Shown here: positions 1 to 64,000 of the stretch, one piece after another
Layout of the letters: each line of letters opens with the position of its first letter
Position numbering within the stretch: the stretch's first letter is position 1
From: Haliotis rubra
Lineage: Eukaryota
DNA: 64,000 nt
Assembly: GCF_003918875.1 (NCBI RefSeq)
Contig: NW_025767022.1
Span: forward strand, 682,001 to 746,000
Reading direction: 5' to 3'
Position numbers and translations under genes: made by a program
The notes under the pieces: model-generated
The model's input: the letters and a program-made list of their open reading frames with translations, nothing else
What the model was told of the DNA's origin: nothing
The model's database searches: none

Positions 1-3000
1 TAATGCAAGGTGCCTTTAAACTTGGAGCCGGGGCATGGATAACTCGTTGAAGAGAAGGCGTGATCTGCAAACTTGGCGTGTCATTTTTTCTGTTTTGGTT
101 TGATGGATCCGATAGAAGTTTTTTACGTTGTTGATCACTTACTACTTTCCAAGCCTGTGAGCTTGCAGGAGCGAGAAAACGATAGTTAATGTACCTGGTA
201 TCTATCTCAGTGAAAACACCTGGGACAACCTAGAGCACGGCCATTGTTTCTCTGTGTCAGGCAGAGTCCGCGGAGGTGACGCGAGTTGTCCCGCGGTGTA
301 ATTGTGACATAAAAAAATGTTATTGGAAAATTCGGAATAAGTTATTGTAAAATGAGGATGAAAAAGTTTTCTTATACTGTGGAATATAGATTGAGATTCA
401 ACAGCTTCCCGAAAAAAAGATGAAATCACACTGAGGTCAGAATTGATAAGGAAATCGCTCCATGGCAAGTGCGATCGGACACTCAACAAGAGTATTGCCA
501 AACACCACACAGGAATGCATGTGATTCTGGGGATAGTAGGTCAAATGGATATTAGTTATTCTGGTTACTTTGTACAATGGTCTTATTGAGTTACATTATC
601 TGGACATAACAGTTGATATACATGTACTTAGATTGATCGCATACACTGGATAGTTCCAGACTAAGAATGTTGAAGACAGGATTAACCTGAACGAAAGTAC
701 CGCATAAAATCCCGAAGTTCTGATGTGCCCTGTATGTAAATGTCTTTTTTCTCATTTATAATAGGTGGAGTTGTTCCCCAGCGTCGTGTACGCCGTCCTA
801 CAGCTCGAATACTGATGAGTGTGGCCTTAAACAAAAAACAAATATTCGAACCATCGTAGTAATCCGGTAGTTAGACTCAACGTCGTCATGTCTTACCGTT
901 CGCTTCACCCGACGCCATTATAGCGGAACCTAAACTCAGCGTACTTTCAAAATTATGACTTTGCAAATATTTAATCAGCTTCAGTCAAAAAGCAGGCATG
1001 AAGGCTTCAGTTTCACAAATTCCTCGGCTGAATGTGCTGTTGTACATCCAAACAGCCCCGACTTAACATTAATCTGCATGTGTGTAATGCAAGACGCAGT
1101 TGGCTAACAAAGTCAAGATAAGGTAGCGAAAGGATCAAACGTCAGATTATATGAAACTAATCTTAGCGCCGGACAGAATCTCGTATCCTGCTTGTAGATG
1201 AGGAGGAACCGGCGGATATTTTATGTCAAACCTAGACAAAAGTCATTCTAGCTGAGACAAGTAATTCATAATAGCCATAGGCAGTTCATCTATTAGGGAA
1301 TATATCAAGGGAAAATCGGTTTTGAACATTACCTCAGAGCGCGGTAGGAATCAGAAGCTGCTTAATACCATCAGTGTTGCCTTCAAGTTGATAGTTCAGT
1401 CTGGGATCTCGTTTCTCCACGATAACATATTTTGTGTTATTTTAACTTTCACGGAGCCCCATGGTTCCGGGTTATGAGAAAACGTGCACGATGTTGTCGG
1501 GGATGATGATGTGCATGCGCTATGATGTAAAACTCATATATTCTGCATGACTCGGAAGGTTGTGACCCGAGCTCCTTCTGAAGCCCACTATCGTGAAAGA
1601 GGTTGCACATACCACTAGCTGTATCCAGTGGTGTATGAATCGTTTAGTTGCAAGTCCCCATGAAGGGAGATGCTGAGATTATAGGAATCCCCCTGGATTT
1701 AAGACCTATCTTTCATTGCCCGGCCAGTGTGGATTTCCTTCACCATAGCACAGTTTAATGTTTGCCGATATGTCAGGGGATTCATTTCTAAACTGAGCGT
1801 TATAGCCGTATCTTTCGGTTATCAGAACATTTTACTTTCTGCAATATCGGTCTCGACATTACATGTACGTGTACACAGTTGACGTAAATATGAGTCACTT
1901 TCAAAAAAATTAATTGCCCGAAAAATGTGCTTCGGATACTATATCCCTGTTTAAGTCGTCGTAGAATCTGGGCGTCAGCGGCAAGTTATATGCAGAAATG
2001 ATGCTATCAATCAATAATTAGAAAGAATATATGTCGAACGTGAAAAATGTTATACGTAAAGTTGCCCAAGCATTCATTATTACACAGATTTGTTTCCTGG
2101 TATTGACAACCTTGTTCATTAATGAAATCACACTGCTAGAAATCGCAGATCTGGCGTGAAATTAAATCGGACTGACCACTGAAGCGAACTGCTCCTATCC
2201 CTGTTTTCATTAATACAGCCTTTATGTGAATTCCGTCGCCAGCAAACTGCTATGATATCATTGTGACGTCAGATGGGTCAGGGATGTCATTTGTGAAAGG
2301 AGTGACTCTAAAGCCTCGTTTTGACCCTGTTAGCCTCGATTCCACTTTGACCCTGGTCTGAGAGACTACCGGCGACTATATCCACTTGTAAATGTCACGC
2401 AAGGCGGGTTTAAGAGCGAGAAACAGTGTATCTATTTGTAAGGTTAAGCGATGAGAGTAAATATTGACAGACGATAAAAGATATGGTAAATAAACAATCT
2501 GACAGCCATTGACAGCGGGTGATGAAGCTCGGGGTAGAACAATGGGGCGTTGTGGCCACAACCTCTGTGTGAATTCAGCTGCTATTGGAGGTTCTGACAT
2601 CCACAAACAAGCAGTCTCGCCGGTATCCTAAAATAGCCATCAAAGGGCCTACAAGTTAATGGTGCCATTATATGTATGCCCTTTTCAAATGAAACTTACA
2701 GAAGTTTATCTTAGCATATGACAAAACCATAGGAATATGTCTGGACGGTATACGCATAGCTGTACTACGTGGGGCAGTATACCTGTCGCAGCTGGGTGTC
2801 ATAGTATATCAGCATTTGATACATTACCGAACATGATCTGGGAGCTGTAGGTGCGTGTCATACAATCTTACAACACTAATGGAGGTGACGTACACGTCAG
2901 CGTGTGACATGTCATCATTATGAATTGGAAGATAGTTTTTGAGAACTTTCACTATGCTTATACTATCGACCACTCGTTCACCTGACATGGGGTAGCAGCC

Positions 3001-3208
3001 TTGTGCCTCAAACGTCCGTTCATCACGCCGAAAGTCCAGGTTTGATTCCGCTGACCTATAGTCATTCCCTGTATCCCTGGACGCGATCTTACCAAAGTAA
3101 TGGACAAAGCAGCCTATTACCATGATGGCTGATTCAGCTTCAATCACCAGTGTAATGAGTTTACTACAGCTGTATGAACCCCAGGTAAAGTATCACCTTG
3201 AACACCTA

Positions 3209-3336
3209 TGTACCAGGCGCTGTGTCCAGGTAGGACACCTTGTACCAGGCGCTGTGTCCAGGTAGGACACCTTGTACCAGGCGCTGTGTCCAGGTAGGAC
3301 ACCTTGTACCAGGCGCTGTGTCCAGGTAGGACACCT
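3209..3336. repeat. Minisatellite, 32-bp unit x4
   Basis: Four perfect copies of TGTACCAGGCGCTGTGTCCAGGTAGGACACCT. Confidence 0.95.
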
Positions 3337-5735
3337 GGCACAGTATTATGTATATACACAGATGTGCACTCACCTTAAAACACCATGTTATTTCACTACA
3401 CGAAATTCGACACTACTCCAGCTGAGTTCCTTTGAAACATATTGCTCTTGAAATTAGCTTAAGGACCACCAGCCTATGGTGTATATGTGAAGACAGACGG
3501 ATGTGAACCAGATTTGTATGTGTTTAATTACACGATTACCCCAGGGTCAAAGGAACTCTGTCATGCTATGTTTCCATACTGAAGAACATGCCAGGCCAGC
3601 TACCACCCTTCAAACCAGTTAACATGTTCATTACCTTTATCAGCTGCTTTGAAATTGACCATGCCTTGAACTGTGATTATAAACCCATCCTCAAAGAATG
3701 GCACAGGCAGATTATATTTAACCTTCTTCAAAAACCGTTTAGTCAGTAATCTTGTTAGAGCATTCAAAGGTGCATCTGGAGGTTACGGCAAGTCGACTGA
3801 TCTCCGGTGTTTGATGTGCGTGTGTCGGTAAAGGAAGTCAAATACTAGACATCATGTCAAGTGAAGACATGTCGGAAACGATCATTTGAATTTTCAAATC
3901 AGTGAAATATTGCTTCATACCATGGTATGCCATGCAACGCCTCATGTGTCATAAACATCTTGAAAATCATAGTGTACATGTCAAAGATTTAATCTGTAAA
4001 TATCATTCTGTAATTCATTGAATGCCAATATATCGTATGCATGACTATCTGAATTAATAAGTCTACTTATAACACAAGGTATAAATGAAAGCGACAGAAA
4101 CATTTTCTTAATCATAACAATTCTCTCTTACAAGCACAATCCGTTATAAATGTGCGATTGAAACACTTGCTAGTCAGCTATTTAAACTGCGTATTCGTGA
4201 AAACGTAACCTAATTCAGTTTTTCACTGAGGATTGCCGTCACAAACACGTGCAGAGGCAAATCAATTATTCTACCGAAAGACACTGGAGTATTGGTGAAA
4301 GTGGGAATGGAATCGGACATAATGTTTGTCACCGATGCGTCAAATGACGTCCAACATTTATGTCATCCTTCCTGCCCTACAGTTGTGTGAATATGTTTGT
4401 GTCACTCAGGAAATAATGGATCCAGTAGGAAACGGCTTGGGCGGTAATACTGTCTCGTCTCGTTCTGGTTGTGATGGGTAAATGAGAAAGTTAATAGATC
4501 AGCAGGACGGGTAGATGCGTACTATATCTCCTCTCAACACATTCCACATAGATGTTATCAACGAGAATGTCCAATACGTCATGTGTTGTTTTGTCAATGA
4601 CCTAGATAACATTCCATCAAGACATCTATGTAATGATCTCCACGTTTAGTCACAAACGCCGACGGATTTAGGCATGAGACTTTTGTCACGTTTCTTGTAA
4701 GGAGAGGAGTGTAAAAAGTTAAAAGATAAAATGTCTTTAACAAGTATACCTGTTTTTTTTCTAAGACTTCAAACATTCCAACAAACATTCGAGTGAGTGT
4801 TGTCACATGCTACTGATTCCACTTGTCCCAAATACCTTCAGGGAATAAGAAAAAAAAAACACCGTTGAAAGAGGTATGAGTAATCTTTGCGACAGGGAGT
4901 TGGTGGAACATCAGCCAGTACAATGTTATTGTGTGTACAGTTATATCTGTACAGCAAGGCAAAGGTTGTTAATATTGACACATGTTTGGGACAGGTTTCT
5001 TCTGCTGTCTCACATGTAAACGTATCTGACGACCATAGCGAACACGCAAGTCAGCCAGCCAGTTAATATGGAAGTTTAAACCTGGAGGAACGCCCGAATC
5101 GATGACGGTCTCCGAGGTGTGCCAACTGCCGGAAACCTACAAGCACGGAAGTGGTAGGAACAAACCTGAAAACAGATTAGAGGCGACGGCATTCGAATTC
5201 ACGATCTAGATTTTTGGCGTTTTAACTCTGCTCAGCATTGTCTGGTCGTTACCCCCAAATCAAACGAATCACAAGTTACCTAGAATTAAGAGATCTAGTT
5301 CTTCGTCCACAGAACTTTCACAAAAGCAATTCCCAACACTTGGTGTATGACGAAACAACATGTCTAATTAATTCACTGATGAACGTTGTACCAAACTGCT
5401 GGCCTTGTGTGCGTTTTCAGATTTCCTACAATACATTGTTAATCGCTAATTCAATCAGTCGTGCACAGCATCCCGCGACATAGTCCAGTTAACCGGTATG
5501 TCTTAATCCATTAATGTGATTGGCACTAATGCCACCTCAACGAGGCTAATGAATCAGGACATACCTTGACCAGGTACAGGAAGGACAGGACGCTACTGGA
5601 AGCCATAGATACATACGTACCACAGTAGGACCTGCCGAATGAATCTCAGTATGATAACATCTACGATATGCCTAAACAGGAAGATTGTAAGCTGAAGGCC
5701 ATTATGTATAGCACTACTAGCCATATAGCTGAGAC

Positions 5736-5969
5736 ACCCGTGAAGATCCGGGTTAGAATTGATCTTCCGTAACCGATGCTTGTCGTAAGAGGCGACTAAC
5801 GGGATCGGGTGCTCAGACACGCTGACATGATTGACACATGCCCATAGATCGATGCTCATGTTTTAGATGACTGGATTGTCTGGTCCAGACTCGAATATTT
5901 ACAGACCGTGTCCATATAGCTAGAATATTGCTGAATGCAGAGTAAAACTATACTCATTCACTCATTGAC
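5736..5969 (+). mobile_element. SINE-like retroposon, family A (non-tRNA head, (CACT)n-type tail), copy 1
   Basis: Collinear with the reverse-oriented copy at 17753-18042 (CCCGTGAAGATCCGGGTTAGAATTGATCTTC...GTAAGAGGCGACT...CTGGATTGTCTGGTCCAGACTCG...GTAAAACTA.ACTCA). Near-perfect flanking direct repeat ATAGCTGAGACAC (5725-5737) / ATAGCTCAGACAC (5970-5982). Confidence 0.85.
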
Positions 5970-6785
5970 ATAGCTCAGACACTATTCGTTGAAACTACAG
6001 TTCAAGAGAAAATGTTAGGAGTGATGTAGCCAGCGCACCTGCTTACAAACACTGTCCTACTGTGTGTTAATGGGTACGGAACAGATGCGCAGGTTTGATA
6101 TGTTTAACACATTTATCTAAAATGCTATCGGTACATAAAAATGCATAAATGCATCCAGACAGTGATTAACAAACACTGAGAGGGATTTATATTCTGCACA
6201 TGTCTACGGCGTCAATGAGAATTGTTTTCGGCAGCCATGAGAAGAACAACCCACTGTTTTGAACTGGAGAGGAACACATGATGTGGATACACTTGATAGT
6301 CCCCGATAACGTTTTATTGGTTTGCATAACGCGCTGGGAGAGCAACATATAGCACCACCACAACTGGCACGGTCTGGGAGGGGCAAGGACTCAGGGACGT
6401 AGGTGTCATGAGAGGGACCATGGTGACATAAAATACAATATTAACGCAGTAATCGGACTCTCATCTACTTGTTCCGAAGGAATCCACTTAGAGTAGTGAT
6501 TAATTCGGTAACTGCTTGAAGTCAGAGCCTGTGGTCTGACTCATTGCTTGTCACCGTGCCCTTCAGTGGCGAAAAGAAAGGGGACGGTGCTCGTCTTATC
6601 AGCCACAGGCTTGTGTGAGCCAGATTACCTACAGGTGTTATTCAACAAACAACTCCAACGCAATCTACCGTAACCGAGCCTTTACAGAACACTGCATGAT
6701 TTTTCAAAACATTTTGTGAAGATCTTACTTTAGAATAGATCGTCAGAACCTGCTTAAACATTCATTTATTCATTCCTTCGCCAAC

Positions 6786-6937
6786 CTTAACAGTCTATCT
6801 CGACATTTACAGTTAAACTCGATCTTTACAGCCTAACTCGACCTTTACAGTCTAACTCGATTTTTACAGTCGAACTCGATCTTTACAGTTTTACTCGACA
6901 TTTACAGTCTTACTCGACATTTACAGTCTTACTTGAC
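6786..6937. repeat. Degenerate minisatellite, ~19-bp unit, ~8 copies
   Basis: Recurring ACTCGAYMTTTACAGTCT. Confidence 0.85.
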
Positions 6938-7784
6938 GTCCATTACTCATCCACTCACCCACCTTACTCAATTACCATCATACGACCGACGGACCATTAT
7001 TCCAATCATTGGGAATACTTTGTTGACAATAATCATACAAATCATATGTACGAGTAGGATTATGGAGAGCCTAATGGCATAATCTGTTCAATGCTAATAT
7101 ATAGACTGGCCCTGATTACCAACCACTCCTAATAAATATTTATGTCAATCTACCGATGGTCGATTTCTTTGTTCAGGTCGCCGAGTATGTTTCCAGTCTC
7201 CCTTTATCCTTGGCTTGGTGTACACAGGAGCTAAAAGAGTCAGTCATTCAATAAAGAGCGAGGAGTTTGTTCCTGGGGAAAGTCTGGTATACAGACCTCT
7301 GTACTCTATGCAGCACCTCCTCCCCCCAGCCTACACTTGGCCGATAACTCCATCCCCGCGAGCCTAATGCGATCTGTCATCGTCTAGTGGTTTCTCTCCA
7401 TCTGATGAATATCATTTAATTGCGACTAATTACGAGTTTAAAGGTTGGTGGGAGTTCAGGAGAAGGTAATGCAGGTATAAATTAATCGATGAATACTCGT
7501 CGTGCCCGCAACAGAAAGGCTCACATTAGAACCGGTAATCGTCTTGCCTAACACGAGTTGGAATACAACACGTGACTTTATTGTATAAACATCAGAGTTC
7601 AGTGAAGCAAATTCCCTTCATTTAAGTATATCGATATTAATAAAAACCCAATGTAGGCTGCAAATCCTAAAACCAACACTCATGAAATGAAGCTGTTTAA
7701 TGTTGGGATTCAACTGAGGAACAATGATGACACTGTTACGTCATGGGGTTCAGTCGGTAAGGTATTAGTCTTGTCTTATTACCC

Positions 7785-7990
7785 AAGTAACACTCTTCCG
7801 TTACGATAATGACACTGCTTCTTTACGATGATAATATTGTTCCGATTCGCGATAACACTGTTTCCGTGAGGTGATAACAGGTGATTCATTGACTGATGGC
7901 ACTATTTCCGTTACGTGATTTGCCGTTTACTTTATAACACTGTTTCCGTTACGTAATGACACTGTTTCGGTACGGGCATAACATTATTTA
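7785..7990. repeat. Old degenerate tandem repeat, ~22-bp unit
   Basis: Recurring GATAACACTGTTTCCGTTAC-like motif. Confidence 0.6.
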
Positions 7991-9180
7991 CTTATTGTGT
8001 CGAAACTTTATTTGATAATATTCACCGATAACCGGTGGAAACAGAAGATAGCGATTCAAACCTGTAGATGATGAAGTGTGTCAGCTTGTCCCTATCTAGG
8101 ACGATGTACATCTAGGCGGTTGTAGATTTAGTCCGCCAGATTTTATACAACTTTGTTTATCACGCACGATATTCAATAAACATCAATTAGCCAACCTATT
8201 CTAATTCTTATTTCACTGTAACACACATTTGGCTAAACAAAGCCCGCTATCTAAATGAAGCAATAAAACAATGCCGACTCACGAAACAAACATTCCCATC
8301 CAGTACCAACATTATTGTGCTGATTCAACCTGAAGGTGTGTCGGGCTTGGGAATGATATGCTGAGACAGGTGTCTGAGAGTTATCTCCCTTGAAGCCACC
8401 AGGCGGACTTCACCTGTTACTGTCTGTCATACAAGCACATTATGTGGCTGAGATTGTGGCTCTGTTCCAAATGCCTTTGTTCTTCAATTATATATTGCCT
8501 GGTTACATGAGTTCGCGATGCAGAACTGTAAAAAAGCTGATTTGCTTGAAAGAGACTATTAAATCGAGGAAAATCGATCCTGGTTTCGTGTACTGTTGTC
8601 AATGATAACACCAGGACAGCCAAACAAGCACCGCATGTCAATCCTTTTAAATCAAGTGCGGAAAATGACACAATCGCAATCACCAAGGGTAATAAATTAA
8701 GATATTTCCCATTTTTCATTCAAACATCATTTTCAATTGTACGTTCGTGAACAAATATGAACCGGTTCCTGGTTACAAAATCTGAAGGTGAAGCACATGT
8801 GACTCAATGATCTGTTTAGATTAAATGGCACCTTTAAAACATCGTTCAGAACGCCAGAAGCTTGCTGGTAATTATAATACCCAATACAAACATGAACGGT
8901 CTAGCGGTATTATCATTGGAAAACGGTTTCGGTGCTCAGAGTCTTTTGGTTCCCACAGAGGAGTTCCCGTAGTTTTTAAACCATTAATTGCATGTAAAAA
9001 CTTGCACAAACGGACTCTTAAAATTCGATGCAATTAACCTTACTCACGACCGATTGCAGACAGCTCTCTCATGATGGAACTAAGCTGAAAGAGCAGTTAA
9101 AGTAAAGAACGGAAGGATTATGACGTAAGGAAGTGGAAGAGCAAAAATAGAGGCTGTGGAATGAAGGCAAGTAGCGAGGC

Positions 9181-10680
9181 AGGACATAAAAGAAGACAAA
9201 TGAAAGGAATGTGTCGAACTAGGGAAGACATGAAGGCAGACAAATGAATGGAATGTGTCGAACTAGGCAGACATAAAGGAAGACAAATGAAAGGAATGTG
9301 TCGATCTAGGGAAGACATAAAGGAGACAAATGAAAGGAATGTGTCGGACTAAGGAAGACATAAAGGAAGACAAATGAAAGGAATGTGTCGGACTAAGGAA
9401 GACATAAAAGGAAGACAAATGAAAGTAATGAGTCGATCTAGGGAAGACATAAAGGAATACAAATGAATGGAATGTGTCGAACTAGGGAAGACATAAAGGA
9501 AGACAAATGAAAAGGAAAGTGTCGAACTAGGGAAGACATAAAAGAAGACAAATGAAAGGAATGTGTCGAACTAGGGAAGACATGAAGGCAGACAAATGAA
9601 TGGAATGTGTCGTACTAGGCAGAAAATAAAAGAAGACAAATTAAAGTAATGAGTCGAACTAGGCAGGACATAAAGGAAGACAGATGAAAGGAATGTGTCA
9701 AACTAGGGAAGACATAAGGAAGACAAATGAAAGGAATGTGTCGGACTAAGGAAGACATAAAGGAAGACAAATGAATGGAATGAGTCGATCTAGGGAAGAC
9801 ATAAAGGCAGACAAATGAAAGGAAAGTGTCAAACTAGGGAAGACATAAAGGAAGACAAATGAAAGGAATGTGACTAGGGACAAAGACAAATAGAAAGGAA
9901 TGTGTCGAACTAGGGAAGACATAAAAGGAGACAAATGAATAGAAAGGAATGAAGACAAATGAATGTCGGACTAAGGAAGACATAAAGGAAGACAAATGAA
10001 AGGAATGTGTCGGACTAAGGAAGACATAAAGGAAGACAAATGAAAGGAATGTGTCGGACTAAGGAAGACATAAAGGAACATAAATGAAAGTAATGAGTCG
10101 AACTAGGGAGGACATAAAGGAAGACAAATGAAAGGAATGTGTCAAACTAGGGAAGACATAAAGGAAGACAAATGAAAGGAATGTGTCGAACTAGGGAAGA
10201 CATAAAGGAACATAAATGAAAGTAATGAGTCGAACTAGGGAGGACATAAAGGAAGACAAATGAAAGGAATGTGTCAAACTAGGGAAGACATAAAGGAAGA
10301 CAAATGAAAGGAATGTGTCGGACTAAGGAAGACATAAAGGAACATAAATGAAAATAATGAGTCGAACTAGGGAGGACATAAAGGCAGACAAATGAAAGGA
10401 ATGTGTCAAACTAGGGAAGACATAAAGGAAGACAAATGAAAGGAATGTGTCGGACTAAGGAAGACATAAAGGAAGACAAATGAAAGGAATGTGTCGGACT
10501 AAGGAAGACATAAAGGAAGACAAATGAATGGAATGAGTCGATCTAGGGAAGACATAAAGGAAGACAAATGAAAGGAATGTGTCAAACTAGGGAAGACATA
10601 AAGGAAGACAAATGAAAGGAATGTGACAAACTAGGGAAGACATAAAGGAAGACGAATGAAAATAATGTGTCGACCTATTA
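9181..10680. repeat. Purine-rich minisatellite, ~44-bp unit, ~34 copies, decaying into GA-rich sequence to ~10930
   Basis: Unit GACAAATGAAAGGAATGTGTCGAACTAGGGAAGACATAAAGGAA with interspersed variants. Confidence 0.95.
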
Positions 10681-10969
10681 TAGGGAGAGGCAAATAGATG
10701 GAAGATACACAGGGAGACAAATGACAGGAATGTTTGGGACTAGAGAAGACATAAATGATGATCAAGGAAGTAAGGAGCTTTGAATGACAAAAAAGATGAT
10801 ATGAACAGGAATGAAGGGTAATAAATGAAGGAGGAAAGATAAGGATAAGGAAGGAACGTGAAGGACAAAACAAGAAATAAATGATAAGGAAAAAGCAATG
10901 ATGGCGAGGAGAAGAAAAAGAAATCAAGAATGGCGAAAAAGGTGGCGAACAAGGCGAAAATGACACTAC

Positions 10970-11020
10970 ACGAGTTAATATTTAACATCACATAGGCAAT
11001 ATTTCAGCCATATCGTGACG
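10970..11020 (-). mobile_element. Isolated SINE/LINE 3'-tail fragment
   Basis: GAGTTAATATTTAACATCACATAGGCAATATTTCAGCCATATCGTGAC matches 19380-19427 and resembles the reverse complement of the family A tail. Confidence 0.55.
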
Positions 11021-11031
11021 ATATACAGAAC

Positions 11032-12190
11032 GGAGATACACTAGGAAGATACAGTACGGAGATACACTACGAAGATACACTGTGGAGATAAGCTACGGAG
11101 ATACACTGTGGAGATACGCTACGAAGATACACTGTGGAGATACGCTACGAAGGTACACTGTGCAGATACGCTACGGAGATACACTGTGGAGATACACTAC
11201 GAAGATACACTACGGAGATACGCTACGAAGATACACTGTGGAGATACGCTACGAAGATACACTGTGGAGATACGCTACGGAGATACACTGTGGAGATACG
11301 CTACGAAGATACAGTACGGAGATACGCTTCGAAGATACACTGTGCAGATACGCTACGAAGATACACTGTGGAGATACGCTACGAAGATACACTACGCTAC
11401 GAAGATACACTGTGGAGATACGCTACGAAGATACACTGTGGAGATACGCTACGAAGATACACTGTGGAGATACGCTACGAAGATACACTGTGGAGATACG
11501 CTACGAAGATACACTGTGGAGACGCTACGAAGATACACTGTGGAGATACGCTACGAAGATACACTGTGGAGATACGCTACGAAGATACACTGTGGAGATA
11601 CGCTACGAAGATACACTGTGGAGATACGCTACGAAGATACAGTGTGGAGATACGCTACGAAGATACACTGTGCAGATACGCTACGAAGATACACTGTGGA
11701 GATACGCTACGAAGATACACTGTGGAGATACGCTACGAAGATACACTGTTGGAGATACGCTACGAAGATACACTGTGGAGATACGCTACGAAGATACACT
11801 GTGGAGATACGCTACGAAGATACACTGTGGAGATACGCTACGAAGATACACTGTGGAGATACGCTACGAAGATACACTGTGGAGATACGCTACGAAGATA
11901 CACTGTGGAGATACGCTACGAAGATACACTGTGGACACTGTACACTGTGAGATACGCTACGAAGATACAGTGTGGAGATACGCTACGAAGATACACTGTG
12001 GAGATACGCTACGAAGATACACTGTGGAGATACGCTACGAACATACACTTTGGAGATACGCTACGGAGAGAGATACACTACACTGTTGAGATACGCTACG
12101 AAGATTCGCTGTGGAGATACGCTACGAAGATACACTGTGGAGATATATTTTGAAGATGCATAAAGGTGAGATACTATGGAGATACTTTAT
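11032..12190. repeat. Minisatellite, 26-bp unit (13+13 dimer), ~44 copies
   Basis: Unit GAGATACGCTACG+AAGATACACTGTG. The ORF track shows a 26-aa periodicity, equal to 3 x 26 nt. Confidence 0.95.
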
Positions 12191-13610
12191 GGAGCCGTAT
12201 CTCGTACATTACTCTAAGAGACACAATGATCATTTTAGTCTCAACTTCTGCAGCTGCACGTTCGTCTCGCCACGTTCCACAGTAGGATGCTATGGTGCGT
12301 CAAGTTGTCCTGTTTCTTCATACCAGACCACCAGAGAACATACACGTGCATGCACCATACAAGTGCAGTAGTCTTGAACCCGACATTAAAACCCATTTCA
12401 ACTCCATTCCATTCTCCTTCAGTCTAGAAACACAAGACTTAGTGGCATCAGCTTTGTCGGTCGTTCACGCTGCTGCCTAAATATCAGACCAGTAACTTTC
12501 AACTGAACCAATACTGTGGAACGATACACAAAGAATAACAGGAATAGACGACGCTTGCATTCCATGCCCCAGTCCAGCACAGGGGGGTATTTGCGTTGGA
12601 CGGAAGGCAAAGGAACGCCCCAATGGTCCATGCTGGGGACTAGGGCAGGGCAGGATTGGTTGAGGAAATCAAGGCTCTCACATAAATATTCCAACATACT
12701 AACCCGACAAAAATAATCAAACACACTTATTTGTGTATGTCTGGGGATAGGTTATCAATCACATTGTTACATTTGCCAATATAATCGTTGGGTATTTAGG
12801 GTTATTTTGTGTGGAGAAATGTACCACCTCAGTGGCGGATCGCCGGGATAAAACAAATAATAGGCGTGATGTTTGCTCAAATATTGTGTCGACATCAGTG
12901 CATCAAACGTTCTTAAGTCACTAAACGTTCCGTATCTGATACCATGACTCTTTACACAGCTGCAGACCATTGCCTAAATGGAAACAACATCATACAGCTG
13001 TAATAATGCTGAAACAAATCTATGCTCATGATATTGTTACAATTGTACAATCGACTCTGCTTTTAGCAGATACTTCCTATGAATGTGGAAAGGGTTTTGT
13101 CGCTTCTGTTAAGAAACATTCACTAGTTAACTTCCGTGTTAAGATTTTGTCCTGTTATGTTGTGACGTCATTTAATACAACATTACGTCAGATTGGCGTT
13201 AAAGAGGCTTTTCTGTACAACATCACTGATAACAACTCAAGGTCACTGAACAACTGTAACATGACGCATTAATCACGAATAATAACGTTTCAATTTCTTG
13301 TCCATCGTAGAGTAAAGAAATCACAGAAAGCTAACTCTAAAAAACATGTGCTGTGATTCAGAATAACGCAATGCAACATCACAAGATGCCAGTGTTCTGG
13401 TCTCTGTGTAAATGTCAGGTGCTAAAAGCCCTTAACGAGATGTATATGTTCCAGAATGAAAGAACACAGTTTTGTTTTTGTTTTATTTTCGGGGAGAATT
13501 ATCAGCAATACTGACACCCAATATGACTTCCTGGTTCCAGAGATCAATTCTCCTGCTGCTGTTGCCATCACGGACAGTGCTCCACACACCACGGCCTGAA
13601 CAACGGCGTC

Positions 13611-13716
13611 AATAACATACACAGTTGTTAATAGTAGATACTGGTGAATACCATACACAGTTGTTAACAGCAGATACTGGTGAATAACATACACAGTTGT
13701 TAATAGTAGATACTGG
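13611..13716. repeat. Minisatellite, 36-bp unit x3
   Basis: AATAACATACACAGTTGTTAATAGTAGATACTGGTG at 13611, 13647 and 13683. Confidence 0.9.
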
Positions 13717-14960
13717 AAGTGTGAACTGTGTTTTGGGCAAATAACGTTTTTATCATACAATTCTGATAGGTATTTGATAGAGTGTTCTATCTATATGTGC
13801 TGGGGAACAAGCTGTTTTAGGCGCCAGCATTTGTCAGTGCAGAGTTACGGCCCTTTATCCTACGTTTGAACCGCAGATGCGCCCTGACTGCATGATTCGT
13901 GGTTTGTTAACACGATTGTTAATGTAGATGTGTATCTTCATGTACCAAGGTACGTGATACGGCCGGTAATGGCTTGTGACCAGTCATCTTTAAAGATCAA
14001 GGTTGACGGATACAGGGCAACGAAAAGCCGTACCTTGTATCCACACAATCACATTAATTATATACAAGACCGGAAATGTTATAGTCGATGTAATTAAACA
14101 CATGTTATTTGAAAAGAAATATCAAACGGTTTTCTCGTAAGTGTCCGGTCAGACAGAACATCAATGCACTGAACACACTCACGTCTTCCTGATGTGCAAC
14201 ACATGTTCCCTTCTTTATAGATTAAGTAAGGTGTCGAAATAGGCATTGGTCTCAGAAATTCTAATCAGTCAAGCCTCGTTAGCAGAAAGTCTCGGTGACC
14301 ACAAAGATCATATCAACTTACCTCTTGTCCGAGATAACCGCAGCTGTAGCTTGAGATAAACAGAGAGTCATTGGACAAGACGGACAAGATACTGGGACCA
14401 TTAAATAACGTGGACAGGTATCGTATAAAATCTTTGAAGTGATATATATAAAGGTGGTAGGGGAAGTATGGATGTCAGCTTCTGTATCCTGAGGAACACG
14501 AACTTGGGAGGATATTTTCAGTCCTTCACCAAGTGAATACTTCCGAAGAGGGCAATAGTATGTATTTGACATGAGCATAAAGATACACAATGACAAAACC
14601 GCCAAATGTTTCTATGAAGATGTCTTGTGTTATAATCTGTACCTAGGAAGGAGCAACCTAACCTATATTACACAGGGGAATTAAACCCGAGTCTCTGGTA
14701 CACCACCGTACCACTCACCACACCATGGATAACCGGCTGTTTCAGACTTGACCTGACAACGCGATAACATATTCAAAATGGTTACCCCAGACAGTTTTAA
14801 TGGTTGCATATGAAATAGTCGTGATTAACAAACTGAAACCCACACTGTGTCGTGAGCATATCAGTAACAGCCTTTCCTTGCTGTCACTCGAGTCCCTCTA
14901 GGGTCATAAAACAGGGGTCGAGTTGTGGCCGGGCCGGGCTTCACGCCTCTGTGAACGCGC

Positions 14961-16104
14961 CTTCATATCGCCAGAGTAACAGTAAATACTCATTTCGTCT
15001 GGGGACATTCAGTCATCATAATGTGATCTTCATATCGCCAGAGTATCAGTAAATACTCATTTCGTCTGGGGACATTCAGTCATCATAATATGATCTTCAT
15101 ATCGCCAGGGTATCAGTAAATACTCATTTCGTCTGGGGACATTCAGTCATCATAAAATGATCTTCATATCGCTGGAGTATCAGAAATACTCATTTAGACT
15201 GAGGACATTCAGTCATCATAATATGATCTTCATATCGCCGGAGTATCAGTAAATACTCATTTAGACTGAGGACATTCAGTCATCATAATATGATCTTCAT
15301 ATCGCCGGAGTATCAGTAAATACTCATTTAGACTGAGGACATTCAGTCATCATAATATGATCTTCATATCGCTGGAGTATCCGTAAATACTCATTTAGAC
15401 TGAGGACATTCAGTCATCATAAAATGATCTTCATATCGCTGGAGTATCAGAAATACTCATTTAGACTGAGGACATTCAGTCATCATAATGTGATCTTCAT
15501 ATCGCCGGAGTATCAGTAAATACTCATTTAGTCTGAGGACATTCAGTCATCATAATATGATCTTCATATCGCCAGAGTATCAGAAATACTCATTTAGACT
15601 GAGGACATTCAGTCATCATAATGTGATCTTCATATCGCCGGAGTATCAGTAAATACTCATTTCGTCTGGGGACATTCAGTCATCATAATATGATCTTCAT
15701 ATCGCTGGAGTATCAGTAAATACTCATTTCGTCTGGGGACATTCAGTCATCATAATATGATCTTCATATCGCCAGGGTATCAGTAAATACTCATTTCGTC
15801 TGGGGACATTCAGTCATCATAATATGATCTTCATATCGCCAGGGTATCAGTAAATACTCATTTCGTCTGGGGACATTCAGTCATCACAATATGATCTTCA
15901 TATCGCCGGAGTATCAGTAAATACTCATTTAGTCTGGGGACATTCAGTCATCACAATATGATCTTCATATCGCCAGAGTATCAGTAAATACTCATTTCGT
16001 CTGGGGACATTCAGTCATCATAATATGATCTTCATATCGCCGGAGTATCAGTAAATACTCGTTTAGTCTGGGGACATTCAGTCATCATAATATGATCTTC
16101 ATAT
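14961..16104. repeat. Minisatellite, 67-bp unit, ~17 copies
   Basis: CTTCATATCGCCAGAGTATCAGTAAATACTCATTTCGTCTGGGGACATTCAGTCATCATAATATGAT; first two units start at 14961 and 15028. Confidence 0.95.
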
Positions 16105-16389
16105 AATCTTCCCAAGCCAAGCAGACAAAACAGGGGATACTCGTAAATAACGGAACATATCCAGACGTACACGATATATTAGTTTCTAGTAACAATTGTT
16201 TGGAATTAATAAACGATTTGGAACAGCATTACCACCGGAAATGAAGTCCAGCAATAGATATAATGACCGAGCGATCCTGAAGGACGATTCGCCAAAGATG
16301 GGAAATTTCAAGTTTGAAAGGTCTTTGGATTAGTGCTAAGATTTTTCAAACATTCATTGACAGCCCTTCTACAATGTTTTTGTAGCCCC

Positions 16390-16487
16390 TTGCCAGGTTC
16401 AACCAATGAGGTCAGATCTTGTTGCCAGGTTCAACCAATGTGATCAGATATTGTTGCCAGGTTCAACCAATGTGATCAGATCTTGTT
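16390..16487. repeat. Minisatellite, 32-bp unit x3
   Basis: TTGCCAGGTTCAACCAATGTGATCAGATCTTG repeated three times. Confidence 0.9.
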
Positions 16488-17029
16488 TATCTAGTTTATA
16501 GAATATTGTCACATTTTCTGCATGGAACGTTTGCGCAATGAAATATCTTATCTGTCTCAGGTATGCTGGCATTGGCAGTCAAGGGATGTTGTGTTTCTGG
16601 AGGTTGGAGGCATTGCCGTCCTGAAAGAAGAAACGTCAACCCACACGCCTTGAATACACCATATCCGATCCTCTGCCAAATCTCTCAATAGTCCAACCCT
16701 ATCAAGGAAGTACAAGGTGTTTGAAAGCACGTGATCAGTGACGATTACACAGGTCTCGACGTTGTGTTCATAAAGACGTCCGTTCGCAGTATGTTGATTC
16801 GCCTTGCGAGGCACAACGTGGCCATCGAGCATGGAGATCTAGTCAGACCCATGACTCCTGGCAGAGGCTCACATCAATGCTATTTGATGTCAGTCCACTC
16901 TCATAGTTGACCCGGAACGTTGTCGATCGTCAGGTTTTTAGTTTTCGGTTTTTATATACCTGTCCCAACTCCAGACTGTGACACACTGGTGTAGTGCTGC
17001 CTGCAGCGTACTTTCACCAGTCAGAGCAT

Positions 17030-17257
17030 ACCAGGAGCCGCTGGCCAGTAGCCTGTAGCATGTAGCCTGTAGTCTGTAGCCTGTAGCCAGTAGCCAGGAC
17101 CCTGAAGTCTGTAGCATGTAGCATGTAGCCTGTAGTCTGTAATCAGTAGCCAGGAGCCTGTAGCCTGTAGCCAGTAGCCAGTAGCCAGTAGACTGTAGCC
17201 TGTAGCCAGTAGCCAGTAGCCTGTAGCCTGTAGTCTGTAGCATGTTGCCTGTAGCCA
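17030..17257. repeat. Heptamer-variant simple repeat
   Basis: Interspersed TAGCCTG, TAGCCAG, TAGTCTG and TAGCATG. Confidence 0.9.
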
Positions 17258-17752
17258 CTCTGTGTATTGCACTTCTCTTATTCACCCATAAAACAATGAG
17301 TGAAATCAAGCATGATAATCACAACTGCATGATAAGCACAATCAATAAATCTGGAAGGAATAATAATCAACAAATCCATTAATCGATCTCAAAATCAGGA
17401 GTGACACGTTACGCACCTGTAGTCCTGCATGCTGCACGAGCAAACTATGGGAAGTGCTGGTATTACGGTCTGGAGAACTAAACGTTCATGCATGAGATGT
17501 TTGTTTATTGTATTTATATTTCTTTTATTGCTGCACTGAAGCTTTACCTTGCGTTCTCATTTGTTACCCTTTTTATGTTTTACTATAAATATTCAACATA
17601 AACATACCCCACCAACTGTCGGTCACCTGTTTGGTAAATTCACCAGCATATACTTTCACAGAAAGATAAAGGCCGCAGAAATTATTAGCAACCGACAGAC
17701 CATGTGATGTTCTGGGACCGGGCTTTTGTGTGGATGTAGGATATATTTTGAG

Positions 17753-18042
17753 TGAGTGAGTGAGTTTAGTTTTACGCCGCACTCAGCAACATTCCAGCTA
17801 CATGGCGGCGGTATGTAATTAATCGAGTCTGGACCAGACAATCCAGTGATCAACAACATGAGCATCGATCTGCGCAATTGGGGACATGTGTCAACCAAGC
17901 CAGCGAGCCTGACCACCCAATCCCGTGAGTCGCCTCTTACTACAAGCATGGGTTACTGAAGATCAATTCTAACCTGGACCTTCACGGGTATAGACAAGCA
18001 TGGGTTACTGAAGATCAATTCTAACCCGGACCTTCACGGGTC
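17753..18042 (-). mobile_element. SINE-like retroposon, family A, full-length copy with duplicated 5' end
   Basis: (GAGT)n tail at the left end. Perfect 11-bp TSD TATATTTTGAG (17742-17752 / 18043-18053). 52-bp tandem duplication of the head (units start at 17942 and 17994). Confidence 0.9.
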
Positions 18043-18764
18043 TATATTTTGAGCAACAGCTGTAACACCTGATATTTTTTTACATAAACCTATCAAGCTA
18101 GATATTTTCTTCTTTAAACATATTTTTACAAAGTATCTTTTGGTAACAGTCATCTTAAATCTCGAACTATAATTAATTTTTTCTTGCTTTTTCTTGAATA
18201 ATTAATTGGGTTTTTTTTAATTTATCGATTTTTAAAAGACGGCCCTGAGTTAACTCTGTCCACGTGGTATTGTATGGGCTATACAGCAGTGTGTGAACTG
18301 CAGCCTTATTACTTGAAGTACAATCGTCTGAAAACGCCAAGTTAAGACGGGGAAGTTTCTGAAACGTTCGTCTCCTATTCATAAGACTTCATTATCATTT
18401 GAGAAGACGCAAAGCAATTGTAAATGTACTCACAACAGTTAATGGCCCAATTTGCCCAAACATCTATGCCACTTCCATTTCTGATGTTTGCGTCAGACCG
18501 TAATCGCAAATATATCTCATTTCAGATCGCCATATCCGTCCGCACGTGGGCACACATTGTGCATGAGAAGTCGGTCGGCACACGTTACATGTGCTGCCAT
18601 TATTGCAATCTGCTCGTCATGGCTGATCCGGGTAATGGGATTAATGCAGATAGCGCATATTGAATCATGATTGCATGCGACTGGTATATTTGTTTACAAG
18701 TCGTGTGCTCATCGCGTGTCGCCATACACATGGCACCATGCTGACGTATCTGTACCGTATACAT

Positions 18765-18995
18765 CCCGTGAATATGTGCCCTGGAATTGGTCTTCAGCAC
18801 CCATGATTGTTGTAAGAGGCGACTAACGCGATCGGGTGGTCAGGCTCGCATGATGATGATGATGATGATGCTGGTCGTGCGGACAGATGCAGATGATGTC
18901 AACCACTGGATCTGTCAAGACCAGGTCATTTACTGACCGACGTCATACCGATGGAATGAAGCTTAATGCGGAGTTAAATAAAACAAAAACATACA
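18765..18995 (+). mobile_element. Diverged family A copy with an internal (ATG)n run
   Basis: GGAATTGGTCTTCAGCACCCATG...GTAAGAGGCGACTAACGCGATCGGGTGGTCAGGCTCGC aligns to the other family A copies. Confidence 0.75.
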
Positions 18996-19091
18996 ACTTC
19001 ACAGAATGCTAACATGCTAATTTCAGGAACGACATGTTACTAAGGACCTATACTCTATATACCGATGGCATTCCCGTAGTACATATATAAT

Positions 19092-19140
19092 GCGCCGTAA
19101 TATTGCTGGAATATTGCTGAAAGCGGCGTTAAACCAAACG
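19092..19140 (+). mobile_element. SINE/LINE 3'-tail fragment
   Basis: GCCGTAATATTGCTGGAATATTGCTGAAAGCGGCGTTAAACC matches the tail shared by family A and the element at 51370. Confidence 0.6.
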
Positions 19141-19367
19141 ACGCTCCTGCAGTACATATTCAATCTCCGTGCCAGGAAACATACCCAGTCTTGCATTTCC
19201 TGAGAAACATGGGGTAAAGGGCAAAATGACAGTATAGGAATGGGCCACTAACAGTCAGTGGTGACACCAGGTGTTCGGGGAGGGGAAGTATGTTCTGCCC
19301 TGTCTGTAACACCCGCCATTCACACGTTGTGAGACGCTGACTCGTATGTAGACTGGTCCAAGTTCAG

Positions 19368-19428
19368 GAGTAAGTGAGTGAGTTAACATTTATAGTCACA
19401 TCGACAATATTTCAGCCATATCGTGACT
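19368..19428 (-). mobile_element. SINE/LINE 3'-tail fragment
   Basis: GAGTAAGTGAGTGAGTTAACATTTATAGTCACATCGACAATATTTCAGCCATATCGTGAC; matches 10970-11020. Confidence 0.55.
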
Positions 19429-21213
19429 AAATCAGTTAATATGTTAACAATAGATAATATAACATAAAATATAAAATCTGCCGACAAAGGACAGTAAAAC
19501 AGCTAGAAGCTCACAATTTGAGGTATTAAAAATAACATTTAACTTAAAAAATCTATGACTATTAGGGACAATGCAATATAAAATGGGCTATAGATCACCA
19601 ACAACTGAAGCTAGATCACCGTACCAGGGACTATGGGGACTTACAGTACATTTGCTACCTGCCCAAATTCAGGAAAATATTGCTGTACACAATCTACACT
19701 TCCTTAGAAACCTTAGAGTACGTTCCCCGTCCTATACTACCCAGAGTCACCTGATGATATACCAGCTGTAGACACTAACAAGAACCTCTGTTGAAAATAC
19801 AGTGTGACGGGACTGCGACTATATATCACTCTGGACAATTAAAAACACACATGATTCACGAAAACGGATTTACATTATAATCATATGTTAACCAATTTAA
19901 TATATTTATTATTTATAGTTCAAGCCACCATGCAGAGCTCCAATGATGCAAACACATTATTCCTATGGATGCCTGGTCGAGCCACCCGAAACCCTGATCG
20001 CAAGTGGTACCGATGACACGTCGTCATTCACTCCTACCTTCACCGAGTAAGCGGTTTCAGATTCATAAGAAAAGAATGAACGAAGACAAAGCACTACACC
20101 TACAAGACGCAAGTCGGTAAGACACGATTCTGTCTGTCTTTGAACAGGTGTGAGAGCCTCTGTAGCTGTGTATCATTCAAGTGGGAATTTCACAAAATCA
20201 ATACTTCATCTAATCTGAGAGTAAAGATGAGCGCCTACAGCGTAGCATGGAGCTCTGCATACATTTGTCTGTGTATTGTCAAGTATATTGTGTCTGAATA
20301 CCAGAATAGACCAACTAGAAAGAAATCATTCTGCTGGAAAATACATATTGTTTATTAAAGAAAACTCTGCCCAACCCTTGCCACCGCGGATACTGGCGTG
20401 CACATCGGTATCAACATTCATCATTATACAGGGTAATGAAAACCCTTGTGTGATACTTGGCCACGGAATAATCTTGAGAATCTAATTAAAGAGTGAAATA
20501 GGTAGCTGGGTTTTCCATTTAGGATGTTTATGGCTGTATCAAATGTTCTATAGCACATTTAATTTGCTACTGCGATATTTAATTTACTACTTTCATTTTA
20601 GGTATGGCGTAGCTTGCCCATACCGACAGTAAAGACAAATATTCATGAGCGCTGTGTAGCTATTATCACAGTAGTGGATAGCAGTTGTTTCTGTCACAGA
20701 GTGCTCTCCCTTCTTTTTTTCTCATTTTTCCTTTAAGCGGTAAGTGGAATGCGAACGTACACCCAATAACAGGCGTGCTCGTAATGGCGCAAGTGTCGGC
20801 AAGCACATGCTTCCATATAATATAAATATCGTAGAGTTCTTAAAACACTTTTTGCTCTAAATAAACGCCATCCTTGCTGAGTGTATAGACTGCTGACGTG
20901 TTATGGCTCTTCTTACAACATTTGTTGAGAGACAGAAGTGCGGGCACATAAGTTATCTTGATAACGTAAGCAGACAAATCCTTATATAAACCAACACCGG
21001 CAGATAGAGCATGTATAGATGAGGCCTCAGATCCGGAACATTCAGGTGTTGCATGATCTAGCAACTGGGGAGATGTCAGGTGCTTGGTGGTCCAAATAAT
21101 CACAAGAATCAAAGCGTTCTTGGAGTAGAACACCACATATCTGGTGTCGACACCACTGTCAACTAATATTACTGAACTTAGTTTAGCGTACGTGTCTGAT
21201 ACAGCATCATCCT

Positions 21214-21298
21214 GATAGATGTGTGATATCTACCACTATCCCGAGAGGATGTTGTGTCAGATAGATGTGTTATATGTACCACTACCCCAAGAGGACGT
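21214..21298. repeat. Short tandem duplication, ~46-bp period x2
   Basis: GATAGATGTGTKATATSTACCACTAYCCCRAGAGGAYGT at 21214 and 21260. Confidence 0.75.
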
Positions 21299-22825
21299 AT
21301 CGGACTGAATATTCGTTGGATCAGCGGTACATTTTGATGTGAAAAATTGGGCTTTATTAAAAAAAAAAGTTAAAATTCACACACGCCAGTATGTCAATTA
21401 CTCAGGGCTTTTTTCTTAATATTCTGATTCCACTATAATTAGCTTTCTTCCTCAAAACCCCAAGCACGTGTTCTTCTCCCCTCCCAGGTCCCCCAAATAT
21501 CAAAGGCTTTTGTTCGTAAACCGTATATATATGTGCCTCTTCACAACATTACCTACATATGTTATAAAAACTCTAATCTCGCGCCACTTCGGTATGACAT
21601 CACAGGACAAAGTCCTAAACTTTATACCCATCATATTTTTCTAAAAGCGTCTGATACTAATCAACTAATGCATACACACGCGTATTGCTATCGTGGCGCC
21701 CTTACAACTACTTATCTATCACTTCTAGCTGTAGAAATGCCACATTGTGAAATCACATGGTGCTAAGAGAGTGCCAGGCTTGGAAATCTGGAGATTCCTA
21801 AGTTTATGGATCGTGACGGATGACCGACATTTTAACCGCGTTCTAGGCACTGGTGGCCTACTGTGGTACCAATCATCTAGCGGTGTGAATTATAGTTCCC
21901 GGGCCGTTGTATTGACATTAAGTATATGATGTCCCATCATATTTAACAAAACAACACATCAGCAATCGGTCGACTGTTTCGCTGACAATCTAAGCTGGCT
22001 TTCTGGATTTCACCCAATGACCCCATGCACTCAAAGAGGCCAGAGTTTCTCCGGCCAACTCGACCAGCTCCTCTGAACATGACCCATGACGCCTAAGGAG
22101 CATTTTGAATAAGTGGTCCGCGCCTTGTGAAAATAACTCAGGATGCAGAAGCCACTCTGATTACATTGTTGCTCGGATTGTGTGTGGCCTTTGTAAACAG
22201 AAAATATGAAGGCAAAGCGTGCCCCCTCTGAGGCAGCTATGCAGTAGGGCTAGTTACAGCAACGTTGTAAATCATTACAGCATGTGTTGTCGTCATTTGT
22301 AACCGCTTGTATGGCGTAAACAAATGATGGAATTCCCAGTCCCATATTAAATACCCGCCACCATACGGTGAAATTTACCTGCGTCTGACAAACACTCCGA
22401 TCGCCAATTCGATCCAGACTCTCCGCTATCGTGATTTGCATGGTAATTGAACGTATTTCGGTTGCATTGTGAGGATGCCTTCAACAATGTCCCTGGGTGC
22501 AATATATTGTTGCCACATTTCAATTCACCTTATGCGAAAGAATAAAAGCGGTTTAACAACGAATTAATTGTGAATATCAGAAACGGTTTGACTGCTGTTC
22601 CTGAAATGTCATCCAATGCCGTGGAGAGGATTAATATCGGGGTATCTAAGCCGGGGTCTTTATGTGAGATTTATTAAATTGGCGCTTAAATCACTGCATG
22701 TCCTCATTCGTCAGATCACTTTGTAAACTGTGGTAACGGCGTCTGATAGCATTAAGACGGATACTACTTCTCGTTGGTTCCCTGATTGGAGTCTGTCCAC
22801 AGTGACCCATGTGTATTTGTCACCA

Positions 22826-24491
22826 GGGAATTAGTCACCAGCGTCTCACGTGTATGTCTCAGTGTGGAATCGTTCCCCAGCGTCTCACGTGTATGTCTCA
22901 GTGTGGAATCGTTCCCCAGCGTCTCACGTGTATGTCTAGCGTTCCCCAGCGTATGTCGTGTATGTCTCAGTGTGGAATTAGTCACCAGCGTCTCACGTGT
23001 ATGTCTTAGTGGGGAATTAGTCACCAGCGTCTCGCGTGTATGTCTTAGTGGGGAATTAGTCACCAGCGTCTCACGTGTATGTCTCAGTGTGGAATCGTTC
23101 CCCAGCGTCTAGCGTGTATGTCTTAGTGGGGAATTAGTCACCAGCGTCTCACGTGTATGTCTTAGTGGGGAATTAGTCACCAGCGTCTCGCGTGTATGTC
23201 TTAGTGGGGAATTAGTCACCAGCGTCTCACGTGTATGTCTCAGTGTGGAATCGTTCCCCAGCGTCTCGCGTGTATGTCTGTTCTTGCAGTGTGGAATAGT
23301 TCCCCAGCGTCTCGCGTGTATGTCTTAGTGGGGAATTAGTCACCAGCGTCTCGCGTGTATGTCTCAGTGTCTCAGTGTGGGGAATCGTTCCCCAGCGTCT
23401 CACGTGTATGTCTTAGTGGGGAATTAGTCACCAGCGTCTCGCGTGTATGTCTCAGTGTGGAATCGTTCCCCAGCGTCTCACGTGTATGTCTTAGTGGGGA
23501 ATTAGTCACCAGCATCTCACGTGTATGTCTTAGTGGGGAATTAGTCACCAGCGTCTCACGTGTATGTCTCAGTGTGGAATCGTTCCCCAGCGTCTCACGT
23601 GTATGTCTTAGTGGGGAATTAGTCACCAGCGTCTCGCGTGTATGTCTTAGTGGGGAATTAGTCACCAGCGTCTCACGTGTATGTCTCAGTGTGGAATCGT
23701 TCCCCAGCGTCTCGCGTGTATGTCTTAGTGGGGAATTAGTCACCAGCGTCTCGCGTGTATGTCTCTCGCGTGTAGTGGGGAATTAGTCACCAGCGTCTCA
23801 CGTGTATATCTTAGTGGGGAATCGTTACCCAGCGTCTCGCGTGTATGTCTCAGTGGGGAATCGTTCCCCAGCGTCTCACGTGTATGTCTCAGTGTGGAAT
23901 CGTTCCCCAGCGTCTCGCGTGTATATCTTAGTGTGGAATCGTTCCCAGCGTCTCACGTGTATGTCTTAGTGGGGAATTAGTCACCAGCGTCTCGCGTGTA
24001 TATCTTAGTGTGGAATCGTTCCCCAGCGTCTCACGTGTATGTCTTAGTGGGGAATCGTTCACCAGCGTCTCGCGTGTATGTCTCAGTGTGGAATCGTTCC
24101 CCAGCGTCTCGCGTGTATGTCTTAGTGGGGAATTAGTCACCAGCGTCTCACGTGTATGTCTCAGTGTGGAATCGTTCCCCAGCGTCTCACGTGTATGTCC
24201 CGGTAATCTTAGTTCCCCCAGCGTCTCACGTGTATGTCTTAGTTGGGAATTAGTCACCAGCGTCTCACGTGTATATCTTAGTGTGGAATCGTTCCCCAGC
24301 GTCTCGCGTGTATGTCTCAGTGTGGAATCGTTCCCCAGCGTCTCGCGTGTATGTCTCAGTGTGGAATCGTTGCCCAGCGTCTCACGTGTATGTCTTAGTG
24401 GGGAATTAGTCACCAGCGTCTCGCGTGTATGTTTCAGTGTGGAATCGTTCCCCAGCGTCTCGCGTGTATGTCTCAGTGTGGAATTGTTCCC
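22826..24491. repeat. Minisatellite A, 39-bp unit, ~43 copies, two interspersed variants
   Basis: AGTGTGGAATCGTTCCCCAGCGTCTCACGTGTATGTCTC and AGTGGGGAATTAGTCACCAGCGTCTCGCGTGTATGTCTT. Confidence 0.95.
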
Positions 24492-24766
24492 GAGAGCAGA
24501 AGATAGAGGGTTCGATAACCGGCCGCGTCATACCAAAAGACGTTAAAATATGGTACTTGTTGGTCCCCGCCTGGCGCTCGGCATTAAGGGGTACAACATG
24601 GACTCGGAGTGAACTGCGGCACGGTATCTCAGTGAGCGAGCACTATCAAAGCAGCTTCAGGGCTAGTACAAGCAGCCACACATACGCACGTATGCATGTC
24701 GTCGAGCGAAATATTCTTAAGTGGTACGTTAAACTCAATTCCACCTCACCTCACCTCACCTCACCT
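24492..24766 (+). mobile_element. 5'-truncated tRNA-derived SINE with a V-domain-like body (V-SINE/RUDI-like)
   Basis: B-box-like GGTTCGATAACC at 24509-24520. Then CGTCATACCAAAAGACGTTAAAATATGGTACTTG...GCGCTCGGCATTAAGGGG, which resembles the V-SINE domain as I recall it. Later CAGTGAGCGAGCACTAT, and a GAAATATTCTTAAGTGGTACGTTAAAC tail ending in (CACCT)5. Confidence 0.75.
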
Positions 24767-25065
24767 CAATGGTGAATCAGTTCCCATCAAACCACGTGAA
24801 TGGCTACAAGGTGAATCGGTACCCCACCGAAACACGTGAATGGCTCAATGGTGAATCGGTCCCAAGCGAAACACGTGAATGGATCAATGGTGAATCGGTT
24901 CCCAGTGAAACACATGAATGGATCAATGGTGAATCGGTCCCCAGCGAAACACGTGAATGGATCAATGGTGAATCAGTTCCCAGTGAAACACGTGAATGGA
25001 TCAATGGTGAATCGTTTCCCAGCGAAACACGTGAATGGAACAATGGTGAATCGGTCCCCAAACGT
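24767..25065. repeat. Minisatellite B, 39-bp unit, ~7.5 copies, homologous to minisatellite A
   Basis: AATGGTGAATCGGTCCCCAGCGAAACACGTGAATGGATC; 29/39 identical to unit A without gaps. Confidence 0.9.
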
Positions 25066-25156
25066 CCGACATGTGTATTGTCTCAGCGGGGAAACATTCT
25101 CAGAAGGCAATCGTTCACCAGCGTGGCATAGGTTGCTTGGCCACTGTGTATTTCGA

Positions 25157-26756
25157 GGGTTAGGTCCCATACTGCCTACAGTTCCAAACTGCCAACATCC
25201 CAGACTGCCAACCAAAACATTGTAGGCAGCGTGGGAAAAGATGTTTTACCCTGTAGAATAATGGAACAGCCCGAGTATCAACGAAGAAGGGGTGCTTCGT
25301 TTGGAGTAAGGGATAATTAGGGGGATTATATTACTATATATCTGTACATCTACTTCTGTGTATAGTATGTTTTGAGTCTTCTCATCCAATAAAGACTACA
25401 AGACAAGTACAATGATATTGTTGTATTTTGTTCTGGGAAGCAGTTAGCATGCTTATATTGTAACCTCCAAAGCAGGATTAACTTAATCCTATTTGATCAA
25501 GTTGGGTAGGCTTGTTTTAACTATGTTGTTACAGGTTTTGTCTGTCTTTGTCAGATTATGTCGAAAAACCTGGTAAGGACTAAATTGTTGAGAAGATCTC
25601 ATCTTCTCAGTTAATTAAACTCCTAATAAATTAGAAGGGGAACCAACTGTATCCATCACACAATGGCAAATGTTCAACGCGTTCAATTCATCACTTCTCA
25701 AGCAGGAGGACAGCAAGTTTTCTTTGCTGGGTACCGATATCGCCTCAACGTCAGACGACAGACCACAACACATTGGAAGTGTGTACATTCTGAATGCAAA
25801 GGCCGCTGTTCTACACCTGGAGACTTCATGAAATCAACAACACCGCACAACCATGTCCCAGTGGAATCTGAAGATGAGACTCGACTCCTTAGAAGAATGC
25901 GTCAGCGTATAAAGGAGGACGTCACATCCATTCGGCAGCTGTACGATGAAGAGTTGTCTGAGGTTGCTGACCCAGCGTCTGTACGATCGTTCTCGAGTGT
26001 AAATTCCTCCCTCTACCGGCACAGAAGCAAAGTTCTACCAAACCTACCCAATTCTCTAGCTGATGTTCAATTCGAAGGACCATGGACACAGACAAAAGAT
26101 GGACAGCAATTCTTGTGCATTGATGATGGAGACGACGACAAGATACTGGCTTTTGCTTCAGAGGACATGCTCAACTTGCTCCACAGCGCCGACAAGTGGT
26201 ATATGGATGGAACTTTCTATGTTGCACCAGCCCTATGGGACCAGCTGTATGTCATTCACTGTATGGTGAATGGGGATATGTATCCATGTGTGCATGCGCT
26301 GTTGCCAAATCGTACGAGGGCTACCTATGTCAGACTATTCACGTTGTTGAATGATGTTGTTAGGGACAAAGTAAGGGTGAACTTGCGCCTAGTGAAATCC
26401 AGATAGACTTTGAGGTGTCAGCCATCAGGGCAGTGGAGGAAATCTATGAGGATTGTGAAGTGCGTGGATGCTTCTTCCACTTCACTCAGGCTGTGTGGCG
26501 AAATGTGGCTGAGAAAGGACTGACAAACGATTACAAGGACATCCCACAGGTGCAGACCCATGTCAGGAGAGCAGCTGCCCTTCCACTACTTCCACGGGAC
26601 ATGGTGCAGGACACTTGGATCGCTGCCATGGACGAAGGCCCGGAGACAGAGAAGGTCAGGAACTTAAACGACTACGTCACGAGTACATGGATGGACTATG
26701 AGGCACGTTTTCCGGTACGGATCTGGACGCAGTATGGAAATATTGGCCCGCGCTAG
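25157..26756 (+). mobile_element. Mutator-like (FLYWCH-MULE) DNA transposon, right end missing
   Basis: Putative left end GGGTTAGGTCCCATACTGCC with repeated ACTGCC motifs and a local inverted repeat (25166-25180 / 25221-25235), followed by the transposase. No matching right TIR seen; the left boundary is inferred. Confidence 0.65.
25663..26756 (+). pseudogene. FLYWCH zinc finger + MULE transposase, frameshifted and truncated
   Basis: N-terminal GYRY...HWKC...CKGRC...HNH (FLYWCH-type). MULE motifs WYMDGTF...QLYVIH, IDFE and GCFFHFTQAVWR. Frameshift near 26386-26388: restoring one base gives NLRPSEIQIDFEVSAI. Ends at IGPR-stop before the expected TNNxxE motif. Confidence 0.9.
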
Positions 26757-26954
26757 TGCCCCAATGCCCCAAAGCTTACCTTTCCCGCGGAAATACAGAG
26801 TTAACACGGTCGCAGTGTCACCACGTTATTTAGCCCGTGAAGATTTATATTGGAACTGGACACAGAACATTCATGTGTATTTTCCAGTAGGGATTTAACT
26901 GTGAAAAGGTCCAGCTCGCCCATGTATTTCCTACTGCCCTCCCCATTTCGACTT

Positions 26955-27234
26955 GAGGTTTCCACTGCCACAGGCTGGCAGTACCTCACCCTGTGTATTT
27001 CCCGTGAGGTTTCCACTGCCACAGGTAAGCCACAGGTAGGCTGTACCCCACTCTGTGTATTTCCCCTCGAGGTTTCAACTGCCACAGGTAGGCAGTACCT
27101 CACTCTGTGTATTTATCCTGAGATTTCCACTGCCACAGGTAGGCAGTACCTCACTCTGTGTATTTCCCCGTGAGGTTTCCACAGCCACAGGTAGGCCACA
27201 GGTATTAAGCCATGAGGCTTCCACTGCAATAGGT
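26955..27234. repeat. Imperfect tandem repeat, ~52-bp unit, ~5-6 copies
   Basis: GAGGTTTCCACTGCCACAGGTAGGCAGTACCTCACTCTGTGTATTTCCCC recurring. Confidence 0.85.
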
Positions 27235-27376
27235 ATAGGCCCTTTATGAATGATAAACGGAATCATTACAATATGAATTACCTGCAATATTCTCCACTGG
27301 AGCGTAAAAGTGCTCACTCAGCAATGTGACAAGTATAATACACGTGAATGATGATACAGGCCTGTGTAAGGGTCTC

Positions 27377-29268
27377 AACTAGCCGCCTAGCTGGTAGCCA
27401 CACTGACAGTACGGGAGGCTGCACCAATGGCTGGTTGTAGAGACTACAATATGAACTAGCCGCCTAGTTGGAAGCCACACTGACACCACGGGAGGCTGCT
27501 GGTTGTAGAGACAACAATATGAACTAGCCGCCTAGCTAGTAGCCACACTGACAGTACGGGAGGCTGCTGGTTGTAGAGACTACAATATGAACTAGCCGCC
27601 TAGCTGGTAGCCACACTGACAGTACGGGAGGCTGCTGGCTGGTTGTAGACAACAATACTAGCAATAGCTGAACTAGCCGCCACGGGAGTTGGAAGCCACA
27701 CTGACACCACGGGAGGCTGCTGGTTGTAGAGACAACAATATGAACTAGCCGCCTAGCTAGTAGCCACACTGACAGTACGGGAGGCTGCTGGTTGGTTGTA
27801 GAGACTACAATATGAACAAGCCGCCTAGCTGGAAGCCACACTGACAGCACGGGAGGCTGCACAATGGCTGGTTTTAGAGACTACAATATGAACTAGCCGC
27901 CTAGCTGGAAGCCACACTGACAGCACGGGAGGCTGCACATTGGCTGGTTGTAGAGACTACAATATGAACTAGCCGCCTAGCTGGAAGCCACACTGACAGT
28001 ACGGGAAGGCTACACCAATGGCTGGTTGTAGAGACTACAATATGAACTAGCCGCCTAGCTGGAAGCCACACTGACAGCACGGGAGGCCGCACCGATGGCT
28101 GGTTGTAGAGACTACAATATGAACTAGCCGCCTAGCTGGAAGCCACACTGACAGCACGGGAGGCTGCACAATGGCTGGTTGTAGAGACTACAATATGAAC
28201 TAGCCGCCTAGCTGGAAGCCACAATGACAGTACAGGAGGCTGCACCGATGGGTGGTTGTAGAGACTACAATATGAACTAGCCGCCTAGCTGGTAGCCACA
28301 CTGACAGTACGGGAGGCTGCTGGTTGTAGAAACTACAATATGAACTAGCCGCCTAGCTGGAAGCCACACTGACAATACGGGAGGCTACACCAATGGCTGG
28401 TTGTAGAAACTACAATATGAACTAGCCGCCTAGCTGGAAGCCACACTGACAATACGGGAGGCTGCACCAATGGCTGGTTGTAGAGACAACAATATGCCCG
28501 CCTGGCTGGAAGCCACACTGACAGTACGGGAGGCTGCACCGATGGCTGGTTGTAGAAACTACAATATGAACTAGCCGCCTAGCTGGAAGCCACACTGACA
28601 GTACGGGAGGCTACACCGATGGCTGGTTGTAGAGACTACAATATGAACTAGCCGCCTAGCTGGAAGCCACACTGACAGCACGGGAGGCTGCACCAATGGC
28701 TGGTTGTAGAGACTACAATATGAACTAGCCGCCTAGCTGGAAGCCACACTGACAAGACGGGAGGCTGCACAATGGCTGGTTGTAGAGACTACAATATGAA
28801 CTAGCCGCCTTGCTGGAAGCCACACTGACAGCACGGGAGGCTGCACAATGGCTGGTTTTAGAGACTGCAGTATGAACTAGCCGCCTAGCTGGAAGCCACA
28901 CTGACAAGACGGGAGGCTGCACAATGGTTGGTTGTAGAGACTACAATATGAACTAGCCGCCTAGCTGGAAGCCACACTGACAAGACGGGAGGCTGCACAA
29001 TGGCTGGTTTTAGAGACTACAATATGAACTAGCCGCCTAGCTGGAAGCCACACTGACAGTACGGGAGGCTGCACCAATGGCTGGTTGTAGAGACTACAAT
29101 ATGAGCTAACCGCCTATATATAGCTGGAAGCCATGGCCACACTGACAGTACGGGAGGCTGCTGGTTGTAGAGACTACAATATGAACTAGCCGCCTATATA
29201 TAGCTGGAAGCCACACTGACGGCACGGGAGGCTGCTGGTTGTAGAGACTGCAGTATGAACTAGCCGCC
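27377..29268. repeat. Minisatellite, 77-bp unit (shorter ~67-bp variants near both ends), ~25 copies
   Basis: AACTAGCCGCCTAGCTGGAAGCCACACTGACAGTACGGGAGGCTGCACCAATGGCTGGTTGTAGAGACTACAATATG; first two units start at 27377 and 27454. Confidence 0.95.
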
Positions 29269-29459
29269 CTGAACTACCATTGCTAACCTAAAATGCTTGA
29301 CGTGTAGTTTGATGGATTACACATACTTCAAGCGTCGAAGACGCAGAGATGCGCGTATGGGTGAGTGAGTGAGTTATAATTTTACATCGCGCGTATCGAG
29401 AAAACACAGTTGTTTCAATCGGTGAATATTATTATGGTGACGATGGTAAAGTGGAGACT

Positions 29460-29950
29460 AGACCGGGTTGTTATGAGAGGGGAAGAATTCAACACAGGGC
29501 GGGGTTGGGTGTTACCAGAGGATTAAAACAGGACGGTGAGTTTATTAAAAAAGATGCAGGGAAGAGGTTGTTACAGTTCATAAAAATATGACGGTGAGGT
29601 TGTTACTGAGGATGACGATAAAAGGATGAGGTTGTTACAGGGGGTGACGATAAGACGGTGAGGTTGTTACAAAGCATGAATACATTACAGGGAGGTTGTT
29701 ACGGGGAATGACGAAAATCCTTTGAGGTTGTGACTGGATGAGTACATGGTAGTGTGGTTGTGACAGGTGATGAGTACAAGATAGTGAGGTTTTTACAGAG
29801 GATGAAGGCAGGACCTGGAGGTTATTGCAATGGATGCAGGCAAGATGGAAATATGGTAAAATGGTGTAAAGACACGATGAGGAGGTTGTTACATTTGCGT
29901 GAAGGACAGGATGGTAAGTTTATCACACTGGATGGATATTTACGTTGTAA
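29460..29950. repeat. Highly degenerate ancient tandem repeat, ~33-bp period
   Basis: Recurring GGTGAGGTTGTTACAGAGGATGA-like motif. Confidence 0.65.
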
Positions 29951-32071
29951 GGTTAAGGCACAGAAGACGACGGAACAAGAAGCTAGGTAGTTTAATTGCA
30001 TGAGGACTAACAGGGGAAGTTTTGACATGTGACGTGACACCAAAGAGATCGTTTAAAAGGACTAAACAATGACATGACTTGAGTTGTGGACAGCACGGTG
30101 AGAGTGTGACATATCTGTACTCGCCGGGGTCACGGGAACAAAGTGGCAAGAACATGTGCTATATTTATGGCTTGTTTATTCAGAAACTAACACGGGGGAG
30201 CTAAGGTTAGCAACCCTCGAAATCTGAGGCACGTAAAGAATATTTTTTCTTCCTGGTGAACTTCTTAAGAGGCGATGTTAATGATCAACTAGCGTGTGAC
30301 AAAACGATCGAAAGCGTTGAATTACTCCTGTCGTCATTATCTGACTGTTTAGCCTCGCATCAGGTGAAACGTTTCACACACACGGCCTCTTAAGCCCACA
30401 AAGATCGGTAATCAACAACGCTGGAATTGGTGAGGATGACGTTGAAACCAATCGCCGTGCAAGACGATGCGGAGATGGCACCGTGCGACCGAAACAAGAC
30501 ACCACAAGGGAAGCTCAGGGGAATCCAAATAGATATCACACAAACTACACTCATATCATTAAAGTGTACTTAGACAATGATCCACTGACCGAATCCTCGC
30601 TGACCAATGCATGATGGCGAGAGGCTTGCTTCAGCTCCACGTTAACGCATGCAGCATGTTTGACAGAAGATCATGTGGTGCTCCCAAATGGTTCTCGGTT
30701 CCCATGTCAATGTCTCGTTGGATTAAGACAATTCCAAGTGATTATCATGTGAGATGATGACCTTTAACGATCCGAATCGACGCAGTTAACAATCATATGC
30801 TGGTTCTTGGGAGATCATTGGTCTCATCACCGGTTTTCATACATCCATTCGTATAATTTTCGTCCCAATTCTGCCTCTGCCGAATGTGGTCACTTTCGAC
30901 GGATAATCAAGTCTAGTTATTATTTTATATTCATCATGGTAAAACATTGTCATGTCAAAGTTTGAAGCAGCATTTCCGAAGCGTATCAATTGCAATATGT
31001 TAATTTTATTAGTGACCATTCTCAAATCTGCTCATACTCAGATATGTACATTTCTTGCTGGAACAAAATCATTTTTTCAAGTAATATCGTACAATTTAGC
31101 AATATGTTCCGGTGAAAAGTTTGGCCCACAGAAACTGCTAGTTCCAATCCACCTTTCTATCTTAACTTGGTCACTTGTTTGCCAGGGCAGTATCAGGTAA
31201 AATGGTAAGCGCGAGTTGATGCAAGGGAGTTTTTAAGCCGTTTTTCGACATATCTCAAGGCATCCACGGCAAATGACACCAGTAACGGAATTCATGTATT
31301 TTACTCATGTTCCCAATCGCTCCACATCAACACATACGAGCGGTGACAACCCTTCTGTCTGATGTGTTCCGGGATGGTACATTACACATCCAAGCCATGT
31401 ATGTAGCATACAGACCTCGTGTGGCCGGAGTGGGTACTAAACGAAGACGTCACCAGAATATACCGATACCTTTCGGAACCACGTTACCATGGAAACGTAT
31501 GTACACTAAAATGGTCAAGGTCCAGAATCTGGAATATGTTGATTGATGGGAAACTGTCAGAATGTACGACGTTCTCGCTGAAATACCGAACTAATCTCGT
31601 GCGAGACGAGCCTTTGATATTTAGATAGAAAGCGTTGATGACACTTTAATAAGAAAGTTAATGTCGACAAGGATATTGATAATACTGAGGATGTACAGCT
31701 TTATTACGATTACACATGTGACCATTCCATATGTCTTAAGGCTACATGTCTCCCAAGGAGTGTGTAATTGCCGCAGTCCAGCTCTCCTGCGGTAAAATGA
31801 ACGTACTCCTCCAGGGACCACAACAGTGACTGACAACATGAACATAACGCTAAGCAATCTACCGCCGGGTCGGACCATCTGGTCCAGATTATCCGCCTCT
31901 CGCGACCAGCAATGGATCCGGTAAAACCATCACGACCTGCTGTTAAGGGATGTGGTTACATCCGGGAGGTCGTAATACAGAGCAACCTATCGACACCAGA
32001 GACTGCTATAGTGGAAATAGTTACACACAATCCCATGTTGAAAATCTACACCTGAAACTGAACGCAAAACG

Positions 32072-32227
32072 CTAGTCTGTCTCACAGTCCGTGGTCCATA
32101 TGTTCCTCTTCTGCACAAAACCTTCTAAAATGTAAAAGCTCTAAATGAAGGACGTTTAGATTTTCCCCAGGTCCATCTCCCATTTCTATGTGGCTCCTTT
32201 TCAGTTGAAATAGAGTTATTTGTTTCT
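32072..32227 (+). repeat. Dispersed repeat, copy 1 (paralog at 34993)
   Basis: Exact CTAGTCTGTCTCACAGTC start, then collinear blocks TATGTTCC, ATGAAG, TAGAT, GGCTCCT and GTTATTTGTT shared with 34993-35155. Confidence 0.65.
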
Positions 32228-32870
32228 ATCAAAATTACATGTTTTCAGAGACTAAGCGTTAATCTAACAAAATGCATTTTCCTCACTTTTCCATTTGCTA
32301 GGAAAAGCGCTTCGCTGTAGATAGAAAACATATGTTTTCCAAACCCTGGCTCTCGTCTTCATCATAAAATGTTCCACGTAGGTGTTTTAAGAATTAATTA
32401 CCTATCGCTTACTTATAATTACAGCTCATCCCCGATAACGATCTCTCATGGAACATCTACTTCGAGGCGTCTGTCACAGATATTATGCTGTTCGGGGCTT
32501 TAATAAACATGAAAGACGCCGCAGCATATTAATGTCAACGATCAGCCGAAGAAGCGAATTATCTGTTTACTCTATTTGCCTATCAAAGTGATCATAATTT
32601 ACATTAATGGGAACCTACACGTACAATGTACATAAACAGTACAGAGGAAACTGTACCCGTAAATTTAGTAATTCGCATGTCACCAGGTCATCATGGCAAA
32701 TGACTTGGGAGATGATGATGTTTATGTCGTGTAGCAGCCCACGGAGTAGACGGAGCTGGCACAGATGCTGGACTCATTATGTGGTACGTCCTGATGAACC
32801 TGTATTCCTGTGCTGAACTGAACTGAACTGAATTCTTTACATTAATAATTTACCGCTTTCAAAATTACCA

Positions 32871-33994
32871 TTGGCTATTCTTGAGAGTCGTCCCATCCGG
32901 TGTGACGTTAACGTTGGTTATTCTTGAGAGTTGTCCCATCCGGTGTGACGTTAACGTTGATTATTCTTGAGAGTCGTCCCATCCGGTGTGACGTTAACGT
33001 TGGTTATTCTTGAGAGTCGTCCAATCCGGTGAGAAGTTACCATTGGTTATTCTTGAGAGTCGTCCAATCCGGTGTGAAGTTACCATTGGTTATTCTTGAG
33101 AGTCGTCCCATCCGGTGTGAAGTTACCATTGGTTATTCTTGAGAGTCGTCCGATCCGGTGTGACGTTAACGTTGATTATTCTTGAGAGTCGTCCGATCCG
33201 TTGTGACGTTAACGTTGATTATTCTTGAGAGTCGTCCGATCCGGTGTGACGTTAACGTTGGTTATTCTTGAGAGTCGTCCGATCCGGTGTGACGTTAACG
33301 TTGATTATTCTTGAGAGTCGTCCCATCCGGTGTGACGTTAACGTTGGTTATTCTTGAGAGTCGTCCCATCCGGTGTGACGTTAACGTTGGTTATTCTTGA
33401 GAGTCGTCCGATCCGGTGTGAAGTTAACGTTGGTTATTCTTGAGAGTCGTCCCATCCGGTGTGACGTTAACGTTGAATATTCTTGAGAGTCGTCCCATCC
33501 GGTGTGACGTTAACGTTGGTTATTCTTGAGAGTCGTCCCATCCGGTGTGACGTTAACGTTGATTATTCTTGAGAGTCGTCCCATCCGGTGTGAAGTTACC
33601 ATTGGTCATTCTTGAGAGTCGTCCAATCCGGTGTGAAGTTACCATTGGTTATTCTTGAGAGTCGTCCCATCCGGTGTGACGTTAACGTTGGTTATTCTTG
33701 AGAGTCGTCCGATCCGGTGTGACGTTAACGTTGATTATTCTTGAGAGTCGTCCGATCCGGTGTGACGTTAACGTTGATTATTCTTGAGAGTCGTCCCATC
33801 CGGTGTGACGTTAACGTTGGTTATTCTTGAGAGTCGTCCCAACCGGTGTGACGTTAACGTTGATTATTCTTGAAAGTCGTCCGATCCGGTGAGACGTTAA
33901 CGTTGATTGTTCTTGAGAGTCGTCCCAACCGGTGTGACGTTAACGTTGGTTATTCTTGAGAGTCGTCCCATCCGGTGTGAAGCTACCATTGGTT
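32871..33994. repeat. Minisatellite, 43-bp unit, ~26 copies
   Basis: TTGGTTATTCTTGAGAGTCGTCCCATCCGGTGTGACGTTAACG; first two units start at 32871 and 32914. Confidence 0.95.
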
Positions 33995-34992
33995 AAACGC
34001 TACACCGCAACCTGGTTGTGTCACGCGCGTGTCAGTTAATGCACAACAATACACAAAACAACACCTTCACATTCCACCATTACATTAAAGCAACGAGTTT
34101 ACTTAAAGGATTCTGCAATAGTTGCATGCTTATGAAGGACCAGAAAAATCTGTATTAACATGGTATTGTTCGCCCTAATGTCCTTCCTGTGTATACAGAG
34201 TATCAGGGTGCTAGGTGAACATTACATTGTCAGATTCATCAGCCCAAAGATGGAGCAAAAACCACAAGATAGCACGTGAACAAACATCAACCGTTTTATT
34301 GCAAGTCGTAGCGTATGCGCCCCATGTTATCAAAATTGCAATTTCTTTCCTGATGTGCTACAAAACATATTTCTTTTAAAACCGTATTCATTTCCAAATG
34401 GAAAATTGTCCATGAGGGAGAGTAGGCGGCAAATAGCAAGATCGCTACAAGCGTGAGTGACGATGACAAACACGTCCACGTCGAAGAGCGAGCTGCGGCG
34501 AAAGTAGGCACGGCCATGCTTTCACGACCAGCGATCACATTTAGAGCTTCTATCCATTACGACAACATCTGTCATTATCTGCACAAAGTAACCGCTAAAG
34601 CCAAGTTAGTTGTAATCAGTATTTTATTGCTTTCTAATATCATCCTTGCTTCAGGGAAAACGTGACAAATTCAAAAAGTTTCAGATAATTGCAAAATTTT
34701 GACTTAAGCTTTGTTTTAATCGGTTAAATGGAATATGTGGTGAAATTCCGAGTGAACTTTACTTCATAATTTGGTGAAAACGTTCAGTGTTTAAACTTAG
34801 ATGACATCGCCTCAAGGCAAATATGTCAATTTATATTCAATGACATCATAACTGAGTTTGATTTCTTCACAGCGTGCGTGTGACGACTTTACATCTCGAG
34901 TATAAACAGATCCACGCCTCCATACTAATTATGTAAAGCAGGAACTTGTATTTCTCTTTGCTATTTTCATGTCAGATCTTTTAACTAAGCCT

Positions 34993-35155
34993 CTAGTCTG
35001 TCTCACAGTCTCTGAACCACATTATGTTCCCAATTGCCAAACCCTCTCTGCAATACTAGAGCCCTGCATGAAGCAAGTCTAGATCTTCTCGGGTTTGGGG
35101 TCTGTTATCTCATCTCACTAGGGCTCCTATACATTTTAAATGGGGTTATTTGTTA
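34993..35155 (+). repeat. Dispersed repeat, copy 2 (paralog at 32072)
   Basis: Same 18-bp start and collinear blocks as 32072-32227. Confidence 0.65.
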
Positions 35156-36093
35156 CTTGCTTGTTACGCGATGTGTGGCCATTGCTTAGAGCAACGTTAG
35201 AACCAACCGCATAGACGTCATGATCCACCATTACGTCCCTTTCTCACGCCAGGATCTTAATACGAGTTCCAATCCAAGATTCGTCATGATACTGACCCAA
35301 CACCAATAGCTTGTCAGCGCGACGGATTCTTTGGTTTCAACACACCTGTTTAACGCCGGGGCGTCGTTACATAACGGAAACATACTTAAAGAGTTGACCC
35401 AACTCACCCACCGAGCTGGCCAAGAGTATGGAACAACAGCATCTACAGTGAAGATCACGACTAAAGTACTGAGCAATAATGATTGAAGTCGTAATGCAAT
35501 TGAAAACCCACTTACACAATACAGCTAAACCTGCACATTCTACATAACATCTAGAATACGAAGAAGTTGATGTGCTAACGAAAGAAACTTCCTGTTGTAT
35601 GTGTGAAGACTGTGTGTCAACATATCTGTACAAGGGGCTTGCAGGAAATCATGATGCTTATTCTGCATGAACACAAGTCACAGCTAAGATCTCCGTGGTC
35701 TTCAAACAGAGACACACTTTCAGACGTGAAAGAGTTTCATGTACCCTTAAAGAGCAAGGGATGAGGGTACGCGGAAGCGGTTTACATTATACCGATTTTA
35801 TCAGGCACCAAGAAGCATTGGAATTAAGACAGATATGTTAGGTAAATATGCACAATTAATCACTCACTCAATTGCCAGTAACCTGATGACCATTTTTGGC
35901 GAAAGCCATGTTCACAGATAGGATTTTTTTTGTGTTTCAACGTTGTTTGCCTTCACACATACTCGTACCCACTCCAAAAGGCTCTGATGTATAGAGTCTC
36001 ATGTAAAATAAATAACTATTTCCGGGGTTGTGACTGGGTACCAGGTGGGATCACTGGAATTCATCACGTAGGATTTTGTATGTTTATCTGATA

Positions 36094-37603
36094 CTCTCCC
36101 CCCAAAAACCGCATATAGGAATTTAAATTGTATTTTTGTGTTTATTTTGAAACATCTTGTAGGCTTTATGAGTCAATGAAATATAGCGAAATTGCACACT
36201 GGGAATGCAGACTTATCCGTCTTTGGCACCAACTCGAGGAAGGCAGTTTGAGTGTCACATGGAGACGTGTGGTGGCGCTGAAGTCAATACATCGTGTGAC
36301 CACCGTGGGCATCCAGAACTGCACGGCATCGCCTCGGCATCGAACGAATAAGTCTCAGAATCTCGTGTTGCCCAATCGCAGCCCACTCTGCCTGTAGTGC
36401 CTGTACGAGTTGCTGAAGTGTCTGGGGCTGAGGGTTACGGCGTCGCACCCGTCTGTCCAGGGCATCCCACAGATGTTCGATCGGGTTTAAGTCCGGTGAT
36501 CTTGAGGGCCAGGGGAACACATTGATGTTGTGGTTCTGGAGGAAGTCTCTAGTGTGACGTGCTGTGTGGGGCCTGGCATTGTCCTGTTGAAACAACTCCC
36601 TCTGGCGATCAATGATTGGAAGGAGGTGTGGGCGTAAGATTTCGTCACAGTACCGTTGAGCCGTCAGGTTGTCCTGGATCATCACCAAATCACTTCTCCT
36701 TCGGCAGGTGATCGCTCCCCACATCATAACACTCTCTCGGCCGAATCTATCCACCTGGGTAACGCAAGCGTCGGCGAAACGTTCACGTCGACGTCTGTAC
36801 ACCCGCATTCTTCCATCGCGTCGTTCCAACAGAAATCGTGATTCATCACTGAACCAGATTCTACGCCAATTCGGTAGGTTCCAGGCCTGAACACATTCTG
36901 AACTCGATGTCGACGATGTTGTTGTCGAAGCACAGGGCCAAAATAAGGTCTTCTGGCACGTAAACCAGCCTCTCTCAACCTGTTCCTGACGGTCTGTGCA
37001 GAAAGCCTCCTCAATCCGGGTATTTGTCGAGCGGTACTGGTCGCCGTAGCTGTTCGATGACGTAGGTGATGTACCCGGATGTAGCGATCCTGCGCCGCAG
37101 TGGTCGCTCGAGGTCGCCCATTACGAGGGGCATCTGCTACCGAATTCTACCGGCGATATCTCTCCCAGAGCCGTGAAATGGTGCTTTGGTGAACATTCAT
37201 GCGTCGGGCAACTGCACGTTGAGACTGGCCAGCTTCAAGCAAACCAATGGCGATATGACGGTTGGCTTCACTTAGACGTGGCATTTTGCGTTCGTCAACA
37301 TTATTCCAAATACAGTGAATAATCGACAGACAGCGATCAACCTTTTATACCAATCATTGAGACTATCTGATCCCCAACTTTCACGTGCATTACATGTGAA
37401 TTGTGTATTCTGTGACACTACACGCCGAAATTGAAAATCATGCTGTTAAATACGGGTATTTTACGGATGGTGCGTTTTGTTGTGATGTTTCAAAACATAG
37501 GACTCATAAACAGAGCAAAACCTTTTGTAAAATGAATCACGTTTTAATTCATTGCTACATGAAATTGCTAGTATTTTCATGATACGTTTCTTTTTTGGGA
37601 GAG
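36094..37603 (-). mobile_element. Tc1/mariner superfamily transposon (Tc1, DD34E), 1.5 kb
   Basis: TA|CTCTCCCCCCAAAAACCGCAT at the left end and GATACGTTTCTTTTTTGGGAGAG|TA at the right end form imperfect TIRs with TA target sites around a Tc1 transposase. Confidence 0.9.
36284..37284 (-). pseudogene. Tc1-like transposase with a premature stop and a frameshift
   Basis: Starts MPRLSEANRHIAIGLLEAGQSQRAVARRMNVHQSTISRL (paired-like HTH); GRPR motif; FSDES; QDNARPH...WPSRSPDLNPIE with 34 residues between D and E. In-frame TAG at 37147-37149; frameshift near 36885-36900. Confidence 0.95.
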
Positions 37604-40600
37604 TATATTATGATATAACGTCGGTAAGGGTTTGTATAAAACTCAACTCATTCCCGATGCCTCCCCCTTCTGTATCTCCCCGAGCAACATCCCCACGGTA
37701 ATATGCAGCCATGGGTACATTATACAAGGCACCAGCTTCAACAATGTGTTTCCATAACGCACAAGTGAACATTCACAATCAAGAAACGAAACACAAGTTT
37801 GGAACTGGAAGTCAATGGTTAGGGAAAAACAACAATAGCAGATGCCGTGGATCTACACCACTACTGCATCAGAGAGTGGCGACGCTATGACACGACTTCA
37901 GTGTATACTCAGTTTGTGATTTAAAACAAGGAATTACGGCATTCGGGACGAAGACTTCAAACACATATCTCACGTGTCCCGGCTCAACTGATTCGCCATA
38001 TGCAGAGAGTGACTTACAGAGATGAGAGCCATCAAGATGGTGGTGACGGATGTGTACGCTTAGCAAGGACCTTGTGATTTTAGATATTAATATTGTCAGT
38101 CATTCACATTATTTTCACACTTGAACAAGATAACGATAGTTATATCATTGACGTGGAACACGGCGTTTACACAACGATTATACTTGAAAAGCTTAATGTA
38201 TTAGGGGGTTATTAATTAGGCGGTTAATGAATTAGGGGGTTATTCCTGTAGATATAATACCTTAACATCATATTATAATCTGTCTCGATCATCCGCCGTA
38301 ACAAATTCCATTTGGCGTAAAAGGAACAATAGTGGGGCAAAACGGAGATGGTCCAGGTGTACAGATAACGAGAAACATGCCGTGCACTATAGGTCTTTCA
38401 AGTAATAAGTGAAAACAGTTTGGTTCGTTGTCTTAACATCAGTAGAATGTTACAAACAGACGTTGGGATCCTGGCTGAGCAGGGAAACAGTTGAACAATG
38501 AGTCTGTCCCGTTCTATATAATCCAGGTGTCCTTCAGGGAATGAACTAATCAAGAGTAATGTTCTTTGTTTGTTACCATACAGGTGATTGCAAACAAGAG
38601 ATCGATAATTATGTATTTATTTCCGAAAAGATTTTAAAGATGATATTCAACATTTTTACAAACCAAACCGACCGTACAGTACGTAAAGGCTTTGTACCAC
38701 TGTAAGCGCACTTACGTGTTAATTCTAAGAATTGAGGTACTGTCAATTGGACTAAAACCGGCCTGTCATTTCACTCTGGTGTTGGAGGTTGCCTGGATTT
38801 TCCTGTTTTCAAAAACGAATCCAATCCGCACTTGGCATGTAAATTCAAGTCGGACCGAATGAGGCCCTTTGTATCGCACTTTTGTCTTTCTCTTATATAT
38901 ACATAAGCAGCCTTTATTGGTACTGTCCCGACCCACAATCTTACAAAGGATCAAGCTTGTCATGCATGTAAATAACAAGGGGATCTAACTTCACTCCGTT
39001 GACAGCACTCGACAATTTACCTGCACTTCCAAAGATACCACCAGTCGCTGCCAGACAACAGCAGGGTTATAGAAGCTGCAATGTATTACAACACTACGGC
39101 AAATACAATAACACAACTTGTGTGTCGGAATTTAGGGGATTTCATTGTACACTCAGCATTTCTCGCGTGTAAAACTTGGTAAAATACACGACGTAACCTG
39201 CAAACAGTACGCCTGTAACTTAGGCTTTGACTGAAGTCATAACTATCAATGAAAGACGCAGGAAATCACTCTCGTTTTCTGTACTTACATGAATCCCTTG
39301 CCGTTGAAAGCCGCAAGTGCCTAATGCCCAGCTAAAGCCTCTTGGGCGGGATGGGGTTCAGGAAACCACTGCTCACGAAGAAGAAGTGTATTCACATAAA
39401 GCCAGATAGTTCTCACTTGTGGACTATTTACAATCCTACCTTGCCTAGCTCAGTAAGACCATCAAATCCTTTTACAGGAAACGAAAAAAAACATCACGTG
39501 GAGTCGAGTTGGGTTGGAATTTACCTCGTTGAACGATGTAATGGTGGGGTACATCGACACTGTCCCTTCTGTTGTTTCCTGTGCTTCAAATGTTCTACTT
39601 CATTATTTCAGGGGTGGTCAGCTTCCCAATAACTGCGATGATGTACTTGGAGCAACACCGTTCTGATGCTGTGACAAAAGACGTGACATTCTGGTTTATG
39701 TAGAGGCCGGATCCCCTTGAGGACACAGCAGTGTGATTGTTGCATTCTGTTTTCACGTTCTACTCTAACATTCAATTTAACTCAACTTCCGACGCATGTC
39801 CCAGTCGAGAGTAGTTTCATTTCAGACGCGCTTTGTGGAACGACCAGAAAATGTAAAATATGACATGTCACGTGCTGTTGGCCCCGCTGGGCATATAACA
39901 CCTTGCCGTGAGTTCTTTCTTCAGCATTGATGGGATATGTCGACATGTTCGTGCATGGGGCACGCGGCTCATTATCACCTGCACTAGATGATATCAGCGC
40001 TTATGCTATTGTAACACAGGATTTCTGTAGTCGTATCTATCACAAAGATCATTGATTCTAAATGGACCCTTGAGGAAATATTGTCAGAATTTAGTTGCGC
40101 CTTGCATTTCAGATCAGGACAGATGCCTAGACCATTGGAAGTTTAGGTTGAATCCTATCGCAGTGATTGACCACGGGTTTTAATCGGGACGGATTGAAGC
40201 TTCAACCCCGCAGGCAGATCCGACAGAAGATGGACGTCATGTATTGGGGGCCTATGTTACAAAGGCTTGTAGTGCTTTTAGTGGGTTTAGTGAACATATG
40301 TTTCGGGCGTGTCTTGTTTCACAGACCCAAGCGTACATTAAATTTGACATTCATCCCATAGCACATCCGTTCCTGCAGGAGCCTGTAGTCAATATTCATT
40401 CAATATTCACTTTGGAGACTAAAAGATTACATGATATTCAGGGGTTTCTTCATTGAAATATTGTTATTTGACCATACACATATTGATTCTTTAACGTTTT
40501 CCACGATCCATAAGCTGGACTAATATACAGAGATTAAGGTCATCCCCACGAAATCGTCGTTTTGTAAATCGGACCGCGCCACCTCCGTGAGATGCTACAT

Positions 40601-42722
40601 CACTAACTGGTCAGCGCTAGCATCAACCATGCAATCAGTACAGACGGGTATGTACAAAGGACGATGGCGCTCCTGAAAAGTCCCGAAATATATCAAGCAG
40701 GTAATTCCATGGCTTGTTTAAATTCCTATATCCTTTCTACAGTAATAATACTGTATAACCTTTTACAGAATGCAGTCTGGAAGTATATATAGAGATAAAG
40801 AGACGCATAGGGTCTTGCCAGTTTGATGGTAATAGGTAATCGACATTCGTTTATGTAAGCCTGACATCGGTGTCCTCAGAAGTCTCTGTCCGTGCTGATC
40901 AACGCCCTCTCCCTTCACACAAACAGGAATATGGTGTTTGTCAAGTCGAAAGTCAAACGTTCTTATAACGTAATGGTGTAGTTCTTTTCCCCTGATTTCG
41001 TTATGCAAACATATGACAGGACCAGGAGGGATAGAAGAGGGACCTGTAGCCCTAGAATTTGTGGCAGGCATTGCTAAAGTCGCTGTCTTGCCTCATCAAA
41101 AGAACGCCGCAGCACGTCTCGACAGTACATGAGTAGGCACCACGTCCAGATTGAGCAAAGCTTCATCCCTATGAGTCAATTTGTACATAATTGCAACTTG
41201 CCAGTCAGGAGTGCTCTCCAAACATTTTATAACCACTAGAAGACTTTTTTTGCTCCGCGAAGCTGCTGCTCTGGTGGAGTTAGAGATTGAAGGCAAGTGG
41301 ACGTATTGCATGGGGATTCGCCGCTACCTGGGAGGGGATGAGCTGTAATTCATTCACTTCCTATATATCATGAAGGGTTTTAATAAACCACTTAAAGGTA
41401 TTGACAATCTCATGCAAAAAAACAAACGGTGTTTATATAGAACTACAGGCACACAATTATAATGTCAGAGTTCGTGTAATATTAAATACTTGATATTTCA
41501 CACGGCAGCAGGGGAATGTAAAGGACAAACTAAGTGTGGTTAGTGCAGCATTATAGATGAGCAATAACTGGATGCCACTCCCAGCGTGTTATGTGGTGCC
41601 AACTGTCGTGTAACGTAAATCACACATAAAATACCTTTCTGGGTATTAACGTTACTGACATGCAAAACTTGTAAGAACACTGAACATTTTCCCAAAACCT
41701 TAGTGAATTCATGACAACCGAATAACGAAGTAAGCGATGCGGAAGGAATATGGCATGTTAGATTTAATCAGTCACCTATACACGGCCTTATATTGTCTGT
41801 TAGGAGCCGAATATAGAGCAACGGGCAAGGGGCTTATTGCATTTCAGGGACGTAATTCCCGCATCTTCAATCATGTAAGCAGGAGAGATGTCCTATCAGC
41901 CTCTCCATGCCAGGATGAAGCAATGCCAGGAACATGAAGACTCCCACTGACAAGGATGGAAGAGATCGTCATTTCTATCCATCATTATCACGTATGTCCA
42001 GACAGTATTATAGTGTTCGATGGAAAGAAAAGGGATGTTACAGCGACAGCTTCTTACACCGGGAGATGCATCACAGGACGTTCTGGTACTGCTGCAGATC
42101 AGCCGGCATCATACGCCGACAAAAGTGTATTTGAAGATGTTCTTCTTGATAGTATTATGAGTACAGATCTTTCAGGAGCACATCTTTTAAAGCTCCTGTC
42201 TTTTTCTTAAAAGATGTAACGTCTATTAGTTTTTGCTAGGATTGTTGATGGATTCCGTCGACTTTCTTTAGATGTGGGGTATTACGTAATAGACAGCATA
42301 TTTGTGCCCTCTGTAGACCGGGGCTTCCCGCCATCCTGGTCTGCCTTGCGTTGTTTTGTGTAAAGTTAAAATATTGATAAATCTAAAATTCTTTAGAGCT
42401 ATATAGCTACAATTATATTAATAATTTCCTTTTTTCAGTATCTGTTAACGAACATTTTATTGAACTTAACAAGCGAAGATTGATGCTGACAGAGCAAGGG
42501 GGACAACCTGGGCGAGAGTAGGGTTCGAAACCAATTGGCCAGGATCACCATGAACCTTTCAGCTATCACTGGTCGTATATACTACCGAAATTGGGAGCAT
42601 TATCAAAGAATATGATCGTCTTACAAAAACTGCCTCACTAACTCCATTTATAAAATATATTCCATTCACATGTTTCTGCTAAAGGTCCGCTAAATGTCAT
42701 CTAGTTGTCATCTAGATATCAT

Positions 42723-42904
42723 CACAAGTAACTACTGAGTCACTCTTGCCCCACAAGTAACTACTGAGTCACTCTTGCCCCACAAGTAACTACTGAGTCA
42801 CTCTTGCCCCACAAGTAACTACTGAGTCACTCTTGCCCCACAAGTAACTACTGAGTCACTCTTGCCCCACAAATGTTACTGAGTCACTTTTGCCCCACAA
42901 GTAA
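42723..42904. repeat. Minisatellite, 29-bp unit x6
   Basis: CACAAGTAACTACTGAGTCACTCTTGCCC; units start at 42723, 42752 and 42781. Confidence 0.95.
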
Positions 42905-45329
42905 TTCCAAATACAACCAAACACCTGTGTATTAACATGATACGACGAACGTGTTTCAAGTAAAGTAATTACATGTACCTTGAAACAGCAGCGACCTCCA
43001 TTTGTCACCGAGCCCTACAGACAGACACTCGCCAGACTCTCTGTTGTCAGGAACAATCGCGCTGGATGCCCATTCATTTAGCTGCTATGTTAGCTAAGTC
43101 AAACCTGGACTCACTTTCCTGTCAGCGAATCCCAGGATAGCATACTACATCATGCATATTGTTCCGGCAGATGGCGGGTAAACAAGGGATGGGCAGAAAT
43201 GGTATTTTAATTTCCCCGAATGTATAGGAAGGGTAGTTTACAAGGAAAACAAGCAAAAACTGTTGTGGAATACCAAGAAACATAACATCTAGGAAAACAT
43301 CACCGACGAGCGGTTCAGTCGGGTCATTGCATACAGTTATAATACATACATTAACAGCCTCTCGATAGACAATTGAGACTGGTGCCGGTTCTTATGACAA
43401 ATCCAGGCCTTCTGAAGTGCTATAACGGACTGACTGACACGACTGCTCAACCCGATATCAGCTCAGCGATTATTTTACAACATCATCGCAAGTACACCTG
43501 CCGAGGAACGCGGGGCATCTAGAATAACGGTATGTTTTGTACATGCCCTGACTGGCAACACAGCAAGGCGCCATCTGATGGTATGGGGACTTGGAAGTCT
43601 TAACGTCACTTGTTTTAGTGACAAACCTTCAATAGATATTTTTATTTCTGCTTTTTTAAATTTTATTTGAAGACGACCTAAAGACTGACCTGAGTAACAC
43701 GTAACACCAATGACATGAGTCTACTCACCGGCTGTGCCTCTGGGCTGGAGGTTGCACTGTCAGGACCCCTGTAGGATTGTTCTATGTTCTTCACACTCCC
43801 TCGTTAACCCCCGAGGTTATGTGTCTATATACCGTCCCCTCACTCAAATACCCTTGGATCATCTGTTTTTCTCTCCGGCCAGGCATAGGATAGAATAATT
43901 ATAGACAGCTCTCTCAGCAGTGGATCAAATTTCTCCTTCGAATTCCAAGTGAAGTTTTCAGGGCGTTCGGGCGCAACCCGAAACAGTGAAAGCATGCCAC
44001 GGGACCGAACTGCGAATATGAACTGGAGGCATGTCGGCTACTTCGCAGACAATTAAAGTTCTGAAGTGTCTTTCAGAGTTTCTCAGGTGTCAGGTAGCCA
44101 GCAACTTCCGGAAATGCCCGAGTACTTCCGAATGATTGTTTGTGATACACATGTGTCTGTCCTGACTAAGGAGGATGGGGACCCTTCAGATCAGAGGAGT
44201 CTATTGTCTCTGAAACATACACCACACCTTGCCGCAAGTTTCACATGTTTCTGTTCCAAACACAAGCCGCGTCGTTGTGATGACGCCTTCCTGGACACGA
44301 GGATAGGTCAGAGGTGTACTGCCCGAATGTGTCCACCGCTTCCTGACAAAATAAGACATAGTTATGAGTGAGTTACAGGTGTGGGCTTGAGAAGGAAAGT
44401 ACATGTGATACCTTTAGCTTAAACAATGATTTATTTGTTCCTTTGAGAGGCATTTTAGAAGTTGTGAAGATGAAGGAAAACTGATTTGTATGGGTACCAG
44501 GTGTGTCGTGAAAACAGGTGTTTTATAAGTGTATCATAACTTGTGCATCTTTGACAAAGCAATACTTTACATACATCACAACGTAGAGTCATTACCCAGC
44601 ATCCCTTGTGACACATCCCAACCAGCAGCTGATCCTTGGATGTGACGTTAAACAACTTCGCCACTGGACCCGTTACTCCAACACCCGGTGTTATTACTGT
44701 GTGATTACAGTGATTCCTGAGTGTCATTCTCTATCAACTGTCAGTTTGTATTTTGCACGTATACGTATCTCAGATGTACCGGGACACGTGTAATTGGCCA
44801 CTAAGGCATTGTACGATACAGACTAAATGGTGTACGCTTGATTTGTGTTCACTGCCAATAAATAGAGACTAAACAGGCAGAGGTAACGAGGATACATATA
44901 TACCCAATTAATCATAGCACTGACCACGACAGCAGATACAGATATTATCTCGTGCCAGCCTTAACTATTGGCTACAGCTGTGCCAGGAACTATCCCTCAA
45001 GAGTTATAGTGAACAGATGCCTACAGCACGGACCGTGTTCAAGGTCATTTATATTCAACATCATATGTGTACAGGGCCACAAACAAGAACGCCATCCAAA
45101 CTTCGTTATCAAGTAGCATTAAGTTATCTTTTACTGAACCTAAAAGTTGTGTTGATGTAAACATACGACATAAGTTGTAATCATTTTAATATGCAGAGAA
45201 GCAATAACACACTCGACGAATCATAAAAGTTAAATTGCAACATTCCTTTTGGGTTGTATAAATAGAACCAATTGCATGGATGGTGAACACCCGAAGTAGA
45301 ATGTACATTTTACTTCAGTTGGTTATCTA

Positions 45330-45972
45330 ACACAGTGTATGGCTACACGACACCTACGTATATATCACAGTGTCACGGAATACTACACATACGTATATAT
45401 CACAGTGTCACGGTATACTATACCTACGTATATATCACAGTGTCACGGGATACTATACCTACGTATATATCACAGTGTCACGGAATACTACACCTGCGTA
45501 TATATCACAGTGTCACTGTATACTATACCGACGTATATATCACAGTGTCACGGAATACTACACTTACGTATATATCACAGTGTCATGGTATACTATACCT
45601 ACGTATATATAACAGTGTCACTGTATACTATACTATACGATACTATACCTACGTATATATAACAGTGTCACAGAATACTACACCTGCGTATATACCACAG
45701 TGTCACTGTATACTATACCGACGTATATATCACAGTGTCACGGAATACTATACCTACGTATATATACCTACAGTGTCATGGTATACTATACCGACGTATA
45801 TATCACAGTGTCACTGTATACTATACCTACGTATATATCACAGTGTCACTGTATACTATACCGACGTATATATCACAGTGTCACGGAATACTATACCGAC
45901 GTATATATCACAGTGTAACGGTATACTATACCGACGTATATATCACAGTGTCACGGTATACTATACCGACGT
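45330..45972. repeat. Minisatellite, 35-bp unit, left part (~18 copies)
   Basis: ATATATCACAGTGTCACGGTATACTATACCKACGT; 35-aa periodicity in the ORF track. Confidence 0.95.
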
Positions 45973-46720
45973 TACCCACGTGGTCAACGTATGGGTAGTT
46001 GCATACTAATCTCGTACGTCACACGAGTGTCGTATCGCGTTGACCTGTGTCGTAACGACTTGACCTGAGATTCTAACGATTTGATTGGATAACCGATGAC
46101 CTCTCAATTAGGTCACATTCTGACGTAACTATTTTTTCATTCATACCAAACACGTGAATTCATTCATTCTACAACTTAAATGCATTGTGGGAATGTAAAC
46201 ATCGCGAACGTTGCTGTGTCGCTGTTTAATTGTGAGTCGAACAGAGACATTATATCCGTCGAAAAACGTAAACGCAATGTTTCCACTAGTGATGTTAGCC
46301 GAATGAAGCAACTGCAAACATAGAAACGGGGTGCTACGGAGTAGTTTACTGTAAAAGGCTGTACGAGGCGATGACAACTGACATGCATCGTGACGTCGGT
46401 TACCAAGGCAGTGACGTCATTACATTGTGACGTCATGCAAATATTGGACTACAGTACAAAACTCTTCCGCAACCTCTTTATGAAACCGTTTTCGGTTTGA
46501 AACCAAAATATTAACAAAAATACGCTATTTTGTCAATTTAATGCATGTAAGACGTGGTTAATAAATAAAATACCACACTCGGTCTCATTACATACGAATT
46601 ATACGAAACTCGTGACCTTTCTATGTTATCTGACCTCGCTTTCGCTCGGTCAGATACCATAGGAAGGACACTCGTTTCGTATAATTCGTATGTAATGAGA
46701 CCTCGTGTAGTATTCTCTAT
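45973..46720. mobile_element. 748-bp non-autonomous insertion without TIRs or TSD, with a long subterminal hairpin (Crypton- or Helitron-like; class uncertain)
   Basis: Interrupts the 35-bp array in register (...ATACCGACGT | insert | ATATATCACAG...). Small hairpin at the left end (TACCCACGT...ACGTATGGGTA). Hairpin with 71-bp arms at 46569-46714. Confidence 0.8.
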
Positions 46721-46932
46721 ATATATCACAGTGTCACTGTATACTATAGCGTCGTATATATCACAGTGTCACGGAAAAATATACCGACGTATATATCACA
46801 GTGTCACGGTATACTATACCGACGTATATATCACAGTGTCACGGTATACTACACATACGTATATATCGCAGTGTCACGGTATATAATACATACTTTTATA
46901 TCACAGTGTCGGGATACAATATACCTACGTAT
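46721..46932. repeat. Minisatellite, 35-bp unit, right part (~6 copies, decaying)
   Basis: The unit of 45330-45972 resumes after the insertion. Confidence 0.9.
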
Positions 46933-48983
46933 CTAAGGCTGTGTCAGGGTACACTGTACATCCGTATCTAACACATTGCCTGGGTACACTGTACAGTCGT
47001 ATCTTACACAGGATTATCACTAGCGGTATTCAGGTCCGAGGTCATGCCGATTCTCTCCCTACATGTGTCAGTCTCCGCCAGAGGGCAGGCCACTTAAGTG
47101 TGGAGGTCAAGTTTTGCTATCGAGGGTTCAACGTTATTGATTGCTAACGAGGTGTGGCCATAAACCGCGAGACTTGCGTTTCAAGTATTAATGCTGTCTC
47201 TAACGAGACGGAACCAGTTTTAAGCGTTTTCCTGACTACTAGAGCAAATATTTGGCCGACGTGAAGTGAAAACTTGTTATTGGTAAGACATTTTGACGAG
47301 AGTATTGAATGTATTTATATCTCTCAAGATGACAAATTTGTGGCAATTAGTTGGGTTTGTTCTTCAAATAACTCAACGCCTTTCCTTGTCTTGGAATCGA
47401 TATATTTGAGGTGATTGCGGCGTGATGGTGGGTTTGTCGTACGGGAAATGTGTTGTTTTGATCTTATCTTAACAACATAACCTGCCTTTACACAGGGAAT
47501 GTTCTTATTTTAACTTCCAGAAGTTTAAAGTATCTTGTAAGTGAGTTCTGATTGCGGTCATGAAGAAATCTGCTGAATGTTTATCACTTCACGCTATCGG
47601 CCAAGAAATATAGCGCACTCCCAGCACAAGTATCAGTCTAAATAAGATATGATGGATTACTCTAAGAATAGATCTTCCATAAAACTCGCATGACTCACAT
47701 GGATAACCAGCTCCACTGCATCGCATGCTACGTTCGCCACACAATCTCCGTACAGGCTGTTTGATCATGAGTGAATGAGTTATCGTTAAGAGGAGCTTGG
47801 GAAAAAATCATGTACATGTGCACATAAAATGTTATGCAGCGATTCCTGACCAACCCAAGCGTGTAAACGCAAAATTGAAAACCTAATGAAATGTAGTACC
47901 TATGACCATGTGCTTATTTACAAACACAGCATTAGCTGAGACGAACAGTTTCTTTAACAATGCACCTGCCATGCATGGCTGAGCTGAACACAAGCCTTCA
48001 TCATAAACCTTTGAGACCTCTCAGGTTTTATAAATTCAGGTTTTGACAATTTAGAGTACATGATACATTTGACAATTCACATTTGCAAGGCACATTGACG
48101 GGAACGTTGCAAGATGCCGAGATGTATGTGTCTCTTTGTTCCAGTATCAGAGATGGACCAGCAACTCCAGGTACCAGGACGTGGCGAGTAAAATGGGGTG
48201 TGCCAATCTTTAGCCAATTTCCTCAACATTACTTCTTATGTCTTCTATAGGGGCGACTTTGTATGATAGAGTGTCACAGTCATCCTATTCCTTATTACTT
48301 GAAAATCACTTAGTACCAGAAGCAACTGATCAACAATATGTTTACTGTATCCCAGCGTGACACCTTACTGTACCAGAAAGTGATGCTGAACCAACCCGTT
48401 GGACACTTTGGTAAAATCAGGATGGCAAACCGAAACCTTCATTTAGAAGGCTACAAGATTCTGACACGGTTAAGGAGCGCGACCCCACAATAGTGTGTCA
48501 GTCAGGAAGTCAACAGGTTTTCCTACAGCTATCGCTATCCTGCTATAGCTACTGTTTCTTTTCTTTTTACTTCTTGTCTTGCAACTACTCACACGAATGA
48601 TAATCACCCCCATCCGACTGAATCTAACACGTCTACTGTGAGTGTGCACTCAGCAATAGTCGATGGCCAAAAGGTGTCAAAGTTGATCTGATTAAGACCG
48701 CAGTGCTGTATTGGCAGAGAGCAGGTTAGACCGGATAACCAAGGCTGAACTTAGGTGTCCAAAGCTGTTTGAAGTTGCAGTGACAAAAAGATTGCGTAAA
48801 GGACTCTGGCAGATATATCGGCCCACAGATAATGAATTGTCTGTCTACTGCATCCAGACACGCATGCACCTTCCGCAACCGCTTGCCGGCGTAGCGCATC
48901 TCATACAACCTAACGTTTGATGGAGACAGGATTTGGAATCTGTTGTACTTTCCTGACAACATCCGACATACATGTAAAAGCCT

Positions 48984-51345
48984 TAAAGTGTACAACGGGT
49001 CAGGGTTTATGGTCTTTTTTCAAGTGTACAGCGGGTCATGGTTTATTGTCTCCCTTCAAGTGTACAGCGGGTCATGGTTTGTTGTCTCCCTTCAAGTGTA
49101 CAACGGGTCATGGTTTGTTGTCTTCCTTCAAGTGTACAGCGGGTCATGGTTTATTGTCTTCCTTCAAGTGTACAGCGGGTCATGGTTTATTGTCTTCCTT
49201 CAAGTGTACAGCGGGTCATGGTTTGTTGTCTTCCTTCAAGTGTACAGCGGGTCATGGTTTGTTGTCTCCCTTCAAGTGTACAGCGGGTCATGGTTTATTG
49301 TCTTCCTTCAAGTGTACAGCGGGTCATGGTTTGTTGTCTTCCTTCAAGTGTACAACGGGTCATGGTTTGTTGTCTCCCTTCAAGTGTACAACGGGTCATG
49401 GTTTGGTTGTTGTCTTCCTTCAAGTGGTTTACAGCGGCGGTCATGGTTTATTGTCTTCCTTCAAGTGTACAGCGGGTCATGGTTTGTTGTCTCCCTTCAA
49501 GTGTACAACGGGTCATGGTTTGTTGTCTTCCTTCAAGTGTACAGCGGGTCATGGTTTATTGTCTTCCTTCAAGTGTACAGCGGGTCATGGTTTGTTGTCT
49601 TTCTTCAAGTGTACAACGGGTCATGGTTTGTTGTCTTCGTTCAAGTACAACGGGTCATGGTTTGTTGTCTCCCTTCAAGTGTACAGCGGGTCATGGTTTA
49701 TTGTCTTCCTTCAAGTGTACAGCGGGTCATGGTTTGTTGTCTTCCTTCAAGTGTACAACGGGTCATGGTTTGTTGTCTTCCTTCAAGTGTACAGCGGGTC
49801 ATGGTTTGTTGTCTCCCTTCAAGTGTACAGCGGGTCATGGTTTATTGTCTTCCTTCAAGTGTACAGCGGGTCATGGTTTGTTGTCTTCCTTCAAGTGTAC
49901 AACGGGTCATGGTTTGTTGTCTCCCTTCAAGTGTACAACGGGTCATGGTTTGTTGTCTTCCTTCAAGTGTACAGCGGGTCATGGTTTATTGTCTTCCTTC
50001 AAGTGTACAGCGGGTCATGGTTTGTTGTCTCCCTTCTTCAAGTGTACAGCGGGTCATGGTTTGTTGTCTTCCTTCAAGTGTACAGCGGGTCATGGTTTAT
50101 TGTCTTCCTTCAAGTGTACAGCGGGTCATGGTTTGTTGTCTTTCTTCAAGTGTACAACGGGTCATGGTTTGTTGTCTTCCTTCAAGTGTACAACGGGTCA
50201 TGGTTTGTTGTCTCCCTTCAAGTGTACAGCGGGTCATGGTTTATTGTCTTCCTTCAAGTGTACAGCGGGTCATGGTTTGTTGTCTTCCTTCAAGTGTACA
50301 ACGGGTCATGGTTTGTTGTCTCCCTTCAAGTGTACAACGGGTCATGGTTTATTGTCTTCATTCAAGTGTACAGCGGGTCATGGTTTGTTGTCTTCCTTCA
50401 AGTGTACAACGGGTCATGGTTTGTTGTCTTCGTTCAAGTGTACAACGGGTCATGGTTTGTTGTCTCCCTTCAAGTGTACAGCGGGTCATGGTTTATTGTC
50501 TTCCTTCAAGTGTACAGCGGGTCATGGTTTGTTGTCTTCCTTCAAGTGTACAGCGGGTCATGGTTTGTTGTCTTCCTTCAAGTGTACAACGGGTCATGGT
50601 TTGTTGTCTTCCTTCAAGTGTACAACGGGTCATGGTTTGTTGTCTCCCTTCAAGTGTACAGCGGGTCATGGTTTATTGTCTTCCTTCAAGTGTACAACGG
50701 GTCATGGTTTGTTGTCTCCCTTCAAGTGTACAGCGGGTCATGGTTTGTTGTCTTCCTTCAAGTGTACAGCGGGTCATGGTTTGTTGTCTTCCTTCAAGTG
50801 TACAACGGGTCATGGTTTGTTGTCTCCCTTCAAGTGTACAACGGGTCATGGTTTATTGTCTTCCTTCAAGTGTACAGCGGGTCATGGTTTGTTGTCTTCC
50901 TTCAAGTGTACAACGGGTCATGGTTTGCTGTCTCCCTTCAAGTGTACAGCGGGTCATGGTTTGTTGTCTTCCTTCAAGTGTACAACGGGTCATGGTTTGT
51001 TGTCTTCCTTCAAGTGTACAGCGGGTCATGGTTTGTTTGTCTCCCTTCAAGTGTACAGCGGGTCATGGTTTGTTGTCTCCCTTCAAGTGTACAGCGGGTC
51101 ATGGTTTGTTGTCTTCCTTCAAGTGTACAGCGGGTCATGGTTTGTTGTCTTCCTTCAAGTGTACAGCGGGTCATGGTTTGTTGTCTCCCTTCAAGTGTAC
51201 AGCGGGTCATGGTTTGTTGTCTTCCTTCAAGTGTACAGCGGGTCATGGTTTGTTGTCTCCCTTCAAGTGTACAACGGGTCATGGTTTGTTGTCTTCCTTC
51301 AAGTGCACAACGAGTGAGGGTTTGTTGTCTTCCTTGAGGTGTACA
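48984..51345. repeat. Minisatellite, 36-bp unit, ~65 copies
   Basis: TCAAGTGTACARCGGGTCATGGTTTRTTGTCTYCCT; gives 12-aa repeats in all three + frames. Confidence 0.97.
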
Positions 51346-51369
51346 GATGTGTAGAGGCACATAACGCTG

Positions 51370-51512
51370 TTGGTCCAGCACCTAGTGGCGTCCGCTCGTC
51401 ACGCAGAAGGCCCAGGTTCGTTGTACCCGGGTACAATGTGTGAAGCTCATTTCTGGTATCCCCCGTCGTGATGTTGCTGGAGCAAAGCGGCGTATGACAA
51501 TACTCACTTACA
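51370..51512 (+). mobile_element. Degenerate short tRNA-derived SINE
   Basis: A-box-like CCTAGTGG, B-box-like GGTTCG (51415-51420), body GGGTACAATGTGTGAAGC.CATTTCTGG, tail TTGCTGGA...AAAGCGGCGTA...ACTCACTTAC. Confidence 0.7.
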
Positions 51513-52437
51513 CATTGTTTTAATAATTTTAATCTGCAGGCCTACCATACAAACGGTGAACAAATCATCAAAACTGAACTCATATACACCAAAACAGAAC
51601 AAAAATTACCAAAATAGGAACATAAAGCTCCAAAACTACAAGAATGTCCTCTAAAACCGAAAACAATACATCTGGAATGGAAGACTAATCGTTTGAAATG
51701 GAAACAAAACTCGCGTATCAGCTATAAGAGCGCGCGAGAACGGTCGCCGAGCGTACAAAACGCCATTCATAGCATCCCAACACGGCAGGCATAGCATCCC
51801 GAAACGGCATACAAATCGTCAAAGACGGCGGTGGGGCGAGACGAATAGGCTTTGGTACATAATGTTTTTCGTCACTATGAGTCTAATCTTGAAAATTTGA
51901 TATCAGGATGTAGCGCATCAACCCCCTATTGTAGTAAGCTTCAAACCTATGTCCATACTTCTCAGTGTCAGGCTTGCAGTTCTGCACAATGTGGTCCCTC
52001 GTTCGACCGAATAGGATTTCTTGTCAACGTGTCGTGCTACTGTTTCTCTTCCGTTTTGTAAATAAAGTATTCATAGCATCACATTCAACATTAATATATT
52101 TTAGTGATCTAAAATGTTTGCAAAACCTTTGTTCATTCTCCGTGAATTGCATATCTAAGTGATCATTTTTACTTTGACTTCCTAAGCTGCCTTTTTTAAT
52201 TTCTCAAGCTTGTATTCACAGATTCCTGAGAGAGACGTGTCAGTCCTCTCGTCACCTGTGTCCTCAGACTTATTCTCCTTAGTTTGTATGTTTGTATGCC
52301 ACCGCTTCACACTGTACGTATGGTCATGTTCTCAGATGAAGATCTTCTAGTTTCATCTTACTTTTATGAAGTCATTAAGTGAATATATTTCTTTCAGATA
52401 TCTCTGTGATACCGAACCTTCCTAAAAAACTCAAACG

Positions 52438-52551
52438 TTTGAGTGTATGCCATGTAAGAAGTTCAAAAATCGGGTAACATTGCGTTCTCAACAGAGAAGG
52501 AAACATGAACTTGCTTATAATTTCAACTGTGAATTGTGTCTCAGGAAGATT
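52438..52551 (+). pseudogene. Decayed tandem C2H2 zinc-finger coding fragment inside the foldback element
   Basis: FECMPCKKFKNRVTLRSQQRRKH-ELAYN-FNCELCLRK fits F-x-C-x2-C...F-x5-L-x2-(H>Q)-x4-H plus the start of a second finger. Preceded by the acceptor-like TTTCTTTCAG ending at 52397. Confidence 0.55.
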
Positions 52552-52741
52552 TTATCATTCTGCAATTTTTATCTTTTCCATGTACTTCAAACTATTCCAT
52601 GCAATCCCAAACATGCTACATCATTTAACAAAAAATAAACTTAACTTGAGGTACAAACATGCGTCCGTCTTTGTTCTTGTAAGTCTCAAGAAGTCGCCTC
52701 CTGTGGACTTGAAACAGAAATCCCTGCCCTAATCAGTGGAT

Positions 52742-53787
52742 GGCAACCTGAAGTTAGCAGCGGGTTCGTTTTTCGTTATTCGTTTTTTCGAAAAAACGAA
52801 TAACGTGCCAGCAGCAGGTTCGTTATTCACTATATGTCTCATCAGATCTATCTAATGTTAGATAATCTACATCCCAGCAACTGTTTAGTTATTCAGCACC
52901 TCTAAACAACAAAAAACTAACCAGCACCGGGTTTGTTATTCAGACTCGCACTAGTGTTGAATAACGAATAGCGTGCTAGCAGCGGGTTCGTTATTCAAAC
53001 GCTCTACATGGAATATCTATAGTAATGTCGTCATTGAAACGCATGTAACAAAAGACAGCAGGTGTACTAATGTGAAAGAGATGTTGAGTTGTTCAGAAGT
53101 TCTGAATAGAATAACTAAACAGCGCCGGATTCTTTATTCAAACGCTCTACATGGAATATCTATAGTAGTGTGGTCATATACACTGCACGGTTCTTTTACA
53201 AGTGTAGCACTGTGCAAGAGCTGTTTAGTTATTCAGCACTTCCGTATAACGAAAAGCTAACCAGCGCCGGGTTCGTTATTCAGTGTATGCCCATTAATTC
53301 TATCAAATGTAAGATATATATAAAATACCGTATTTCCAGAGGGTTCGTGTTTCGTTATTCGTCTTCCGAATAACGAATAACGTGCTAGCAGCGGGTTTCG
53401 TTATTCGGTTTTGAATAGCGAAACACGACCTGCTGGAAATACGGTATGTTGTATTTGTTATCATATATTTGATAGAATTGACAGGCATAAACTGAATAAC
53501 GAAACCGGTACTGGTTGGCTTTTCGTTATTCATGAGTGCTGAATAACTAGACAGCTCTTGCATAGTAGTACACCTGTAAAATGAACCTGCTGTATTCCAT
53601 TACATGGGTATCAGTGTATATGACCACAAAGCTGTAGATGTTTCATATATAGCCTTTGAATAACGAACCCGCTGCTAGCACGTTATTCGTTATTCGAAAA
53701 ACGAACACCGAATAACGAACCTGTTGCTAGCACGGTATTAGTTATTCGAAAAACGAATAACGAACCCGCTGCTAACTTCAGGCTGCT
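52742..53787. mobile_element. Nested Mutator-like MITE (1046 bp), internally palindromic
   Basis: TIRs GGCAACCTGAAGTTAGCAGCGGGTTCGTT / AACGAACCCGCTGCTAACTTCAGGCTGCT. Perfect 9-bp TSD TCAGTGGAT (52733-52741 / 53788-53796). Many internal TTCGTTATTC / GAATAACGAA motifs. Confidence 0.92.
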
Positions 53788-55008
53788 TCAGTGGATTGAG
53801 TTTGCACTCGTACACTTTAAAAATGATCACTTAGATATGCAATTCACGGAGAATGAACAAAGTTTTTGTAAACATTTTAGATCACTAAAATATATTAATG
53901 TTGAATGTGATGCTATGAATACTTTTTACAAAATTGAAGAGAAACAGTAGCATGGCATGTTGACAACAAATCCTATTCAGTCGAACGAGAGACCACATTG
54001 TGCAGAACTGCAAGCCTGACACTGAGAAGTATGGACATAGGTTTGAAGCTTACTACAATAGGGGTTGATGCGCTACATCCTGATATCAAATTTTCAAGAT
54101 TAGACTCATAGTGACGAAAAACATTATGTACTAAAGCCTATTCGTCTCGCCCCACCGCCATCTTTGACGATTTGTATGCCGTTTCGGGATGCTATGACTG
54201 CTTTGTTGGGATGCTATGAATGGCGTTTTGTACGCTCGGCGACCGTTCTCGCGCGCTCTTATAGCTGATACGCGAGTTTTGTTTCCATTTCAAACGATTA
54301 GTCTTTCATTCCAGATGTATTGTTTTCGGTTTTAGAGGATATTGTTGTAGTTTCTGAAGTTTATGTTCCTATTTTGGTGATTTTTGTTCTGTTTTGGTGT
54401 ATATGAGTTCAGTTTTGATGATTTGTTTACCGTTTGTATGGTAGGCCTGATCTGCATCCCTTGCAAATCAACATATTTGTGTTTTTCCTGTGCTCGCTGT
54501 ACTGTTACAGACGTAGTTCAACGTTCATGCAGTAGATATCAGCACAACGCGGTCGTAACACCACTGATACTCACTCACTCACTCCTAAAACAGGTATTGG
54601 CACTTTACATTGGAATATCTTTTGAAGGGATGAACAGGATCACATTCATATTGTGCGCGTGAACATCAAATCATATGTACAACAATGAAAACATTTGTCA
54701 CATTAACAAGCCTAAAAGATTAATGCTAATTGTGAAAATTGCTGCATATTCATCCTCTGAAATTTCTCGGAAACGTATAACATCTGGTCTGCAATAAACC
54801 TGTAAGCAATTGGTTAAGTGCTGATGTATCTTATCAACGCGGCTCGCGAAGTGTAATATGGTTATCATTTTCTCATTATGTGAAGAGCGCAGATATCAAG
54901 GCATTATGGCATAACATATTGACAAGGGTTTTCCTGAGCGTATTGCTCAGCGTCTCATCAAGCAACCATTACGGAGGATTAAGTTTCTTGGATCAGGTTT
55001 ATTGCTAC

Positions 55009-55058
55009 ACTGTTCCTAAGTGATGAAGATGAAGACATCCGAAACGTGATGGGGCAGT
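55009..55058 (+). ncRNA. Possible degenerate minimal hammerhead ribozyme relic (Penelope-type)
   Basis: ACTGTTCC...(G)TGATGA-A-GATG-AAGA-CATC-C-GAAA-CGTGAT-GGGGCAGT: stem I, core and stem II are recognisable, but C3 and the cleavage triplet are not canonical. Confidence 0.35.
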
Positions 55059-56954
55059 AATATGCGAACATCAAAGCAAGTGCTGTGGCCAATTGAACAT
55101 CTACCTACCATTATGCCTCCGAGGGATGGGCAGTCTCGCCTGACTGGACATAACTGGCCGGAATCAGGCATTCTACAGGATGAATCTAAATCTACTCTGG
55201 GGGATCACCGGGACAACGCTGCCATCTTTATGCAGGAGGAACATTCTGATGAAAATACGTAGAAATTGCCCAATGTCAATCTTGGAGGTGTGTTTTCTGT
55301 TAGTCGTCTAGGGAGAGTGGGGGGCATAACTTTATGATCCCCCATCAAAAGCACATATATGGAAGGAGCCATTACACATAAGCCCACATTAACTACTCTT
55401 TAATGTCCATACACCACTGGAGCGAAGTGACTTCATGGCCTCTGCAGGATGGGTACCAGTACCGCCGAGGGAAAATCACGCTCATAGGACTCGCTGTACT
55501 CACTATCGACATACATCACTAACTGTTCAGGTACCAACAGTCTCCTCAAATACGGTTACTGGCGATGATTATTCTCATTAAAGAATTACAAATTTCGTCA
55601 CCTTTAGAAATATTCGATATCTTCCCAGGTGTGTGCCGTTAAAACCCGTCGACATTGACGTGATAATCCTCTACTGTCCGACACCCATCGTCCAGTAATG
55701 GCCGTGTTGCTGGAGTTGTCGGGTCAGTGATGTATTACAAGCACGCTGCCCCTGGGGTGTTATAGGAACTTACAGCCTTTGACGGGGATATAATGCGAAC
55801 TCGCAAACAGGGTTGGTGCTACTTCGGAGATGGGCCCAGTTATCTGTGGTGCCTATAACCTGTTGATTTACACAGAGGAAGCCGGGCTTAATGACTTGAA
55901 AGCAAAATAACTGGTCAGTAGGAAATGACCATGCCTATTAAATAATTTCGTTTGAAGCAGTTCATTACTTCAAAGTCTGTAGCAGAGCTCAACGATCGTT
56001 TAATTTGTAATTCCGATATCCGAGAGTGCTGGAGAGGCATTATCACCAGCAATTACTTTCCTACATACATCAGCAAACATTAGCAAATTTTACACTCTCT
56101 CTTCTCGACGGTAAACTAATTAAGCGGAAAAGAAATCATGTCTATGTTATTCTTCAAATCCACAACTACAATTTACAGTGATGTCAGTGCGGGTTTCCCC
56201 GTGTCTCCGTCGATCTTGCGCCAGGATAACATACATCAGTATGGAAGTTCAGCAACGCAGTTAATTTTCCTCGAATAGAAACAACCAGGCCGACTTGTAG
56301 ACTGGGACATCTCACCCAGCATAATGCCAGTCAAACCTATAATCCATGCTGTTGCTCTCACCTCTTGTTGTTTGGTTCCAAAAAATAGACACATTCCACT
56401 CTACGCCAGTGACTGAGTTCCGGTTACTCGTGTGAATGAGGAGCGCCGTTTTCTCAATGACATGCTTATCTGGAATTGTCAGTGCACCTGACTCTTGTAT
56501 CGGACTCACCGATTCCAAACGTGTTTTCAAATGGCATATGATAATTTGCTCGTTTGTCACGCAGATAAGGCGAGCAGAGTCGGACTCCAGGAATAGTTCC
56601 GCCTGTCAGGGTCTTGGACCGGGGCTCGGCACTAGTCCTTCAGGCCAGGGGCTTTCTGATGCCGGTAACCTCCTACATAGCTGGTCGTACTGGAAACATC
56701 AACCCCTATCTCCTGATTAGCACTGTGTACATGGGCTACAGAACGCACCTGTGTTTGACGTTTTGCATGTACTACATCCGTAAAGCATTGCACTGAAACT
56801 TCAACTGTCGAGGTATGACGCACGTGGATAGCCCCAAGTGCCGATATGACTGGGATATGGTGGTCGACGTGGATGGGGATTGGATATTCACCAGCACCCT
56901 TTGCTTCTCTTACGTGCAAGAATAAATGGGGATTAGGCGTCCCCAGTAGACCCC

Positions 56955-56967
56955 CACACACACACCC

Positions 56968-57037
<70 letters not shown>
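56955..57037. repeat. (CA)n microsatellite
   Basis: About 40 CA units with one interruption. Confidence 0.98.
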
Positions 57038-57038
<1 letters not shown>

Positions 57039-57143
57039 TGCCTGTCCAGGGTGTTGGTGTGACTGAGGTTAGAAGTGCCGATATTCCCAGGCACCCTTTG
57101 CTCGTCCTAAGTGCCGTAGTGACTGGGGATTAGGTGACCTCAG

Positions 57144-58310
57144 CATCCTTTGCTTGTCCACAGTGTTGGAGTGATAAGGAATAGATATTCCCTAACATCC
57201 CTTGCTTGTCCACAGTGTTGGAGTGATGAGGAATAGATATTCCCTAACATCCCTTGCTTGTCCACAGTGTTGGAGTGATGAGGAATAGATATTCCCTAAC
57301 ATCCCTTGCTTGTCCACAGTGTTGGAGTGATGAGGAATAGATATTCCCTAACATCCCTTGCTTGTCCACAGTGTTGGAGTGATCCACAGTGAGGAATAGA
57401 TATTCCCTAACATCCCTTGCTTGTCCACAGTGTTGGAGTGATGAGGAATAGATATTCCCTAACATCCCTTGCTTGTCCACAGTGTTGGAGTGATAGGGAA
57501 TAGATATTCCCTAACATCCCTTGCTTGTCTACAGTGTTGGAGTGATGAGGAATAGATATTCCCTAACATCCCTTGCTTGTCCACAGTGTTGGAGTGACGA
57601 GGAATAGATATTCCCTAACATCCCTTGCTTGTCCACAGTGTTGGAGTGATGAGGAATAGATAATCCCTAACATCCCTTGCTTGTCCACAGTGTTGGAGTG
57701 ATGAGAATAGATATTCCCTAACATCCCTTGCTTGTCTACAGTGTTGGAGTGATGAGGAATAGATATTCCCTAACATCCCTTGCTTGTCCACAGTGTTGGA
57801 GTGATAAGGAATAGATATTCCCTAACATCCCTTGCTTGTCCACAGTGTTGGAGTGATGAGGAATAGATATTCCCTAACATCCCTTGCTTGTCCACAGTGT
57901 TGGAGTGATAAGGAATAGATATTCCCTAACATCCCTTGCTTGTCCACAGTGTTGGAGTGATAGGGAATAGATATTCCCTAACATCCCTTGCTTGTCCACA
58001 GTGTTGGAGTGATGAGGAATAGATATTCCCTAACATCCCTTGCTTGTCCACAGTGTTGGAGTGATGAGGAATAGATATTCCCTAACATCCCTTGCTTGTC
58101 CACAGTGTTGGAGTGATGAGGAATAGATATTCCCTAACATCCCTTGCTTGTCCACAGTGTTGGAGTGACGAGGAATAGGAATATTCCCTAACATCCCTTG
58201 CTTGTCCACAGTGTTGGAGTGATAAGGAATAGATATTCCCTAACATCCCTTGCTTGTCCACAGTGTTGGAGTGATGAGGAATAGATATTCCCTAACATCC
58301 CTTGCTTGTC
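57144..58310. repeat. Minisatellite, 52-bp unit, ~22 copies
   Basis: CATCCCTTGCTTGTCCACAGTGTTGGAGTGATGAGGAATAGATATTCCCTAA; units start at 57196 and 57248. Confidence 0.97.
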
Positions 58311-61300
58311 CCAAATGTCGAGGTGAATATGATTCAGATATTCTCAATCAAACTTTGCGTTAATCGGTCGGAGTGATGTATCACGGTCAGTGATGCTATT
58401 GAGATGTGACTGAGAACGGCGTAAAACATACTCACTAACTCATGAGGACAAATTGACAAATGTGTCAGAAAACTAACGAAGATCTGTGTTCGATGTTGCG
58501 TGACCCTCCTGGTCACTCCGGCGGTTATGTCACCACATGCGGCAAACTGGCCTGTTAATTAATCTTCAGGTTTTGATGCCTGGCATAATGGAGACTGTCT
58601 CCTGAAGACTCAACCACGCACCTGATCACGCTATGTAAGTATATTTGGAATAGTGTATGGTAGATAACGAGGACGCATGTCAAACCTACTTGCCTGTGGA
58701 ATAAAACATGTGGCCTACATCTTTGGTTGGAACTGTCCGTCTTCGGCAGGGATGAAACACGAGAGAACAAATGACAATGAACAACACAATGAACGCATCC
58801 TCTGAACCTTCCCCACATCAATCTGAACATTTGTTTGTTAGCGTAATACTTGTACAGAAGTGTATTGCAGACTAGCAGGTGAGTGACAGTTCCAACGTAC
58901 GATATATATTACCTTCAGTGTTTCATTTAAAATATCATCCTTTGATTCATTTCAAGAAAGCAAATTCATCCCTTTTACCATCAGTGTTGACACGGTTCAA
59001 TGTTTGAACGACAGATATTCCAACCGGAATGTCTCGTGATTCAAGGTGAACCTTCCTTTCATAGTCAGTTTTTGTCACCCGAAGAGACTACAACATACGA
59101 AATGAATCCTTCGTGGTGGGCATGTGGAGGAACTTTCCACAGTTCACGCATAAGTAACATGAATGATGTCAGATACAATTCCACATTGTGACTGTAATGT
59201 ATATTCCGGTGTTGCTGTGCTGTGACGGCAACAATGATTTGCCTGTGCGTGTGTTAATGCCAGGTGCCATGGCCTAGCAAGACATGCACATTGTTTCGCC
59301 TACACCCCATTTCATATCGAGCATCATGTTCATGATTTTATCCGAATCGGTCAACGGCTTCTGCTTTCACCAGTGATGAATTTTTGTTTTAGCAAAGAAA
59401 CAATTCGCGTTTACACGTCAGTAACTAAACGTCACAAGATAGATACATGTTTATACATTCAATTTTCTTGCAGAACAAATAAATCTGTATTCCTATATAT
59501 TCAGTGTAACCCGTGACGACAACGTTTTGTCATTTATGCGGATTTACGATTCCAGAATCCAAACGAGCATGACAATACACAGACAACTGTACATGAATAT
59601 TGTGTTGCAGACGGATGTTGAATCGAAAATTATTAAAGCAAGCCATGTTTTGAACTAGTAAATATCATTTCCGTTAGCACTAACGTCGAAATAGATGTTT
59701 TACCACATTCAATTTGCGGCGTGCAAGCCTTCCCGGCACTCATTCTGAGCGGCAGGAACATAGCAGAGATTGTTCACAGGAAATTCAGGAGCCGCGTCTT
59801 CAGTAATAGTGCTACCGAACATAAATCTCGGTTTAAATCGCTTTTTGTAAATGACACTCTGATAATAAATTACAAATTAAGTGAGCCTGTTTTGCATTAA
59901 CAAAAAAAATTGTGAGATAGCTCGTGAACTAAGGGAGATAATCACCACCCGGTCTTGATAAACCAGGGTTTCTTATTAAACAAGCTGTCGTCATCGTTGT
60001 ACTGTGGTTGATTAACGGCAGGGCATGGACATCTCGCTGGTGCTGATCTCACGACCAAGCCCGCGAACGGCACAGACAGTACACAGTCGGGCATGCTAGT
60101 GCATCAACGGTTGTTTGGGGCAGTACAAATCTCTAAAATACATTTTCTCTTAATTATGTCAAATCGTGCTGGGCGCCGGTGACGATGGAGCAAGCCGTAG
60201 TAGAATCGAAAAAAAACCCTCTCGTAAGATTTGTGTCGGAAATAAGCGGTAAGACCGCGTCATCTTCCCGCATCGCAATCGAGTTATTCCACACGACTTG
60301 AACACTACGTGCGCAGAATCTGTTCTTGATATACACCAAAGAGAATAACTGGCCGGGTGCTGAGAACCCATGTCTTTAACCATTTCAGATGGTCGTACAG
60401 ATTGGATAAAAACTTTACTCTTAATAATTGTCTTTATATTGATTCGGTTCAGGACCGGAAGTGATTCGTAAGCCCTAACAAGTTCAATTATGAGCGGCTT
60501 GTGATTCGTCAAGGCAAGTGGATGCAAGACAGCCCGGACTGTGGTTCCGTTGCAATTAGTGCACATTATATATAGGTGGAAAACTGAGAGTGTCTCATGT
60601 CCTTACACAAGCACAGGAACCAGGGGCCTCCACTGATTCAGTATGAGAAGATTAAAGGAGTGGTTGTTGCCAAAACACATTACCACACAAAGGCGACGTG
60701 AAGAAAACATAATTAAATGCTTTATACCAATAATGGAACGGGCAACGTAAGATAATGAAATTTAGAATTTCACAAAGACCTTTAATAATTAGAGTTTATT
60801 TTCACCTGTTTCGCCTCTCGTGTGCCTATGTTAAAGTCTTCTTTGAGGGAAAATGAGAATATGGGAATTTATGTCATCTACTTACAACTGGTGGAAAAAG
60901 TTACTTTACGCTCCGACGTTCATTTAGGTAGGTCTGACGTTGAAAGGGCAGTTTGGCAGGTTTTGACTTTACTGTGCCCTGACCTTTTGATGGTGTAACG
61001 TCAATGTCGCAACTTGACAGTTACGTCAAACAGACAAATTGAATGTGACCACGTACTGCGCCCCCGACAACCTTCTCTCACACGACATCAACTGCGACGA
61101 CATGCCCGCTAATTGCTCTAACTTTTAGGGACTACATGTTTTTTGTGCGATCGATACCCATTTGGTTAAAGGATTACACCGCCATCATTACCTCTGCCAA
61201 CATTGGCCGGTGCAGAGCATACGCCCCCTCCAACATCTACGTGACGTATATAAAACAAGGATGAATATGAAAGTTGATTTTTCTTTCTTTGCTAACGATA

Positions 61301-61317
61301 TTACGAAAAGCATTATC

Positions 61318-61465
61318 AGAAAGAGAGAGGGGGGGGAGAGAAGAGAGGGATGGAAAGATAGAGAGTAGAGAAAGAACGAGGGGTATGGAGAGAACGAGGG
61401 AAACGGAGAGAGAGAGTGGAGGGAGAGAGGAAGAGGTTTGGGGATATCGAGGAAGAGAGAGGAGG
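61318..61465. repeat. GA-rich low-complexity tract
   Basis: Degenerate (GA)n. Confidence 0.85.
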
Positions 61466-62999
61466 TTGTAGGGAATGTTCCCTTACAAAGTGTCTGCTGT
61501 CATTTCATATTTTCAATACTAGTAACCCATTAATATCTTTGTAACGTATAATCGAGACTGGATGGTCTCTGACGTAAACCTTTTTGGTGTACAGACCAAA
61601 GCGTGTATACAACACTAGATTTTACATTGGCCCTTGAAGGCAGGGTCTTGTAATGGCGTGTTCGCATCTCAATGCCGATCTCCTCACGTTATTCCCAAAC
61701 ACTCAGTGTGCCATCTCTCTCGCCTAATATCCCAATCACATGTACAAAGCAAGTTGATGTCACACAAATGAATTGGAAAATGTGAGCTAATAACAATTTT
61801 ACTTTCAATTTCACGAATTTAAAAACTTAATCGTGGCTACTGAGTCTCGCCTTTGAACTATATTTTTCTATGATTAGATCAGTAATCTGCTCGCATCCTG
61901 CCCTGGCCCTGGCAGTAACTGCTGCAGTTGTTATTCTCACCCAACCGAGCATACAAGACAATTTCAGCCGAGTTTCCACATTATTTTTTGCTATGGTCTG
62001 AAGATTGATTTTTGTGTCGGTGTTATTATTTTTAGACATAATTTGATGACAGATTTCATACGATTATAAAAGGGAACCGCAAGTTCAAACGGATAACGTT
62101 CTATTATATTGTCAGCTCATGCAGACCGTGCATCAACAGACGTCCGTTAAGCTGCTAAATGGTGGCAAGTCGTGTGGAAACAGGTATAGGGTGTAAGGAG
62201 GAACTGACAAACGCTATTGGTTCGTGTAACAGGTTTACATCAGATTATTAACCTCACATACAAGTATTTACAGCTAAAGGATGTTATTAAACGAACGGTG
62301 TTGGAAGTTATGAAACTTATATTATATTTACTGGCATATAATTCAATTATCAGCCCGTGAGAGATTACTATGATATAACAGCATCTTTCGTTACACTACA
62401 AGGGTGGCGGAATGAACTGCTTGACGCTACCTGAGGGTATGAATGTTACGTAGGACCCTAAGCCAGGCTAAGAAGAGTAAAAGAGAATCCTTCAAGATGA
62501 GCGTTATTGTTATCACATCGCTGGAACCAAGTTTGACAGATCTTGAAGGTCTTTGTAGCATTTTGAGATCAGGTGGTCTTCTGGATCCAGTCCCTGAAAC
62601 TCCATCCTTAGTGATCAATCACTACCCAGAGAGAGGACACTAAGCCTCTTATGACAGGCATCGCACCTAAAAACTTCAGTAATCGGACTAACGGTTTTGC
62701 AGTTGAGTATTGTTAAAATCAATTTTAACCTGAAGTGTTTTGACATCCATTCTTGTTGACTGAACGGCCTCTCGCCATGACGGCGATAGAAACTATCCAG
62801 ATAATGCATCTGAATGGCTCAGGCAGTGTGTTTCCAATGGCGACCACCTACAGCTGCTCCAAGGAAGAGAGACATCGAGTCTATGTGAGTATAGTAAACT
62901 CAAGTGACAATAATTTATTTCTTATTAAATGAAGATGGAATATGATTTCATCTGCCCTACTGTATCATCTACTGTATCATACGTGGTGTGCTGTTCGCG

Positions 63000-63085
63000 G
63001 TATCACATTGGTTTGTCTGGCCAAGAACCCCTCATTTACAGACTTCCGCCAATAGGATGCTACATTGATGAGTATGACATACCAA
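63000..63085 (+). mobile_element. Highly diverged 3' half of family A
   Basis: TTGTCTGGCCAAGAACCCCTCATTTACAGACTTCCGCCAATAG aligns loosely to TTGTCTGGTCCAGACTCGAATATTTACAGACCG...CCATATAG in copy 1. Confidence 0.5.
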
Positions 63086-63662
63086 CGCATGGAGACAAGA
63101 CCTGTGAGTTGTTCCAGGTGGGGCTACATGGTGGTCACATTTGCTATTAGAATAGGCTTTGTTTCAGGTATTAACAAGATAATTACACAAACACTTACAC
63201 AGGCCTCTGTTGCCTCAAACAACAACAACAACATTTAAGTGGAGAAACCCCTTCTGCATATACCGTCTGTCCAGGCACACTAAGAGTGTACTTATCACTG
63301 TTATGTATCTGCCAACTTGAACCTTGAAGTAGGTAAACCTGTTATCTAGATGTATTTCCTTTGTTTCCAGAGACGTGTTGCATGGTAACAAGAACGTAGA
63401 CATCAAAAGGTGTGTGCTGCAGAAGCGATGATACCACTTATCGCATGTATATGTAAGATTAGCTATAATCTGTGAGGGTAAAAGGTATTCATTAGTTCAT
63501 TCTGGTAAAATGTCTTAGTATGCTGGGAAGCGAGTCCATGGAGAAGCCGTCACCAGACGGCTTTCACAGGTAAACGGAAATTACGGGCATTTCGGGTAAC
63601 AATCTCAGCTAGTGCAGAACGTGCCTAAAGCAGTCATGTATGCGTTGACTTGTAAATCCAAA

Positions 63663-63666
<4 letters not shown>

Positions 63667-63751
<85 letters not shown>

Positions 63752-63871
63752 AGTGTGTGCGTCTGTCTCTCTGTGCGCGCTTGTGTGTCTGTATGTGTGT
63801 GTATGCACGCTCGTAAGTGTATCTCTGTGGACGTGCGTGCGTTCGTGCGTGCATGCATTCACGCGTGTGTG
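63667..63871. repeat. (CT)n microsatellite followed by a degenerate (GT)/(GCGT) tract
   Basis: About 41 CT units, then GT-rich low complexity. Confidence 0.97.
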
Positions 63872-64000
63872 TTATCACTTCATGTTCATTGGTTGACTAG
63901 TATGTGATGATCGTGAGCCCAGGACCAGGGAAGGTTATGCTATTCCTGTCTAACAAACCCCATGGCTGATCTCTGGTGCTCGCTACTCCTGGATTAATCT

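What the first reader, a model, noticed from the sequence alone, without database searches (positions are those of the whole stretch)
46569..46714. Strand-specific 146-nt hairpin with three tandem G.A motifs and a GCGAAAGC loop at the end of a TSD-less mobile element
Seen in sequence: two 71-nt arms around a 4-nt loop. Apart from four scattered single mismatches, the arms disagree at three sites, each in the same way: 5'-CTCG-3' faces 5'-CTCG-3' (ACACTCGG/ACCTCGTG, AACTCGTG/CACTCGTT, ACCTCGC/GCTCGGT). On the + strand these are TC/TC loops. On the - strand they are 5'-CGAG-3'/5'-CGAG-3', and the apex reads GC-GAAA-GC. Established knowledge: tandem sheared G.A pairs in a CGAG context are stabilising; d(GCGAAAGC) is an unusually stable DNA mini-hairpin, and GAAA is a GNRA tetraloop in RNA. 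Inference: the same mismatch three times is unlikely to be random decay, so the structure appears selected to fold on one single strand only. This parallels folded ssDNA sites such as integron attC (tyrosine recombinase) or HUH-transposase end hairpins, and suggests a eukaryotic element mobilised through a folded single-stranded intermediate.
Basis: partly seen in the sequence, partly recalled or inferred. Interest (0 to 1): 0.85.

Follow-up and report, generated by a model that had tools for sequence, protein, structure and literature searches.

The report
Abalone rolling-circle transposon end hairpin
The 146-base hairpin is real and its odd repeated mismatch is not chance, but it is the unusually long end hairpin of a very abundant, non-coding Helitron-like (Helentron-type) transposon of abalones, a known kind of element; whether the mismatch pattern picks the strand that moves is untested.

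Summary
Window 46569-46714 is a 71+4+71 palindrome. It has three CTCG-facing-CTCG sites, four single mismatches and a TTTC loop, which reads GCGAAAGC on the minus strand. Random decay of a perfect palindrome does not give this pattern (0 of 300,000 simulations).

It is the 3' end of a 748-bp insertion (45973-46720) that splits a 35-bp minisatellite in phase, without target duplication. The anatomy fits a non-autonomous Helentron/HLE2 element (HINE):
- a 5' terminal inverted repeat with a nearby local inverted repeat;
- a matching 3' subterminal repeat just before the hairpin;
- T on both flanks.

Public-run contigs of four abalone-like organisms hold thousands of contig pieces with the same ends. 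No majority variant was listed at the six CTCG sites. Two of the four single mismatches are private to this copy or its subfamily.

Both strands fold very stably, so "folds on one strand only" is overstated. The asymmetry is real and favours the minus strand. Its function in strand choice is inferred only. I could fetch no individual copies, so covariation is untested, and no autonomous partner was found.

The scan noted a "Helentron-like tail" elsewhere in this genome; I did not check whether it is the same family.

The parts
45335..45972 (.). Left part of the 35-bp minisatellite that served as target; ends ...ACCGACGT
   Evidence: (family D8)
45972..45983 (+). Flanking or terminal T, then the 5' terminal inverted repeat TTACCCACGT(GG); CCACGTGG is itself palindromic
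   Evidence: Copies in four runs all start aligning at 45972 (table 7)
45973..45997 (+). Local inverted repeat next to the 5' repeat: TACCCA ... TGGGTA, 13 nt apart (the 'IR' of HINE/DINE-1 anatomy)
   Evidence: Read; anatomy as in PMC7492417 and PMC4067079
45982..46045 (+). Second 8-bp inverted repeat GGTCAACG / CGTTGACC, predicted to pair (P 0.86)
46027..46067 (+). Short internal tandem repeat, 20 bp x 2
46348..46408 (.). Internal core far more abundant than the rest of the element in organisms C and D. Many copies diverge after 46401/46408
   Evidence: tables 2 and 7
46552..46561 (+). 3' subterminal inverted repeat ACGTGGtTAA: 9 of 10 complementary to the 5' end here, 10 of 10 with the family-majority G at 46558
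   Evidence: 46558 T>G in more than 99% of depth in X1 and X2; panhandle 45976-81 / 46552-57, P about 0.55-0.6
46569..46714 (.). 146-nt 3' palindrome: 71-nt arms, three CTCG/CTCG sites, loop TTTC on + (GAAA on -)
46715..46720 (+). 6-nt 3' tail CTCTAT; copies stop aligning at 46720 or 46724
   Evidence: table 7
46721..46975 (.). Right part of the interrupted 35-bp minisatellite, resuming in phase

Best explanation
The hairpin is the 3'-terminal stem-loop of a 748-bp non-autonomous Helitron-like element of the HLE2/Helentron type (a HINE) that is very abundant in abalone genomes. Shown: the layout is 5' T-TACCCACGTGG repeat plus a local inverted repeat, an internal region, a 3' subterminal repeat ACGTGG(G)TAA complementary to the 5' end, 7 nt, the 146-nt palindrome, then CTCTAT. 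It is inserted in phase in a minisatellite without target duplication. Many copies with the same ends occur in several species. Inferred by analogy with Helraiser: a RepHel (HUH nuclease plus helicase) transposase of an autonomous partner nicks one strand at the 5' end and unwinds it. The folded 3' hairpin then acts as the stop-and-cut signal a few bases before the 3' end. The terminal repeats can pair on the single strand and bring both ends together. A perfect palindrome reads the same on both strands. Here only the loop and the three CGAG/CTCG sites tell the strands apart, so they are the likeliest place where strand or orientation is read. Which strand's fold is the active one is not settled.
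For: Insertion and empty site. Family, shared boundaries at 45972 and 46720/46724, and AT-rich flanks: where 12,700, 8,040, 1,816 and 3,734 contigs were laid in four organisms. Contigs bridging the internal region and the hairpin occur in three organisms (table 8), so the hairpin is an integral part of the element. The family-majority G at 46558 makes a perfect 10-bp terminal inverted repeat. A panhandle is predicted in the single strand. Anatomy matches published HINE/HLE2 descriptions: PMC4067079, PMC7492417, PMC11417382. Helentrons are listed for the gastropods Lottia and Biomphalaria. None of the 40 best-supported variants lies in the first 145 nt or the last 92 nt, and none at the six CTCG sites. 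46620 T>C and 46626 T>G restore pairs in most copies (table 3). The pattern is non-random. Hairpin as terminator, loop identity important and one strand used in Helraiser: PMC4778049 and PMC5876387.
Against: No autonomous partner with Rep/helicase was found or could be searched for. The terminal repeat is 10 bp, slightly below the 11-16 usually quoted. The 3' palindrome is about ten times longer than those described. The minisatellite consensus has a single T at the target, not TT. Only 40 of 266 variants were listed, so minority variants at the CTCG sites cannot be excluded. No individual copies were obtained, so there is no covariation test. No experiment exists on any HLE2 element, so the mechanism rests on analogy with HLE1.
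Confidence: 0.7

Rival explanations
1. Frozen accident. The hairpin is the HINE end signal, or just a passenger, but the three CTCG/CTCG sites and the loop were present by chance in the master copy and are merely inherited, with no role in strand choice.
For: All copies descend from few masters, so a shared consensus does not prove selection. No covariation was shown. Both strands fold about equally by generic parameters. The A>T variant at 46628 appears uncompensated in a subfamily.
Against: Random decay does not produce the pattern. The motif is exactly the one that forms a stable CGAG block, and the apex is exactly the most stable mini-hairpin, a double coincidence. In the variants listed, the termini are the least variable parts of the family.
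Confidence: 0.2
2. First reader's version. The minus strand alone folds, and it is the recombination substrate of a tyrosine recombinase (attC-like or Crypton-like) or of an HUH enzyme acting on that strand.
For: The minus strand carries the three CGAG blocks, the GCGAAAGC apex and a G.T instead of C.A at 46574/46709. It is favoured by 2.6-2.9 kcal/mol with DNA parameters and 9-13 kcal/mol with RNA parameters. Literature gives Tm 76.5 C against about 33 C for the apex alone.
Against: The anatomy is that of HLE2, not Crypton or attC. No recombinase is nearby. In Helraiser the strand used has the hairpin near its 3' end, which is the + strand here. Both strands fold.
Confidence: 0.06
3. RNA-level element. 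Transcripts of the element fold into a long hairpin RNA with a GNRA tetraloop and tandem G.A pairs, and this RNA is processed into small RNAs or bound by a protein.
For: RNA folding energies are -89 kcal/mol (+) and -98 kcal/mol (-). There is a weak Rfam match to a plant miRNA precursor model, MIR6217, at 44 bits.
Against: The Rfam score is far below the gathering score of 110 and reflects only a long stem. No reliable RNA run holds the element (one search lists guessed kinds only). The position and terminal repeats are explained by transposition.
Confidence: 0.05

Closest known systems
HINE / DINE-1-like non-autonomous Helentrons (HLE2), e.g. Cg_HINE of the Pacific oyster, mite HINE-Mo, Drosophila DINE-1
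   Same: A short inverted repeat at the 5' end with a nearby complementary IR; a matching subterminal repeat near the 3' end followed by a palindrome; T-rich flanks; no target duplication; high copy number; association with tandem repeats.
   Different: The 3' palindrome is 146 nt, against stems of 5-10 bp and a 60-bp right module. The 3' repeat therefore lies about 160 nt from the end instead of 38-60. The stem carries three identical tandem mismatch sites. The inverted repeat is 10 bp. No partner was identified.
Helraiser / canonical Helitron (HLE1) right terminal hairpin
   Same: A hairpin a few bases before the 3' end of a rolling-circle transposon. In Helraiser it works as terminator, its loop matters more than its stem, and only one strand is used.
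   Different: HLE1 ends are 5'-TC and CTRR-3', the target is A^T, the hairpin is about 19 bp, and there are no terminal inverted repeats. None of these is met here.
Integron attC sites and IS200/IS605 end hairpins
   Same: Imperfect palindromes in which unpaired or mismatched bases on the folded single strand tell the enzyme which strand to use (my own knowledge of these systems).
   Different: Bacterial; different enzymes for attC; no sequence or architectural relation; nothing was tested here.
CGAG block and GCGAAAGC mini-hairpin DNA
   Same: CGAG facing CGAG forms C:G, sheared G:A, A:G, G:C (NMR, PMC10085684). GCGAAAGC is the most stable mini-hairpin and occurs at priming sites of single-stranded phage origins (PMC13037366).
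   Different: Those are structural motifs, not mobile-element parts. Their formation in this hairpin is predicted, not measured.

Membership tests
HLE2 / Helentron non-autonomous element (HINE) | Short (11-16 bp) terminal or subterminal inverted repeats | tested here: met
   TTACCCACGT (45972-81) against ACGTGGtTAA (46552-61): 9 of 10 in this copy, 10 of 10 with the family-majority G at 46558. One base shorter than the usual minimum.
HLE2 / Helentron non-autonomous element (HINE) | [quoted passage not shown] | tested here: met
   The hairpin 46569-46714 starts 7 nt after the repeat and ends 6 nt before the element end. It is much longer than described.
HLE2 / Helentron non-autonomous element (HINE) | Inverted repeat close to, and complementary to, the 5' repeat | tested here: met
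   TACCCA (45973-78) and TGGGTA (45992-97).
HLE2 / Helentron non-autonomous element (HINE) | Insertion between T and T, no target site duplication | tested here: inconclusive
   No duplication. T at 45972 and T at 46720 are shared by copies in four runs. But the minisatellite consensus has one T at this point, so T^T against T^A cannot be told.
HLE2 / Helentron non-autonomous element (HINE) | Multi-copy family with shared ends and unrelated flanks | tested here: met
   thousands of contigs, loose ends piling up at 45972 and 46720/46724, flank agreement 0.35-0.45.
HLE2 / Helentron non-autonomous element (HINE) | Autonomous partner with the same ends encoding Rep/helicase (with or without endonuclease) | not testable with these tools
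   No abalone genome could be searched. The window holds no such ORF.
Canonical Helitron (HLE1) | 5'-TC, 3'-CTRR, insertion between A and T | tested here: not met
   The element starts T/TACCC, ends CTCTAT, and the target is ACGT^ATAT.
MITE / foldback element of a cut-and-paste superfamily | Terminal inverted repeats at both extreme ends plus a target site duplication | tested here: not met
   No duplication. The right repeat is about 160 nt inside the element, and the palindrome is at one end only.
attC-like or Crypton (tyrosine recombinase) site | Associated tyrosine recombinase; conserved core sites | not tested
   No recombinase ORF in the window. The family anatomy is explained otherwise.
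miRNA precursor (Rfam) | Score at or above a family's gathering threshold | tested here: not met
   Only MIR6217, 44.3 bits against 110.

The most novel reading that the evidence does not exclude
The three CGAG blocks and the GCGAAAGC apex are a selected strand-marking device of a eukaryotic rolling-circle transposon. They make one strand of an otherwise symmetric 146-nt palindrome fold into a hyperstable hairpin. This either tells the RepHel transposase which strand and direction to process, or, like the mini-hairpins at single-stranded phage origins, resists single-strand binding proteins and primes second-strand synthesis of the excised strand. It would be the first structural strand-choice signal described for Helentrons.
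Probability: 0.2. Interest if true: 0.7.

Novelty: new member of a known kind. Interest (0 to 1): 0.4.

Why it matters
Nothing is known experimentally about how Helentron-type (HLE2) elements move. All mechanism comes from one bat Helitron of the other group. This abalone family has a very long 3' hairpin whose only strand-specific features are three identical, well-characterised non-Watson-Crick blocks and a well-characterised loop. That gives a clean handle: swapping the blocks to the other strand, or repairing them, tests directly which strand is read and whether the fold matters. Otherwise it is an ordinary, very abundant non-autonomous transposon that should be masked in abalone genome annotation.

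Tried and rejected
Individual copies could not be obtained.
- The window holds a single copy, and no second GCGAAAGC hairpin or terminal repeat.
- Spurious ORFs across the hairpin and the element body found no predicted proteins in either protein collection, so contigs could not be fetched that way.
- Exact-pattern scans of metagenome, viral and prokaryotic genome collections gave only unrelated bacterial matches.
- Four ENA contig stretches reached through relatives of the window's Tc1 transposase (L007, L021-L023, 61 kb) contain no copy.
- The table of oyster HINE substructures is illegible in the stored supplement, so terminal sequences could not be compared.
- The Rfam hit to MIR6217 was rejected as a generic long-stem match.
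- A canonical Helitron, a cut-and-paste MITE and a separate foldback insertion at the element's end were rejected. The ends do not fit, and contigs bridge the element body and the hairpin in three organisms.

Full report
**1. The observation.** Window 46569-46714 reads as two 71-nt arms around the loop TTTC. Sixty-one of the 71 arm positions are Watson-Crick.

The ten exceptions are three tandem sites and four single mismatches.
- At each tandem site CTCG faces CTCG: 46578-81/46702-05, 46609-12/46671-74 and 46635-38/46645-48. That gives T.C/C.T on the + strand and G.A/A.G on the - strand.
- The single mismatches are 46574/46709 C.A, 46615/46668 A.A, 46620/46663 T.G and 46626/46657 T.C.

The + strand of the hairpin holds six CTCG and no CGAG. 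The rest of the element holds one CTCG and two CGAG. The apex on the - strand is GCGAAAGC. As single-stranded DNA both strands fold into the full hairpin: -53.6 kcal/mol (+) and -56.5 kcal/mol (-), z about -15, with no shuffle as good.

I simulated a perfect palindrome decaying to ten mismatched positions. It gave three isolated tandem sites in 3.6% of trials, but never three self-symmetric ones (0 of 300,000). With the requirement of one shared 4-mer, my analytic estimate is about 1e-8.

**2. Context.** A 35-bp minisatellite runs from 45335 to 45972 and from 46721 to 46975. It breaks after ...ACCGACGT and resumes in phase with ATATATCAC. So 45973-46720 is a 748-bp insertion without target duplication, as another first-stage note on this window says. 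The window holds no second copy.

**3. The family.** A run search found the element in at least seven coded organisms. Other notes of the scan name the genome as an abalone, Haliotis rubra; I did not verify this.

I laid Logan contigs of four organisms on 45943-46750.
- 12,700, 8,040, 1,816 and 3,734 contigs fit.
- Summed depth is three orders of magnitude above the flanks.
- Loose ends pile up at 45972 on the left and at 46720/46724 on the right.
- The flanks are unrelated and AT-rich.
- Contigs bridge the internal region and the hairpin in three organisms, so the hairpin belongs to the element.

Among the 40 best-supported differences (226 more were not shown), none lies in the first 145 nt or the last 92 nt. 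None lies at a CTCG site.

Three listed differences lie in the hairpin. 46620 T>C (nearly all copies) and 46626 T>G (35-92%) restore Watson-Crick pairs. So two of the four single mismatches are private to this copy or its subfamily. The third, 46628 A>T, is a subfamily variant with no listed compensating change.

The three tandem sites, and apparently 46574/46709 and 46615/46668, are therefore family-level features in four species. This rests on a truncated list and is not proof of selection.

**4. What it is.** At 46558 nearly all copies have G where this copy has T. With G, 46552-46561 reads ACGTGGGTAA. That is the exact reverse complement of the first ten bases, TTACCCACGT (45972-45981).

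Other terminal features:
- The 5' repeat contains the palindrome CCACGTGG.
- It is followed after 13 nt by TGGGTA, complementary to TACCCA.
- The 3' repeat is followed after 7 nt by the hairpin, then by CTCTAT.
- Folding the whole + strand predicts a panhandle between the two repeats (P about 0.55-0.6 even with the T), with the hairpin beside it.

This is the published anatomy of Helentron-type Helitron-like elements (HLE2) and their non-autonomous HINE/DINE-1 derivatives. Those have short terminal inverted repeats, an IR near the 5' repeat and a stem-loop after the right repeat. They prefer T-T insertion and make no duplication (PMC4067079; PMC7492417; PMC11417382). Helentrons are listed for oysters, Lottia and Biomphalaria.

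Canonical Helitron marks (5'-TC, CTRR-3', A^T target) are absent.

Three things are unusual here:
- the length of the palindrome, 146 nt against stems of 5-10 bp;
- the resulting distance of the right repeat from the end;
- the repeated mismatch.

No autonomous partner could be sought with the tools.

**5. The strand asymmetry.** The chemistry is documented. Two CGAG tetranucleotides facing each other form a 'CGAG block' of C:G, sheared G:A, A:G, G:C in stable DNA hairpins (PMC10085684). Tandem GA-AG has exceptional stacking, while C.T is among the weakest mismatches (PMC8163305). d(GCGAAAGC) melts at 76.5 C against 33 C for GCTTTTGC, and occurs at priming sites of single-stranded phage origins (PMC13037366).

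Generic nearest-neighbour parameters favour the - strand by 2.6-2.9 kcal/mol as DNA and by 9-13 kcal/mol as RNA. The DNA figure probably understates the difference, which is my inference. Still, 61 Watson-Crick pairs form on either strand, so both fold. The claim of one-strand-only folding is overstated.

**6. How it most likely works.** In Helraiser, the only Helitron studied at the bench, the transposase nicks the top strand at the 5' end and unwinds 5' to 3'. It uses the hairpin near the 3' end as a terminator. Changing the loop abolishes the effect while changing the stem does not, and only the top strand forms and cleaves junctions (PMC4778049, PMC5876387).

By analogy, the abalone hairpin is the stop-and-cut signal of a RepHel transposase. 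The terminal repeats bring the two ends together on the single strand.

A perfect palindrome has the same sequence on both strands. So the loop and the three sites are the only marks that distinguish the strands, which is a reason for them to be kept.

By the Helraiser precedent the transferred strand is the + strand, which carries the weak T.C side. The optimal stability motifs sit on the - strand. Two readings remain:
- The enzyme reads flexible pyrimidine bubbles on the transferred strand.
- The hyperstable fold of the other strand matters, for example to keep the duplex open, to stall synthesis or to prime it.

I cannot decide between these. All of this section is inference.

**7. Rivals.**
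- A frozen accident of the master copy (0.2). It cannot be excluded without subfamily data.
- A minus-strand recombination site of a tyrosine recombinase (0.06). The anatomy speaks against it.
- An RNA hairpin (0.05). The only support is a sub-threshold Rfam match.

**8. Novelty.** The element is a new member of a known kind. I found no paper on abalone Helentrons in the held library; Repbase and Dfam could not be checked. The long hairpin with CGAG blocks is a curiosity. It makes strand choice in HLE2 transposition testable, but its function is unproven.

**9. Limits.**
- I could not fetch single copies.
- The variant table is truncated.
- Contigs cannot show expression.
- The organism names are coded.

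Noticed in passing
L009:7009-7028, L011:4844-4863, L013:7604-7623, L014:2528-2547, L015:1783-1802, L016:1423-1442, L018:962-981: The exact 20-mer apex of the hairpin (stem GACC, tandem mismatch, GC, four-base loop) occurs in 12 prokaryotic genome contigs and one IMG/VR contig; about one is expected from the size of the collection. In at least seven of them it sits in the same kind of intergenic repeat, next to a CCCTCTCCC-loop-GGGAGAGGG hairpin. No Rfam family covers it. It looks like a recurrent structural module in bacteria, most likely unrelated by descent to the abalone element.
   Followed up: partly
window 46348-46408: A roughly 50-60-nt stretch inside the element is about ten times deeper than the rest in organism D and three to four times deeper in organism C. 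Loose ends lie at 46356 and at 46401/46408. So it is a module shared with other, more abundant repeats, or a recombination point between subfamilies.
   Followed up: no
window 46390-46440: Three copies of GTGACGTC(A), the palindromic CRE/ATF-type octamer, within 50 nt inside the element; possibly a promoter or enhancer carried by the transposon.
   Followed up: no
window 45335-45972 and 46721-46975: A 35-bp minisatellite whose unit contains CACAGTG followed by TCAC; it is the target of the insertion. The window is full of other minisatellites with periods of 13, 29, 36, 39, 43, 44, 52 and 67-77 bp.
   Followed up: no
window 36091-37042 (-): A Tc1/mariner transposase remnant (DDE_3). Its closest relative, at 92.5% DNA identity, is on an ENA contig of sample ERZ25072293 (L007:6445-7410), next to reverse-transcriptase ORFs.
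   Followed up: partly
window 25663-26756 (+): Two adjacent ORFs of 247 and 113 aa. The first has a FLYWCH zinc finger; the pair looks to me like a Mutator-like transposase remnant.
   Followed up: no
run X17: A peat metatranscriptome run holds 14% of the element's sampled words, which is odd for an abalone repeat.
   Followed up: no
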